Source of the DNA: Trichosphaerium sp. ATCC 40318 | Taxonomy: Eukaryota; Protista; Tubulinea | Length of the DNA stretch: 64,000 bases | Reading direction: 5' to 3' | NCBI GenBank assembly: GCA_038496445.1 | Contig: JALMLS010000374.1 | Location: forward strand, 222,004 to 286,003 | Part shown: in pieces, positions 1-64,000 of the stretch | Numbering within the stretch: the first letter of the stretch is position 1 | Layout: each line of letters opens with the position of its first letter | Position numbers and translations under genes: made by a program | The notes under the pieces: model-generated | Database searches by the model: none | What the model saw: only the letters and a program-made list of their open reading frames with translations | What the model was told of the DNA's origin: nothing

Positions 1-1350
1 CAAGTTCGTCATTGATAGTTTTTGTTAATCTATTTGAGTTTTTTGCTGCCTCGATTGTCTTTGCTACTAAAAGGTGTCCAGAGCGTTGAGAACTTCTTCT
101 CTTCTGTGAGTCATTATAGCTACTCTTTGAAACCTTCAAAGCTACTTGTGCTGCGTTTGAGAAAACATAAAGGTTCTCTGAATCGAAGGTTATTCCGGCA
201 AGAACATTGTACTTTGTAGGCAATGCCAGATGAACAATACGTTTTGTCACAAGGTCAATAACAGATATAGTATTAAAACCATCGGTACAATATATCACGT
301 GAACATCCTTATCATAGTTAATGTATATCTGCTTGACGTTCTTTGGTTTTGTTAGAATATGTCTAGTATCACGTTTTTTAACATCAACAATATGTATCTC
401 GAACCCGCCTATAAATTCGAATGCCACAGCAAATACACCAGGAGATATAAAAGCCACATCCTCACAATGCCATTTACCACGTGATTTTGAGTCTTTTTTA
501 CTCCAGCAAGCACTTACACTTCCTGTAGAGTCAACTTTATAAATACCTTTTTTGCAAGCCAAATAAATATTTCCTTGCATATCTGTTGTCATCCCCATAC
601 TTCCTTTAGCGCCACTTGCTCTAATAGTTGATTCATCTACTATAAGTGATACTCCACGCCTTTTTTTAAGTACTTCTACAACGGCATCAGTGCCTATAGT
701 TGCAAATATACGATCTTGATGCGAATCAAAGTACACGATTAGAGCAATCTATTACAAAACCGTTAATGGCACTTTTTTTTTCTTACTTTTTCTTTAAAAA
801 TCACGTGCGTCATCTTCGTCGTAGTCTTCTAATCCTACTAAGATCCTAACAATACCAGTATTTATATCCATGCTAATGATACCATCATTCGACTCAGCGA
901 GTATGAGCTACATGAATAAGAAAAGGAACAAAAAGATTAAAATAATAAAAAAATCCTGTCATAGCCGGTTTTAGAAAGATGCTAAAATGCCGCTTTTACC
1001 TTTGATTTACGTATAGTAATATCGTTTATCGAATCCAGAAATATTGTTCGCCCTTTTGCGGTCTTGTAGCCTTATTTCAAATTAAGCTCAAAGATAACTC
1101 GCTAACGTACCTTTTTTCGCGCAGATATTACCTCCAATCACCTCTGCGGTGACTACTAAACGCTCTTGTTCCTGTTTGTTGTTAGTGATATTTTTATGTG
1201 TAATAGCGCACCATAGAGGTATCTCACTACGCTCAAGAAACTGTTCGGGTCGTTGATGTCCAGTCGAATTCTTGTTAGTCCACAAAAGTATTTTCGGGTT
1301 TTTTCTTTCGGTTATCTCTTTTTACTACTCGTTCTCAGCTAGCACCTTTC
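1..1350 (-). CDS. Beta-propeller (NHL/SGL-like) repeat protein, spliced; runs off the left window edge, 5' end uncertain
   Basis: Spliced minus-strand frame ...FLDSINDITIRKSK|LILAESNDGIISMDINTGIVRILVG...GMTTDMQGNIILACKKGIYKVDSTG...LAGITFDSENLYV, open to position 1. GC donor at 808 (gac|GCACGTG). Confidence 0.55.
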
Positions 1351-1495
1351 CAATGCTCGAATTTCTTTAAGTTCTTAGTTCTTATACAACACGAAGAGCA
1401 TGTTAATAGAAAAGACGACGATTTTATAAAGGGACAAGCAGTACAACTAATTTCTTTTTTTTTTGTTTTTCTGGCAAAGTTGATTTTCTTCTTCG

Positions 1496-4400
1496 TTAAA
1501 ATAGGTTGACATCACGCTTTGCCAAATTTTGGCGCCATCGTGGTAACTTGTAAAACTGATCTTTTGTAAGTTCAAACACCTCTTTAAACTCCGCATCACT
1601 CAAGTAAGACTAAAAGAAAACGTGATTAAAATCAGTGAAAACAACAAAAAAAGAAGTGCTTAAAAAAAAATGAGTGAATGGTTCTCGTACTTCTCTCTTT
1701 GCTGGATCTACAGCCTTAGGATAAGGCCTATTTATCAAGTCTTCGTATGAGAAGCAACCAGTCTCCTCTCCATCACCCTCTGCTTTCTTGGTGTTTGTCT
1801 TTTCTCGGAGACGTTCATTTTCTTCTTTCAATCTTTGAATCATGAGCTCTTGCTCAGTCATTTGGTTCTTGACCTTGCTAGCAAGCTCTTGATTTTGTTT
1901 CTCAAGAGCCTCTATCTTATTTTGCATATGTTCATAATGCTTCTTAGCGAGTTCTCCATCTACAAACACAGTAAAAAAGCGAAGAAAAAAAAAACCCAAA
2001 AAAAAAAAAAGTTTTGGAACTTACCTTGAGGTACTTCGATGATTATCTTCTTTGGAGTAACGCTAACTTGTTCTTGTAGAGCTTTAGTTGTCTTAGCAGT
2101 ATCTTTATACTCTACTTCTTCAATAGAAGGTTCATCAGACGTATCATTGTCATTTTTTTCAGTTGCTTTAAACTTATCTTCAGCAACCATATCCTTTCCA
2201 GCAGGAGACTCATTTCCATCTTCTGAAATAGTATCAAGATTGTTATTTGTTTGTTTATCAAAACTTCTAAAGTCTAATTTCTCATAATCAAGCTTGATTT
2301 GATGCTGTGTGCCGCGTCTAAAAATAGATCAAAAAAACCGAAAGACCAAAAAAGACTAAACACGAACCTATGCGATCTCCTGAACTCCATATCTGCTTTT
2401 TGACGTTCTAGCATCTCTAACTCACTGTCTGAGTCTTCTTCTTCTGGATCTTCTTCTCCAATATCGTTGTTATCGCCGTCTTCAACGTCTTCTTGTTTCT
2501 CATCCTTGCCGTACTGTAGAACAATATCTTCAGGCTCTTCTTTGTCCTCTTGCTTGGTTTTATCCTTCGCGTCATCTTCAGCGGTAGCACCATCTCCTTC
2601 ATCAGGTGATTCGTCTTTTGGAGCAGGCGTATCATCTCCTTCAACAGGGGTGTCTTCCTCAGCAGGGGTGTCATCATCTTTATCTTCACCGTCGTTATCT
2701 TCTTCAGTAGGCGTAGTTTCAGTTGCCTCCTCAACTTTATCGTCGTCCTGGGCTTGCTCTGTTTCTTGAGTTTTCTCAGTGATTTGATCTTCTACTTTCT
2801 CTTCAGCGCTCGAATTTGCGGAACCGTTGTCCTTTGTAACGTCTTCTGGTGCTAGAGTTAAGTTAGTGAGGCTCTTTATTAGCTTATTGTACCATCTGAT
2901 GTCTCAGTAGGTTTCTCTTCAGTAGGTTTTTCTGAGACATTGTTATCTTCTTCAACGTCTTCTGAATCATCCTTTTTTTTGGCTTCACCCTCAGTTGTTC
3001 CTTTCTTCTTTGAGCTCTTCTTGCCTTCTTTTTTCGATTCAACTTTTTCTCCTGGAGGAGATGTAACAGGAGAATCTCCTTCACCATTTGAGTCTTTCTC
3101 AGCCTTCTTAGAAGCGTCTAGAAGAAATGTAAGCATGGATTAACACGTGAACACACAAAAGAATTCAAACACATAGAACAAGTTGTTAGGACATGAAGCG
3201 TTTAGAAGATCGGCGATCGCGTAAAAATAAGTAATGTTGTTTTGCCATTTGTGTTGGTCAGAGTTTACACGTAAACTTAGTTTGACTTACCACTGACAAG
3301 CAAATTCTTCGATTTCTTCCTCTTGCCAGATTTATCCCTTCTCTTCTTTCCTTTACCCTTTTTTTCACGTGTTTTCTTTGATCCACTTTCACGTATTCTC
3401 TTACTACTCTTTGTTCTCCTTGTGACACTACAAACTCTGTTAAGATTTTTTGAGAAGAGAAAAAATCAAACGCTTACGGTTTTGATCCTTTCTTGCCACG
3501 ACGCTTAGCTCCTGGTTTCTTTGTTATAATATCAACCTTGAGAGGTTCAGTGGCAAGGGATTTATTGATACCCAACGCAATCGAAAACTGTGGACCAGCA
3601 GCAACAGCTGTGAACTTAAAGTTTGGATATTCTTTAAGTTGTATAGGCTTATGACTATCCTTATCGTTACCAGTACCTAGAACGTTATGTAAATTACGCG
3701 TGAATTAATGTCTAATAACTTACCAAGCTCTCCAAAAGATCCAGAACCCCAAGCCCACAAAGAACCATCAGCTACGTTGTCATCAGTTTGTTGATTTTTT
3801 CTTCAAGTTTTTTATATTTATTGTTTACCTGTGAGTGCAAGGGAGTGACCATCTCCAGAGGATGTAGCAATGAAGTTTTTGACTTCAAGAGATTTTATTT
3901 TAGTTGGAGAAGTCTTTTGTTTATCATTGCCGTGACCGAGTTTTCCTAGGTGACAAAGTTTAAAAAAAACTGTTCAAAGAAAAAAATACTCTTTACCTTC
4001 TTCGCCGTCTCCCCATGTACAAATTTCGCCATCAACTAAAGTACACAGTCAAATATTATTCACTGTTATATTTGTACCTGTTACAGCAACGGCGTGGTTG
4101 TCAGAAGCGCTTAAAGTTTGACACTTGAGTTCAGGAACTTGTTCTGGTTTCTTTACCCTCTTGCGACTTCCATGACCCAACCTTTATTATTTATCAATTA
4201 AACAAAACGTACAATCATTGACGTACTTTCCGTGGTCATTGTCGCCCCAAGAATAGACAGAAAAGTCCTCTACACAGAGTCTGTTAACACTGGCACGTTT
4301 TTTTTTGTGTTACGAAAAATTCGAGAAAAGAGAACGCGTACCAGTAATAGCATAAGCGTGTGTTCCACAGTTGTATACATTAATGAAACTTAGATTCTTA

Positions 4401-7400
4401 GTGAGGAGCCTTTTAGGTGCTAATGCCTTGTTCTCAATTCCAGAACTCCTAAGGAGATAGACAAGGTATTGAAGACCCCATCCAACCTTTCCACCCCAAA
4501 TATACAATTCTCCAGTGTCTAAAAAAACAACACGTGAGAAACGAAGAAAAGCATGAAACAAGTTGGTTACCTGATAAAGCAAGTGTATTACATTCAGCGG
4601 CTGTAACTTTAGCGAATTCAACATCTTTGATCTCACTGATACGCCAAGGCTGAAAGAGAGAGGTGATTAATGTTCTTTCAATGTTGTAGTTTAATGGTAA
4701 CCAAAGTACATACGCTGAAGTGTTGCTTTGTTTCTGGATCACCACATAGTATATCAAGGCCCCAAGAGAATGCTCCTCCATCAGCTAAGGGTTTGTTTTA
4801 ATACATGCCTTTATATTTTGGAAAAAGGTATTTTTAAAGCGTACTGCTGATAGCAGCTGAGTGATGACTGCTAGCTGAGATATCTTGGAATTTTATACTC
4901 TTTGTTACGTCGATCTGCTTAGGATTAAGTCTAGTCAACATATCTCCATGACCAAGTCTATCATTGATAAGTATTTACAACAACATTCTTTTTTTTTTTT
5001 TGTAACTCACTTTCCAGTTCCACCGTATCCCCAACTCCATATCTCTCCTTTGGCTGAAGAAAATCGTTTAGTTTTCGGCTGATAAATACAATAAAACAAC
5101 GCAATAAAAATCCGCTACTTACCTGTTAAAGCCAACACGTGAGGTTCTTCGAAGCCTCCTGTCGATATTTTTTTGAAATAAATATTTTGGAGAGAAATAA
5201 TAGGTGTTGGGCTCAATACCATCCCTTTTCCTGGTTGACACAATACAACAGGATCTTACATAAAAACATAAGACATTACAGTAACAAAACACTCTGTACC
5301 TTGACCCCACGTAAAAACATGATACTGGCTATTGTCAACAGCAGCTTTTTTCTCAGTAATCGGCTTATCTTTTTAAAGGAGTTAACAGGATACAAAAATA
5401 CTTATCACGCACCTTCAATAAACTGAAGGTCTACTTTAATGACATCTTTTTCATCGAAGTCACGAAGTAAATTAGCTATCATAGGGAATCCACGCTTTAA
5501 ACAATGTTAAAAGAGCGATTTTTTTTTCCGAAAAAACCAAAAAAGGCAGGTAGGTACCTTCTTTGCGATATCTCGAGGTGTAAGATTATTGAACATCATG
5601 TCTTTGTGAGCACCATATTTCAATAAGAACTTTACTACGCTATGATGACCATTCTGCGCGGCCACATAAAGAGGTGTTGATTTATCTCCACCTAAAAGGA
5701 GCGTTAATTAATTAATTCTTCCTTTGTACATACCTCTTTGGTTAAGATTAGCGCCCATTTGAGCGAGATATTCGACGATTTCTGAGTGTCCTCTAAGCAA
5801 ATATAAGCCGGGATTAATGAAGAATGGGATTTACCTCATGCAAGCTGCATATACAGGGGAATAACCTCTGAAAGTATCTTCAACAAAAGCGCCTTTTGAT
5901 TTATGAGAAACACAGAAACCAAGAAGACTTTCGAGCGTACCTCTGCTTACTAGAAGTTTTGTAATCTCGAGGAATCCGTTCTGGCTAGCAATATAAAGTG
6001 GTGAAGAACCATCTCCTCCCTTTACGTTTATAATAGCGCCAACATTTATTAGTTTATGAACCACCTCAACGTGACCTTTCATGGCTATAAAAAAAATATT
6101 AGAACGAGAGAGAAATAAAATAAAAAAAGTGAAGCGTGTTAACAAGTAATAGTACATACCAGCAATGTAAAGTGGAGTAAATCCTCCTTTGTAAATAGCA
6201 TTTACGGCTGCCCCATATTCTACCAATAATTGGACAATATCAAGAGCACCAAGCTGACATGCTGTAAAAATAATTAGCTCTCACGTGCTGTACAATATTT
6301 ATTGTTTTGGGTTTATTTACCAATATAAAAAGCCGTAGCGCCAGCTCTCGTTTTAGCTTCAATACTCGCACCACTAAATATTTTTAGATGCTAATAATGA
6401 TCCGAATATAAATTCTAAAATACTATGTACGCATCCAGGATAGCTTTAATAATATTTTTTTCACCTCTATGGCAAGCGATGTATAATACGGTTTTACCAT
6501 CCTTATTCCACTTATCTATAAAAGGCTTCGCCTGAATAAAATATTAAAAGGACTATTAACAAGCAAGACTGAATAAGAGGTGAATGGTAAGCAAAAAAAA
6601 GTCAAAAAACTCCAAAAAGCGAAAGCGTAATTTTGATTTGTTTGAAATCTGTTCTGCCTACCTCTGCCTGTCGCACGATCCATTTAACGGTGTCAATATC
6701 TTTCTTTAGTACGGCAGTAACTAATTGGTCTAGTGTAGGCTTAAGAGATGGTGGAAGCTCTAAAACATCAAATTGGAGTCCAGCAACCTAAAAATACTTT
6801 TTAGTCACGTGATTTTTCTGAAAATAAAAAAAAAGTCGCATTATATTCATTTGTGTAGTGCACTTACTTGCTTTAAAGTGAGCGGCCCGTTAGCTCCAGC
6901 ATAGACACATAAATCTTTAACTGTTTTCTTTGGATGGCTGCCTATAACACCGAAATAATCGCCTTGTATTGTAATAAAGACCTCCCCTTTATAACAAACG
7001 TCATTGTTTTAATACTTTACAGCTAGTATAGAGTACCTGTAGCGATTTTTAACCCTATACCGATGATAGCACCTACGTAAAGTAGTTAACGAATTATGTA
7101 CTTCAAATCAAAGCAATGGTTGCGAGGTAGTTACACGTATGATTTACGTACCGTTTTCTCCCCATGGCTGCGAGAATTTTACAGGGTTCTTTACGTTACT
7201 TTTAAAACCGTCTGATGATAATGCTATCAAATTGGAAGTACTACCTGATGCTAAAAGGGAGAGCGAGTAAGTTGGTTTTTTTTTTGTAGACTAGTAATGC
7301 TTTTCAATTAAAATAGCCTATTAGCGTAGACAGTGCCCTGTGTAAAGCATTTCTGATGTGAATTCTATAAAACTATTCTAAAGTGCTAATACGTACCAAC

Positions 7401-7746
7401 GCCAAGTAAAACCTTTGTCTTATTGCCTATTTCAGCTACTTCCCACTCCATGTAGGCAATATCATCGCTGGCTGTGAACGGCGAATCGCTTTTAACGAAG
7501 AGCTCTTCCTTTGTAGTTTCCGACCAGCTTATGCTCTGTCCTGATAATGCATTAGAACGTTACCTAGCGCTCGCTAACTTCAAGTTTTTTTGTTTTTCAA
7601 AACGAGCAAATATTCCAACTAGGACCGCCTATCGGCATATCACATGCCCTGTCGTGTCATAAAACCGGTTTTTAAGGCTTTCTATGTCAATTACCTTCAA
7701 TGTAAACTCCAGGGACATCGGGATCTACAAGTGTAAACTCCAGCAT
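1496..7746 (-). CDS. Multi-exon protein: SPRY + ankyrin repeats + RCC1 repeats + basic/acidic low-complexity region + coiled coil + C-terminal villin headpiece
   Basis: ATG 7746 (MLEFTLVDPD). SPRY-like AYMEWEV...IIGIGL...GEVFITIQGDYFG; ankyrin motifs (GFTPLYIA, GSSPLYIASQNG, STPLYVAAQNG); RCC1 motifs (HVFTWGQ, GEIWSWG, HSLAL, LWAWGSG); headpiece VDPAKRE|SYLSDAEFKEVF...LPRWRQNLAKRDVNLF, TAA 1498-1496. The domain junctions I checked are in frame. Confidence 0.8.
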
Positions 7747-8039
7747 TGGGAAACACTCACGCTCTTGTTGATTACTTCTATAACGTGCGGGGCTAATAAG
7801 ACACCAGAATGTGCACCAATAGCTCACAACAAGATTGAGTGTGGCAACTTCACCTCGCTTCCCTTCCCGTCAAATAATACAGTCTTAATAACGGAATAAA
7901 GGTCGCTTGGTAACTGCATTGTATAACAAAACCCTCAGTGTTGTTTTGGCATCAGTGAACACTATTTATCTATCAAAACGACGAGCAATATTATCAATTG
8001 TAGGTGTCAGTTATGGGACATAACAAATTGACACACCGG

Positions 8040-8165
8040 ATCGTTAGTGGTGATAAATGCCTTGACACCTTCATCTTTTATTAGTTTACTTTGGCGTAGG
8101 TTCATAGTATGAACACCTCACCCTCCAATACCTTGACTCCTTGATCTTGTTACATGTGCATAGGC
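8040..8165 (-). pseudogene. Decayed GVHT-type LRR gene fragment
   Basis: Minus strand reads GVHTMNLRQSKLIKDEGVKAF, flanked by stops and frameshifts; divergent from the intact LRR gene at 8458. Confidence 0.55.
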
Positions 8166-8457
8166 CATGCGTCACGCCAGCCAATATATATCAAACACGT
8201 TTTTTCAACAAATTTTCATCCTTTTTTTTTCAAAAGTATCACGTGTCAAATTGGTGTTATGTCTTTTCCTGTTGGTTGTCTATGGTAAATACTTGAAGAA
8301 GAAACACATCTGGCGTTTCAGAGCATGCAATATAAACTCCATAAGGTACATAGTTTACACTTTTGAAAAAGTACATACGTTTTACGTCGCTTTAAGTCAA
8401 ACCACTATTACAACCTCACCCAGACATTACCCTTAAAAGCGTTCTATTATCTACAAC

Positions 8458-9636
8458 ATGAGTTTAATGCAGCTACCTACAGAGATATTAGCCCACATCT
8501 TGCTTCACACAACAAAAGCGCGGTTTGTAGCTTGTCAAACGTGCCATCTCATTGCTTCAATCGTTCATGATGTTATTGGGTACGAAGAAGTGAAAATTAC
8601 AAATATCTCACAAGTGCAGCCGCTTTTAAAGCACCCCAGCACTCTTCGGAAAACAAAAATCTGCCTACATGGACTTTGTTTTAATGATAACATTATCAAG
8701 CTATTTGCTGGCGCTCAAAATATTAACTTTAGCGAGACTGCAGTGACGGACAAAGGTGTCAAAGAACTCGCTGGAGTTCATACTATTCATCTCAATCACA
8801 GTAAAGTTACTGATGAAGGTATTAAAGCACTTGCTGGAGTTCATACTATTTACCTTCAAAAAACGAGAGTAACTGGTGAAGGTATTAGAGCACTTGCTGG
8901 AGTTCACACTATTTCTCTCCACGGATGTAGGAAAATAACTGACAAAGGTGTCAAAGCACTTGCTGGAGTTCATACTATTCGTCTCAGTTTCACTCCAGTA
9001 ACTGACAAAGGTATTAAAGCACTTGCTGGAGTTCACACTATTTTCCTTCACAGTTGTAGCAATGTGACAGATGAAGGCGTTAAAGCGCTTGCTGGAGTAC
9101 ATGAGATACACCTTAGTGGAACCTCAGTAACAGATGAAGGTGTCAAAGAACTTGCTGGAGTTCATACTATTCATCTCAATCACAGTAAAGTAACTGACGA
9201 AGGCGTTAAAGCACTTGCTGGAGTACACACTATTTTTCTTAGTGGTTGTGAGAATGTTACAGATGAAGGTGTTAAAGCGCTTGCTGGAGTACATGAGATA
9301 CACCTTAGTGGAACCTCCGTAGCAGATGAAGGTGTTAAAGCACTTGCTGGAGTTTACGCTATTTTCCTTTGTGGATGTAATGTTACCGATGAAGGTGTTA
9401 GAGCACTTGCTGGAGTTCATACTATTTCTCTCCACGGATGTAGGTATATAACAGACAAAGGTGTCAAAGAACTTGCTGGAGTTCATACTATCCACCTCAA
9501 TTACACATCAGTAACTGACAAAGGTATCATAGCACTTGTTGGGGCAAGACTTATTACTGCCCTTAGAACTGCTGTAACTAAAGAAGGGGCTAAATCTTTA
9601 AAAGGGACTAAGGTTATTAGTAACCATCGCAAATAA
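8458..9636 (+). CDS. F-box + leucine-rich-repeat protein ('TDEGVKALAGVHTI' repeats), intronless
   Basis: N-terminal LMQLPTEILAHIL...CQTCH F-box-like motif; about 13 tandem 22-23 aa repeats, many nearly identical at DNA level. Confidence 0.9.
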   Translation: MSLMQLPTEILAHILLHTTKARFVACQTCHLIASIVHDVIGYEEVKITNISQVQPLLKHPSTLRKTKICLHGLCFNDNIIKLFAGAQNINFSETAVTDKGVKELAGVHTIHLNHSKVTDEGIKALAGVHTIYLQKTRVTGEGIRALAGVHTISLHGCRKITDKGVKALAGVHTIRLSFTPVTDKGIKALAGVHTIFLHSCSNVTDEGVKALAGVHEIHLSGTSVTDEGVKELAGVHTIHLNHSKVTDEGVKALAGVHTIFLSGCENVTDEGVKALAGVHEIHLSGTSVADEGVKALAGVYAIFLCGCNVTDEGVRALAGVHTISLHGCRYITDKGVKELAGVHTIHLNYTSVTDKGIIALVGARLITALRTAVTKEGAKSLKGTKVISNHRK

Positions 9637-10213
9637 ACTCTGGGTCCCATTGTTCCATGTAATCCCATCTCTTATACAACGTGGATGTAGAATGGAAATT
9701 TTAGTTGACAAGATAAGTCATGTATTCACAAAAAACAGTTGATTCTCAGCCCCGAAACGAAATACGAAGATGGTGGTCTATAAAGTCTGACAGCACTTTC
9801 GGATATAACTCGAACTAATGCAATATGGCAAAAGAGCACTGGCCTCATGGAGCAGGAGTTGATCCATAAGGTATGGCCTAAGAGAAAAAGCTCATCAGCG
9901 AGGAGCTTAGCTGCTTCATGAGAACAATTTTAGAAAGAGATGCTCAATAAACGACAAAGGTTGAGTGTCCGACTGGAACTCAGTTGAGCTTCCTAAAAAA
10001 TAATACATAAAAATAAATACTATAAAAAGCACAGGGGCGGAAGGTCACTCCTTCACTGTTACGGTCCATCAAGTAGTTGTGTCCTCGTCATATATACACG
10101 TGGAAGATTGGTTTGGTGCAACTCCAAATGTCAACCCTTAGTGAGCACCAATGTAGGCTTGCTTAAGAATGGTAGTCCTGGCGTAGACAAATAACAGTAA
10201 AGTAGATGCTCAA

Positions 10214-10372
10214 TATTGTCCGTTTCAGTCAAGTTAGTCAACCCGTTATTTCGCCAGTTATTTTTCGCTCTTCAAGCAGTTTATTTGTATTATAGTACGC
10301 ATTGGAGCACTTATGTCGAAAAAAATAACTGGCGAAATAACGGGTTGACTAACTTGACTGAAACGGACAATA
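10214..10372. mobile_element. MITE-like foldback element with 52-bp perfect terminal inverted repeats and TA at both ends
   Basis: 10214-10265 (TATTGTCCGTTTCAGTCAAGTTAGTCAACCCGTTATTTCGCCAGTTATTTTT) is the exact reverse complement of 10321-10372; 55-bp spacer; TA...TA fits a Tc1/mariner-type target duplication. Confidence 0.8.
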
Positions 10373-10606
10373 AAAAGCAGTATTTCGTATTGTACTGTCA
10401 TATTATTCAAAACGTTTTCGCACGTGATACAGCTATACGTATTGTTGGAGTACCAACATTGATATAGTGTTACACTGCCATAACAGATTCTGTGGAATTC
10501 GTTTATTACTAAAATACCGCAGGACGTTTAAACAAAGAATAGTTTAAGTGAACAGCAACTTAATCCTATTCGGTGTTAGTACAATACCCAACCTAAAACC
10601 TCCACA

Positions 10607-11103
10607 ATGAACCAAAAGGTCAAATCAAAAGCTAGTACAATAGTTAATGCAACAGTAAATATTACAAACGACCTACCTAACGGCCCATACGCTCAAATAA
10701 AATCAGGAGGAAGCAATATGCCTATGGCAGCCGCGTTTATGTGTATCCACCCATAATTCGAGTTTTAAACCCGAAAATTAACGATTGTTACGTTTTCTTA
10801 ACAGAACGACTAGCACCGGCATTAGAGGTGTTTGTAGCTGAAAGTAGCCTATGTAGAGACGCAGCACAGGCCGTTGTTAATTGTATACAACGATCTCAAG
10901 GCCAAATGACCTCAAACATGAGGAATACCAAGATTGAAATGCAATCTACCCCTACTGTAACTCAGGTAATATTTAAAGGAGGTGTGCTAGAATTGGAATG
11001 TCAACTTGGCCCATTCGGTGTAAAAAATGGAGATTCTCTTGAAATGCATGTTTCTATTGCGTCTGTTACTAAAATTAAACAAAAACCTTGCTCTGTAATG
11101 TAG
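10607..11103 (+). CDS. Small hypothetical protein with C-terminal CaaX motif (CSVM), one intron
   Basis: ATG 10607 MNQKVKSK...AAAFM, intron 10743-10813, then SPALEVFVAE...KIKQKPCSVM*. Basic residues precede the CaaX. Confidence 0.65.
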
Positions 11104-11424
11104 TCAAAGAGTGTAGGGTACACAGTGATAGCATATCATAAGACAATTTGTAGCACAATAAATAGAAACACATCTTTACAAAATAAACTAAAATGAACAA
11201 AAAAGTCACGTGACAGATTTTTTTTTGATGTATACTCCCTGCGTTAGATAAACAAGCCCAGCTTACAATTATTGATGTTACATAGATTGTTGTCAAGTAT
11301 CTTTAGAATTACGCCTTTTGAAACACGCTTTAGCACATTAGTAAACCTCGCGAGAGTCCAGCTAAGAAATTCTGACAAATGGTAAAAAGATGAATGTGCG
11401 TTTATTTTAAAACTGGTGCAAGGT

Positions 11425-12771
11425 TTACAAGAGAAGTAAAAGCGCAGAGCAAATCAATACAAAGAAGACAGAAACAGTGGTCTGGATTGATCCGGAAGGA
11501 GGTGTAGTTCCTGTAGAAGGAGCTGGTGTTGTAGGTGGAGGTGTTGGAGATCCAGCGTCAGCTAGCACAATTGTTTGAATGCCGGCTGCGTTGGCTGTTA
11601 GGATAGCTTCTGGCACAGGAAAGAAACCAAATTCCTCTGTACTATTCTGACCTTTAGCAGATAGCGCATACTCAATAAACTCAACAATAAGTTGACCTTG
11701 TTCACGTGTCAAGAAACTTAAATCCTCGTAGATTAAAAAGTAACTGAACGTTGTGACTGGCCATACGCCGGAACCAGGTTGGTTGATTAGAGTGAGCTCG
11801 TCCCATTTGTCTGAGTTTGAAGGAGGTAAGTTGTTTAAATCTTGAGCTACTGCTTCGACATTTGCTTCTTCAGCTGTAAGGAACTCTCCTTCTTGGTTTT
11901 GAAGAGCAGCTTCAACGAGTCTGTTTGTTCTACCAAAACCAACATCGACATATCCGATTGTATAAGCGTTTGCTTTTAGAGCATCTGACATTGCGCTCGA
12001 TCCTTCAACTTCAGTTGTATTAGCTGGAAAAGGGAGTTCTTTGCCTGTTCCCAATACCCAGACGCCAGGAGCAGCACTTGCGAGGTATTCAGAAAGATTA
12101 TTTGTAGATGAAGACCCATCTTTACGACGAACAACAAGAATAGGTTGGTTAGCATCTACAGTGAACCCAGGGTTGTCAGCCTACACGAGAACACGTTAGA
12201 AGACCAACTAATTAATAAAAAAAAGAATAAAATAAATTTCAAAAGTCACGTGACTTGCCATTATATCAGGGTGATCCCAAGTAGTAATATTCCTTTGAAA
12301 AATCTTTGCGGCGACTGCAGCAGTAAGATTTAATGTTCCACTGAGCCTTTCTGAAGGTACATTGTGGAAAATATTGACGGCACCCAATAGAAAAGGGATG
12401 TGAAGTACTTTTGTATCACCAAGTTGTACGTGTTCATCGTCATTCAGTGGTACATCAGCAGCAGCCCAATCGTTGTCTCCTACAAAATTATTAAAAAAAA
12501 TCAAAAAAAAGATTCTTTAAGAAATGTCTTTCATCACGTGCTGGTTGTTTTACTTACTTGCTAACAGGTCTGCGATACCTCCACCTGATCCAATTGCTCG
12601 GTAATCAATCGTAGAGGTGGGAAAATTTGTTGATTGGGCCTTGTAATCAGGAAACCAAGCGTCGGTAAAGAGACGGCTTGGGTTTGTAGTTCCCGAGCCC
12701 TCAATTGATACCTGAGCTACTGATCCTGCGATAAACGCTATCAATATGATGTTTAATGCTGTTGAAGCCAT
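11425..12771 (-). CDS. pstS: PstS-type phosphate-binding protein with signal peptide and GPI-anchor-like C-terminus, two introns
   Basis: IEGSGTT, YRAIGSGGGI, ITTWDHPDI, VVRRKDGSSST, IGYVD, LQNQEGEF, WPVTTFSYFLI are PstS motifs. Introns 12557-12480 and 12258-12181 (GC donor). P/T/S linker followed by a hydrophobic tail. Confidence 0.85.
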
Positions 12772-13469
12772 TAGGGGGATTTATGGGGATGAAGTGTCAC
12801 TAAATCGTTTCAGCTTAAGTAAGATCACATAAACAATCACGTGCCTATGTTCTTACTAAAAGTGGTAAGTAATGAAGGATGACGTCATCCGTCAAGAGTG
12901 TAAATAAACTAAGCTCAGGCATGCTTTTGTCGGCCGTAAGTGAAGTTCGAAGGAGCCCAAAATGACTCTTTTTACTTATTAGTCTGCGTTACTAGAAACG
13001 GCTCGTTCTGACAAACATATTTGGTGTCTTGTGGTCATGTTAATCGGCCTTAGTCTTCCCTTGCGTCGAAAACTCTCAGTGCAATCCCATGTTAACTATT
13101 TAGCATTGTAGCCCACGGTATCGTAACAAGGGGTTATTACCCGCCCACAGAGGGTCTGTGATGAATGCTAACAACTTGCAAAAGAATGCGAGGATGAATA
13201 GAATTGATTGCTACTATGTCCATCATTTTAAGCCCATGCACATGTTAATAAAGATATCAAGCTGTTACATTTGTTACTACACCATGACTATACTCAATGT
13301 CATAAGAACAAGTTTGGTCACCAGGCCAAAGACAAAACTGCTACACGCTGTTTGGCAATTGTGACATCCAATAAAGTTAATAAAAACATGTTTTGTTTCT
13401 AATGTCATTTTAATTTTGGATTATCAGTTTCTTTTCCTAACCATTTTTTAAATACAGTAGGTCTCGTTT

Positions 13470-16400
13470 CTAAACACAAAACTTAAAATTAACAAGGTGA
13501 CTACGAACGTTAAACACTGAAACAAAGAAATCAAAAAAAATACTTCTCAAAAAAACATACCATAACACTTGTGTTCCCAAAGTAGCTTAGGTTTCTTTCT
13601 TCTTCTCTTACCAGATAGTTGTATATCTTCTTCTACATAGTATACTTTCCAAGAGAATAACCGTTCATCCCCTAGAACACATTGAGAAAAAAAACTAGCC
13701 AACATTTCATTTAAAAATGTCCAAAAAAAAAAGCCCATGTTCAACGCTATGTCAATCACGTGCCTTCATGGTATTTATTCCAGTTACGACAAACATATTT
13801 ACCAAAACCCTAAAGATATAATTAGGGCATTTAAATGTGAAACAGAATAAAGTTGAGTACCAAACGTAAATAATTTACATTCCCACCATTGTATCCGTTC
13901 TCAAAAAACTTGAACCACCTGTGACTTTTAAATGCTTGTTTAAAGCTTTTAGGTCTGGAAAATGGGATATCCTCATATGAATTAAAGTAGCGTGGCTGCC
14001 AGTGACGCCGTGTAATAGCTACGACAGCGATTTAGAGAAAAAAACAAGAAAAAGAAAAGGGAATCAATAGTAACATAAATGTCACAACTAACCTCCATTT
14101 TGAAATAATTCTATTGCCTTTCCGTTAACTTGATCACCGGGCATAACGTAATACCTAAAAAGAAAACAATCAGTCAGTGGCAATCAAAAAAAATGATCAT
14201 CCATCCAAAAAAAGAAAAGTACCATGACTTCTTTGGTGGATGTGGTGCGAACATGCTCCATTCTTGTTCAGTCCTTCAAGCTATTAAAATTATGTTTGGG
14301 TTATATTTAGTTACCTGAGTGTCCAAATAAGCCCATGTAAAGGTGTACCAATCCTGAAAAAACAATCAAACGCATGCTATTTTAATTGGGTTTTTTCAAA
14401 AAAAATCAGTTGTAAGCATGCTACTGTACAAGCTGTACAAGCCAACTTTCTTGGTTGATCAAAGGGAGTATATATTTTGTGTGTTTTCAAAAGAAAGATA
14501 GTGTGACGCACATGTGAATGTCCAAAGACTCAATGTTCCAGAGAACAATCTGTAAAATGATAAAGCCAATGAATACCGCTTTTACAATACTGAATGTACA
14601 CTTTACTGTTTCTTTGGCTTTCTTATATTTTACCTTATACTCCCTTTGTTTGTTCGTAAAGCCAATTTTTGTAATAGATTTGCCTGGTGGCAATGATAAT
14701 TTCGAAGAAAGAGAAACAGCATGGAAAAAATCAAAAAAAGTTCCAATGTTCGGTATCTTTTTGAGTACAAATCCTACCCTACAAATACTTATTAGAGAAT
14801 GTACTTGCACTACAAGAATATAGAAATATTCACTTATTACCATTCAAGGAACCAAGAGAATGGAGATATAGTAAAAACACCAAGAAATGCATCAAAGTTT
14901 TCTAGACTTACTCCTGTTACAAACATGTTAGGTGGTGACTTGTTTATTCCTATTCAAGTGATACTGTGTACCTTTATCTGTTATAAATAATAGCCACTGA
15001 TCAGTATCAGTAATCTCATCTCCATCTGACGCTACGCTTCGCTCAACATCCTTAAAGTCTAAATAGAACTTGGCTATGAGGTAAACTTACACATGAAACA
15101 CGCACTGGCATGATTGTCTTGTTCAGAATCGTCTTTTTTATCTACAACACTATTACTGCTTCCATATATGCTATTAATACTATTCATTGGTAGAACGCTT
15201 GTATCAGGAGAAGTCAAAAACGTCGATACCAGCCCACCAATAAATAAGCCGAATGTTGAAGTCTAATTAAAATGTTAGGCATTTAAAATCAGGATCCTTA
15301 CTATACCTCGTTATAGTATACCCTAGATCTCTTCCTCGATGCAGTGCTAAGATATGGGAATATCATATCATCCCAAACTAGAGAAGGAAAGAAAGCTAAA
15401 TACCCAGCAAGTGGACAGAAGAAAAATAAACCTGTTATAAAAAGTAAGTAAACATACAAACGATATGAAACCAGATGTCGCTTGTACCTAGCCTCATACT
15501 AATACCCAGTCCGAAATGCATGCCCATGAATATTAAACTACCTGCTATACGACAATACTGTGTATAAAAAGGAAAGAAGAATAAAACAGGAGCAAAGAAT
15601 TCCCTAACACGATATTTGAAAAGAGCTTATAAACAAAGCCAGCGACATACGTGTACATAACTGTCCATGTCATGATCTTACAGAAGTAAGGATAATTGCG
15701 CAAAAACATACCAAAAGGCATTGTAAAGTAATCAAGATTAAGCGCGTAATAAGTAGCAGTACCTGTACTAACGTTAGAACAAAAAAAAACTGAGAACAGA
15801 AAAAAAAAAAAGGGAAACCTTTGAAAACACGTGCCATCTTCGCGCCATTCTTTTGAGTTCTTATGGAATGTTGATACAGTGTATATCAAAAAATATTGTA
15901 GTAGCCACCCAAATGTAGCAGCACTGAATGCTAAATGCGCACGTGATTCGCTCCTGAAAGAAAAAAGTAAATACTTTCTTTGAAACACTTTAAAAAGAAA
16001 AAAGTTATCTACACACCTTGCACTAAACGCAATAGGCCCTTTCTTACTTTTTTTTAAATTCCTTAATGCGGCATCAACTGACCAATACTACAAATCATAT
16101 AAAAACGCATACACTAGACAGAAAAACAAGCAAAACTTCAAATTTTTTTCTTCTGCTTTTTTTGTCAAGTTCACAAGATTGTCCTCCATCCGTACCTCTC
16201 CTATTGGACATAACATCAACCAGAATAACGTCATACGATGCATGACATCCCCACTGTGTCCAATAAATATAAAACTAGCTTGAAGACTACAAAGCATCCA
16301 CCATGTTAAGAATGTAAATAACCTCGTATAGAACCCAATACACATCATAAAAGCGAAGAACATGTGTAATAAGAAAATACAACGTTGACCGTTTAAACTT

Positions 16401-16727
16401 GAGTTAATATGATGAAATGTAACGAATTGAGGCCGTGTTGTCCGTTCTAGGTACTCGTGGTGTTTTACAATACCGTCATTTGTATAATGCGGTATTAACT
16501 CGTCGTATCGGTTTATTAGATCGCCAATGACCGAATAGAGGGTAAGCAAGGATGTCAAATGACGTTTTGCGTTCTTAAGTATACCAAAACGCTCGTAATT
16601 ATCTCATACGTACCACCAACGCGTAGAAAACGCGACATAGAGCTAAAGATCGTTTATCTAGGCTAAACATTGTTTTTAACCGATTATATACCCCACCACC
16701 ATCTAAACTAGGTCCGTGAGTGCGCAT
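13470..16727 (-). CDS. HTTM-domain membrane protein, multi-exon (3' end approximate)
   Basis: FSLDKRSLALCR, GFYTRLFTFLTW, GDVMHRMTLFW, WREDGTATYYALNLDYF, QEWSMFAPHPP, YVCRNWN; GC donors at 15834 and 13763. Confidence 0.85.
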
Positions 16728-17313
16728 TGCACTCACTGGCACTGTGTGAAGCTGTAATTTAAGTTAAGTGAGACTGTAGCAAAGTAAAAGGACTGACAAA
16801 ACCAAATTGCAGTGTTGGTAAAATTGCGCAAGTATTGCATTGTATCACGACATGTAAACATCAGAAAAGCTGTACAATTAAAGCAGAGAAGCTAGAGAAT
16901 ATAGGGATTGATTAATTCCACGCATTACCCGATTGTAAGACAGTACACTGTAGGATTTAGAACTACAACTATTTTTTCAACTTAAATCACGTGCGTTCCT
17001 TTTTGTTCGTGAAATACTGTCTAATGTTTATTTTTTGGGAAACAGCGTAGTACTTGGATAGATGTATGATTTGGTAGTATCTAGAAGGGGATTTCAAACC
17101 CCGCTACAAACCCCGTGTAACTTGAGACATCAGGGAACAAACTGAACAAAAAAACCGGTAGGAAAAAAACTGTTTCAAAATAAAGCTAAAAAAAGGTGAA
17201 GCATATGATCACTAACTTCAGTCGTAACATAATCACAAGTCAACAATTTTCCATAAAACGTTTCTACTGCACATAATTCCAACCATAGTCAAGTCTCCAT
17301 AATTTTTATAATA

Positions 17314-18598
17314 ATGGAACTAACTGATAAACAACAACAAATATGGTACATATCCACTTGTTATTTTTTTTTAACATTGCTCTTGTTGTTGAAAGACATC
17401 TCCACTATTTGTTTTAATATTAACCTCCGATACAGGTCTTTAATGTTCCGACGCCAAGAGGGATATGCTAATAAGGCTAAGAAGATTATAAATGGTAAAG
17501 ACCCGTGTAAGCTATATTTCCACAACGGTCCAAGAAAGGAGACACTACTCCATCTTATAGCACGTGATAAAGTAAATGGACCTGCATTGTATAAAAATAT
17601 AGCTGGTGCTATTCCTACCGACGCAGCTGATACATTTGGATGGACTGCGCTTCACAGTGCGGGTAAGCAAACCAAAAGGACTTTTTTTACGTTTTTTTGT
17701 TGAACATTTACATAAATTTATTTCCCCTCGTCTCACGTGACGTTGTCCGTTTTTTTGCTCTTCTAATTCTATTTATTAGCATGTGAAGGTAATCTAGTCG
17801 TTCTAAAAAAGCTTATAAGCGATGGTGCTAAACCCACTGCGAAAACTGGAAATGGATGGAGTCCTCTTCGGTTAGCATGTAAGCCATTGTGTCCTCATTA
17901 TACTCCTTACTCTTTTTTGAAGCATTAAAGGGCCATTTGGATTGTGTAAAGTGTTTATTATCAAAAGGAGCTTCGTTGAAAGCAAAATCAAAACTAGGAT
18001 GGACAGCACTATTTGTTGCAGGTATGGATCTTTTTTTACAATGTTCAGTTGAAAAAAAAAGTTAAATGAAATCCTGGAACTTCGCTTTTGTCACGTGATA
18101 CCAATCTAGATTATTTTGATACACGCAAACTCTTTGGTATCAAAATACGTATCTTTCTTTTTTACAAAAAGCGTCATGGCGCCGGCACAAAGCGGTTTTT
18201 TGCTTGTTCAAATAAAAAACACTCAGCTGACTTTTTTTTTTTCAGTACGTGAAGGTCATCTAGAAACAGCGACGTACCTATTGGAACAAGGCGCAAAACC
18301 GAATTGTAAAGATAACGAGGGAAGTTATCCACTTCACAGAGCAGCAGAGAAAGGATACGACGAAATAGTTAAAGTTCTAGTTAAGCAAGGAGCAAAAGTT
18401 AATGTACGAGATAAAAAAGGTCATACGGCATCTTACTACGCAGGCACGTGACCTACGTACTAAAACCAAGTACTTATTATGAAAATAGCAAACGAAGGAT
18501 TCACAGATATTGTATCTATCCTCGATGATAACGGAGCAAAGGGCGGGAAACTTCGTAGCTCCAGATTGTTTAATAGTTTCTCAGGGAAAGCAGTGTAA
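17314..18598 (+). CDS. Ankyrin-repeat protein, 6 exons
   Basis: ETLLHLIA, GWTALHSA, GWSPLRLA, GWTALFVA, GSYPLHRAA, GHTASYYAANEGF; last intron 18444-18488 is GC-AG. Confidence 0.85.
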
Positions 18599-19094
18599 AA
18601 AAAAACCCAAAGAAATAAACCCAACACAAAGTACTACGTTGTTTTTTTGATTTAAACTCTCTTAAATAACAACATAAGCAATATTTTAGAATGATTACCG
18701 CACATAAATATTCATGCCACTGTCTTTTCTAATGTTACAAGATTTGTCTGAAATTTATTTAGTAAAACACGTGAAATAACTGTATAAATAGAATCGTGTA
18801 TGTACGGTACCCAAAGCTCATCAAGTATTTCTCTCACCCACAGAAACGCCCTGGCGAACAAAGACTGAACCAATTGAATAATAGTATAAAAACAAAGTCA
18901 AGAAGTAAAGTACAAAGGTTTTTTATTTACATGGTTTTTTTTAGTTTTGATGTCCATCTTCCGAGGCATTTTATTAAACGGGTGGTTTAGTAGTTCTTTT
19001 GCAAGTGCTCCTCGAACAGACGACTCATGCAATCGAGTAAAATTCATCGCTTATCGATGATACCATTGCGTTGGCCGAAGCTTTAGATAGAGGT

Positions 19095-19562
19095 TTATGA
19101 ACTTGTGTCGAGTGAAATCCCTTGATCAAGAGCCCACTCCTCAACCACAGTACAAAACAGGTCCTCGACAATGTTGTCGTAAGTACCCACCACAGAGGGT
19201 TGCTGGTAGATCGCCATAGTGAGTGCATCACCTGTAGCCAGTGGTAATATGACGGCTGGCCCGTTTGGTGAGGTTTTTAGCACCTCTGCTGGTTGCACAC
19301 CGTTTTCGCCCTTCGTCTTTCTCTGTATCTTCGCTTCACGTAGGAGGATCTCGTCGCGCGGTTTGACTTCAGTTTCGGGGTGGTCATCGCGAACTACTTT
19401 CGTCGCCATCTGGTGAGTGTTCGCGCAAGCGTAGGCAGTGCCGCAGGCATCTTCTCCGAGAATTTTGTCGTTGTCGGTTGTGTACTTTTGTTTAGATCTC
19501 TTGCCGTTCTTCTTGAAGATGTTGCAGAAGGCGTTGAAACGTTGTTTGATAGTATCGAACAT
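19095..19562 (-). pseudogene. Truncated protein-kinase N-lobe, intronless and GC-richer than its surroundings
   Basis: ILGEDACGTAY (degenerate Gly loop), ATKVV (beta3 Lys), LLREAKI (alphaC Glu), VILPLATGD (hinge); no HRD or DFG before the stop. Confidence 0.55.
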
Positions 19563-20226
19563 TGGATGAGGTGTTTAATTAGTTTGAGTAGATGAATTAT
19601 GAGTTTTTGAAACTCGTGTAGTTTTTGTCAACGAGTAGTCGTGTAATTCTCAGAGTTTCATTTTTAACGTCTCAGGCAAACATGCTGTGGTGCCAATGTG
19701 AACGTAATTGAAGCGGTTTGAAGCTGTTTTCGGAGAAAAGGAAATCGTACGAACGTTTTATTAATTCCAACAACCTATCCTACGCGCAGAGAATACACAC
19801 TGTAGTTCTAGCCACATTTTGTAATATGTATAACAATACACACTCATAGCTTTTTCATGTACCGTAAGCAACTTTTTCTATATTCTAAAGGACTTAGTAT
19901 GGAACAATGAATAAAAACGGTTGGTTGCACGTGAAGTTTTTGAGTGAGTACTTTATCGACAAACTGTAAGATACCCAAGGCTATTGCCAAGTGCAAACCA
20001 ATAGCAAGGACACCAGTTTCTTCACAAAAGAGAACTATACTTAGTACTCATGCACGTTCAAGTAATGTGTATTTCTGTTGATGTTGCTACACCCACTAAT
20101 GTTAATATCACGTACACTTGCCTTGAGATCTTCACCAATGATTTTTGTGAACGATAACTCAATGGAATGTACTTTCTATGGTTGCTTAAACACAACTTGG
20201 ATTTAAGACACTGGGCAAAGGGTACC

Positions 20227-21105
20227 ATGATCCCCACGCGTATCAAAGCTAACCTCAGAAATAACAACAAGAAAACAGCAACGACAGTAATAAACAAAGC
20301 ACTACCTAACGAGATTATTACTTATATTCTGGACTACAACAATGAAAAATCAAGTCTATTCACCTACTTGATACTCTCCAAAGGCTTTGAAAGGTTTATA
20401 AAATCAAAAGGGTCGTATTGGAGAAACATGTATCTCTCTTTATATGCCACAGGAGAATACGATGAAGCTGGAATGCTTGTTGAACAGCATATACGTTGTA
20501 TTCTTGATGCTAAGTTTAATGATTTCTTCGAAGTACCAACACGTGATTTTGCCAATTCTCACAAACAATCAGAAAGTGTCACGTGTCAAAGTGAAAGAGA
20601 CTCTAAATGTCGCTTAAAATATTGGAAAGATAGATGTCATAACATTAAGATTGCTTCATCACTTGCCAGGCATCTTGATAGCTTTGTTTTTCCATTCTAC
20701 AATGAATTCTGTGTACCAAAGTTTACTCCTTTTCTTATATTTGTAGAAGAAGAACAGGATGATGTCATAGGAGAACATACACTGTTAAACATGCTCAGAA
20801 AATATGAACCAAATGAAAAGTTCTATAAACAAATGGACATTAAAGCATTTTCTGAGTATGTCAGAAAACCTGAGATATTAAACCCACTCCAAGAGATTAT
20901 AGACAAAAAAATATGTGGATTGGAAAATATAACATGTCTCAATTATACCAAAGGAGGCCAGTTTTATATGATACATAGTACATCACCTATAACAAAGGCA
21001 ATTGTAGGTATTTTCCTTATTGAAGATTATACAAGCTGTGGCAATGGAAGCTTCAATGAGTACTATCGCAAAAAACATGAAGCAGGCTGGCAAATCCCAC
21101 AGTAA
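20227..21105 (+). CDS. F-box domain protein, intronless
   Basis: ALPNEIITYILDY...LILSKGFERFI...YWRNMY F-box; long uninterrupted ORF. The upstream in-frame ATG at 20167 is an alternative start. Confidence 0.7.
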   Translation: MIPTRIKANLRNNNKKTATTVINKALPNEIITYILDYNNEKSSLFTYLILSKGFERFIKSKGSYWRNMYLSLYATGEYDEAGMLVEQHIRCILDAKFNDFFEVPTRDFANSHKQSESVTCQSERDSKCRLKYWKDRCHNIKIASSLARHLDSFVFPFYNEFCVPKFTPFLIFVEEEQDDVIGEHTLLNMLRKYEPNEKFYKQMDIKAFSEYVRKPEILNPLQEIIDKKICGLENITCLNYTKGGQFYMIHSTSPITKAIVGIFLIEDYTSCGNGSFNEYYRKKHEAGWQIPQ

Positions 21106-21248
21106 AATAACTAGATGATTGGGCTATGTGTCAAAGATAAATCCCTCAATGACAGTAATTATGGAAACAATGTATCAAACAACAATAAACAAGTTTTTTT
21201 CAAAAAACAACAAAATCTATTATTTTTTTTCCATTGTTTTTTTTTCTG

Positions 21249-24200
21249 TTAAAGCCACTGTAATTCAAGTATATTGACCTCCTGAAGAAGGATGTTATTC
21301 TGTGACTCGTCAAAAGTTGCTGGCAAAGGCATTCCTTGAAATAAAAAGTAAGTACACAAAACACTAAGAGTCAAAACAACAGACTGTTTTCAACTTCGTT
21401 TTTTAGTCCAAAAACAAAAAGAAAATCTATTATATCATTATTGACAATACCTTTTTTAACCCTTGCTGCTAATAGTACAGCGGTAGTCCATTCCTCAAAG
21501 TTGAGTTGGCTATCTTTGTCTCTATCCGAAAGACCCCTACAACACAAAATGAGTCAAACTTTTTTTTGGTCTTTTTTTTGTCTTTTTTTTGTTTGACTAT
21601 CAACTCAGGCCGTTTTTCATCACAAGGGCCAAAATAGCACTTATCCCTACGTACCAAATAGTTGCCAGATTTTGGTGATCAAGACCACTAGCTAGCAAAG
21701 CATCTCTGGCTTCAACACCACTAACAAAACCAGGTCTTGTAGTGCCTATTGTTACAAACTTTTTCTTTAATAAATCTAATACTTGATCGCGTGCAGAAAC
21801 CATAGGTGTAGAAACGCTTTAAAAAAACAAAAAGTCAGCCAAAGACTTACTTGGACTCGAGAAACTTGCAGAACAAAGAAAAAAAGAATTTGACAAAAAA
21901 CGCGTTATGAGGTTCAGGAAGGGTCACGCAAATGCCCTTCCCCAAAGTATCTACACTGATACCACACGAAGGAGGTATTTTCCGAGCGCAAGGATGGTTT
22001 TCATCATCACCACAAAAAAAACGTTTTCCGTGATTTTTTTGATTACGTTGCTAGTCTACAAAAACGTACCCAATGCCACTACCACCACGCAAAGACGCCA
22101 AAACAGAGGCAGGTACAGTATCAGGTAATTCAATACTCTTCTTTGCAAGGTTGATCAAATGGGTAGCAAGCATAAATTCAGTCTTGTTGAGATAGTTGTC
22201 TTGATCCATGTCGGACAGACTCCATACCTACATAGACTTTAGCTAAAATACCTATACAATACACTACACACCTTTGCGAGGATATTAACGCCAAGACCAG
22301 TACGCATAAACAACGCACGAGCAGTATTGCCCGAAACTCTACCATCAGCCTCTTTGGGTGTTTTATCGTAAATAGCTGTATACTGAGGGATAGCCTACGG
22401 GGTTTGTGAACGTCTGGCTTTCAAATGAAACAAACCACTTCCGGCCTGCGTTTACGTACATCTGCTGGTACTTCCATTGGACTAGAAGGCTCCTGAGGAG
22501 CTGCTGCAGGTTGAGGTACTTCCGCTTGGTCGGGGAAAACCATCAACGCTGATTCTGGTGCTTTAGCATGCTCTGGAGCTGGAGCAAAGGAGCTCCCAGC
22601 GGCCATGTTAGGCTCAGCTTTATCCTACAGCAAATTAAAAAAACCCACAATAGAAATGCCTTTTAACCCATACCATGCTGCTTCCAGTGGTTCCTTCCAT
22701 TGACAATAGATCAGATTGTTGTAAAGCAGAAGTACCAGTATGAAGGAACGCATCAAGGTCTTCTTTTTGCTGAGAAATAAAGTCGTCTCGGCGCTTAGCA
22801 AGCTGTTCTTCAAATTTCTTACGTTCGTCGTTCAAAACGGCATCAAATTTTTCCAAGTCGACACGTTGTTGAGCTTGGAAAGCGTCTTTAGACACAAATT
22901 CCTAAAGGAAATAAGTAAACGCCTGATCTGGGGGCTTTTTTTCAAAAAACAGAGCCATCAATCCTACCTGTGGCAATTTATCAGGTTTAAGTCTAGCAAG
23001 GATCAACTGAGCTAATTGACTGTCTTGTAAAACGTTATGGCAATGAGCCACCAACTTAGTTTCATCTAGTTCAACAGATAGTACCTAATAAAAGCAGTAA
23101 GTACCTCAGTAATACAAGATGTATAAGAATAACGCACTTGACCTGTTTGGTTCACTAATACAATACCACCTTCTGGCGTTGCAGCTGTTGTAAATGTAAC
23201 AGATGGATCTCCTGTTCTAATAACACCCAATGGCGTAGCTGTTTCCACCTAATAAGATAACATTAATTTCTCCATCAATGAGACTTCTTTTTTATCGCGT
23301 AGTGACAGCATACTACGCGTCATGATGAAAAGTGCACGGTTTTTAAGAACGACTCTACTCACCTCATAAGCGGAGATATAACCATGCTTTGTAACCATAA
23401 ACACAACACCATACTTTTCACTAAATTCTAAGCCAACTGGGAAATCATCTGGGGCATCTGGGGCATAGTACACTGGACAACTACGTTTCTTTGATGTACC
23501 AAGCGTAAATATACGTAACTAAAGCCAAACAAATAAGCAAACAAAGAAATGAAAAAAAAAAAAATAAAAAAATATCCACATAGACTTGATAAACGTACTT
23601 TTCCATTACCATCAGCATCGCGTATAGCAAAAGCAAATATGGTATTACCTAGTAACGATGTTTAAATGAATCCCAAACAGAAAGGAAAAAGGAAAAAAGA
23701 GAAACAAAAAAAACCAAAAATTATTTTCTTGCAATTCCAAGTAGTAGTGTTTGTTTACCTCCAAATCTACCAAAACATGTTGCGTGAGCATCAATCCCTT
23801 GAGACATTTTTCTGTTCTTGCTAAAAAGTTGTGCACGCCCAGAAATCAGTTTAGTACCAGCCTAAAAGAGATGTCACATTCACAACTAATTTTCCTTCTC
23901 AAACGAAAACAAAAAAATCCCAAAAAAACGTACAGCAGGTGGTGCAGCACCAACAAGGCAACTCCATTGCCCATCAATAGACACATCGTAATTTAATATT
24001 CTACAATCCTTAACTTTTGAGCCAACATCACAAAATTTCTGGAGCGCTTCACCGTCTAACAATAGAAGTTAACACCCAAAACAAACGCGCATGGTGGGAA
24101 AAAAAATTGTGATTGGCGCGTAAACGAAAAGAGAAAAAAAAGACAAAAAAATTGCTCGTTTTTAGATAGATTTACAGTTAGATTGGTAATAATTACCTTG

Positions 24201-25324
24201 TTTGTTCCAGTGGTACACTGCGGTGTTTGTTACAATACCAATAGTATTATTGTTCACCCACTTCCAAAATAAAACGTTATCCAATGAAGTCGTATTTAAA
24301 CGATTTCTTGTATCAGTTTCGAATACTTGTAGCCATGATCCGGCTAAAAACGTATAAGTCAAGAATATACGGAATTATCCTCTCAATTTTTTGAAAAAGA
24401 AATAAACCCAAACAAAAACCATTAGAGTCGCTATACTATACTCTCAAACACAATCCAGACAATTTATAAAATAGGACAGTTAAATTGAAAAAAAAAAAAA
24501 AAACAAATTGGGCGAAATATGCGTACAACGCAGAGCGAGTATCTTGGAGGTAGGGTGGTTGAGTACTGAGTTGACTTGCGATAGTATAGTTGTGCGTGAA
24601 ACTTGAGGTTGGGCACCTGGACAGAGTATTTTAGCATTTAAGTATTACTAATGTTAGAATGAACCTGAACCAGGCTTTAAATCTACGATAGTTGCCGTAG
24701 GTTGTCCATTAAAGTTTTGCTTTGCACAAAGAAAACGATACGAGCTTAGCGTCACATCACCGTATTTCTTTAGAGTGTCTGTAGAGATTTCGAGTTCAGT
24801 AAGCTGAAATAAACAGATTAGCAGGCAAAAAAGACGAAAGAAAAAAACAGTCAGCTCGAAACCAGTTTGTTTGGTCGTAAATCCTTTATAAATCGCTTAT
24901 TATTGATCACACGCTAAGCACGCGGCGATACAAAACGAGGTACAAACGCCGAGAGCTAAAACAGCGAAAAGAAAAAAACCAAACCAATACAATAAATACC
25001 TTGGCAAGTTCGACGCAATTAACAGGCAAATCAGCGGCTACAGGCTATATAAAAAGGGTCAATGAGTACGAAATTAAAAGAGAGGCTGGAAATAAAAAAT
25101 AACTAAAATTGAGCAGTTATAGTGATTTGCTGTTAGCAGGACATTTCCGAAGAGGGTAACAGCGTAAATGTGACATTTATTTTTGCCTGCACGAAAGGGT
25201 GCTGCTGATTTTGTGCAAATAAGGGAGAACAGCGCAATCAAATCCACAAGTCTGTAGATGAGCTACACGAACAAAAAACAAGAGCAAAACGAAAAATAAA
25301 ATTAGCTTATACCTGTTGTGCCAT
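21249..25324 (-). CDS. Clathrin heavy-chain terminal domain + linker fused to a coiled coil and two EH domains (about 700 aa, 18 exons)
   Basis: Spliced translation follows clathrin heavy-chain residues ~1-360 (NHPTSKILALR, LQVF, VLFWKWVNNNTIGIVTNTAVYHW, SQGIDAHA, DDFPVGLEFSEKYGVVFMVTKHGYISAYEVET, GIVLVNQTGQVLSVELDE...NVLQDSQLA). Then a coiled coil, a P/A linker, EH1 (VSGNTARALFMRTGL...LAKVWSLSDMDQDNYLNKTEF...LPDTVP) and EH2 (VSGVEARDALLASGL...LATIWGLSDRDKDSQLNFEE...GMPLP). TAA 21251-21249. Confidence 0.88.
21908..22014 (-). ncRNA. Intronic box C/D snoRNA-like RNA, candidate U6 snRNA guide
   Basis: Lies in the intron between EH1 and EH2. Box C ATGATGA (22007-22001), D' CGGA (21984-21981), ATACC/GGTAT hairpin, C'-like GTGTAGA, box D CTGA (21917-21914), terminal stem TGTGGT/ACCTCA. 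CATCCTTGCGC and ATTTGCGTG are complementary to conserved U6 GCGCAAGGAUG and CACGCAAAU. Confidence 0.7.
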
Positions 25325-25534
25325 GATGGCGAATGGTTCTTCACTGTATTTAGGCTCTGGCTTGACAAAAAAACAGCTCGTTTCGCACTAAAATTGACTT
25401 CGTTTCTGGGGAATAAAACTGCGTGTTCTAAATAGTATTTATTTTTAGCGTTCGCTGTTTAAACAGCGTTAGCATAAAGAGACATCAATTGGGAAAAAAC
25501 AAGTGATAATTTGATCCCGTTTAAACTTGTTATC
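25325..25534. promoter_or_regulatory. Short head-to-head intergenic region, probable bidirectional promoter
   Basis: Only about 210 bp separate the divergent ATGs at 25324 (-) and 25535 (+). Confidence 0.45.
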
Positions 25535-28500
25535 ATGTCCAACTATTACAAATACACAACCATACCAAAAGGCATCAAAGTAGTAAACTTTAAAGAGGCT
25601 AGCGTGACGGATGGTAAAGATTATTTTGCTGGTACGTATTGATTGCCTGTTTTTGGCCTTAATTTGCGTTTTCCCGTTGAACTATTAGCGGTATATGTTA
25701 TTTAGAGGTCCTTTTGCTTCTCTTGTTATTAGTTTAACTGATTCGTTTCGATCAGAGTTTGAAGAAGAGCACAAGCTTAATGAAAGCCCTGACGCGTTAA
25801 AAACCGATAAACCAGTCCTGTCAGTAAAGGGTATGCATCTAACGTCATTGACATTTTGCTAACAAATTGTTTACACCAGTTATCGCATGCCAAGAGCTTA
25901 TGGCTGTCGATCAAAGCACACTAGCAGACGCATACGTCATGCTAGAATTGCATGGCACAAAATTCAAAACAAAAACTGTGAAAAAGACTCTTGAGCCTAT
26001 ATTTAAACAAACATTCGTGTTGTACGCACTTTAAAGCAAGAAAAATCCTTTTTGACACCAAAAAACCGTTTTATGACTTTTTAAACTGCTCTAACAAAAT
26101 CATAGTGACATTGATCCTAATAAATACAATGAAATGGCTGTATACGCTTATTCTAGCGCAAAATTACGAGCAGATGATTTTCTTGGTGTGGTGTATTTAG
26201 ATCTCGCTGATATATTAAAAGATAGTCCAAAGGTATGACACGTGAGAGAGATGGAGTACCAGCTTTCATATTTTTTTTTTTCGCGTTAAAGTTTTTTTTT
26301 TGTATTTTTTTGTACGCCTCAAGAGGTGTTTTACGATATTGCTGTGTTTTAATATTTACGTACCTATAGGTAAAGGACTGGTATGAGTTTACACCAAGGA
26401 CATGGGGCGAACCTGTGCGTGGTGAAGTCCATCTCAAGTTCGAAACAAATACTAAATTAATACCTCAAATTCCTGTTCGGTATGTCCTTGTTTTTTGTGC
26501 CTTTGGTTATTGCAATGATAAATAATACTTTTCTTTCTAGCGAGCGTAAAAAGGGTATTTTCGATTTAGATCGTAAGTCACGTGATTTTTTGGTTTTTTT
26601 TTTATTTTAACGACAAGCTGATTGTTTCTTAGTCACGGAGGCTCAGCGTGTTGAGATACTTAGACCAGAGGCTAAACCGAGTCATGCACACTTGGTACAA
26701 GTGACCAAAACAGGGGAATCGTTATTAAAGTTTATAAAACTACTTACAGGTACGAGGCCAGTTTATACTCTGTATGTTGAAAACCAGAAATATGGTTCTT
26801 TATTACGTTTACTTCACGGCTACTCTATATCTTCCGAAATACATTTTTCGCTAAATTTGCTACAAATGAATTTCAGCGCCAATCAAAAAAATCACTGACT
26901 TTTTGGAAAGATGCAGAAAGTTAAACTTGTAACTTGTTTCTCACTTCTTTTTTAAGTTATCTCCTCCGCTTGTCTAATCCATTTTTAGCTGACATGACAT
27001 CTGCTGCTGATGAAAAACCTGCATCTGTAGCTCCTGTTACCACTCCAGAAAAGAGGAAACGAATCAAGTACGTGTTATGAAGAAGACCAAGCTCTTATTA
27101 TATATTGGTTCTTTATACCTATTTCTTTTAATTTATATGGTTCCATTTAAATCGTTCGCATATGTATTATATAGCTAGAAGGCGGAAAAACACGTTACGA
27201 AACTCATTCTTGAGAGGGTGGGCATCTTTTTTTTTTACCGTCCTTTGCAGACATTTTAAGTAAGGCTTCTTTAAGATAGGAGTACAAATTGACATTTTTT
27301 GTCTTTTTCAAATGTACCATTTGTACTCTTATTGTAGTGTGTGCGCAATCTAGCGTTTATATTCTAATTTAACACGTTGTTCGTTTATATGTTGCATATA
27401 AATGAAGTAGCCTTGCTTATTGTCTTGTCAATCGCATAGATTAAAAAGGTTATTAACAATACCTTTCAGTTCTTTGTTCCGATCAAGAAAGCCTAAAGGA
27501 CCTCAATGGTCTTTTGTCATGGAAGAGGATTGGTCAAAAGATAGCGGTGGTAAAGATGAACCAGTTGTATCAGAGGGTGCTTCTGGATTACCCGAAGAGG
27601 TACTTGAGTGTCATAACAGAACAGATCGACTAACTTTTTTGTATTAGCTTTTGTACAATGTTTTTCTCTTCTTGAATGCAATGCAGAGGATCAATGCTTC
27701 AAGAGTTTGCAGGCAATGGTGTCGTATTTTGGGTGATAGGTAGGTTTCTACCACAGTAGTTGATTAAGCGTTAACATACTTGTTTTAGTTCCCTAAAGGC
27801 GCCTGCAGTAGAATGTTTAGAGCTCATACAACTGGTACATAATTTTTTTTTTGTAGGTGTTGTTCACTAAAAATCTCTTTTAGGCCGCTGCAAATAATGA
27901 TCCCAATACAATAAACAAAGCGTGTGAAAAGATATTACCTATTATTGTATGTCTTGATAATATAGTAGCGTGGAACGCTACAGGATACAGTGAGTTATCT
28001 TTCTTTTCCTTTTTTTTTTTTTTCTATTACCCTTTTTTTTTTCTTCTTCTTCTAATGCTTTTGAAGCTCAGTTTGGTTTCAGTCATGAAAATATTTTGTC
28101 TGTATGTGAAAAAATTGCACTGGTTGATGCTTTGATGGCTTATGTTGAGTTATTATGTCGATATGATATGTGGTTGGTACGTAAACAATAAATGTGTTTT
28201 TTTTGTTTACTGATACTTTTTTTTTTCGTAGAAAAGCCTTGGTGCTATTTGTCCTCAGATTAAGAGTTTATTTACCTTCTTTGAAAATAATCAGTACGTC
28301 ATAGTTATAAGAAATAATGTTTTGTTTAATTTTATTATAGTGGGACAGCGATGCTTGGAACGTCAATCGAAGCGTATGATGTACTAAAGATCAAGTATGA
28401 AAAAAAATAATTGTGGAGTGTAAACTGATTTTTTTCCCTAAAGGCTTGACTTCTCGTTTTGGTCGTCCTTGAATGGATTCTTCTCTTTAAATTCAATGAT

Positions 28501-28982
28501 GGATGATGTTCTATCTAGAATGATTACTAGTGAACATTTTGGACAAGCTGTTGTTGAGATTATGAGTACAGCAGTCCAAATGATCAAAAAGAAAAGGTAT
28601 GAAGGCGAACTTAATTTTTTTTTTGTTTGTTTTTATTGGTTTACGGTTGACGTTGATACCAGGTTTACGTCTGAGAAAGAAGTCAAATATTGCGTCAGAG
28701 TAATAAGTAACATGTTTATTATTATGAGCGCTATGAAACAAACCATCAAAGGTACTTTTTGAGATGTCAACTAGACTTGTTTTTTTTGAAAACAATTTTT
28801 TTGTTTTTCACTGTTTTTTTCTAAAGTCACGTGCTTACACCGTCTTTTTTTTTATTACAGCTAAATTGAGCATAAACCTTCGTAAAGAAAAGAGGAAGAT
28901 TTTCAAGATGGTAGAGAAGTATAAACACTTATTACCAAAATGGCAATGGGAGAAAACTCAATACTACATCAACTTCGTCTAA
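25535..28982 (+). CDS. C2-domain + F-box protein, multi-exon
   Basis: C2: VIACQELMAVD...DAYVMLELHGTKFKTKTVKKTLEPIF...DDFLGVV...DWYEF...GEVHLKF. F-box: GLPEE|LLYNVFLFLNAMQRINASRVCRQWCRI. Helical C-terminus ends INFV*. Confidence 0.75.
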
Positions 28983-29679
28983 AGAGAAAGAAAGCCTGCT
29001 TTTTTTTGGACTTGAATATTCGGGCACTTCTGTTTAGGTGATCTGCACCTAAAAGGTACATGGTGGGTGTTGTACTTAATAGATGAGTCTTCCACGAGTT
29101 ATGTTTTGTTTTTTTTTTACCTTTTTTGCTTTGGTTTATACTTGACATGTCTCATGCACCAGAAAGAACTTGTTTACCTTTGTCTGATTATATTATGTAA
29201 AAAAGGTTTATTTGGTACCTTCATCTGTAATTCAAGTATTGGATATATATCAATGGTATGAACACCAGAGAGTGTTTGATACCTTTATCTTTATGTTTCT
29301 GCACTTAAAAAATACCAGAAAAATCTAAGATATTTATTTCCGATCCTTGAATTTTTTTTGTACGCCGTAGAGTACTGTTAGCGCCTTTGCTTGTTGAACA
29401 GTCGAAATAGTGACGCTATCGTATCCGCCAACACCATGAATGATAGAAGTGAGCCAGCTACATGTTTGACAAGCTGCAATCTCTCTGTCACAAAAAGAAA
29501 TGCACGTAATTCCAAGGCTGGAGTGCAAACCAAAGAACAGCTGTCTCAACGAGCTGCAAAATTTCAATGCCTGAGCTCTTCTCGCTAGCGCAGAAGACGG
29601 TTAGCGAAGTCAGAATATTTCTCGATGCAAATGTATTCTAAAGAATAAGCGGTTAACTCCCTTATCGAGAAAACAACTT

Positions 29680-32254
29680 ATGACCAAAAGCAATAGGTCC
29701 TCGTTGAACGCTTTGGTGTTTTTGCCTCTATTGGTATCACTATTGGCTTTAGTACATGCCCAAGAACAATTAGAGATTAGCGTACCATTCTGGACAGCCT
29801 CTCTAGGTCAAATAAAAACAGTACACTCCATGCTCTCCACATCATTTATTTATTTTCCGCCGTTATTTTAATCCTTCTTTAGACGCCTTCGATACACGTT
29901 GTACCTAATCCTTATTACCTACGTGGAAGGTACAAAAAAACAAGATTTTTATTAAAATCACGTGTCATTTTAACTAACCGGTTTTGTTTCGTTAAAAAAA
30001 ACAGTCCTATTCATGATAACCTTTTCGATTCTTTAAAGTCTGTTAACGTTAACCTCACTTCGTTTGTATTTTGGTTTCCATACCCTGCGTTATCTGTTGC
30101 AGAACTACATGAGCCTCAAGGAAACCCACATTGTGTTGTTATACCTGAAAAAAGCTCTGGGTACATAAGGTGTAGTCAAGGATACATTGAAAGTATAGAA
30201 CAAGTCTTTTATGGAAATCCAACTGGACGATGTGGGTATGTTCTTTGTTTATACGTACGCTCTTATAGTGGTTCCTAGAGAATTCAAAGCAGGCTCTTGT
30301 GATAATCTAAAAGCACGTGGTATAGTAGAGAAGATGTGTTTGAAACAGCAATTGTGTACTATTGATGTCACTAGCTCTTTATTCTCAAGGTAACAATGTC
30401 ATCACCAGTTCATAAAACGGTCCCTTACATGTTTCTTACAAGTGAATGTAAGAATCCTATACTAGCAGTTCAAGCGCGATGCAGGTAGTATAAATATCTT
30501 CTTATCTAATGCAAGTAATTTTGACTCAACAGCATCTACACAAACACTACATCATGGAATTTCGAGTTTCTTGATGAAGTTGTTGACGATTTTTTGGAAG
30601 CTCAAGGTGATGCTCCATTTATACTTGATTTCTCGGTTACACCTAAATGGATGATGAACTCAGCAACTCCACCTCCATTACCGTACAACTTCAACTCAGT
30701 AAGATCAGTGAAAGCAAACTTGAAGCTCCAATAAGTCATGCTTAGAGAAGGTTGCTTATTATGTTGTTTAGGTTTGGTGGTCTTATAGTCCTATTGTTGA
30801 GTTTAGGGACCCTACATACTACGAGCTAGCTCAATATAATAGGCGTCTTTTACAGTATTATTTCAAGGGCGAGATGATAGATGAGTATGGCCGTGTTTTC
30901 AAGCGACCTGGAGGTCCCATAAAGACAAATTATGTTCAAGTATTAAATGAGGTACTAATTTTTTTTTGACACACGTGCTGTTGAGCGCTAAAGTTTTGGA
31001 TCCTAGCCTGCTCCAAAAAGTTGGGTTGAGTATACTAAAAAGTATGATGCTATTGTTGGTGCTGTAAAGGATGAGTTGCCTGAAGTTGAGTTTTTGGGAC
31101 TAGTTCTGGAGCAAATGGGTTCAGTAGAGTGGTATGAGTATTTTCTGAATATGAGCAATCACGCATCTAAGGTAAGTAAAGTCGCGGAAAAGGACAAGCA
31201 ACAACTTTTTTTTTTCTAAGTCACGTTTTTTTTTGTTGAAGCATTGAGTTCTAGGATATACCTGTTGATTGGATTTCTTTTCATTTTTACGCATCTCCTA
31301 AATCAGGAAATAACGCTACGGAAATCGAGGAGATTTTTCCTTTGATAGATGGTGCCTTGCAAAAAGGAAGAGAAATAGTCAAAATCAGGTAATTTTTTTC
31401 TTCGAAGACTAAATGTCAACATGATTCTCACCATCTGTCAAAAGGGATAAACTACTTCCAAGTGTTAAGCTTGCCGTTAATGAGTTGGTAATATAATTTG
31501 AGAGTATTAAAGCTGTTTGATTTCTGATATTTGAGTTAGGGCGTTATCACCCAGCCTCCCTTTTCTGACTTATTTTGGATCGCATGTTCTTCTTATTATG
31601 CTTACGGATATACTCAGTTTGGCTTAATGGGAGTGAACGCTGTTCACTCAAGCCAACTTCTTGGTTATATATCACAAGTGAGGTGTTGTACATAATAGTT
31701 TATTTACACCTTTAGTTCCCAGCTGTGACCATGGTTGATTCAGAAACGGGTGCGTCCTAAGTTGATTTTTTTTGAAGCAATTTTTTTAAGTTCAAGTCGT
31801 AGCTTACTTACCATCATTTAGGAAAACCAAATGCTAGGTTGCATACACTGAACCTTCTTATTGAAAATATAGATGTTCACAATGACGAGTTTGTAACTAC
31901 CCTTGTGTCATCACCAACAGAGTAAGTTGATTTATTGGATAGGGTTTTTTTGTGTTTTTAACGATTTTGAATAGCATCTTCGCACAAGCTGTACTGAAGA
32001 AGACTGGAGAAAAAATGATAATAGTTGGAAGCAAAAGGAGCAAGGTACTTAAAGCAAAAAACCCCCAAGTATTCACATGAACACAAACAACAATTTAGAC
32101 TCAAAGTATTAAAATTGAAAATATAAGTGGAGCAACTTTTCAATATGTCGATATTTCTACTGGAAATAATCCACCAGCAAAGAAGATTCTAAGCTCAGAT
32201 ACACTAGTTCTTCAACCTTTTTCATGGGGCATTATACATCTTGTAAAGAACTAA
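29680..32254 (+). CDS. Secreted glycoside hydrolase (GH39-like) with an inserted SUEL/galactose-binding lectin domain
   Basis: Signal peptide; WFPYPALSVAEL, TSWNFEFLD, VLNE (acid/base), WISFHFYA, VNEL (nucleophile), SQLLGY, FPAVTMVD, GKPNAR. Lectin: IRCSQGYIESIEQVFYGNPTGRC...GSC...VEKMCLKQQLCTIDV...LAVQARC. Confidence 0.8.
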
Positions 32255-32991
32255 AAAAGTAATAAACTAAGATATTCTCAGAGATCCGATTTGCTTTTTT
32301 TTCTTGTTTGCTGTCATGTCTAACAGCTTGAGAAAAACACAACATTGGATCAATACAAGATACAAGTAGCGAATATCTCAACATGTATGCACAATAACGT
32401 ACAAATCCCTTCTAGGCTGTACCATAAGTTCAACATTTCATACCGTTTATCGTAGTAACTTGAACGTCCTGGTTTTTCGCGTTTGCCGGGTTGAAGTCCA
32501 TGGCATTTTGTTTGGAGGCTCGGCAGGGCGACAATGCTTCCATTTTATAGTGTGTTTATTACTTTAGTTCACCACGTGAATATTAGAGGAGCAAGAAAAA
32601 CACAAACAATTGCAAGTTTTCTGTGAACGTTTTGTCGAACTGTTACACAAACCCGAAATGCTGTCTGACTTAATTCCTATATTTCTAGTACTGAAGCACG
32701 TTTATTTTGTGCACAGTTTACACAATTCTGCCCTTGAGAAAATAAGATACAAGCTGAGAAAACTGTGCACAAAATTGTTTCGTCGGCTGACGGAATATGG
32801 AGAGTCTGAAAGCCTGTCCGTACTTATAAGACGTTCTATACACTCTTGAGTACGTTGTCAAGGTTTAATAGTAGAATTGTGTCAAGTAACACAAAACGTT
32901 TCGCGAAATCAAGTTTTAGCTTAAAAATAAAAATAGGTCAAATTCGGTCGTTTTCAAGACAACTTGAGATCAAAATTACTAAAGAACCACA

Positions 32992-34022
32992 ATGGCTGAA
33001 TCAAAGGGAAGCAAATCACCAGACTACAAGCTCCTAGACCTTGGAAACTCTGATAAACAGATAAAATTAACTATTGGCATTATTTCAGGTAGCGGTATCG
33101 CTCCAGTAGACTTAGGAGGTGTGTCTTAGCGTAAAAATACGTTTTAATCGTTTTGTTTTATTTATAGCAATCAAAATTCTAATCGCACTCTTTTACAGGC
33201 GTATCTAATCCTTACGTTAAGTTCTTGATCACCAATAAGGTACGAACTAAATTATAGATCTATTGTGTCTGTTTTTGGATTCGAAAACGTGTTTTGTTAA
33301 TTTTATGTATAGGATAAAGCTGAAGTGCCTATTTCTTTTAAAAACAATAAACTTTCTGGACAGACGTTTGCTAAATACACTACCCTTGTTCCTAAATGGA
33401 ATAAGAAGTTTAAATTCACACTGGATGAGCTGCCTGAGAACAAGATTTTAAAAATAGAGTGCTGGTACGTTACATGATTATCCACCTTTAAAAAACCTTC
33501 ACAGTTTTGCAAAAAACGACCTACTGCCATTTGACTGTTAGAACATGGAGTAGTATCCCCGATCTATTAAGTTTAATCAAGGCATTTAAAAGGGTTTTAA
33601 ACGACTTAGTTAATGCGTAAGCGTTTACTTACGCTTTAACTGAATGCTATTTTCTTTTTGTTTTTTTTTATTACTTCGAAACTTCCATTTTTGGGTTGAT
33701 TTACAGTTTATTGGAAACCTTTGTTCCTTTTCGAAGGCGATAATACTAATAATGTATACATAGGCATAAAAATTTAGTATTGTCAAATGTTTACATGGGA
33801 GAAGCAATCCTTGACATCTCAAAATATATCAAGGAGCAGTACGAAAAATGTGACAACTACAAACAGTTGCATGAAGCTCTATCTGGTGGACAACCTATTG
33901 TCATGTCATTAGTACCTGGTAAGGTTGATATCAAAGGTGTTTGGGAGGTAGAGGGCTCTATAACTGTTGAGTTTCACATTGATATTCCAGCATACAACGA
34001 AGCAAGTGTAAACGAAAAGTAA
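32992..34022 (+). CDS. C2-domain protein, 4 exons
   Basis: LTIGIISGSGIAPVDLGG|VSNPYVKF...TLVPKWNKKFKF...LKIECW|HKNLVLSNVYMGEAILDI...GSITVEF. Confidence 0.8.
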
Positions 34023-34362
34023 AGATTAGTTCCCCAATAAAAACCAACTCCGGTAAACCATTAACAACTTTATTCGACTGTCATCATTCTACATACCTAA
34101 GACGGTCTTGAAATTGCAGTATTGCTTAGGTTTTGTTACTTGTAACCGTAATGAGAGACGTCAAATGTAACTAGTCTTGGAGTTGTTGGTTAACCTTTGT
34201 ATGACTAACAGATAACCAAACCAATGTAAGAGAGGCACACAGTGACTCTTGGGAATGGTACACGACTATACAGCCGTGACTTGGTGAGATCCGAGTTTGA
34301 ACTCTGACGAAACTCTGAATTGACTTCCCTTTACCTCTTGGCTATATTTCTGCTTTTACATA

Positions 34363-35752
34363 ATGACTAGTACTCTTTCTGCAATCATTTTATCGTCTAA
34401 TGGTGAAGCTCTATACAATAGAATCACCTGTCATACGAAATGGAAACAATTAGGCTCAAGTACGAATGAGGTAGAGTGTACTTTTTTTAATAGCGCTTAG
34501 AGAGTTCAGTTACGCTCAGAAACATCGCTATCAATACAATAAGCGATAATTTGAACGATATTAAAAAAGCGGATGTCATTTTGGCTGATCCTAGTTCTAC
34601 AACTCTTAAAGCTATCATAGAATCCAATCCGAGCGATTTTAGCTCTTTAAAGTGGCTTATGTCAACATGGGCAGGTGTTGACGCAATTTGTTCTTCTCCG
34701 TTAATAAGCGACTCTTTATTTCATTTCACACGCGTTGGAGGTAATGATTGTATTCATTTGATTTTTCTCACAGAATGAAGGGATTTTTGGCCAACAGATG
34801 GCTGCACACTCGCTATCATTAGTCTTGGCGCAAGAAACTAAGCTGTTCTCATACAAAGAGTACCAACGAAAGCACGAATGGCACAAGTTAAAGAAACGTC
34901 AACTGACAAGTGTGGTCGTCAGTATGTGGGCTGTTTTATAGTACTATACATTCCTCTGACAGTATTCTTTTAGGTATTATGGGTTACGGGGATATAGGTC
35001 AAGAGTGTGTCGAGGTAATGAAGCCATTCAATTTCAAGATGAGGTACAACACGTGCAAGTTTGTAAGTCATCATTTTCTGACATGAGACTTTTTTGGTGT
35101 TTAGAGCCTTGGTCCGTGATAAGACAAAACATAAATCTGTTGATGGTCTCAAGCTTTATAATACATCTGAGATATCAGAAATGATAAAGGGATCTGATTA
35201 TTTGATCAACATATTGCCGCATACATCTGAAACTGTCGGATTGTTAAATGGTAAAAAAACACTTTGTTTTTATTGTAGTTTTTATTCTGACGTTTCTTGA
35301 AAAGGCGATATGCTGTCTCATGCTAAAGATTGTTATTTCATAAACATGGGTCGTGGTAGTATAATAGATATACCAACATTGCAAAAAGCGCTTAATGAAG
35401 GATGGCTATCAGGTATCTTAGACAAGCCTCCATAATTATTTTTTCTCTTTTTTATTATCGCATCAGTTTCAGACATTAATGTTCCTTTAAGGCGCGGCTA
35501 TCGATGTATTTGACCAACCAGAACCTCTTCCTGTAGGTGATGTACTTTGGGACCTTAAAAATGTCATTGGTACACTCCATGAACTCCATTTTTTATTTAT
35601 TAATATCATGCAACTAAAAAATTATAGTTACACCTCATATTGCTGGTATAAGCTTCCCAGAGGATGTTGGTGATTTATTCGTTGAACAGTTGTGTCGCTT
35701 CGTAAATGGAGAAGAATTAAAGTACCTTGTAGATAGACAAAAACAGTACTAA
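34363..35752 (+). CDS. D-isomer-specific 2-hydroxyacid dehydrogenase (GhrA-like), multi-exon
   Basis: LKWLMSTWAGVD, GIFGQQMA, IMGYGDIG (NAD binding), DYLINILPHTSETVGLLN, FINMGRG, AAIDVFDQPEPLP, TPHIAG. Confidence 0.9.
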
Positions 35753-36092
35753 GTAAACCAATATTAGAAAACACCCTTCTTCTTTGTTTTTTTTTTTCGG
35801 TTTGTGACAGCACTGAAACTTATTTCATGGCGTGTCTTACGGTATGTGACCACCAATGAACACCGTAATAGCCATTATACCGCATAAAGCGAACTTCTTT
35901 TTCAAGAAACCATAAGACACGTGAACAAGTGTAAGCACGCTCAGAACACTTACTAGGAACTCTGTAGACTAAAGAAAAAGCGCTTTTAAGAAGTTGGGAT
36001 TGTAGAAAAAACCAGAAACACTCGTGTGATCAAGTTGGTAATATTTATGTACATAGTACTGCTACACGTGCGTGATATACAAATAGATTGAT

Positions 36093-36275
36093 TTATCTTA
36101 GTTTCTCGCTTTTTCCACGTGATTTCTGAGTTGATCCAAGTCTTCCTTCTCCAACTTCTTTATAAACTGAACCATAGCCAAGTACTACTGCTACAATGCA
36201 TATAAGAAGTATTGAAAGTAATACTCCACGTGAAACGAGCTGGAAAGTATCAGGATTTGACCAGTTTATATCCAT
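36093..36275 (-). CDS. Small single-pass membrane protein (60 aa)
   Basis: ATG-initiated ORF with one clean hydrophobic helix (GVLLSILLICIVAVVLGY) and a basic C-terminal tail. Confidence 0.45.
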   Translation of the reverse strand: MDINWSNPDTFQLVSRGVLLSILLICIVAVVLGYGSVYKEVGEGRLGSTQKSRGKSEKLR

Positions 36276-36551
36276 GTTGTAAGGTGTGCCTTTAACAAGT
36301 TTTCACAAAAAGGAAACAAAATAGTCCTGAATAGTAGTCACCGGGAACTAAAAAGTGCTTTGTACGAACTTAAGTAAACATAATATAAACGTGCAACATA
36401 GATTTTGCTTTGTAAGTAGTCCGTCGAGTGTTTGTACTGGTTAAAAAACGAGCGTTTAGAATGAGCCAAAAAAGTGATGTTGGATTGATTGTAACGATCG
36501 AAAAGTGTTGTAAGTGATCTACTTGGTGTTGGGCAAAAAACAAGAGTAAAT

Positions 36552-36623
36552 GGTCGTACAGCTCAGCTGGTTAGAGCGCTGTGCTAATAACACAGGATCC
36601 ATGGTTGAATTTCATACAGGTTA
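36552..36623 (+). pseudogene. Decayed tRNA-Ile(AAT) copy
   Basis: GGTCGTACAGCTCAGCTGGTTAGAGCGCTGTGCTAATAACACAGG matches the 5' two-thirds of the tRNA at 46610; T-loop (GGTTGAAT) and 3' acceptor strand are degenerate. Confidence 0.75.
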
Positions 36624-37030
36624 ATAGTTGCACCTAAGTATGGCGACATGATGAAGCATCGCAACAGTGCCTCATAGTCTATCCATTATACTTTTAGACA
36701 TGGACCTACTCTTGGTACTACTCATAGTTTGGCTTTGTCAATATGTATATTGAGCGATTGGTAATTAATTAGTTGTTCCTGAAATTGTTTGCAAAAATGT
36801 AACGTAGGATGTTATTAATTTCATGGTTGTTACTCCTTATTAAATGTACGAAGCCTTAACTCAAGGGGTCTCTTTATTCAATAATCTGGATCAGTAAGAG
36901 ACTCCTTAGAATAGCCAGTTTGGAACGGCTGTTGTATGTCAAGGGAAATACCCAAATCGTACAAAGACTAATTCCTAACAAGACACTATGCAACTTAACT
37001 AGTTTATTTAGTTTATGAAGGGTATAGGAT

Positions 37031-38085
37031 CTATGCGTGTTTAGCAACAATACACCTTATGTTTCTTTTAGTTAATCTTAATTGAGTTACGGTGGCTGCA
37101 TCATCAAGGTCACTACGAATTTTCAAAAAATTAACGGCAAAAACTTCTGGATCTGTTTCAAGCGCTAGAAAAAGAATGTAAGATACCGAGATTACACTAA
37201 CAGTGAGAGCAAAAAAAATTACATCTAAATAATGAATCAATATATATGAGTCTGTGGTATGTGTATGCATACAAACAACTGAACTCTGTCTTCGTTTTGT
37301 TGATTTTTTCAAAAGACAAAAAAAAAAAAAAAAGAAAGGAGGTGCTGGTACCTAATGCGGTCTTAATTCTATTCTTCGCTTGTACCATTGTATCGTCATC
37401 ATTAACCATTACAACATGATCTTGCTCATTCACCCATTTTTTTCCTTCATAATGACCTTTCAAATAAACAAGCGTCAACAAGTAACAGCAAAACTGAAAA
37501 AAAAAAAGACTACCTTGGTGGATAGTTATTTGTGTAGAAGGTCCCACAGCTCTACCTCGCTGAAAAAACTCAGGTGGTCCATAAGGTACTTTTTGCCATT
37601 GTACAGGCATTGGGTTATCAGGAGGTCCCTAGTAACGTTAGAAACGGTAAAAAAAAGGCAAATCTAAAACACGTGTTTGTTTGCCAAAAAAAAACAAAGA
37701 CCCTACGTAAGGTACTGATACTGTTGCCTTTGATTGCTCATTTTTTTCTCGTATAGCGTTAAACAAGTCCTCTTTAGCTACAAGCGAGGTTAAATGAAAG
37801 TTTTTTACTGAAGAGCTAACGACGACGTCGTACGTGTTTTAAAGATGGCGCAAGACGCTCCAGAAGCGTTTATTCTCGTTTTGTACCATGCAATAGACTC
37901 TTCAAGCTCTGTGCGCTGTTTGGTAACTTCCAGCGCTTCAGATACACCACGTTGTTCGTTTAAAGACTTCAACCGTTCCTCTGTAATTGTTACAAGTTTA
38001 ACGGACCACAAACGTTACCAAGTTGTAAGATTTCTAACTGAAATGAGACAGCAGTGGTGTCTATAGCTTTAACAATGTCTGCCAT
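37031..38085 (-). CDS. Hypothetical protein, N-terminal coiled coil and possible ubiquitin-like C-terminal domain, 6 exons
   Basis: ATG 38085 MADIVKAID; GT-AG joins keep the frame open to ...LDDAATVTQLRLTKRNIRCIVAKHA*. Confidence 0.65.
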
Positions 38086-38494
38086 GTTTCGTGCTTTTTC
38101 TGGTTTTGTAAACAATGAGTTTCATTAAGTAGCAAAAATGCAAACTTAACTTCTCCAGCTTTTTTTTTGACTTTCGTCGTCTGGGTTTGCCTTACAGATC
38201 TCAGAACAAACACTGAGTTTGATTCTTCAACGTTATTAGCAGATGTGACGAGAAAAAAAATCAAATCGGAATATTTGAAGAAAACCCAAACTAGTAAAAA
38301 AGTTGTACAAGGGTAGAGGTTGGAGCTTTGGTTTTTGTTGGTGGATCTGCAGTGATATGCGTGTAACGTTCTCCTTGATTTTACTAGCAGACATCTGATT
38401 CCTGCTTAGCAAAATACAAAATGATACAAGAACTATAAACTCCAGCATTGATTGCATCTTCTATGTACATTACAATTTGGTAAACTACCTACGC

Positions 38495-38742
38495 ACTGTA
38501 TCACCTACAGCTGCACCAACAGTTGGTAGCCTACCACCTGAAATAGTGCTCTCTAGTCCTTTGACAATAGTTGGTGACTTTGTTAACTCAGGGATAGTAC
38601 AATTACTCCAGGAGGCTTGCTTCAAGTTGAAGGTATGTCTAGTATTATTGCTTTATCGCAGTATTTTTCGCACAACTTAATTTCTATGGTAGATTGCTGC
38701 AGCTTTGATTGTCGCTTTCTTGAAATCTAAGTTGAGGCATGC
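38495..38742 (+). pseudogene. Internally deleted, frameshifted duplicate of the 3' part of the gene at 39241-41657
   Basis: 38495-38640 resembles 40980-41127 (exon plus donor) and 38665-38742 resembles 41531-41605 (acceptor plus last exon); the exons between are absent. Confidence 0.8.
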
Positions 38743-39240
38743 TAGAGGGCCTCAAAATTTCCGTTTTGTTTTAAACAGCGTTTTGTAGAAACCTACACAC
38801 TCTTTACGCGTAAGCAACGGCATCTAGAGTATTGTTGCTTGATTTTAGATAGCAATCTACTTAAGAAAACTGTAGCTTCTGTTCGCATATAAACGGAGCT
38901 TTTTGTACAGCGAGACTGAGGCATCATGAGCAAGCTCACATTTTATTGTGTGTGATCTGTAATTTTCAACCAGTGACGTTCTTTTGGCGTATAGATTGTC
39001 CACCTTCAAATACTTTTGGTACACAAAAGCGTGTTATAATTCATCTGCTAAATATCGCATCAAAATGATTGATAAAGCCTCTGTGGGCAGTTAAAAGCAA
39101 ATGAGAGGTTGACAAAAACGTATCACACAACTTTTTGTTTTGATAATAGTTTTGGAAAGCATCACGTGCGTTTCAAAAAGAAATTTACCTTATAGAAAAC
39201 GCTTCATTACACCAAATAATGCTTATTCCTGCTATAGTTA

Positions 39241-41657
39241 ATGTCTTTGCGTTATTTCTGTACTGCCTTATTGTTTTTTGCTCTTGCTGCACCTACCCAC
39301 GGTAACACAAGTACGAATATTATTCAGCGCGATAGTGCGATTGCGATATATTGTTGTTAATTTTTTATGTCTTAGTCGTAACTTCAAGTGACCACGATTG
39401 TGGCACTGATATGGAGTGCTACTTGAACGAAGGGCCAACCACGCTTATTCTCAATTCTACTGGATTAAACTTTATTGGCAGCACGTTTCAATTTCAACTT
39501 AACGAAAGTATAGACATTTATGGTATGTTGGCGCTTTTGAAAGGTTCTGTAACAAATTATTTAGCGTTAAATAAAGGCATAACTGTTTCGTGCTCACTTG
39601 AACAGGAGACGGTGAACGGGTATCAAAACATTAGCATCTCATTATCAGGATTTACGTTTGATGGTTGTAAAATCAAATTGAACGCCTTTGCAAATGTAAC
39701 TGTAGAGTACATTCATTACAAGTCTAGTTTTTATTGATCAGTTGACGATTGTAGGAATATGGTAGTTACAGGCAATGAGAGTTTTATTAAAATATTTGAC
39801 AGGTACACGTGATTTGATCGATTTTTTAATGAGAAAAATAGCCGAAATGTTATTGTTCGCAATTCACTTTTCCATGAACTGTTCGATTCGATAGGATTTG
39901 CCCAGCCTTTGGGATTATGGATTGAAAAAGTCGAAACGGTTTCTGTGAATAATTGTCATTTTCAACATAATTTTAGAGGAGGGAGGCATATCAATAGAAT
40001 GACACAGAGAGGTAATATTTGATACTCTTATTGTGTTTGATCATAACTATTTAAACATAGGAAATGTTGCTACATTCAAAACTGTTGATAGAGTAATTTG
40101 CGACTTTGCATAACAGGCTAAATATTTACATGCATTTATTTAGGTTACAATCAACTCTTGCTTGTTCAAGGACAATTACATACTTGCAAAGTCTGTTGGT
40201 ATGCAAATCTTATTCCTCGTTTATTCTCATTTGTTTTTTAGCGGACTCTGAGTACTATGTTTCAGTACTATACACAAATTCAATTGATGTGCAGATATTG
40301 AATTCAACTTTTATTGATAATACTATGGAAGAAGAAAGACCACTAATCGAGGACAGATGTACTGGTACACATGTTCTAGCCAAGTATCATATTAATTGCC
40401 GGTTATAGTTGGCTCTTTGGTGTTGGTCGGTCTATCAGGACGTGCATCCGCAGTGATAGATTCTTGTGTATTTGAGAATATTACATGCGTGTAACGTTCT
40501 GCCTAAACTGATTAGTAAATACCTGATTTCTACTTCTAGAAAACAAGTACAAAATATTTCAACAACTATAAGATCCCCTGCATTGATCGGGGCTTCCATA
40601 GACATTACAATCAGGTACACTACTAATATGTTATTTCCTACAATAAGAATACTAAATGTCGTGTTTAGAAATACAACAACAGTCGAAAACAGCCTCAACG
40701 ATAGTACTGCACAAGCAATTGTATTGTACTAATTTATCAAGTAGATACTGGAAGCGTTTTTGATTGTCGTTTTTCACCAACAAATTTCACATGTGGCTAC
40801 TCTGATATCACCTCATATTTTGCAGATTGTCAAGCTAATGGTATAAATTATTTGTATTTGCTCGCTTACAGTGTTGAATAGTTACTTGTGAAGGCAAAAC
40901 CTTCATTCCTACAACAATATCACCAACAACAATATCGCCTACAACTGCACCTACATTAACACCAACTGTTGAACCGACAACTGTATCACCTACAGCTACA
41001 CCAACAGTTGGTAGTCTACCACCTGAAATAGTGTTGTCTAGTTCTTTGACAATAGTTGGCGACTTTGTTAACTCAGAGATAGCAACAATCGCTCCAGGAG
41101 GCTTTCTTCAAGTTGAAGGTATGTCTTGTATCAAAAGATATTTAGACACGTTTATTGGATAATCTAATGTTTAGGATGTATTGTGATACCATCGAATACA
41201 ACGTTCATCATTGACTTCACAAGTGATAACACAACAAGTGTTGGTGAGACAAGAAGAGAAGTAATACGAAGCAACAGCAACTGTATCAATGGTACTTTTA
41301 CAGTTCTTTCACCAGAATGTGTATTGGCGAGAATTGAGCAGACTCTCTCATCGTATGCTTTTTATCTTTGCACTGATCTCTAACTTTTGCTAGTATAATT
41401 GTGATCACATCAAGATCTGATAGTTGTGATAACGGAGCATCAGTAAATGTTGGTTTGGTATTAGGTGTCACATTTGGCATCCTTGTGTTCGTATGTGAAG
41501 ACACTTCTTTTTCTTGTTTTCATTTATTGTTTCGCAAACTAAATTTGTGTGGTAGATTGCTGCAGGTCTGATTATTGCTTTCTTTATACCTTCGTTGAGA
41601 CAAGCCATTTTCCCTTATACTTTAACAACTAAGAAAGTAGAAGTATCTTCTGTTTGA
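39241..41657 (+). CDS. Type I membrane glycoprotein with beta-helix-like ectodomain and Thr/Pro-rich stalk, multi-exon
   Basis: Signal peptide MSLRYFCTALLFFALA; right-handed beta-helix-like strands (IVRNSLF, VNNCHFQHN, ILNSTFIDN); PTTISPTT stalk; TM VGLVLGVTFGILVF|IAAGLIIAFFIP; TGA 41655-41657. Confidence 0.7.
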
Positions 41658-42185
41658 ACCTAACAGTAAAATGCTTATCAATTGTTGTCCGGCATTCAAG
41701 TTAACTTAAAGTGACTTTTTTTTTTGAAAGTTTTTGTAAATTCTAGACTAAAGAATGGCAATCTTGTATCTTTGCCATTTTGTTACCATCGACAGGGGTT
41801 ACTTTTTTCCTCTAGAAAATCGTTCTTGTTGCGCACACTAGCAATTGGTACATGGCTTGCATCCTTTACAAGGATACAAAATCGTTGTAGCCCATCAAAA
41901 GAAGCTCATGATTGTTTAAACATACTCCAATTTTGGAATAAAACAACCAAAAAGAAATCTTGTGCAACCATGTAAGTCAGCAAGAAAAGCTCTCCTATGT
42001 GCGTTGGAGGAGGAAGGATAGTATTTTTCTTGCCCTAACAAGTCACCTACTTAAAAATAGATATTTATCCAAAATGTAGTTGAACTAATAGCTACTAAAT
42101 GGTAAAATAACTTATAACAAGATTAGAATATTACCAAGGATTTTATTTTCACATAATTTCATGTAAACTACAGATAATTAATTAC

Positions 42186-43376
42186 TTACAAGTGTAGGTT
42201 GGTCCCGTATTTATATTTGATTGATTCACATCTTTTTACACTGATAGCCTGTACACCATTCAATGACTTCAAACCTTTATCTGTTACTTTATTTGTATCA
42301 TGTAAGACAATAATATGTACACCAACCAATGCTTCAATACCCTTATCTGATATATTTGCATTACTTATCATAATATCATATACACCAGCCAACGCCTTCA
42401 AACTTTCATCTGTTGCAGCTTTACCAGATATTGAAATAGTGTGTACACCAGCCAATGCCTTCACACCTTCAGCTGTTACTTTGGTATTCTCTAGCTTAAT
42501 AGCATGTACACCAATCAATGCTGTGATAGCTTCATCTGTTACTTGTGTAGCTGTTAAATCAATATCATGGACACCGGCCAAGGCCTTGACACCTTTATCT
42601 GTTATGGATGTACAATAATATAAGCTGATACTGTGCACACCTGCCAATGCCTTGACTCCCTCATCTGTTATTAATACATTGCTATCCAAGCTAATGGTAT
42701 GTACGCCAGCCAATGCTTTGATGCCTTCGTCTGTTATTGATTCACAATAACGCAGGTGGATAGTATGTACGCCAGCCAACGCCTTGATACCCTCATCGGT
42801 AACTTGTGTTTGAGACAAGTCAATCTCATGAACACCAGCTAACGCCTGTATACCCTTATCTGTTATTTTGTTGCAACCATATAGGTTGATAGTGTGCACA
42901 CGTTTCAACATACGTAACCCTTCATCTGTTATTCTACAACAAAACAAGTCTATAGTGTGTACACGAGATAATGACCTCAAACCTTTGTCTGTAATTTGGG
43001 TACCATGTAGCCAAATTTTATGTACTCCTTTCAGTGGTACGATGTAGTCATCAGTTATTCTGTCGCACTTGCGCAAGTCGATGGTGTGTACACCTGAAAG
43101 AGACCACATATGCTTGCTTGTTACGTTTTTGTTGAACTTATGCATAGTGATTACAGTATTCTTCAGTAAAGGGCTTCTTTCAAGTAGTCTCATCTCGCTC
43201 TCTGAAGTAATATAGATTTGACCATAACCAACGAGTTTATGGACGATTTTTCGTAGTTTATGGCATGTTTGGGCTGAACGAAGTGTATACCGCCCTTGTT
43301 TGAGAATATGAACTATAACTTCGACTGGAAGATCTACAAGCTCAGTTGTGGTATTTTCTGCGTGTTCTGCGTTCAT
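42186..43376 (-). CDS. F-box + LAGVHTI-type LRR protein, intronless
   Basis: LVDLPVEVIVHIL...AQTCHKL; about 13 repeats of ITDEGIKALAGVHxIxL. Confidence 0.9.
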   Translation of the reverse strand: MNAEHAENTTTELVDLPVEVIVHILKQGRYTLRSAQTCHKLRKIVHKLVGYGQIYITSESEMRLLERSPLLKNTVITMHKFNKNVTSKHMWSLSGVHTIDLRKCDRITDDYIVPLKGVHKIWLHGTQITDKGLRSLSRVHTIDLFCCRITDEGLRMLKRVHTINLYGCNKITDKGIQALAGVHEIDLSQTQVTDEGIKALAGVHTIHLRYCESITDEGIKALAGVHTISLDSNVLITDEGVKALAGVHSISLYYCTSITDKGVKALAGVHDIDLTATQVTDEAITALIGVHAIKLENTKVTAEGVKALAGVHTISISGKAATDESLKALAGVYDIMISNANISDKGIEALVGVHIIVLHDTNKVTDKGLKSLNGVQAISVKRCESIKYKYGTNLHL

Positions 43377-43879
43377 TTCGTTATTGTTTGACCGGATAAC
43401 GGAAATGTGGCTTTAGGTGATAATGCTGTAATTAAGGAGAAATGGTTGGCATTTTTCGCTGAACTTACCAGTTTGTGTTTTAAAAATAGCGTCTAACACG
43501 TGTAAACAACTGTTCGGAGGGGGGTCCCACTATTGGTGTCATGGGTTTGGTTTGTTTCGGGGTAATTATTTAGCGTGCCCTACGAAACAGAAATAGACTT
43601 TTTTGTTATTTGATCACCTTTATTGTGTTTGGTAGTAAGGACAATTCTGTCTTGCTAAGTTACCTTAACTAAGGTTTGGTGAGTTTCGTTTGAATAAACT
43701 TCAATTCGTACGCGAACCTCGCATCAAACAATGAATTTCTCGTGGGTATCAGTAGAACAGGCGCTAACGTACTTTCAAGAGAAGCACAAAGGAGCACACG
43801 CTCCACAACATGAACAGATAAATACGTATTTTTTAGTATTTCTACACAGTTCGTTCAAACCTGACTTTTTTAAGCATTA

Positions 43880-44398
43880 CTGGCAGATGTAAATGTCACT
43901 GATGATATGATACTACCAACAGAATCAAAACAATAGATTTAACAAATTCTGAACTTTTGACGGATGAAGGTATTATGGCACTTGCTGGAGTTCATACCAT
44001 CAACTTTGGGAGTACTGAAGTGACGGATGAAGGTATTATGGCACTAGCTGGAGTTCATACAATCAACCTTGAGAGAACTGAAGTGACAGATGAAGGTATT
44101 AAAGCGCTTGCTGGAGTTCATACCATCAATCTTGAGAGTACCAATATGACAGATGAAGGTATCAACTCATTGCAAGGAGTTAAACACATTTACCTTGGAG
44201 GGCATTGTTTAGTTACTGATAAATGCATTAGAGCACTTATAGCCGCATCAGTCGCAGTCACTTTCGGCTTTTGACCTTTGCAATTGAGGAGTGCAGAAGA
44301 ACGCATCATATCATTAAAAGGAACTACAACATTTACCTTGGAGGGCCATTGTTCAGCCACTGATAACTGTATTAAAACCCAAGCTGCATTAATCGCAC
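43880..44398 (+). pseudogene. 5'-truncated LAGVHTI LRR gene with a decayed tandem copy of its last repeat
   Basis: Four repeats in ORF 43957-44274 with no ATG start or F-box; 44290-44398 is a degenerate copy of about 44150-44257 (ACATTTACCTTGGAGGG..TTGTT). Confidence 0.7.
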
Positions 44399-46086
44399 TC
44401 ATACACCAGAAATGCTACAATAAATATAGTTATTATTCCTTTCAAGCTTGTTGAAAGCGCAATGTACTCAAAGGCAGATTCAACATATTCTTATTTTTTT
44501 CTTTCTTTGGATACTATTTTGTAACTGAAGTAACGGCTTGTACACATGTTTTCTAAGATCTTAGGAACACAGTATTATTGCTATTTCCTTACGCTACAAT
44601 AGAAGTTAGCCATCAAAAAAAAAACATACTTTTACCACCAAATTCTTTGCTCTTGCTCAATCTAATGAACTACCTAAGCGTAGTGGCAAAATAAAAATAA
44701 CGCTATATAACTGTACAGATTCGCAGGTGAGTCACAGTAACGTAGGAATGTAGCCCTTGGTTTTTCAAACAACCGTTGATGACCAGGATTCTTTTAAGTA
44801 TTCTGATACTCACAGTATAAGGAAGTCTAGCTTACAGCTACGCCAAATGGTGGTCAAAACCACTTCCTTACAGCAGTTACTTTAGTAACTAGCGAAAAGC
44901 TTGTTGTCCATGACAAAGACACTCCAAAACTCAAACTATAAAGACCATGTAAGAATAAAAATAATTACCCTATTGACAGAACTGAAAAAGGCGGTGAAAA
45001 GTTTAATCTTGGTTGTAGCGTCTCTAGTAAATAATCTCCAACAGTTTCACCAAACAAACAGGCCATTCTGAAGTGGTTGAAGGATAATAGAGGAGGCATG
45101 TCTTATCACATGACGTGGTGGAAGGATACTTGTACCCTTTTTTCGAGCGTGTTTGTTCTTGCAATGTATGTGACAATCCAACAATTCAAATCTTCTTTAA
45201 GTGACGTCAGGCCAGCACCTGAGATCTTTGTCCTACCGGTGTAGCGTCACTATAGTTGTACGATTAGAAAATAAAAAAAAACCAAATCTTCTTTTATTCC
45301 TTGAAATTTTTGTTACAAGACTTTTTATGACGACGTAAACGAAGTACAAACTACGGAACTCATTGGCCCGGTGTTCCACTGTCTGAAACAGGTGACGGCT
45401 TTGTAAAAAACGCGAAACAAAGCGCTTTGGACACTGTAAAGCAGAAATAGGTAACAAGTTGTTAATATGCGTTCATACTACGTAATAATACAGATATCGT
45501 TCTCTACAAGCTATTGTTGAAAGAATCTACTGAAATTCGGGCCACAGAATAAAAAAGCAAATGTCAACGTCAAACGCTATCAAAATGGCTAAACCAGATG
45601 ACACACGCTCTGTGCGTTCATATTAGCTACACAACCGTAATAATATCGTAAACAACCTTGACGTTGTAGCAATTCGGTTCCAGCCTCATGCATGCATTTG
45701 GATAATCTGATATGAGCGTATTTACAAGAAAGACAACGCATGTACGCTGCTGTGGCTAGACATATCACTTTCGTACGAAAGCTGAAGATTTTTGTCGAAA
45801 CGAAGACGGAAAAAGGTATTGTTGATTGCACTAGCACTCTACTTTGTCTGCATTTGATTACAACTGATGACACTGGTGGTATGTAGGAGTTATAGTCCAT
45901 TACACTAATTGCAGAGAAGGTGTTGAACAGAATGAGTATGTTGGCCATATTGTAATTGAAACACGTGATCTCTAGTGATTAGTTATTTTGAAAGTGACCG
46001 CTCAGCTCTTATTGATTAAATGGTCGTATAGTTAATAAGCAAAATATGGTCGTATAGCATTAGGTAAAAAATTGTTGAAAAAGTTT

Positions 46087-46413
46087 TTATTTTTCACTAA
46101 CAAAGTTCAAACCGCGTTCATGGCGCGTAAAATATTTCTTTTGTTGGTTGATTGAGTTACCTTTGAACGTATCTTGCCATAATAATTCGCACAGTTCAAG
46201 AGCAACGTGGTGAGGTATGCGCCTTATATCATGTGCGATTTCGTGGCCTCTGGTTGCCTTTTTTGCTTCGGACCACTCTTGAATGGCTTGTTCACGGACA
46301 TTCTCTATTCTCGTTGTATGAATGCGCACAATTGATGCAAGTGAGTGTTCCTTTGGCCCATTCGGTGTCAGTGAAAATTTTATGCCGGCCCAAACAGCGT
46401 TTGTTCTTATCAT
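46087..46413 (-). CDS. Intronless orphan ORF (108 aa) beside the tRNA
   Basis: ATG-initiated ORF with protein-like composition; no recognisable motif. Confidence 0.4.
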   Translation of the reverse strand: MIRTNAVWAGIKFSLTPNGPKEHSLASIVRIHTTRIENVREQAIQEWSEAKKATRGHEIAHDIRRIPHHVALELCELLWQDTFKGNSINQQKKYFTRHERGLNFVSEK

Positions 46414-46609
46414 GATTACTATAGCTTGAAAGAGGAGGAGGTGTGATGCTTGAGGTTGGTTTAATAGAATGACTGCGCTGGCAAGATTGATTTGAGTGAT
46501 CAGAGTGAATAGATTGATGTTTAGTGAGTGAAAAGTATCTCGCTCTTTGATTGATTAGTCAAATCATAAGTCATCGCCTCACTTTGTATTAGTAGAAAGA
46601 TTGTAAATG

Positions 46610-46683
46610 GGTCGTATAGCTCAGCTGGTTAGAGCACCGTGCTAATAACGCGGGGGTCCAGGGTTCGATCCCCTGTATGACCA
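46610..46683 (+). tRNA. tRNA-Ile (anticodon AAT)
   Basis: Acceptor stem GGTCGTA/TATGACC, D-arm GCTCAGCTGGTTAGAGC, anticodon arm CCGTG-CTAATAA-CGCGG, T-arm CAGGG-TTCGATC-CCCTG; T5 Pol III terminator just downstream. Confidence 0.97.
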
Positions 46684-46741
46684 ATGACTTTTTGCGTTTT
46701 TCATAGTATGTAGGTGATTTCCATCCTTCTTTTGCAATTGG

Positions 46742-47026
46742 CGCTACTCTCTAGTAGTTAGCGCACATCGTCACAAGAATTTGTTAAAAACGGTGGATTA
46801 CATAGCCTATGGTGGTGACATTAAAGTTTGTTTTTTCCCGTATATGCAACAAATTATCTGCTAATTTATTCCCTGTTTGAGCGTTTTACCTTTTTCTCTG
46901 CGCATGTATGTATTTTTCATCATTCTTTCACAATTTTTGCTACTCTCTAATAATAATTAGAGTACAGTGTTCCAAAATTATAACAAAAACGGGCATTACA
47001 TAGGCTGTGGTGACGACATTAACTTT
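46742..47026 (+). repeat. Two degenerate ~87-bp direct repeats, period about 197 bp
   Basis: GCTACTCTCTA..TTAG..AAAAACGG..ATTACATAG.CT.TGGTG..GACATTAA at 46742-46828 and 46939-47026. Confidence 0.65.
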
Positions 47027-48663
47027 ATACAATGAAGTGCGTTAATGTACTGTGATGTGCTTAAGAGTTGCCATGCCTTAGCGACTAGCACTTAGGTAGT
47101 TCATTGTGACAAAGAGCTTCCAGAGACCCTCTGAGTTTGCAGGCATTGATCGAGCCAGCGGTAGGTAACTAATCAAGATGAAAGTCATCCATAGCGTAGC
47201 TACAGGTTTACCTAACAAAAACGTGATAAGCACGTGATTTCAAACGTTTTAAAAACAGAGCAAAAACTGTACTTCCTTTTTGTATTCAACAATGAGATTC
47301 TTTGCCACGTCTGCTCTGTTTCAAGTCTCTGAACCATAGAGAATAACACCTTCTCGCTGGAACATCAACTCATTTGGCCGGTTTGTTAAGAACATCAAGT
47401 TCATCCACAGATTTAGCATGAAGCTGTTTAAGTTGAAGTTTGGTAAAATAATTAATAGACTCATGAGGCGAAGCAACACGTTTAGGTTAGCTCTGTTATC
47501 AAAGCAGTAGGATTGTAACGATACCTAGGTGCAAGGGTCAGAAAATTGCCTCGCCTGCTCCTTTTCTTGAGCAATCATCGTTGGAGTACCTTTTTCAGAT
47601 GCTAATTGACGCTAGGACAGTTTTCATTGATTAGCGATGGACCTACAAGCTCAACTGAGTTCGGAGATAGTGGTTACCATCATATTCTTCTTAAGGAGTA
47701 TACAATATTAGGCAATTTGGTGAGGATCCAGCCTACTTAACTTTAGTTTCTTCTCTACCATTCTCTACCACTCTTAATTTATTCAGTATCAGACCATTCC
47801 CGATGGTGCAACCGTCTGCGTTCTGTATTATTTTGTGTAGAAAGTGGTTTGATTATTATTAATGAGCTAAATCTTGCTTGAGAGTTTCTTGAGAGCCAGC
47901 CAATAAAAACAAATTCACTATCTGTGAAGGAGTGTGCTTAGATGTTTCTTTATAGTTAGTTTCATATTTATGTGCCTAGAATAGCGAGAATTCAAGGTCA
48001 TCGTTTAGTTACAAAATGCTAGTTTTGTTGATTTAACATATTGTCTGTTTCATTCAAGTTTTACTAATATTTTCTAGTGAGTTTTTAGCACTTTTAGCAG
48101 ATCTACACTTCTGTCAAATGGTATAGATCTATCACAATGTGAACTATTAGCGTGCCATTAATCACAATGCTGTCTAGCATAGTACGACATACGTCCCTTA
48201 CGTGATAAACACATTTTTTATGTCACTTTCAAAGACCTTGGCAAGACGATCGCAGTATTTTACGTAGGCACACTGCACACGTACGTTAAAACCACATCAG
48301 TCCTCATGGAGCTAATAGAGAATTAAAGGTTACAGGTCAACAAAGCTTGAGCATTCCGCCAAACACAGACGAATGCCTCAAACACTATTTTTGCTGGTTT
48401 TTTAAAAATCAACGTACGTGTATATAACGTACAAGTGCTACGCTAGCGCCTACTCCACGCTAACAGAAGCGCTCTCGCAGCATTCAAACAACAAAGCAGG
48501 TATATTGACATAAAAACCTCTCAAAACACTACCAACGTTGCTGTGGGCTTTGTAAACGCTGCCAGGGTCAAATATGTTCATAAAATTTTTTGGTAGGTTT
48601 GGAAAATCACGTGGTATTTTGACCGACTGGATTTGACCTTTTGAACCCCCTATACAGCAACCA

Positions 48664-49641
48664 ATGGCAACAAATCAACGTGAAACGATAAACAATGTCC
48701 ATTGTTGGATTCAAAATGTCCCACCGGAGACCTTAACGCATATTCTTTGCTGTTTAAACAGAACACAACGTATTAAAGCTTCCACAGTCTCTCATGCGTT
48801 TAATAACATTATTCGCTGTAATATTGGCTTCGATTACATCCGTTTGCGCAATTCATCTGATTGTCGTGTTCTAAAAGGCAGCCCTTTGCTCAAAAACACT
48901 GAGATAGCATGTCGTAAGTTAACTATATCAGATACTGACTTGAGATACCTTTCTGGCATTCGTACTATAACCCTAGATCATGTCAGTATCACATCAACTA
49001 CGAATAAAGGTGATTGGATGACAGCCTTAAGTGGTGTTCATTCAATAAGTCTTGGTCATATTGAGCTCCATGAAAAATCTCTCGCTGCATTGGTTGGCGT
49101 TCACACGATAAATCTAAGATTTACTAAAGTATCAGATTATGGTATACTCTCATTAGTACATGGAGGAAAGCACACTGTACACAATATAAATTTGCGTTTC
49201 GCAAAGGTAACAGATGCTTCATTGATCGCACTTACAGGTGTACACACTATTGATATCTGTGGTTGCTTCAATATTACTGAAGAAGGAATAAAGGCACTCA
49301 AAGATGTACATGAAATTAGAATAGGTCGTGCAACAGAATCATGGCTCAACCATCTTGGGAATGTACATACTATTTGTATTGCTAATGGAGCATTAATAAC
49401 AGATGATGGACTTAAATCATTGGTCAATGTCAAATGTTTGTCGTTGAGTATAAGTGGGAAAATAACAGACTCAGGGTTCAAACATTTGATTAATCTTGAA
49501 CACTTGGTACTTAATAACTGTCATGCAATCACAAATAATGCCTTACAATACATGAAAGCTCTTAAAAGTATCAGAATAAAGGACTGTAAAAAGATAACTA
49601 AATCGTTTGTAGATACAACTAGTATACATTGGGAACAATAA
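48664..49641 (+). CDS. F-box + GVHT-type LRR protein, intronless
   Basis: IQNVPPETLTHILCCL...ASTVSHAF F-box; divergent GVHSI/GVHTI repeats. Confidence 0.85.
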   Translation: MATNQRETINNVHCWIQNVPPETLTHILCCLNRTQRIKASTVSHAFNNIIRCNIGFDYIRLRNSSDCRVLKGSPLLKNTEIACRKLTISDTDLRYLSGIRTITLDHVSITSTTNKGDWMTALSGVHSISLGHIELHEKSLAALVGVHTINLRFTKVSDYGILSLVHGGKHTVHNINLRFAKVTDASLIALTGVHTIDICGCFNITEEGIKALKDVHEIRIGRATESWLNHLGNVHTICIANGALITDDGLKSLVNVKCLSLSISGKITDSGFKHLINLEHLVLNNCHAITNNALQYMKALKSIRIKDCKKITKSFVDTTSIHWEQ

Positions 49642-49932
49642 AATAATAGAATTTATTAAAACGCTCTTGTCATGTCTTACTGCCTTCCATAAAAGTCATT
49701 GTTATGTTCTATACCAAAAGAGTTCATAAGTAGTCACTGTGAATACAAACAGGTAACACATACTGTCAAGTATTCCTAAAAAACCAGTCTGGCTTGTAGA
49801 GGTAAACGGCAATATAGACGCAATGAGCTGACCTTTTTTTTTGGCTGCCATTATTGCAATGATGCAAACTCAGAAAGCTGTTGTGTTTTCTTTTTGGGAC
49901 CTGACTTCTTGATGCTTGTTAAACTCGATTAT

Positions 49933-50460
49933 GCACATATATTGAGTAAGCAATGGTACTCAAGAGTACTCTTCATGTTGTCCTGTATATCATTTCGGGA
50001 ACGATTCCAATGCTAGCAAACAAAATGTGTTTATTATATACAATCACGTGTTTATCGCAAGTACAGGCTGATGGTTCAAATGAGAAGCCTTTCAGAAGCA
50101 TTGAAGGAGCAACTCAAAATACCACCGATACAGTGCATGTAGTTTGTGTTGGAGGTAGTGTTTTAGAGCGTTTTGCGTTTCACGTGACTAGTTTATTAAT
50201 GGTTTTCATACACCACTTAGGAAATACTATCTTCTATAAAACTGACCGTGTCATGACTCAATGGAAGCATTATAGGAGTCCCATATTCAAAGTGGAGTAC
50301 TGGGATCCACGCGAAACAAAGAGACCTATTTAAAATAACGTATGCTGTAATAAGCCGGGGAGGGCGTTTGGCAATACATTATACACTAGCTCCTATATCC
50401 GAACCCGAGGTTGTTGAGATCCACAGTTGAACAAAAATTTGACTCTGTTAAGCTATGGTA
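49933..50460 (+). pseudogene. Fragment of a secreted-protein gene with a DUF1565-like N-terminal motif
   Basis: Exon ADGSNEKPFRSIEGA...VVCVG resembles GNGTIDSPYHTL of the gene at 54069-56586; neighbouring frames are broken. Confidence 0.35.
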
Positions 50461-50566
50461 TCAATGGACAATTAGAGATGAAGTATTTTTATGCTAGTGC
50501 CAAAAGAGATTTATTAGGAATACAGTTTTTGTTGAAACACGTGATTAAAAAAACATAACATCTACA

Positions 50567-51488
50567 ATGCGTAATGCCAATGTACGAAGCTTGATTGTTG
50601 AAAGCCATAAATCAGTCGAAGATTTGCCACCAGAGACATTAACGCACGTTCTACGTCATTTAAACAGAAAAAACCGTATTGTGGCGTCTACAGTTTCTCA
50701 CGTGTTTAATAACATCATTCGCTGTAATATTGGCTTTCTCAGCATCAAATTGAGACGGACCACGTTTTTTCCGAATTTTTCGAAAGAAAAAATTCGAAAA
50801 AATAGAATTCGATACAAAAACTGAATGCCTATACCCACCAATGGATCACTATATGTGAGCGAAGGTCGGGTTCTAGTTCCGAGCACAGCGAGGACCCGAC
50901 CGTAAGTGAACCAGGCGCTTTCTAGTTAAGTGGACTGCCCTAGCTATGCATCTTTCTGCATCTTTCTACACTTTCGAATTTTTGTTTTCGGAAAATTCGG
51001 AAACAACTATGGCCCCTTGGTACTAGTAGAAAGTGCCTTATCTTGCCTTTCTGGTGTTAAATCAATAGACCTACATCAAACAAATATTACAGACTCAGAT
51101 ATCCTTGCATTACTACAAGGAGGAACTCACACCATTCACGCCATTAACTTGGCTGAAACAGCAATAACAGATGTTTCATTGATCACGCTCAGAGGTGTAC
51201 ACACAATCAATGTTGATTGCTTAAGTATTACTGAAGAAGGAATAAAGGCACTCAAAGATGTACATGATATCACAATCGGTCGTGCAACAGAATCATGGCT
51301 CAGGTTTTAAGCATTTAAGCAATGTACAGCATTTGAAGGTATTTTGGTGTAAGTTGCTTACAAATGATTGTTTGAAACACTTAACTTCCCTCAAAACTCT
51401 TAAAACATGTGGGGCCAATATTACAAAAGATGCTGTTGAGGCATTAGGTATAAAGTGTGGCAGGTTTGATATTGGGTTTTTGCCTTGA
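50567..51488 (+). pseudogene. Disrupted tandem paralogue of the 48664 F-box/LRR gene
   Basis: Shares PPETLTH..NNIIRCNIGF and ITEEGIKALKDVH..IGRATESWL; interrupted by an element at 50755-51017 and frameshifted at about 51300. Confidence 0.9.
50755..51017. mobile_element. MITE-like insertion with ~45-bp imperfect TIRs and an internal GC-rich hairpin
   Basis: Left end ACGGACCACGTTTTTTCCGAATTTTTCGAAAGAAAAAATTCGAAA versus reverse complement of right end AGGGGCCATAGTTGTTTCCGAATTTTCCGAAAACAAAAATTCGAAA; stem 50864-50874/50891-50901. Confidence 0.8.
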
Positions 51489-52120
51489 TACAACTGGTTG
51501 TTTTGTCTTTAAGTGTTTTTTCATAAATCTGCAATTGTCTGGTTCATCAGACTTTACTCTAGCAACAAATTACAGCTTAAATAGAGCGAACAAGTACTAG
51601 ACAATTTGCTAGCAAACGTTCGTATCCTTTGACATAGCTTCATAAGATGGGAGCCTCTGACAAATCATTCATTGGCAAATTGTTTTTGACTTGTTGCCAG
51701 GCCATGCACGTTTAAAATAAAAACGTCATACAAAAACCTTGAGTAGTCAACATCCCCACTTTGCCCCGGGGTTATGTATCTACGTTGGCTATTTTGGCCA
51801 GCAACGAGTAGTTTAGTGCACATGCTCTTTAGTTTCAAAGAAGGATGACACAAAACTGTCAAGACAGCATACGACAGAAGTTGATAGTAAACGTTACATA
51901 TTTTATTCACTGTCACTATCTTCTTTGTAGAATTTGATAGTATACAACTTGAACTGTTGCATTGCATCTTCAAAGATACACCCTGAGCTTAAATTACCCT
52001 TCAATCTATCAAAATCAACTGCAGCTTCAATATTGAATAAAACAAGGTTACAGATTACAAACTGCTTCGAATTGACATTTCCTAATAAAACATAGTGTCA
52101 GTTCCAATACTGCTTTTATT

Positions 52121-53276
52121 CTAAAGCATCTTACCTATTATCAATGAATAGTCACCTAGTTGCATGAAGGTAACCTTAAATCTTTCATTACTACGGCCTT
52201 CAAAGTAGGCTATTCTATTTCTATTGGCGCTATCTTCAAAACAAACTAGCCTTCGAACTTTGCTAACTTGTACCCTTCTTTGGCGCCACCTACCAGTCTT
52301 CTCATATGCCTCATGTATTGATTTAATATAATCCTTCAAAGTACTCTCTGGGTAATGCTTAATCTCATTACCAACGAAAGATGGTATGTCTGGGTTAATA
52401 AATCTTGTCCAAACACCTGGAAACTCATCAAGATCTTGACCATCAAGCTCAGAAAAAATGAAATCCCAATCCATGTTAAGTTGTACAGGTCGATCTTTGA
52501 GTAAATTCAACATACGTGCAGCCATCTCAGCGGCTTTTGGGTTGTGCTTAAATACTGTTTTTAACACTAGCCCAGAGATATGACAATCTGCAAGAAGCTC
52601 TTCAAGTCTAGGCTCTTTGTCATTCTCTTCATCACAAGGACGCTCTTCAGGTTCTGAAGTATCTTCGTATGCTACACTATTATATCTGTTAGCGGCGAGA
52701 TTAGATAAATATAGCAGTATGATGTTGTACTATGCTCCTTGCTTCACAGCACGTGTAGGTAAAGCCTCAATGAATATTCGCCTTTTTCCTTTTGGAACAA
52801 GAACTATTGGTCTAACACCTTTATAAAAGTCCAAGAATATTTCAGCATTCCTGCCACGGTAAACCTTTCCAGTGCTAGTTACGACCAATATGTCTGTGCC
52901 CTCCCTGTTTGCATTAGAAATAAGATACACACGATTGTGAAAAGGAAGAAAAGTACGAAGAATATTACGAATGTGACAGTTCCTAGCTGATGCTTAAACA
53001 CCTTGGTTGACAGCCGTGATGTGACAAAAAAATTCCACAACCTCTAACATTGAACGTACAACACAGCTTCTCTTTTAGTGAGCAGGTAGTAGCACTTTGC
53101 GTTTTCATCAGAACACTAAACAAACTTGAATACAAGCAACACCAAAAACAGGCTTAGACGTTTACCTTTTGCTGTATGACTTCTTTAACAGTTGAATCAG
53201 CTACCACTAGTATCTGTTTAAAGCGATGTGGGTTTGTTTCTATCGGGACTGGTGGTGTCCGTCTTCTTGCTGGCAT
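52121..53276 (-). CDS. Hypothetical protein, 4 exons
   Basis: ATG 53276 MPARRRTPP; GT-AG joins link ORF pieces 52730-52930 and 52121-52567 in frame. Confidence 0.6.
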
Positions 53277-53440
53277 TGTAATGTAGTATGTTGTTTTTCC
53301 ACAAAAATGAAGTCAACACCAAGCTTGTGCTCGTCACCGAAAACACAATTTAATTTTTTCGAAGAAAAGAAGGCTGTTGGTTAACAACCTGTATCTCATT
53401 AAAACTGAAATTAAGATATTACATTGCAACCTTTCCTCAG

Positions 53441-53996
53441 TTATCTCTTTACGTACTATCGGACATATATGTCCAATTTAAGGAATAGTGCTCCTTAAAA
53501 AGAATAAAACGTTTGTATATCTATACATAACGCTTTCTAAGCTAATAGAATGAATATGGGAAGCTAAGTATGAAGAACAACGTTTAAAAAACTGTTAGCT
53601 CAAGCAGTTTACCATTTCTTGTTTCTCAGCTGTTGTGTTTGTATTATTAAAGCACTTATAAAAGAAAACAAACGAGTTGGAGAGTACAAACCTAATTTAG
53701 CAATTTTCGCTGTTGAGTACTGGACTATTTTTTTAATTTAAACTGCTTGTTTGTACGTGAAATCACATTGCGCTTCTATTCCAAGCAATCCCTTACTCAT
53801 CCATGAACTGAATTCCAAGATCCCTGAATAACAAATTGCAAAATAGGCAAATGAAGTCATAAATCACGTGAGATGCCTCACGAGTATAATCAACATGTAC
53901 CAAAAAAATAATAAATAAATATTAGCTACATGGCTCGTCATTGGTAACAACTATTTCTGGACATATATGTCCAATGCCAGGGTTTTAAAGAGATAA
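53441..53996. mobile_element. Non-autonomous piggyBac-like element (terminal IR + asymmetric spacer + palindromic subterminal repeat)
   Basis: TTATCTCTTTA (53441-53451) and TAAAGAGATAA (53986-53996); palindrome GGACATATATGTCC at 53461-53474 and 53959-53972 after 9- and 13-bp spacers. Confidence 0.7.
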
Positions 53997-54068
53997 TAAA
54001 CTGGTGACAACCTCCGAACCCATAACCAACAAAAACACAAAGTTATGAAAAAAAGTATTGATGTGTTT

Positions 54069-56586
54069 TTATAAAGAATCAACGTTTGGTTCAGGATCAT
54101 TTATAGCAGAGTACTCAACTGGTTCAATGCCCGGCGTTCTATTATTCATCTTCTTTATGCAATATCCACATACAACATCACGTGATATATAACCTTTGAC
54201 ATAAATCAGTAAACCAAACAAAAAAATTCTTGGTCCTATACAGTACCTAAAAACACAAGAACGCCAACAAGAAGTATTGACACGAGCACTGCAACAACCC
54301 ATTGTTCTACTAAGCAATAATTTGTTCCTTCGTATGAAGTTAATCCAAAAGCACACTTGCGACACTCCATGCCAACTTGCTTATGGCCTAATGTGGAACA
54401 AACAGTAAGTCCTCCATTTTTACAAAAAAAAAAAAGGCAATGTGCTTACCGGCAGGGCAAGGCTTGCATTCAGTCAAATATTCGTTGTGTATATATCCAT
54501 CAGGGCATCCTAAGCATTCTAATGACCCTCTATATTTTATGAGCCCACGTGGATTCCATTATGAGAAACAACGCACGTGGTATTTGCGACAAATCCGTGG
54601 CTACATCGTGAACAATTTGAAGCTCCTGTAGAATTTGAATAAAACCCAATTTCACATGCATTACAAGTAGCTTGTGCTGTTGAATTTGCATAAAATCCAG
54701 GCAAACAAGGTTCGCATTCCAAAAGATGATACAAACTGAATTCTCCGAGTTCGTTGCAAGTACCTAAAAAAATATGATTAGCCGATGTGGTTTTTTGGGT
54801 TATTTGTTTGTCTGGTACCCATTGGTTCAAAATTTAGTCCTGTCAAGTTGAACATGATTATATCGAGGTGATCTTGGTAATCTTTGATTTTGATTGGTGG
54901 ATCAGGCTCTGATTTCTTGAAGAGAAAAAAGTTAGATTAGTCTAAATAAGTGGTTTCTGTTTATGCGAAGGTACCTCTGTATTATTTAAGAAAGACACGT
55001 TTTTCACAACTATCGGGAAGAAACCTTCTGAGTTCAAAGTATAGTTTGGACTTATTTGGATAAGATGTAATGGAACTCTAAGTTAGGAATGTCTTAGTTA
55101 AATATGAAACAAAAAAAAAAAAGAAAATACTTACTCATTATCTTCAAAAGTAGTATATTCCATCGCGAACTCATGTGGATGAGAAGAGTCTACACCGAGT
55201 GTAACATTGAGAACAGGACCCTTAATTAAACAACAAAGTGAGCTACAAGATAAAAAGCTTTAACGTACAGTACACGCTTTGCAATCATCGATACTAGAGT
55301 CAATCATCCTGAAAATATTTGCACTTACAGTAAATCGAGATCCCTTAGCATGAACACGTGACATCGAAACGATCTTCGCTACAGAAAGTTTACACGAAAA
55401 AACAACACGGTTTTCTTTGTTTTATGTACCATTTAAAGTGGTGTGGGATGCTGAATTGATTGTAATGTTTTCAACGTTTAACGAATGAAACTCTACAAAA
55501 AATCACTGTTAGTATGATTGAACTTTTGATTTAAAACCTTTATCTATGCACATACGTGGTACGCTGAATCCTTTACTTAGACCTAAAGAGCATGAAGTGA
55601 CATTAATGTGACCAGTGAGAAGAGACTGAGAGGCAACTAAAGATTCTTTAGTAATAGAACTAAATCCATAAAAAAAACTCAAAAAAAATACTCACCACCC
55701 CATTCACCGTCTTTAAAAGTGCAATCCGTAAAGGATATTTCTAGTGGCGTTTCTCCAGCTACCGAGAAGAATCCAGTAACGCCTACAACCAATTTTCAAT
55801 GAGAAATCTACAAAACAAGAGTTGAAAAGCTTCAGTTTCTAACCATTTACATAAAGTCTCAAGTCATTGAAATTAAGAAAAGTCTAACGAACAAAAACCG
55901 TTAATGTACAATTACAACGCTTTCGTTAAAGCGTACCACTTCATTCTTGAAGTTAATAACGCCTGCTGCATAACCTTTCGTGTTGGTAAGCGAAGGAACA
56001 TAATTGATTTAGTACCAAGATTATCTTCTGCTCCAATAGGTGTAATGTAGATTATATCTATCTTTCCATGCCCAGTTGTCCATACAACATTACTCTCCGA
56101 CTCCGAATAGTCGTATTCGCCCGCTGTATAACGATTTTGAGTGACGTAGTACGAGAGAAAAGAGTATTGCTACAAAAACACCAAAAAAAGATAATAAATT
56201 TGTTGAGGGTGAACACGTGCCTTGAGCGCATATATGCCACTCAACTTGGTTTTGGTAGATAGGTATAGCATTAAACCCTCTTCTTAGGGTATGGTAAGGA
56301 CTGTCAATAGTTCCATTACCCTTAATACAAAGAATCAACGCCAAGGGAACGTAGTTGTTCTTATTTTTTGACTATCGGCCAAATACGCCATTTTTGACAA
56401 ACAATGGCATTTTTTTCACTAGACGTACCTTGGTGTCGCTTCCCGTAGGCGAAATATAGCTATCACATACAGCGCTGTCGACTGTTATTATCTTCTAAAC
56501 GATATTATGCTAAAAACGTAAAACATTATCACGTGTACCCCTATACATACTAGAACAAGACCCACAACGATTAATTTACGTATCAT
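54069..56586 (-). CDS. Type I membrane protein: DUF1565-like/beta-helix ectodomain + GCC2/ephrin-receptor-like Cys-rich repeats, multi-exon
   Basis: Signal MIRKLIVVGLVLVCIG; YISPTGSDTK|GNGTIDSPYHTL; CEPCLPGFYANSTAQATCNACEIGFYS...CSRCSHGF...CKPCPA; TM segment then short tail ending NVDSL*; GC donor at 56220. Confidence 0.75.
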
Positions 56587-58397
56587 TACGACAAAACGAG
56601 TTGTCGGTACTGTTGCCGCTTAGTTGAAGAACAAAATTTGACGTTTTTGAAACTTTTTAACGAAAACCAGGCCAAAATTCTACCTAGCCTTGTACACCAT
56701 GATTCGTCGCCGTGGCTTGCGTGGACAAACGTTGTAGACGCCAATAAACAAATATGAAAAATTTTGCTTTATCCTCATCTAACAGCGAGACTTGGAGTTT
56801 GTTGCTTCATAATAGTGCTGGGGGCGTACGTTGGAGACAAGCGTTCGGGTTTTTATTAGCATTGGTAGCATACATAGATTTGTTTTCTTATAGAGTACAA
56901 GGTCGCTAAATCACCAATTTATAGAGTATTGCTCCTCCTTGAGCGTGTTATTCTGTTGTTTTATAGGATTTTTCTCCCCTGTGAGTAAAACTACGAGCCC
57001 TCTAACACAGGATGAGACTATGTTGGTTCTACGTGTCTACTTAGTATTTAGACAAAAAAAATGCGTGAATGTTGTTTTGGCTTACCGTGTCAAAACGTAC
57101 CAAGAAGCGCAAGCCATACAGCAAGAAGCAACTGAATTGGCATGAAGCCTGTTAATAATCGTATAAAGTTCGCTCTACAAAGTTATAAGCATTTTTAATT
57201 ACTTCGTAGTGAAATCACTGTTTAGAAATTGCTGGTTGTATCTCTCCGGTTACTGCGATAGTATTTTTTTTACGTTTGTCCAAGCTTAAAACTCCATGTG
57301 TACCTTCTCATTGTAGCAAAGCATACTGTTGTTGATGTATTGTTGCTTCTATTGAACTTGAAAGCACTAGCTATGTCTTTTCCGAAAAACTGCAATGGCG
57401 ATTGGTATGAAGGAGTAAAACGCGTGTTGTTTACTACAACGTTGTTTTTCTTCTGTGTCTGCGTTTTAATCGACTTCTTTTCGGTTGTAACCTTGCTGGT
57501 GGCATTTTTCCGCCTACCGGCGAGGAATCTACGTGGTAGCATTCAAGAAAACTCGAAACAGCGTACTATACCAGTAATGTGTTTAAAGCTTTGAGCGTAA
57601 ATCAGTTTTCATACCCAAAATCCTTCACAATAAAACCCACAACGATGAAGCTAGCAACACCAGTACCCTATATAAATGACCTAGAGCACCTCCATGTAGT
57701 TCCTACATCCTCTGTATTGCCTTCCGCATTCCACTACGTACAACAGAGATCACGCGGCCGTGTTTTCCCTTGTAACTCACCGCTGGCGTTACCAGGTTCC
57801 GATGTGTTATGCGTGCCAAGCCAACGGAGTATACGACGTCAAACAAGAGCTTCAAAGAACAAAAGAAGCATGGTACGCATGACTCAGCGGCAGCTAGATA
57901 ATCGCACACATCAATAGTGTTTTTTACAGAAGCGCTTACATAATTCTGGTAGATACGCCGCAGCTCGCGTCTACAGCTCAAAGAGTCACCTAGAAAGCGA
58001 TTTAAAAAGGCAGAGGTTAAAATTATATCGCAACTTGACACGGTACGCCAAAAAGTCATCAAGCTTTTGCTACGGCCAAAGCGCTGGTCGAGGGTTCACT
58101 CTGGCCAAATTATCCAAGAACCTTCAAAAAAACTTTTCTACGATCTACGTTGGCGCATCAAAAACCACATTTCAGTCTTAAACAAGCGTAGTCGTATCGT
58201 TTTTGTACATCGCCCATGAAAAGAACCAAAGCGTACTTTGCTTTTAGCTGAACGAGCTTTTGATAGCGTCATATCTATCACAACGCGCTCTTGATAGACG
58301 CGAAGCGTAGAAAAACTAATAATAGAAGTATTTTTCCTGTCGCCTTTTTTTTCACCGAGTTTTTCTTTTTCTTTCCTTTCTCACTTTTTCTCTGCAG

Positions 58398-59990
58398 GAT
58401 TATGCTAATGAAGATGTATTACTAGTAAACCATGTTCTTCTTTTACTTCCTGTTGAGATATGGGAGCATGTATTTAAGAGTCTGAACTATAAAGGGCTCC
58501 AAGCAATTGGTTGTACATGCGGTACATTGTGCTCTATAAGTAGGAGTAGTTCACTTTGGAGAGAAAGATGGAAGACACTTTTTCTCGAGAAACATTCTCT
58601 TGATTGGACAAAAAATGTTGATAGTTTGTCAATTGTTTCACTTGATATAGATGACAGAACACCTTTATGGAAAGGTGTGAGTACATCTAGATGGGTTCTT
58701 ATTACTGCATCTTGAAGATATTCACGTGACAGAAAAAGAAACCACCTTAACCACCAAATTGTATTCTAGTGTAAAAAAGTAATAGAAATAATAACTATTT
58801 TGAAATTCCTCCAAGTTTTTTTTATCACGTGTCACAGACGGGTTAAATTTGAGCGTGAGCGATATCAAGGGCTTTACAGAATTATGTCACGACATTCTCG
58901 CGTGCGCTCGCACGTGCAAGGTGATGCTAAGGTCTCATACACGAAGGACATTACGCGGAGCCCGAAATCAGTGAAGGCGAGTTTTCTTTTATAGTCAAAA
59001 AGGGCGTGATGGCGACGACATCTCCCTCTGGTGATATAATATCACTTGTAAAGAGAATATCTTCATTAGACGCTGTTCAGAAAGGAAATGTAACGGAACT
59101 TGGTAACGTTTAAAACAAATTAGATTAAAACTCATACAGAGCAGATTTCGTAAAGTATTGCAAGTCCCTGGCTACGAAGGAGCTAACTTTAGAGCAAATA
59201 CATAAATTATTCTTAATGATAGATAAGGACCATACAGTACGCGCTTTCTATGCGTCTAAACTCCGTTTATGACGTTAAAAAAATTATTGATTCCAACCGA
59301 TTTAAAAGGGTAAAATCAACGTTGGCCATTTTCTCAGTTATTTGACAGCAATATCATCTGGAAGCTTCAAAGACAAAGCTACAAGTACGTGGGGTTATTT
59401 CAGTAGTGTTTAGAGCGACCTGAAAACCGCTCGTCAACACGTGGTTCCAAATGTATTGTTTGTTTTCAGTTGTGGACGACTTGCTTATGTTTGTAGCTGT
59501 GTTTAACGCTATAGATGAAGATGGTAGTGGGTTATTAACACGTGATGAAGTTTATAAAGGTTGCATGTCTGTATTTTTGAATAACATCGATCTGTCTCAG
59601 AGTGAGGTTTGAAGTAGTTTGTGAATTTGATGCTTCGAATTGACCTCATTAAAAAAACTCACTATTATGCTTGTTAGGAGATTAACATTTGCTTGCGTGA
59701 TAGTATGGGTATCCCAATAGAAGAAAAAGGACAAAACAAACTCAGAGAATCCCAAGTCATTCGTGCCAACCAACGTGCAAGAGTTGAAGCAGGACTACAA
59801 CGGTGAGGATCTTATTTAAAAGATTTTTCTATTTTTGAAAGGTTTTTTTTATCAACACGTGACAGATTCTTTTAGTATATTTAAAGCAGATGATAACAAT
59901 GACGGTAAAATATCGTTGGAGGAGTTTTTACTACATGCACAAGAAAACCCTGCTTTGAAAGCGATTGTTGATTTCTACTATGACTTCTGA
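58398..59990 (+). CDS. F-box + EF-hand (calcineurin-B/NCS-like) protein, multi-exon; first exon not resolved
   Basis: LLPVEIWEHVFKSLNYKGLQAIGCTC...SSLWRE F-box; LFLMIDKDHT, LTAISSGSFKDK, FNAIDEDGSGLLTRDE, DDNNDGKISLEEF. Confidence 0.75.
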
Positions 59991-60394
59991 TTGTTTTCAA
60001 GCACCAGTAGGTCCGCCAACTGGGCGTAATAGAAAACAAATGTTTGGCAAACAAGATATTTTTTCTTTTCCCCACATTGTTTTAGTTGAGAAGTGAACTT
60101 GAGTGCAATAGGTCTGTGATAACAATATGTGTTGTACAGTATGTAGTCGTTCAAAATAGTTTATTCATTAATAACAGACTGCTAGGCAGCTTAAGTCATA
60201 AATAGTACATCTTTTGTTGCCTCCGTCTTGAGTGTTTTGCGACTAGTCAAGTGCTTCAATTGTTAAACCTCGGTGCTAATAAAAATAACGTGAGGTCTTC
60301 TAGTGATCATTGACACGCTCAACTGTTATGCATAAAATAGTGGAAACTGTCACTTGTAGCAAGGTCTGAAAAGCTTTTATTATTTTTTTGAAAA

Positions 60395-61620
60395 TTACAT
60401 TCTTAATCCAAGGTATTTGTATCCTTCTTCTGTGACTTTAGTTCTTTTAGCATACAGTTTTTCAATACCAATAAGCGGCTTAATACCCTCATCTGAAACA
60501 TTTGAGCATCCTGATATACATAGATGCTTAACACCAATAAGCTTAGAAACACCAATATCAGTAACATATTGACAAAAAGCAATATCGATTCTAGTAGCAC
60601 CAGCAATAGCCTCAAGTCCTTTGTCTCTTATATAAGTACTGCTCGCTAAAACAATACTGGCACCCTTTAAAGCACAAAAACCTTTATCTGTTATACGACT
60701 ACACCCAGTTATATCTATTTTATAGACACCTGAGAGATGACAAATACCTTCATCTGTAATATTTTTACATCTTGATAAATCTATTGTATGTACGCCAGAT
60801 ATCCATTCAAAATATATTCCTTTTATATTATGACACCAAGATAGATTCAAGTTTTTTACACCTGTAAAAGACTTTATATCCTCATCTTTTATTTGATCAC
60901 AACCACAAAGATCTATTGTATGTATACCACCAAGTGATTTTATAATATCATTTGATAACTTAGAATAAGTTATCTTTATTCTATGTGGTGGCTTAACCAT
61001 TATTTCTCGAATTGCTTCAAGAGTAAGTGTATCACAATGGCTTATTTCTAGATCATGAACACCTGATAATACGCCAATATCATTACCAAGTTTTCTTCCT
61101 TTTAACCGAACAGTTGGTATACCAGCTAATGCTTTTATACCTTCAATAGTAATCTTTCTTATGTTGTCTAAAGTTATGCTTTTTAACCCCTTTAATGACT
61201 TTAATCCTTCATCTGTTATACGTGAGTGACCATGTAGACCTAGATATCTTACTCTTTGATGTGATAGAGCCTTTAAATCATCGTCTGTGAATGGCTTTTC
61301 TTCAAAAGTGAAAACTTCAACTCTTGTATGTTTGATTACTTTTGACTTTTCGAAAAGACGTGCTAGTTCTTCTCTTGATTGTATAAGAACTTTATAAGGT
61401 CCTATATGGTTTTCTATTACTTCACGCATCAGTTTACACGTCAGGATAGCGTTAAAACGCGAGTGGTTCAGCGTTAGAATGTGCGCTAATATTTCGTTTG
61501 GAAGGTCCAGAATATTACTAACAAGCAGTTCACTAGCATATAACGTTAGATTGCGGCTTTTAGACAGTCTTGTTATGAATAGGCGCTTGAGATTCGTTTA
61601 ACATACCTCAATTTGTCCAT
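60395..61620 (-). CDS. F-box + GVHT-type LRR protein with a single 5' intron
   Basis: MDKLS, intron 61606-61533, then ELLVSNILDLPNEILAHIL...AILTCKLM, continuing into ORF 60395-61429 with ITDEG..LSGVHTIDL repeats. Confidence 0.85.
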
Positions 61621-62072
61621 TTAAGATCAATTTGGTGTAGTTTGCTGATTTGGTGTATTTATGGCACGTGTAAACACAAAATGATAATTTTATTGCGTAT
61701 TCAAGGCTGACAATTTTTTGCGCAAAGTCGCCAATAGTAAAACATTCGACACTCACTTGGTATCTTTACGAGTACTCGAAAATGAAGTAGCTCTTTCCAT
61801 CAAAGAAATTGAAGTGTTTTGGGCGACCCTCATTGTTCTGGAGAATCAAGTAAACAATAGCACTTGCCTATCGAACAAAACGTGATAAAATGCCCTACAA
61901 CTTTTTTTATATTTGGGTCTGCCCAACGGATGGTGCTATGCCATTGAACGTAGTCTCCTAACTTGAAGGGCCCAAGGTGCAGCAGATGGTGAGGATTTAC
62001 GTTGTCTTTTCGGTCAAACTTCCTCCTAACATCACACTAACGGTTTACTTTCTGTTGAAGGCTCCTGCATAG

Positions 62073-63738
62073 ATGGCTTCCTCTGAATCCTTTTTGGAGC
62101 GTTATTTGGCAAAAGCAAAGGCGTTTGGCGAAGAATATAGTACATACGCACGCTTCGACGATGACAGAGAGGTTCGTACTTGTTTTTGGGGAAAAACGGC
62201 ATTGCTGTTGATTGTCTTACTCTGTTAGCCTGATGCGCCAATTGGAGATTTAATGTATCCAGAGCTTGATGTACCCTTAGATAATGAAGGATACTGCGTT
62301 AGTTGGCCAAGTAACAAGGAGAAGGAGATTAAGCAGTTTTTTTCTAAATACGGGTTTGTTGTTGTACGCAATGTACTCACAGAACAGGAGGTATGAAGGA
62401 AAAAAAGTTTTTTGCCGTTTCAGAAAAGCTGTCGCCATTTTTTCTCAAAAACAAAAAGCAAAAAAACTGACGAGAAAAAGGTCTCAAACAGTGTCTCAGA
62501 CATTTGGACACAACTCGAGACTGGAAAGTTTGATCAACCTACTGAGCTTGATATTAAAATAAACAGAAATGATCCATCCACGTGGGGTATAGAGTCCGGA
62601 TGGCCTGCTTTCTTTACAAACTTGGTATGGTTCTCTTTAAAAACGTGTTTTTTTCATTAACCTTTGGTGGTTTTTTAGGGTTTTTTGGGACAACCAAGGA
62701 CGAAACAACTGTGGATGAATCGTGTTAATGAGAACATATATAACTCGTTTAAAACTGTTATTGGTAATCCGAATTTATGGGTTGCTATAGAGCAGATAGG
62801 AGCCATGAGACCAACAAAGGTAAACTTTTTAAATGACTAATAAATAACGTGTTTGTTTAAGGGAATTTCTGCGGTGCCTCTAGAACCCAATAATTCAAGA
62901 GTAAACGCTAGTCCTAAGATAGGAACAGGTGCTATTGATAAGAAAGACTGGGTGTCAACGAAAGGATCAGATTGGATACACTGGGATCTTAATCCTTGTA
63001 CAAGTTTCAGCATTTTTTGTGTTTTGCTAACTCAAACAAAGGGAAATGGACGACAGGCCAAGGGATGGACTATGCGTTTACTGACTTTTCTACTGAAAAT
63101 AATGGAGTAAAAAAAGGAAAGTATGTAAAGGTGCAAGGAGTGTTAAACCTTGGTGCTTCTTCAAAAGATGATGGTGGCTTTTTTTGTGTACGAAAAATGA
63201 ACTACCCTAAGAATACTTCAAGTGATCAATTGTTTTTAGGTACCAGGCTTTCAAAAATATGTTGCTGATTGGGCACAAAAAACAAAACATACAAGAGCTT
63301 GTAAAAAGAAAGATGATATTCTAGACTTGGTTCATGTCCCTTTATGCACGTGATTTTTTTGTCATTATTCGAAATGTTATTTTTCTTTTTTTTTCTCAAA
63401 GGAATTTTCTTGTTGTCTCCGCCCCGCCACTGTTCTATGATCGTTTAGTAATAGTTTGGTTAGGCGATAAGATTAGGAGCCAAGGTAAAAAGGTCCCAAT
63501 GAGACCAGGGAGTTTATTAATATGGAACTCTGAACTGCCTCATGCTAATTATCCAAACAGCTCAAGTAATTTTCGTTTTGTTCAATACTTCAAAATGTTT
63601 GTTGCAAATCCGGATGCTAAAGGAGTTTCATACAGAAGGAACCTTATTAAAATGAACGTACCGAGAGGTATAGAATTAACGGACTTGGGCAAAAAGTTAT
63701 ACGGGCTAGAATCGTGGTCCAACCAGATAGAACAATAA
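62073..63738 (+). CDS. Phytanoyl-CoA dioxygenase (PhyH)-like 2OG-Fe(II) oxygenase, multi-exon
   Basis: FFSKYGFVVVRNVL, GAMRPTK, WIHWDLNP (HxD), KVQGVLNL..DDGGFF..VPGF, MRPGSLLIWNSELPHANYPN..FRFVQY; GC donor at 63346. Confidence 0.85.
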
Positions 63739-63786
63739 AGACATGCTTCCAAGAGACAAATAAATAGTAACTTAGTTAGTCAATGT

Positions 63787-64000
63787 TCAGTTAGTAGTAT
63801 GTCGGGTATTTGTTTGTGATGCAATACATTCTTTTGTCACATTTTTACAATCAGAAATGACAATCTCTTGAACACTAGCAAGTGCTTTGATACCTTTATC
63901 TGTCACATTTGGACAACCACACAGGTAGATTTTATTTGCTCCTTTTAGTGCGTTGAGCCCATTGTCTGTGATGGGAGTGTGTATAAGCCCAATATCATAG
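63787..64000 (-). CDS. 3' end of another LRR-family gene, cut by the window edge
   Basis: ITDNGLNALKGANKIYLCGCPNVTDKGIKALASVQEIVISDCKNVT...*. Confidence 0.8.
   Translation of the reverse strand, partial: YDIGLIHTPITDNGLNALKGANKIYLCGCPNVTDKGIKALASVQEIVISDCKNVTKECIASQTNTRHTTN

What the first reader, a model, noticed from the sequence alone, without database searches (positions are those of the whole stretch)
21249..25324. Legless clathrin: clathrin terminal beta-propeller fused to a coiled coil and two EH domains
Seen: an 18-exon GT-AG gene whose first ~365 aa follow clathrin heavy-chain residues ~1-360 motif by motif (propeller plus alpha-zigzag linker). It then switches to a coiled-coil segment, a Pro/Ala linker and two complete EH domains with the NPF-pocket Trp (LAKVWSLSD, LATIWGLSD). 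Clathrin-box groove residues look retained (KILALR..LQVF..RNR versus human KVIALK..LQIF..KSK). Known: the terminal domain binds clathrin-box adaptors, EH domains bind NPF motifs, and lattice assembly needs CHCR legs and the trimerisation domain, which are absent here. Inference: a non-lattice scaffold that cross-links the two main endocytic motif networks, oligomerising through its coiled coil, or a competitive regulator of clathrin. I do not recognise this architecture from model organisms.
Basis: partly seen in the sequence, partly recalled or inferred. Interest (0 to 1): 0.88.

Follow-up and report, generated by a model that had tools for sequence, protein, structure and literature searches.

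The report
Clathrin head fused to EH domains
This amoeba makes one expressed protein that joins the adaptor-gripping head of clathrin, without clathrin's cage-building legs, to a long helix and two EH domains, a combination I found described nowhere; its role is untested.

Summary
On the minus strand, 25324..21249, 18 exons with 17 GT-AG introns splice into a 699-aa reading frame. Single spliced contigs from public runs of independent studies (2165 and 2128 nt) carry the whole coding sequence, including every junction between the clathrin-like part and the EH part.

- **Clathrin part:** residues 8-356 align collinearly with clathrin heavy chain 4-355 (propeller plus first linker helices; E 9e-82). 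Nothing resembling clathrin legs follows, in the gene or anywhere in the 64-kb window.
- **Rest of the protein:** one long predicted helix (about 369-435), a Pro/Ala-rich linker (441-495), and two EH domains that keep the pocket Trp and EF-hand loops.
- **Divergence:** the propeller is about 32% identical to canonical ones, which share about 52% with each other. It keeps the tested clathrin-box and arrestin-box residues but has changed W-box and Royle-box residues.

Most likely it is a soluble, probably oligomeric endocytic scaffold that binds both clathrin-box and NPF motifs. This is inferred, not shown.

I found no relative with this architecture and no paper describing it, but my searches had limited reach. 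Whether the genome also has a normal heavy chain was not testable. The scan also noted this same stretch in an overlapping window (s1-404260).

The parts
21249..25324 (-). Whole gene: 18 exons, 2100-nt CDS, 699 aa, from the ATG at 25324 to the stop at 21251-21249
   Evidence: Model built. Spliced contigs of 2165 nt (X8) and 2128 nt (X2) span it.
22968..25324 (-). Exons 1-11 (aa 1-364): clathrin heavy-chain terminal domain (seven-blade propeller) plus the first linker helices
   Evidence: PDB phmmer hits on exons 5 and 9. blastp 1e-58 to canonical heavy chains. Custom heavy-chain profile aligns aa 8-356 to positions 4-355, E 9e-82. Alignment.
22674..22901 (-). Exon 12 (aa 365-440): the tail of the clathrin-linker similarity, then one long amphipathic helix (about aa 369-435) that may drive oligomerisation
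   Evidence: AlphaFold2 on a single sequence gives a helix over residues 5-71 of the exon, mean pLDDT 86. Best heptad register has 62% strong hydrophobics at a/d over 28 residues. The junction to exon 11 is seen in X1, X2 and X8.
22695..22709 (-). LLSME (aa 429-433), the only match in the protein to the clathrin-box pattern L-hydrophobic-x-hydrophobic-[DE]; it lies at the helix/linker border
   Evidence: Regex scan. Such a motif arises in 48% of whole-protein shuffles but in 1.3% of shuffles of aa 426-495 alone, a post hoc test.
22460..22624 (-). Exon 13 (aa 441-495): Pro/Ala-rich linker, probably disordered (24% Ala, 20% Pro)
   Evidence: Composition. No Pfam hit.
22070..22394 (-). Exons 14-15 (aa 496-588): first EH domain, with pocket Trp (LAKVWSLSD) and EF-hand loop DMDQDNYLNKTE
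   Evidence: Pfam EH PF12763 at 27.9 bits against a cut-off of 22. PDB EH domains of intersectin-1, REPS1, EHD1 and Eps15.
21249..21816 (-). Exons 16-18 (aa 589-699): second EH domain (about aa 596-690; LATIWGLSD; loop DRDKDSQLNFEE) and a short C-terminal tail
   Evidence: 42% identity to the first EH domain over 65 aa, E 8e-12. Weak piecewise hits to EF-hand_1 and Eps15 EH3.

Best explanation
This is a real, expressed gene for a 699-aa cytosolic protein. It is a highly diverged paralogue of the clathrin heavy-chain terminal domain, cut off after the first linker helices. A long helix, a disordered Pro/Ala linker and two EH domains follow. It has no CHCR legs and no trimerisation domain, so it cannot build a clathrin lattice.

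Most likely it acts as a soluble, multivalent endocytic scaffold of the Eps15/Ede1/intersectin kind. The propeller would bind L-hydrophobic-x-hydrophobic-[DE] (clathrin-box type) peptides of adaptors through its retained clathrin-box and arrestin-box grooves. The EH pair would bind NPF peptides. The helix would pair copies to raise avidity. Depending on dose, such a protein would either cluster adaptors before or without clathrin, or compete with clathrin for them.

Shown here: the gene structure, its expression as one spliced mRNA, the domain homologies and the residue retention. Inferred: peptide binding, oligomerisation and the endocytic role.
For: - Gene and transcript. Single contigs of 2165 and 2128 nt from different studies hold the whole spliced CDS. 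The introns between the clathrin and EH parts are only 49-66 nt, leaving no room for a second promoter.
- Terminal domain: (E 9e-82; homology ends at about aa 356-385).
- No clathrin leg sequence anywhere in the window: tblastn of full-length heavy chains hits only the propeller exons. The flanking genes are a divergent + strand gene starting near 25536 and a convergent ORF at 20167-21105.
- Peptide-groove residues defined by mutagenesis in PMC5182127 Table 2: Q89, F91, Q192, W164 and L183 are all identical, and K96/K98 become Arg. This is against only 54 of 91 highly conserved columns kept overall.
- EH domains. Both keep the pocket Trp and EF-hand loops of canonical form (read).
- Helix.
- Strain differences in the contigs are 6 synonymous to 3 non-synonymous, with none in the propeller exons. 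This is weak evidence for purifying selection.
- Precedent: PMC5182127 fused the clathrin terminal domain 1-363 to an oligomerising coiled coil (NEMO) to obtain avid peptide capture, which is the same design principle.
Against: - No binding, oligomerisation or localisation data exist.
- The propeller is very diverged: 28-34% identity, and a branch of 2.7-3.4 substitutions per site against a median of about 0.23. It may have changed specificity.
- Invariant W-box residues are changed (Q152R, I154L, F27Y), as is Royle-box F9 (to Cys). R64 of the clathrin-box region is Thr.
- The heptad pattern of the helix is only moderate and rich in Phe, so a coiled coil is not established.
- Retention of 5 of 5 groove residues has a chance probability of about 0.07 given the 59% background. 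That is suggestive, not significant.
- No orthologue was found, so conservation across species, the best sign of function, is missing.
Confidence: 0.55

Rival explanations
1. Competitive regulator or decoy. The protein's main role is to occupy clathrin-box motifs on adaptors, and NPF motifs on accessory proteins, so that real clathrin is kept off. It would act as a brake or buffer on coat assembly rather than as an assembly platform.
For: It keeps the two grooves that bind the same peptides as clathrin and lacks everything needed for lattice formation. Its own linker carries one clathrin-box-like motif, LLSME, which could also engage genuine clathrin or fold back on its own propeller.
Against: The same features fit a positive scaffold equally well. 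Two EH domains and a long helix are typical of assembly-promoting scaffolds (EH-EH-coiled-coil proteins, PMC4824007). Nothing in the sequence tells the direction of the effect.
Confidence: 0.25
2. A neofunctionalised propeller. The terminal-domain fold is kept only as a scaffold, and its ligand specificity has moved away from clathrin-type motifs. The protein would then work in an EH-dependent process unrelated to clathrin adaptors, or be a young, drifting lineage-specific fusion with little function.
For: The branch is very long and identity about 32%. W-box and Royle-box residues have changed and 37 of 91 conserved columns are lost. No orthologue was found. Earlier notes of this scan, unchecked by me, report many unusual domain fusions in this genome.
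Against: The reading frame is intact over 18 exons and is expressed in runs of several studies. All five tested clathrin-box and arrestin-box residues are retained. Differences between strains are mostly synonymous.
Confidence: 0.15
3. Artefact. Either two neighbouring genes were merged by the model or by transcript assembly, or a misassembly joined a truncated heavy-chain gene to an EH gene.
For: Assembled contigs cannot prove a single RNA molecule (caveat printed).
Against: Contigs of four runs from four studies give identical junctions. The frame is continuous. Introns 11-13 are 49-66 nt with canonical splice sites. The clathrin-linker similarity runs about 10-20 aa past the exon 11/12 border (envelope to 385; a blastp alignment reaches aa 375). 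Genomic and RNA-derived sequences agree.
Confidence: 0.04

Closest known systems
Clathrin heavy chain (CHC17/CHC22, Chc1, chcA)
   Same: N-terminal seven-blade terminal domain and first linker helices, collinear from the initiator MAQ to about residue 356. The tested clathrin-box and arrestin-box residues are kept.
   Different: No ankle, distal or proximal CHCR repeats, no light-chain site and no trimerisation domain, so it cannot form triskelia or lattices. The propeller is far more diverged than any canonical one sampled. W-box and Royle-box residues are altered.
EH-EH-coiled-coil ('EEC') endocytic scaffolds: Eps15, intersectin, Reps, Ede1, Pan1 and their protist counterparts (PMC4824007)
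   Same: Two EH domains with the NPF-pocket Trp, a long helical segment and a disordered region, which is the parts list of a multivalent early endocytic scaffold.
   Different: The order is reversed, with helix before EH domains and the EH domains at the C-terminus. There are no DPF/DPW/FxDxF AP-2 motifs and no NPF. It has an N-terminal clathrin-type propeller, whereas EEC proteins outside opisthokonts are reported to have no additional globular domain.
Engineered His-NTD-NEMO (clathrin terminal domain 1-363 fused to an oligomerising coiled coil), used for peptide-capture assays in PMC5182127
   Same: Terminal domain cut at nearly the same residue and followed directly by a helical, possibly oligomerising segment. 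In the engineered protein this raises avidity for clathrin-binding peptides.
   Different: That construct is artificial. The protein here is natural, carries EH domains as well, and its oligomerisation is unproven.

Membership tests
Clathrin heavy chain | N-terminal seven-blade beta-propeller terminal domain | tested here: met
   Profile of 18 canonical N-termini: aa 8-356 align to positions 4-355, 261 bits, E 9e-82. PDB hits.
Clathrin heavy chain | Peptide-binding grooves of the terminal domain (clathrin box, arrestin box, W box, Royle box) | tested here: inconclusive
   Clathrin-box Q89/F91 and arrestin-box Q192/W164/L183 are identical. W-box Q152R/I154L/F27Y and Royle-box F9C are changed (residue list from PMC5182127). 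Sequence only, no binding test.
Clathrin heavy chain | CHCR repeat legs (ankle, distal, knee, proximal) | tested here: not met
   The heavy-chain profile 1-650 finds nothing after aa 385. tblastn of 1693-, 1202- and 1052-aa heavy chains on the whole window hits only 23135-24764. blastp of the C-terminal half (aa 357-699) against the 78 clathrin-like proteins fetched gave no significant match.
Clathrin heavy chain | C-terminal trimerisation domain and light-chain binding region | tested here: not met
   The protein ends at aa 699 with EH domains. A stop codon at 21251-21249 is present in the transcript contigs.
EH-domain endocytic scaffolds (EEC type: Eps15/intersectin/Ede1/Pan1) | Two or more EH domains with the NPF-pocket Trp and an EF-hand loop | tested here: met
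   First EH domain: Pfam PF12763 at 27.9 bits against a cut-off of 22 and PDB EH domains. Second EH domain: 42% identical to the first, E 8e-12. Trp and loops read.
EH-domain endocytic scaffolds (EEC type: Eps15/intersectin/Ede1/Pan1) | Coiled coil that oligomerises the protein | tested here: inconclusive
   One helix of about 67 residues predicted with pLDDT 86. Heptad a/d occupancy is only 50-62%. Oligomerisation is not testable here.
EH-domain endocytic scaffolds (EEC type: Eps15/intersectin/Ede1/Pan1) | N-terminal EH-EH followed by coiled coil (domain order) | tested here: not met
   The order here is propeller, helix, linker, EH, EH. The EEC order is taken from PMC4824007.
EH-domain endocytic scaffolds (EEC type: Eps15/intersectin/Ede1/Pan1) | AP-2 appendage-binding motifs (DPF/DPW, FxDxF, WxxF) in a disordered tail (Eps15 type) | tested here: not met
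   The regex scan found none.

The most novel reading that the evidence does not exclude
This is a previously unrecognised class of endocytic accessory protein: a natural 'clathrin-head hub'. An oligomer would display several clathrin terminal domains and EH domains, read the same adaptor motifs as clathrin and the NPF network at once, and organise or gate coat initiation without forming a lattice. Its own LLSME motif could allow head-to-tail self-association or coupling to genuine clathrin.
Probability: 0.3. Interest if true: 0.72.

Novelty: new variant of a known kind. Interest (0 to 1): 0.6.

Why it matters
In known biology the clathrin terminal domain occurs only as the foot of a lattice-forming leg. 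A natural protein that uses the domain alone, joined to EH domains, would show that adaptor-motif reading can be separated from cage building. It would also give a ready-made tool and test case for how multivalent motif networks start or limit coated-pit formation, the question now studied with Eps15/Fcho condensates and engineered terminal-domain oligomers. If it is only a lineage-specific fusion in one fusion-rich amoeba genome, its reach is narrower. It would still be a clean natural experiment on which of the four terminal-domain sites stay under selection once the lattice function is gone: here the clathrin box and arrestin box are kept, and the W box and Royle box are not.

Tried and rejected
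- **Pfam on single propeller exons:** no hits, because the pieces are too short. PDB phmmer and a self-built profile replaced this test.
- **Whole-protein tools:** the spliced protein has no reference, so whole-protein Pfam, a structure prediction of the propeller and exact-sequence look-ups could not be run. Only exon 12 was folded.
- **Exhaustive representative search with exon 9:**
  - It gave 78 hits and none close to the query.
  - Every hit that extends beyond the propeller continues as clathrin ankle or as frameshift junk.
  - The two most model-like fragments were traced to contigs. P0025's contig continues into a Clathrin_H_link hit, so it is canonical. P0063's 592-bp contig carries only that fragment and says nothing either way.
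  - A 52-aa query is insensitive. Only one full-length heavy chain passed the threshold, so this negative result is weak.
- **Word-indexed search with a canonical terminal domain (proteins of 383-1218 aa):** none of the best 120 of 201 hits carries Pfam EH. Diverged propellers would be missed.
- **Two metagenome scans, with exons 12 and 9:** nothing for exon 12, and two 19-aa matches for exon 9 that I treat as chance.
- **P0001 as a possible source gene:** it is the best exon-9 hit and shares YAPDAP, TKHGY and DGQW with the model, so I considered it as this organism's own heavy chain. I rejected that because its contig has 60% GC and 90% GC3, against 31% GC3 here. Its sister position to the model in the tree is unsupported (62/80).
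- **Terminal-domain phylogeny:** the placement of the model is unresolved because of the long branch, so an ancient origin cannot be told from a recent, accelerated one.
- **A 14-nt micro-exon inside intron 15:** rejected because it breaks the frame, and the contigs join 22070 directly to 21816.
- **Paper searches:** five searches found no description of this architecture.
Full report
**1. The gene**

Reading the minus strand of 20800-25800 and splicing at GT..AG sites gives 18 exons:
- 25324-25313
- 25044-25000
- 24803-24665
- 24616-24527
- 24343-24197
- 24055-23934
- 23861-23759
- 23648-23599
- 23518-23363
- 23248-23138
- 23084-22968
- 22901-22674
- 22624-22460
- 22394-22272
- 22227-22070
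- 21816-21655
- 21536-21451
- 21334-21249

The 17 introns are 44-268 nt. The CDS is 2100 nt and encodes 699 aa without a stop. A candidate 14-nt micro-exon inside intron 15 breaks the frame and was dropped.

Upstream, a gene on the other strand starts near 25536 (read). Downstream, a convergent ORF at 20167-21105 has a faint F-box-like hit. The gene is therefore bounded on both sides.

**2. Expression as one spliced message**

Public runs hold 0.2-0.35 of the sampled words of the 4.4-kb stretch, which is about what exon-only sequence would give. I laid contigs of four runs from four studies on 21100-25500.
- 15 joints appear, each CT..AC on the + strand, at exactly the model's introns.
- These include the critical joints 22968|22901 (propeller/linker to helix), 22674|22624, 22460|22394, 22272|22227, 22070|21816, 21655|21536 and 21451|21334.
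- One contig of 2165 nt (X8) and one of 2128 nt (X2) cover all exons.
- Their record coordinates leave exactly 275 nt between exons 5 and 9, which equals exons 6+7+8, so intron 8 is also removed.
- Depth in the bin 25216-25362 equals 38-39 nt of exon 1 plus 5' UTR, with zero depth over intron 1.
- X1's two contigs meet at the exon 15/16 junction: the loose end at 21817 is the reverse complement of the end of exon 15.

Assembled contigs cannot prove single molecules. However, introns 11-13 are only 49-66 nt and the frame is continuous, so separate genes are very unlikely.

Nine differences between strains lie in the CDS. Six are synonymous and three are not (T615S, A399T, E396G). None lies in the propeller exons.

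**3. The clathrin part**

- Exon 5 alone matches clathrin heavy chain 85-132 (E 1.5e-9) and exon 9 matches 245-286 (E 8e-10) among solved structures.
- The spliced protein matches canonical heavy-chain N-termini at 1e-44 to 1e-58 by blastp, collinearly from residue 6 to about 350.
- A profile I built from residues 1-650 of 18 canonical heavy chains aligns model 8-356 to profile 4-355 (261 bits, E 9e-82). The envelope reaches 385 and nothing matches beyond it.
- tblastn of three long heavy chains against the whole 64-kb window hits only 23135-24764.

So the protein keeps the propeller and the first linker helices (…GQVLSVELDETKLVAHCHNVLQDSQLAQLILARLKPDKLPQ) and then leaves the clathrin plan.

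The propeller is unusually diverged. It is 28-34% identical to 25 canonical terminal domains, which share a median of 52% with each other. In maximum-likelihood trees its branch is 2.7-3.4 substitutions per site, against a median of about 0.23, and its position is unresolved.

**4. Peptide-binding sites**

I used the residues mutated in PMC5182127, Table 2, and a 26-sequence alignment.

| Site | Residues in the model | Note |
|---|---|---|
| Clathrin box | Q89 and F91 identical; K96 and K98 become Arg | The flanking residues I66 and L82 are kept and R64 becomes Thr; that these three line the groove rests on my recollection of the structures |
| Arrestin box | Q192, W164 and L183 identical | R188, also from my recollection, is kept |
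| W box | Q152 becomes Arg, I154 becomes Leu, F27 becomes Tyr | All three are invariant in the 25 canonical sequences |
| Royle box | F9 becomes Cys, E11 kept, Q14 becomes Lys | The blade-7 motif NRISxDTIFVT is rewritten |

Overall 54 of 91 columns that are at least 90% conserved are kept. The pattern suggests selective retention of the two grooves that take L-hydrophobic-x-hydrophobic-[DE] peptides. Five of five against a 59% background has a chance probability of about 0.07, so this is a lead, not proof.

**5. The rest of the protein**

- **Exon 12 (aa 365-440)** folds in AlphaFold2, from a single sequence, as one helix over its residues 5-71 (mean pLDDT 86). The best heptad register places strong hydrophobics at 50-62% of a/d positions, many of them Phe. 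A coiled coil is plausible but not established.
- **A clathrin-box-like motif.** At the helix/linker border lies LLSME (aa 429-433), the only match to the clathrin-box pattern in the protein. By chance it is expected in about half of whole-protein shuffles, but in 1.3% of shuffles of the disordered stretch alone.
- **Exon 13 (aa 441-495)** is 24% Ala and 20% Pro.
- **First EH domain.** Exon 15 hits Pfam EH above its curated cut-off (27.9 against 22 bits) and solved EH domains of intersectin-1 (2.4e-7), REPS1, EHD1/2/4 and Eps15.
- **Second EH domain.** The last 110 residues are 42% identical to the first EH domain over 65 aa (E 8e-12).
- **Pocket and loops.** Both copies keep the L…L..W.LSD pocket string and an EF-hand loop with D, D, D at positions 1, 3, 5 and E at position 12 (read). 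That these residues form the NPF pocket and the calcium loop rests on established knowledge of EH domains.
- **Other motifs.** No NPF, DPF/DPW, FxDxF or W-box motif occurs in the protein.

**6. Relatives and literature**

- The exhaustive search of 1.84 billion representatives with exon 9 gave 78 hits and none close to the query.
- Every hit that extends beyond the propeller continues as clathrin. The most model-like fragment, P0025, is followed on its contig by a Clathrin_H_link hit. The second, P0063, sits alone on a 592-bp contig that shows nothing beyond the fragment.
- The collection does contain amoebozoan transcriptomes, for example Gocevia and Rhizamoeba.
- A search with a canonical terminal domain among proteins of 383-1218 aa listed 120 proteins, none with Pfam EH.
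- Metagenome scans with exons 12 and 9 found nothing credible.
- Five paper searches found no description of this architecture.
- PMC4824007 describes EH-EH-coiled-coil proteins as the conserved eukaryotic scaffold, without further globular domains outside opisthokonts. The protein here reverses that order and adds the propeller.

All these negatives have limited sensitivity: the queries were short, the word-indexed search misses diverged sequences, and only the top hits are listed. I can say 'not found', not 'absent'.

**7. How it most likely works**

It has no legs and no trimerisation domain, so it cannot form a lattice. This step follows from the established roles of the CHCR legs and the hub.

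What remains is a propeller that probably still binds clathrin-box type peptides at two grooves, a helix that may pair copies, a flexible linker and two NPF-binding modules. That is the parts list of a multivalent early endocytic scaffold. The terminal domain takes the place that AP-2-binding motifs hold in Eps15.

The engineered NTD-NEMO fusion of PMC5182127 shows that oligomerising the terminal domain raises peptide capture. Whether the natural protein promotes adaptor clustering or competes with clathrin cannot be told from sequence.

I give the scaffold reading 0.55, the decoy or brake reading 0.25, a re-purposed or drifting propeller 0.15, and an artefact 0.04.

**8. What I could not do**

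- The spliced protein has no reference in this tool set, so whole-protein Pfam, a structure prediction of the propeller and multimer modelling were not run.
- Whether the genome also encodes a canonical heavy chain was not testable. It is expected from what is known of amoebae, but it was not shown.
I did not test this.
- Other notes report many unusual domain fusions in this genome. If that holds, it tempers the surprise of any single fusion.

**9. Verdict**

The architecture claim is supported and the function is inferred. This is a new arrangement of known endocytic modules, so far seen in one organism. Interest 0.6.

Noticed in passing
window 21817-22069 (intron 15, minus strand), especially 21908-22014: This 253-nt intron, the longest but one in the gene, contains a GTGATGATGA (C-box-like) and a later CTGA (D-box-like) element. 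Another reader of this scan noted it as a candidate intronic C/D-box RNA (s1-404419). My Rfam scan of 21000-25600 gave no family match there at E <= 1. The laid contigs have no depth over 21835-21981, as expected for libraries that do not capture small RNAs.
   Followed up: partly
window 21538-21627 (intron 16, minus strand): Weak Rfam match to the C/D-box family snoR35: 22.3 bits against a gathering score of 40, E 0.18. It is probably chance. The intron is also rich in A-runs.
   Followed up: no
window 21560-21594, 23525-23580, 23681-23721, 24476-24514: Long T/A homopolymer-rich tracts inside introns attract hundreds-fold contig depth and loose poly-A/T ends from unrelated contigs in X2 and X12. 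This is an artefact of low complexity, not expression.
   Followed up: partly
window 25325-25600: A divergently oriented + strand gene appears to start near 25536 (MSNYYKYTTIPKG…), only about 210 nt from this gene's ATG. That suggests a shared bidirectional promoter region (read).
   Followed up: no
window 20167-21105 (+ strand): A convergent 312-aa intron-free ORF ends about 140 nt from this gene's stop codon. It has a faint F-box-like Pfam hit (E 0.0077, below the cut-off).
   Followed up: partly
L005 (Logan contig of P0001): A GC-rich (60% GC, 90% GC3) clathrin terminal-domain exon from another organism shares several otherwise unusual residues with this protein (YAPDAP, TKHGY, DGQW). It is its weakly supported sister in the tree. 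The organism is unknown.
   Followed up: partly
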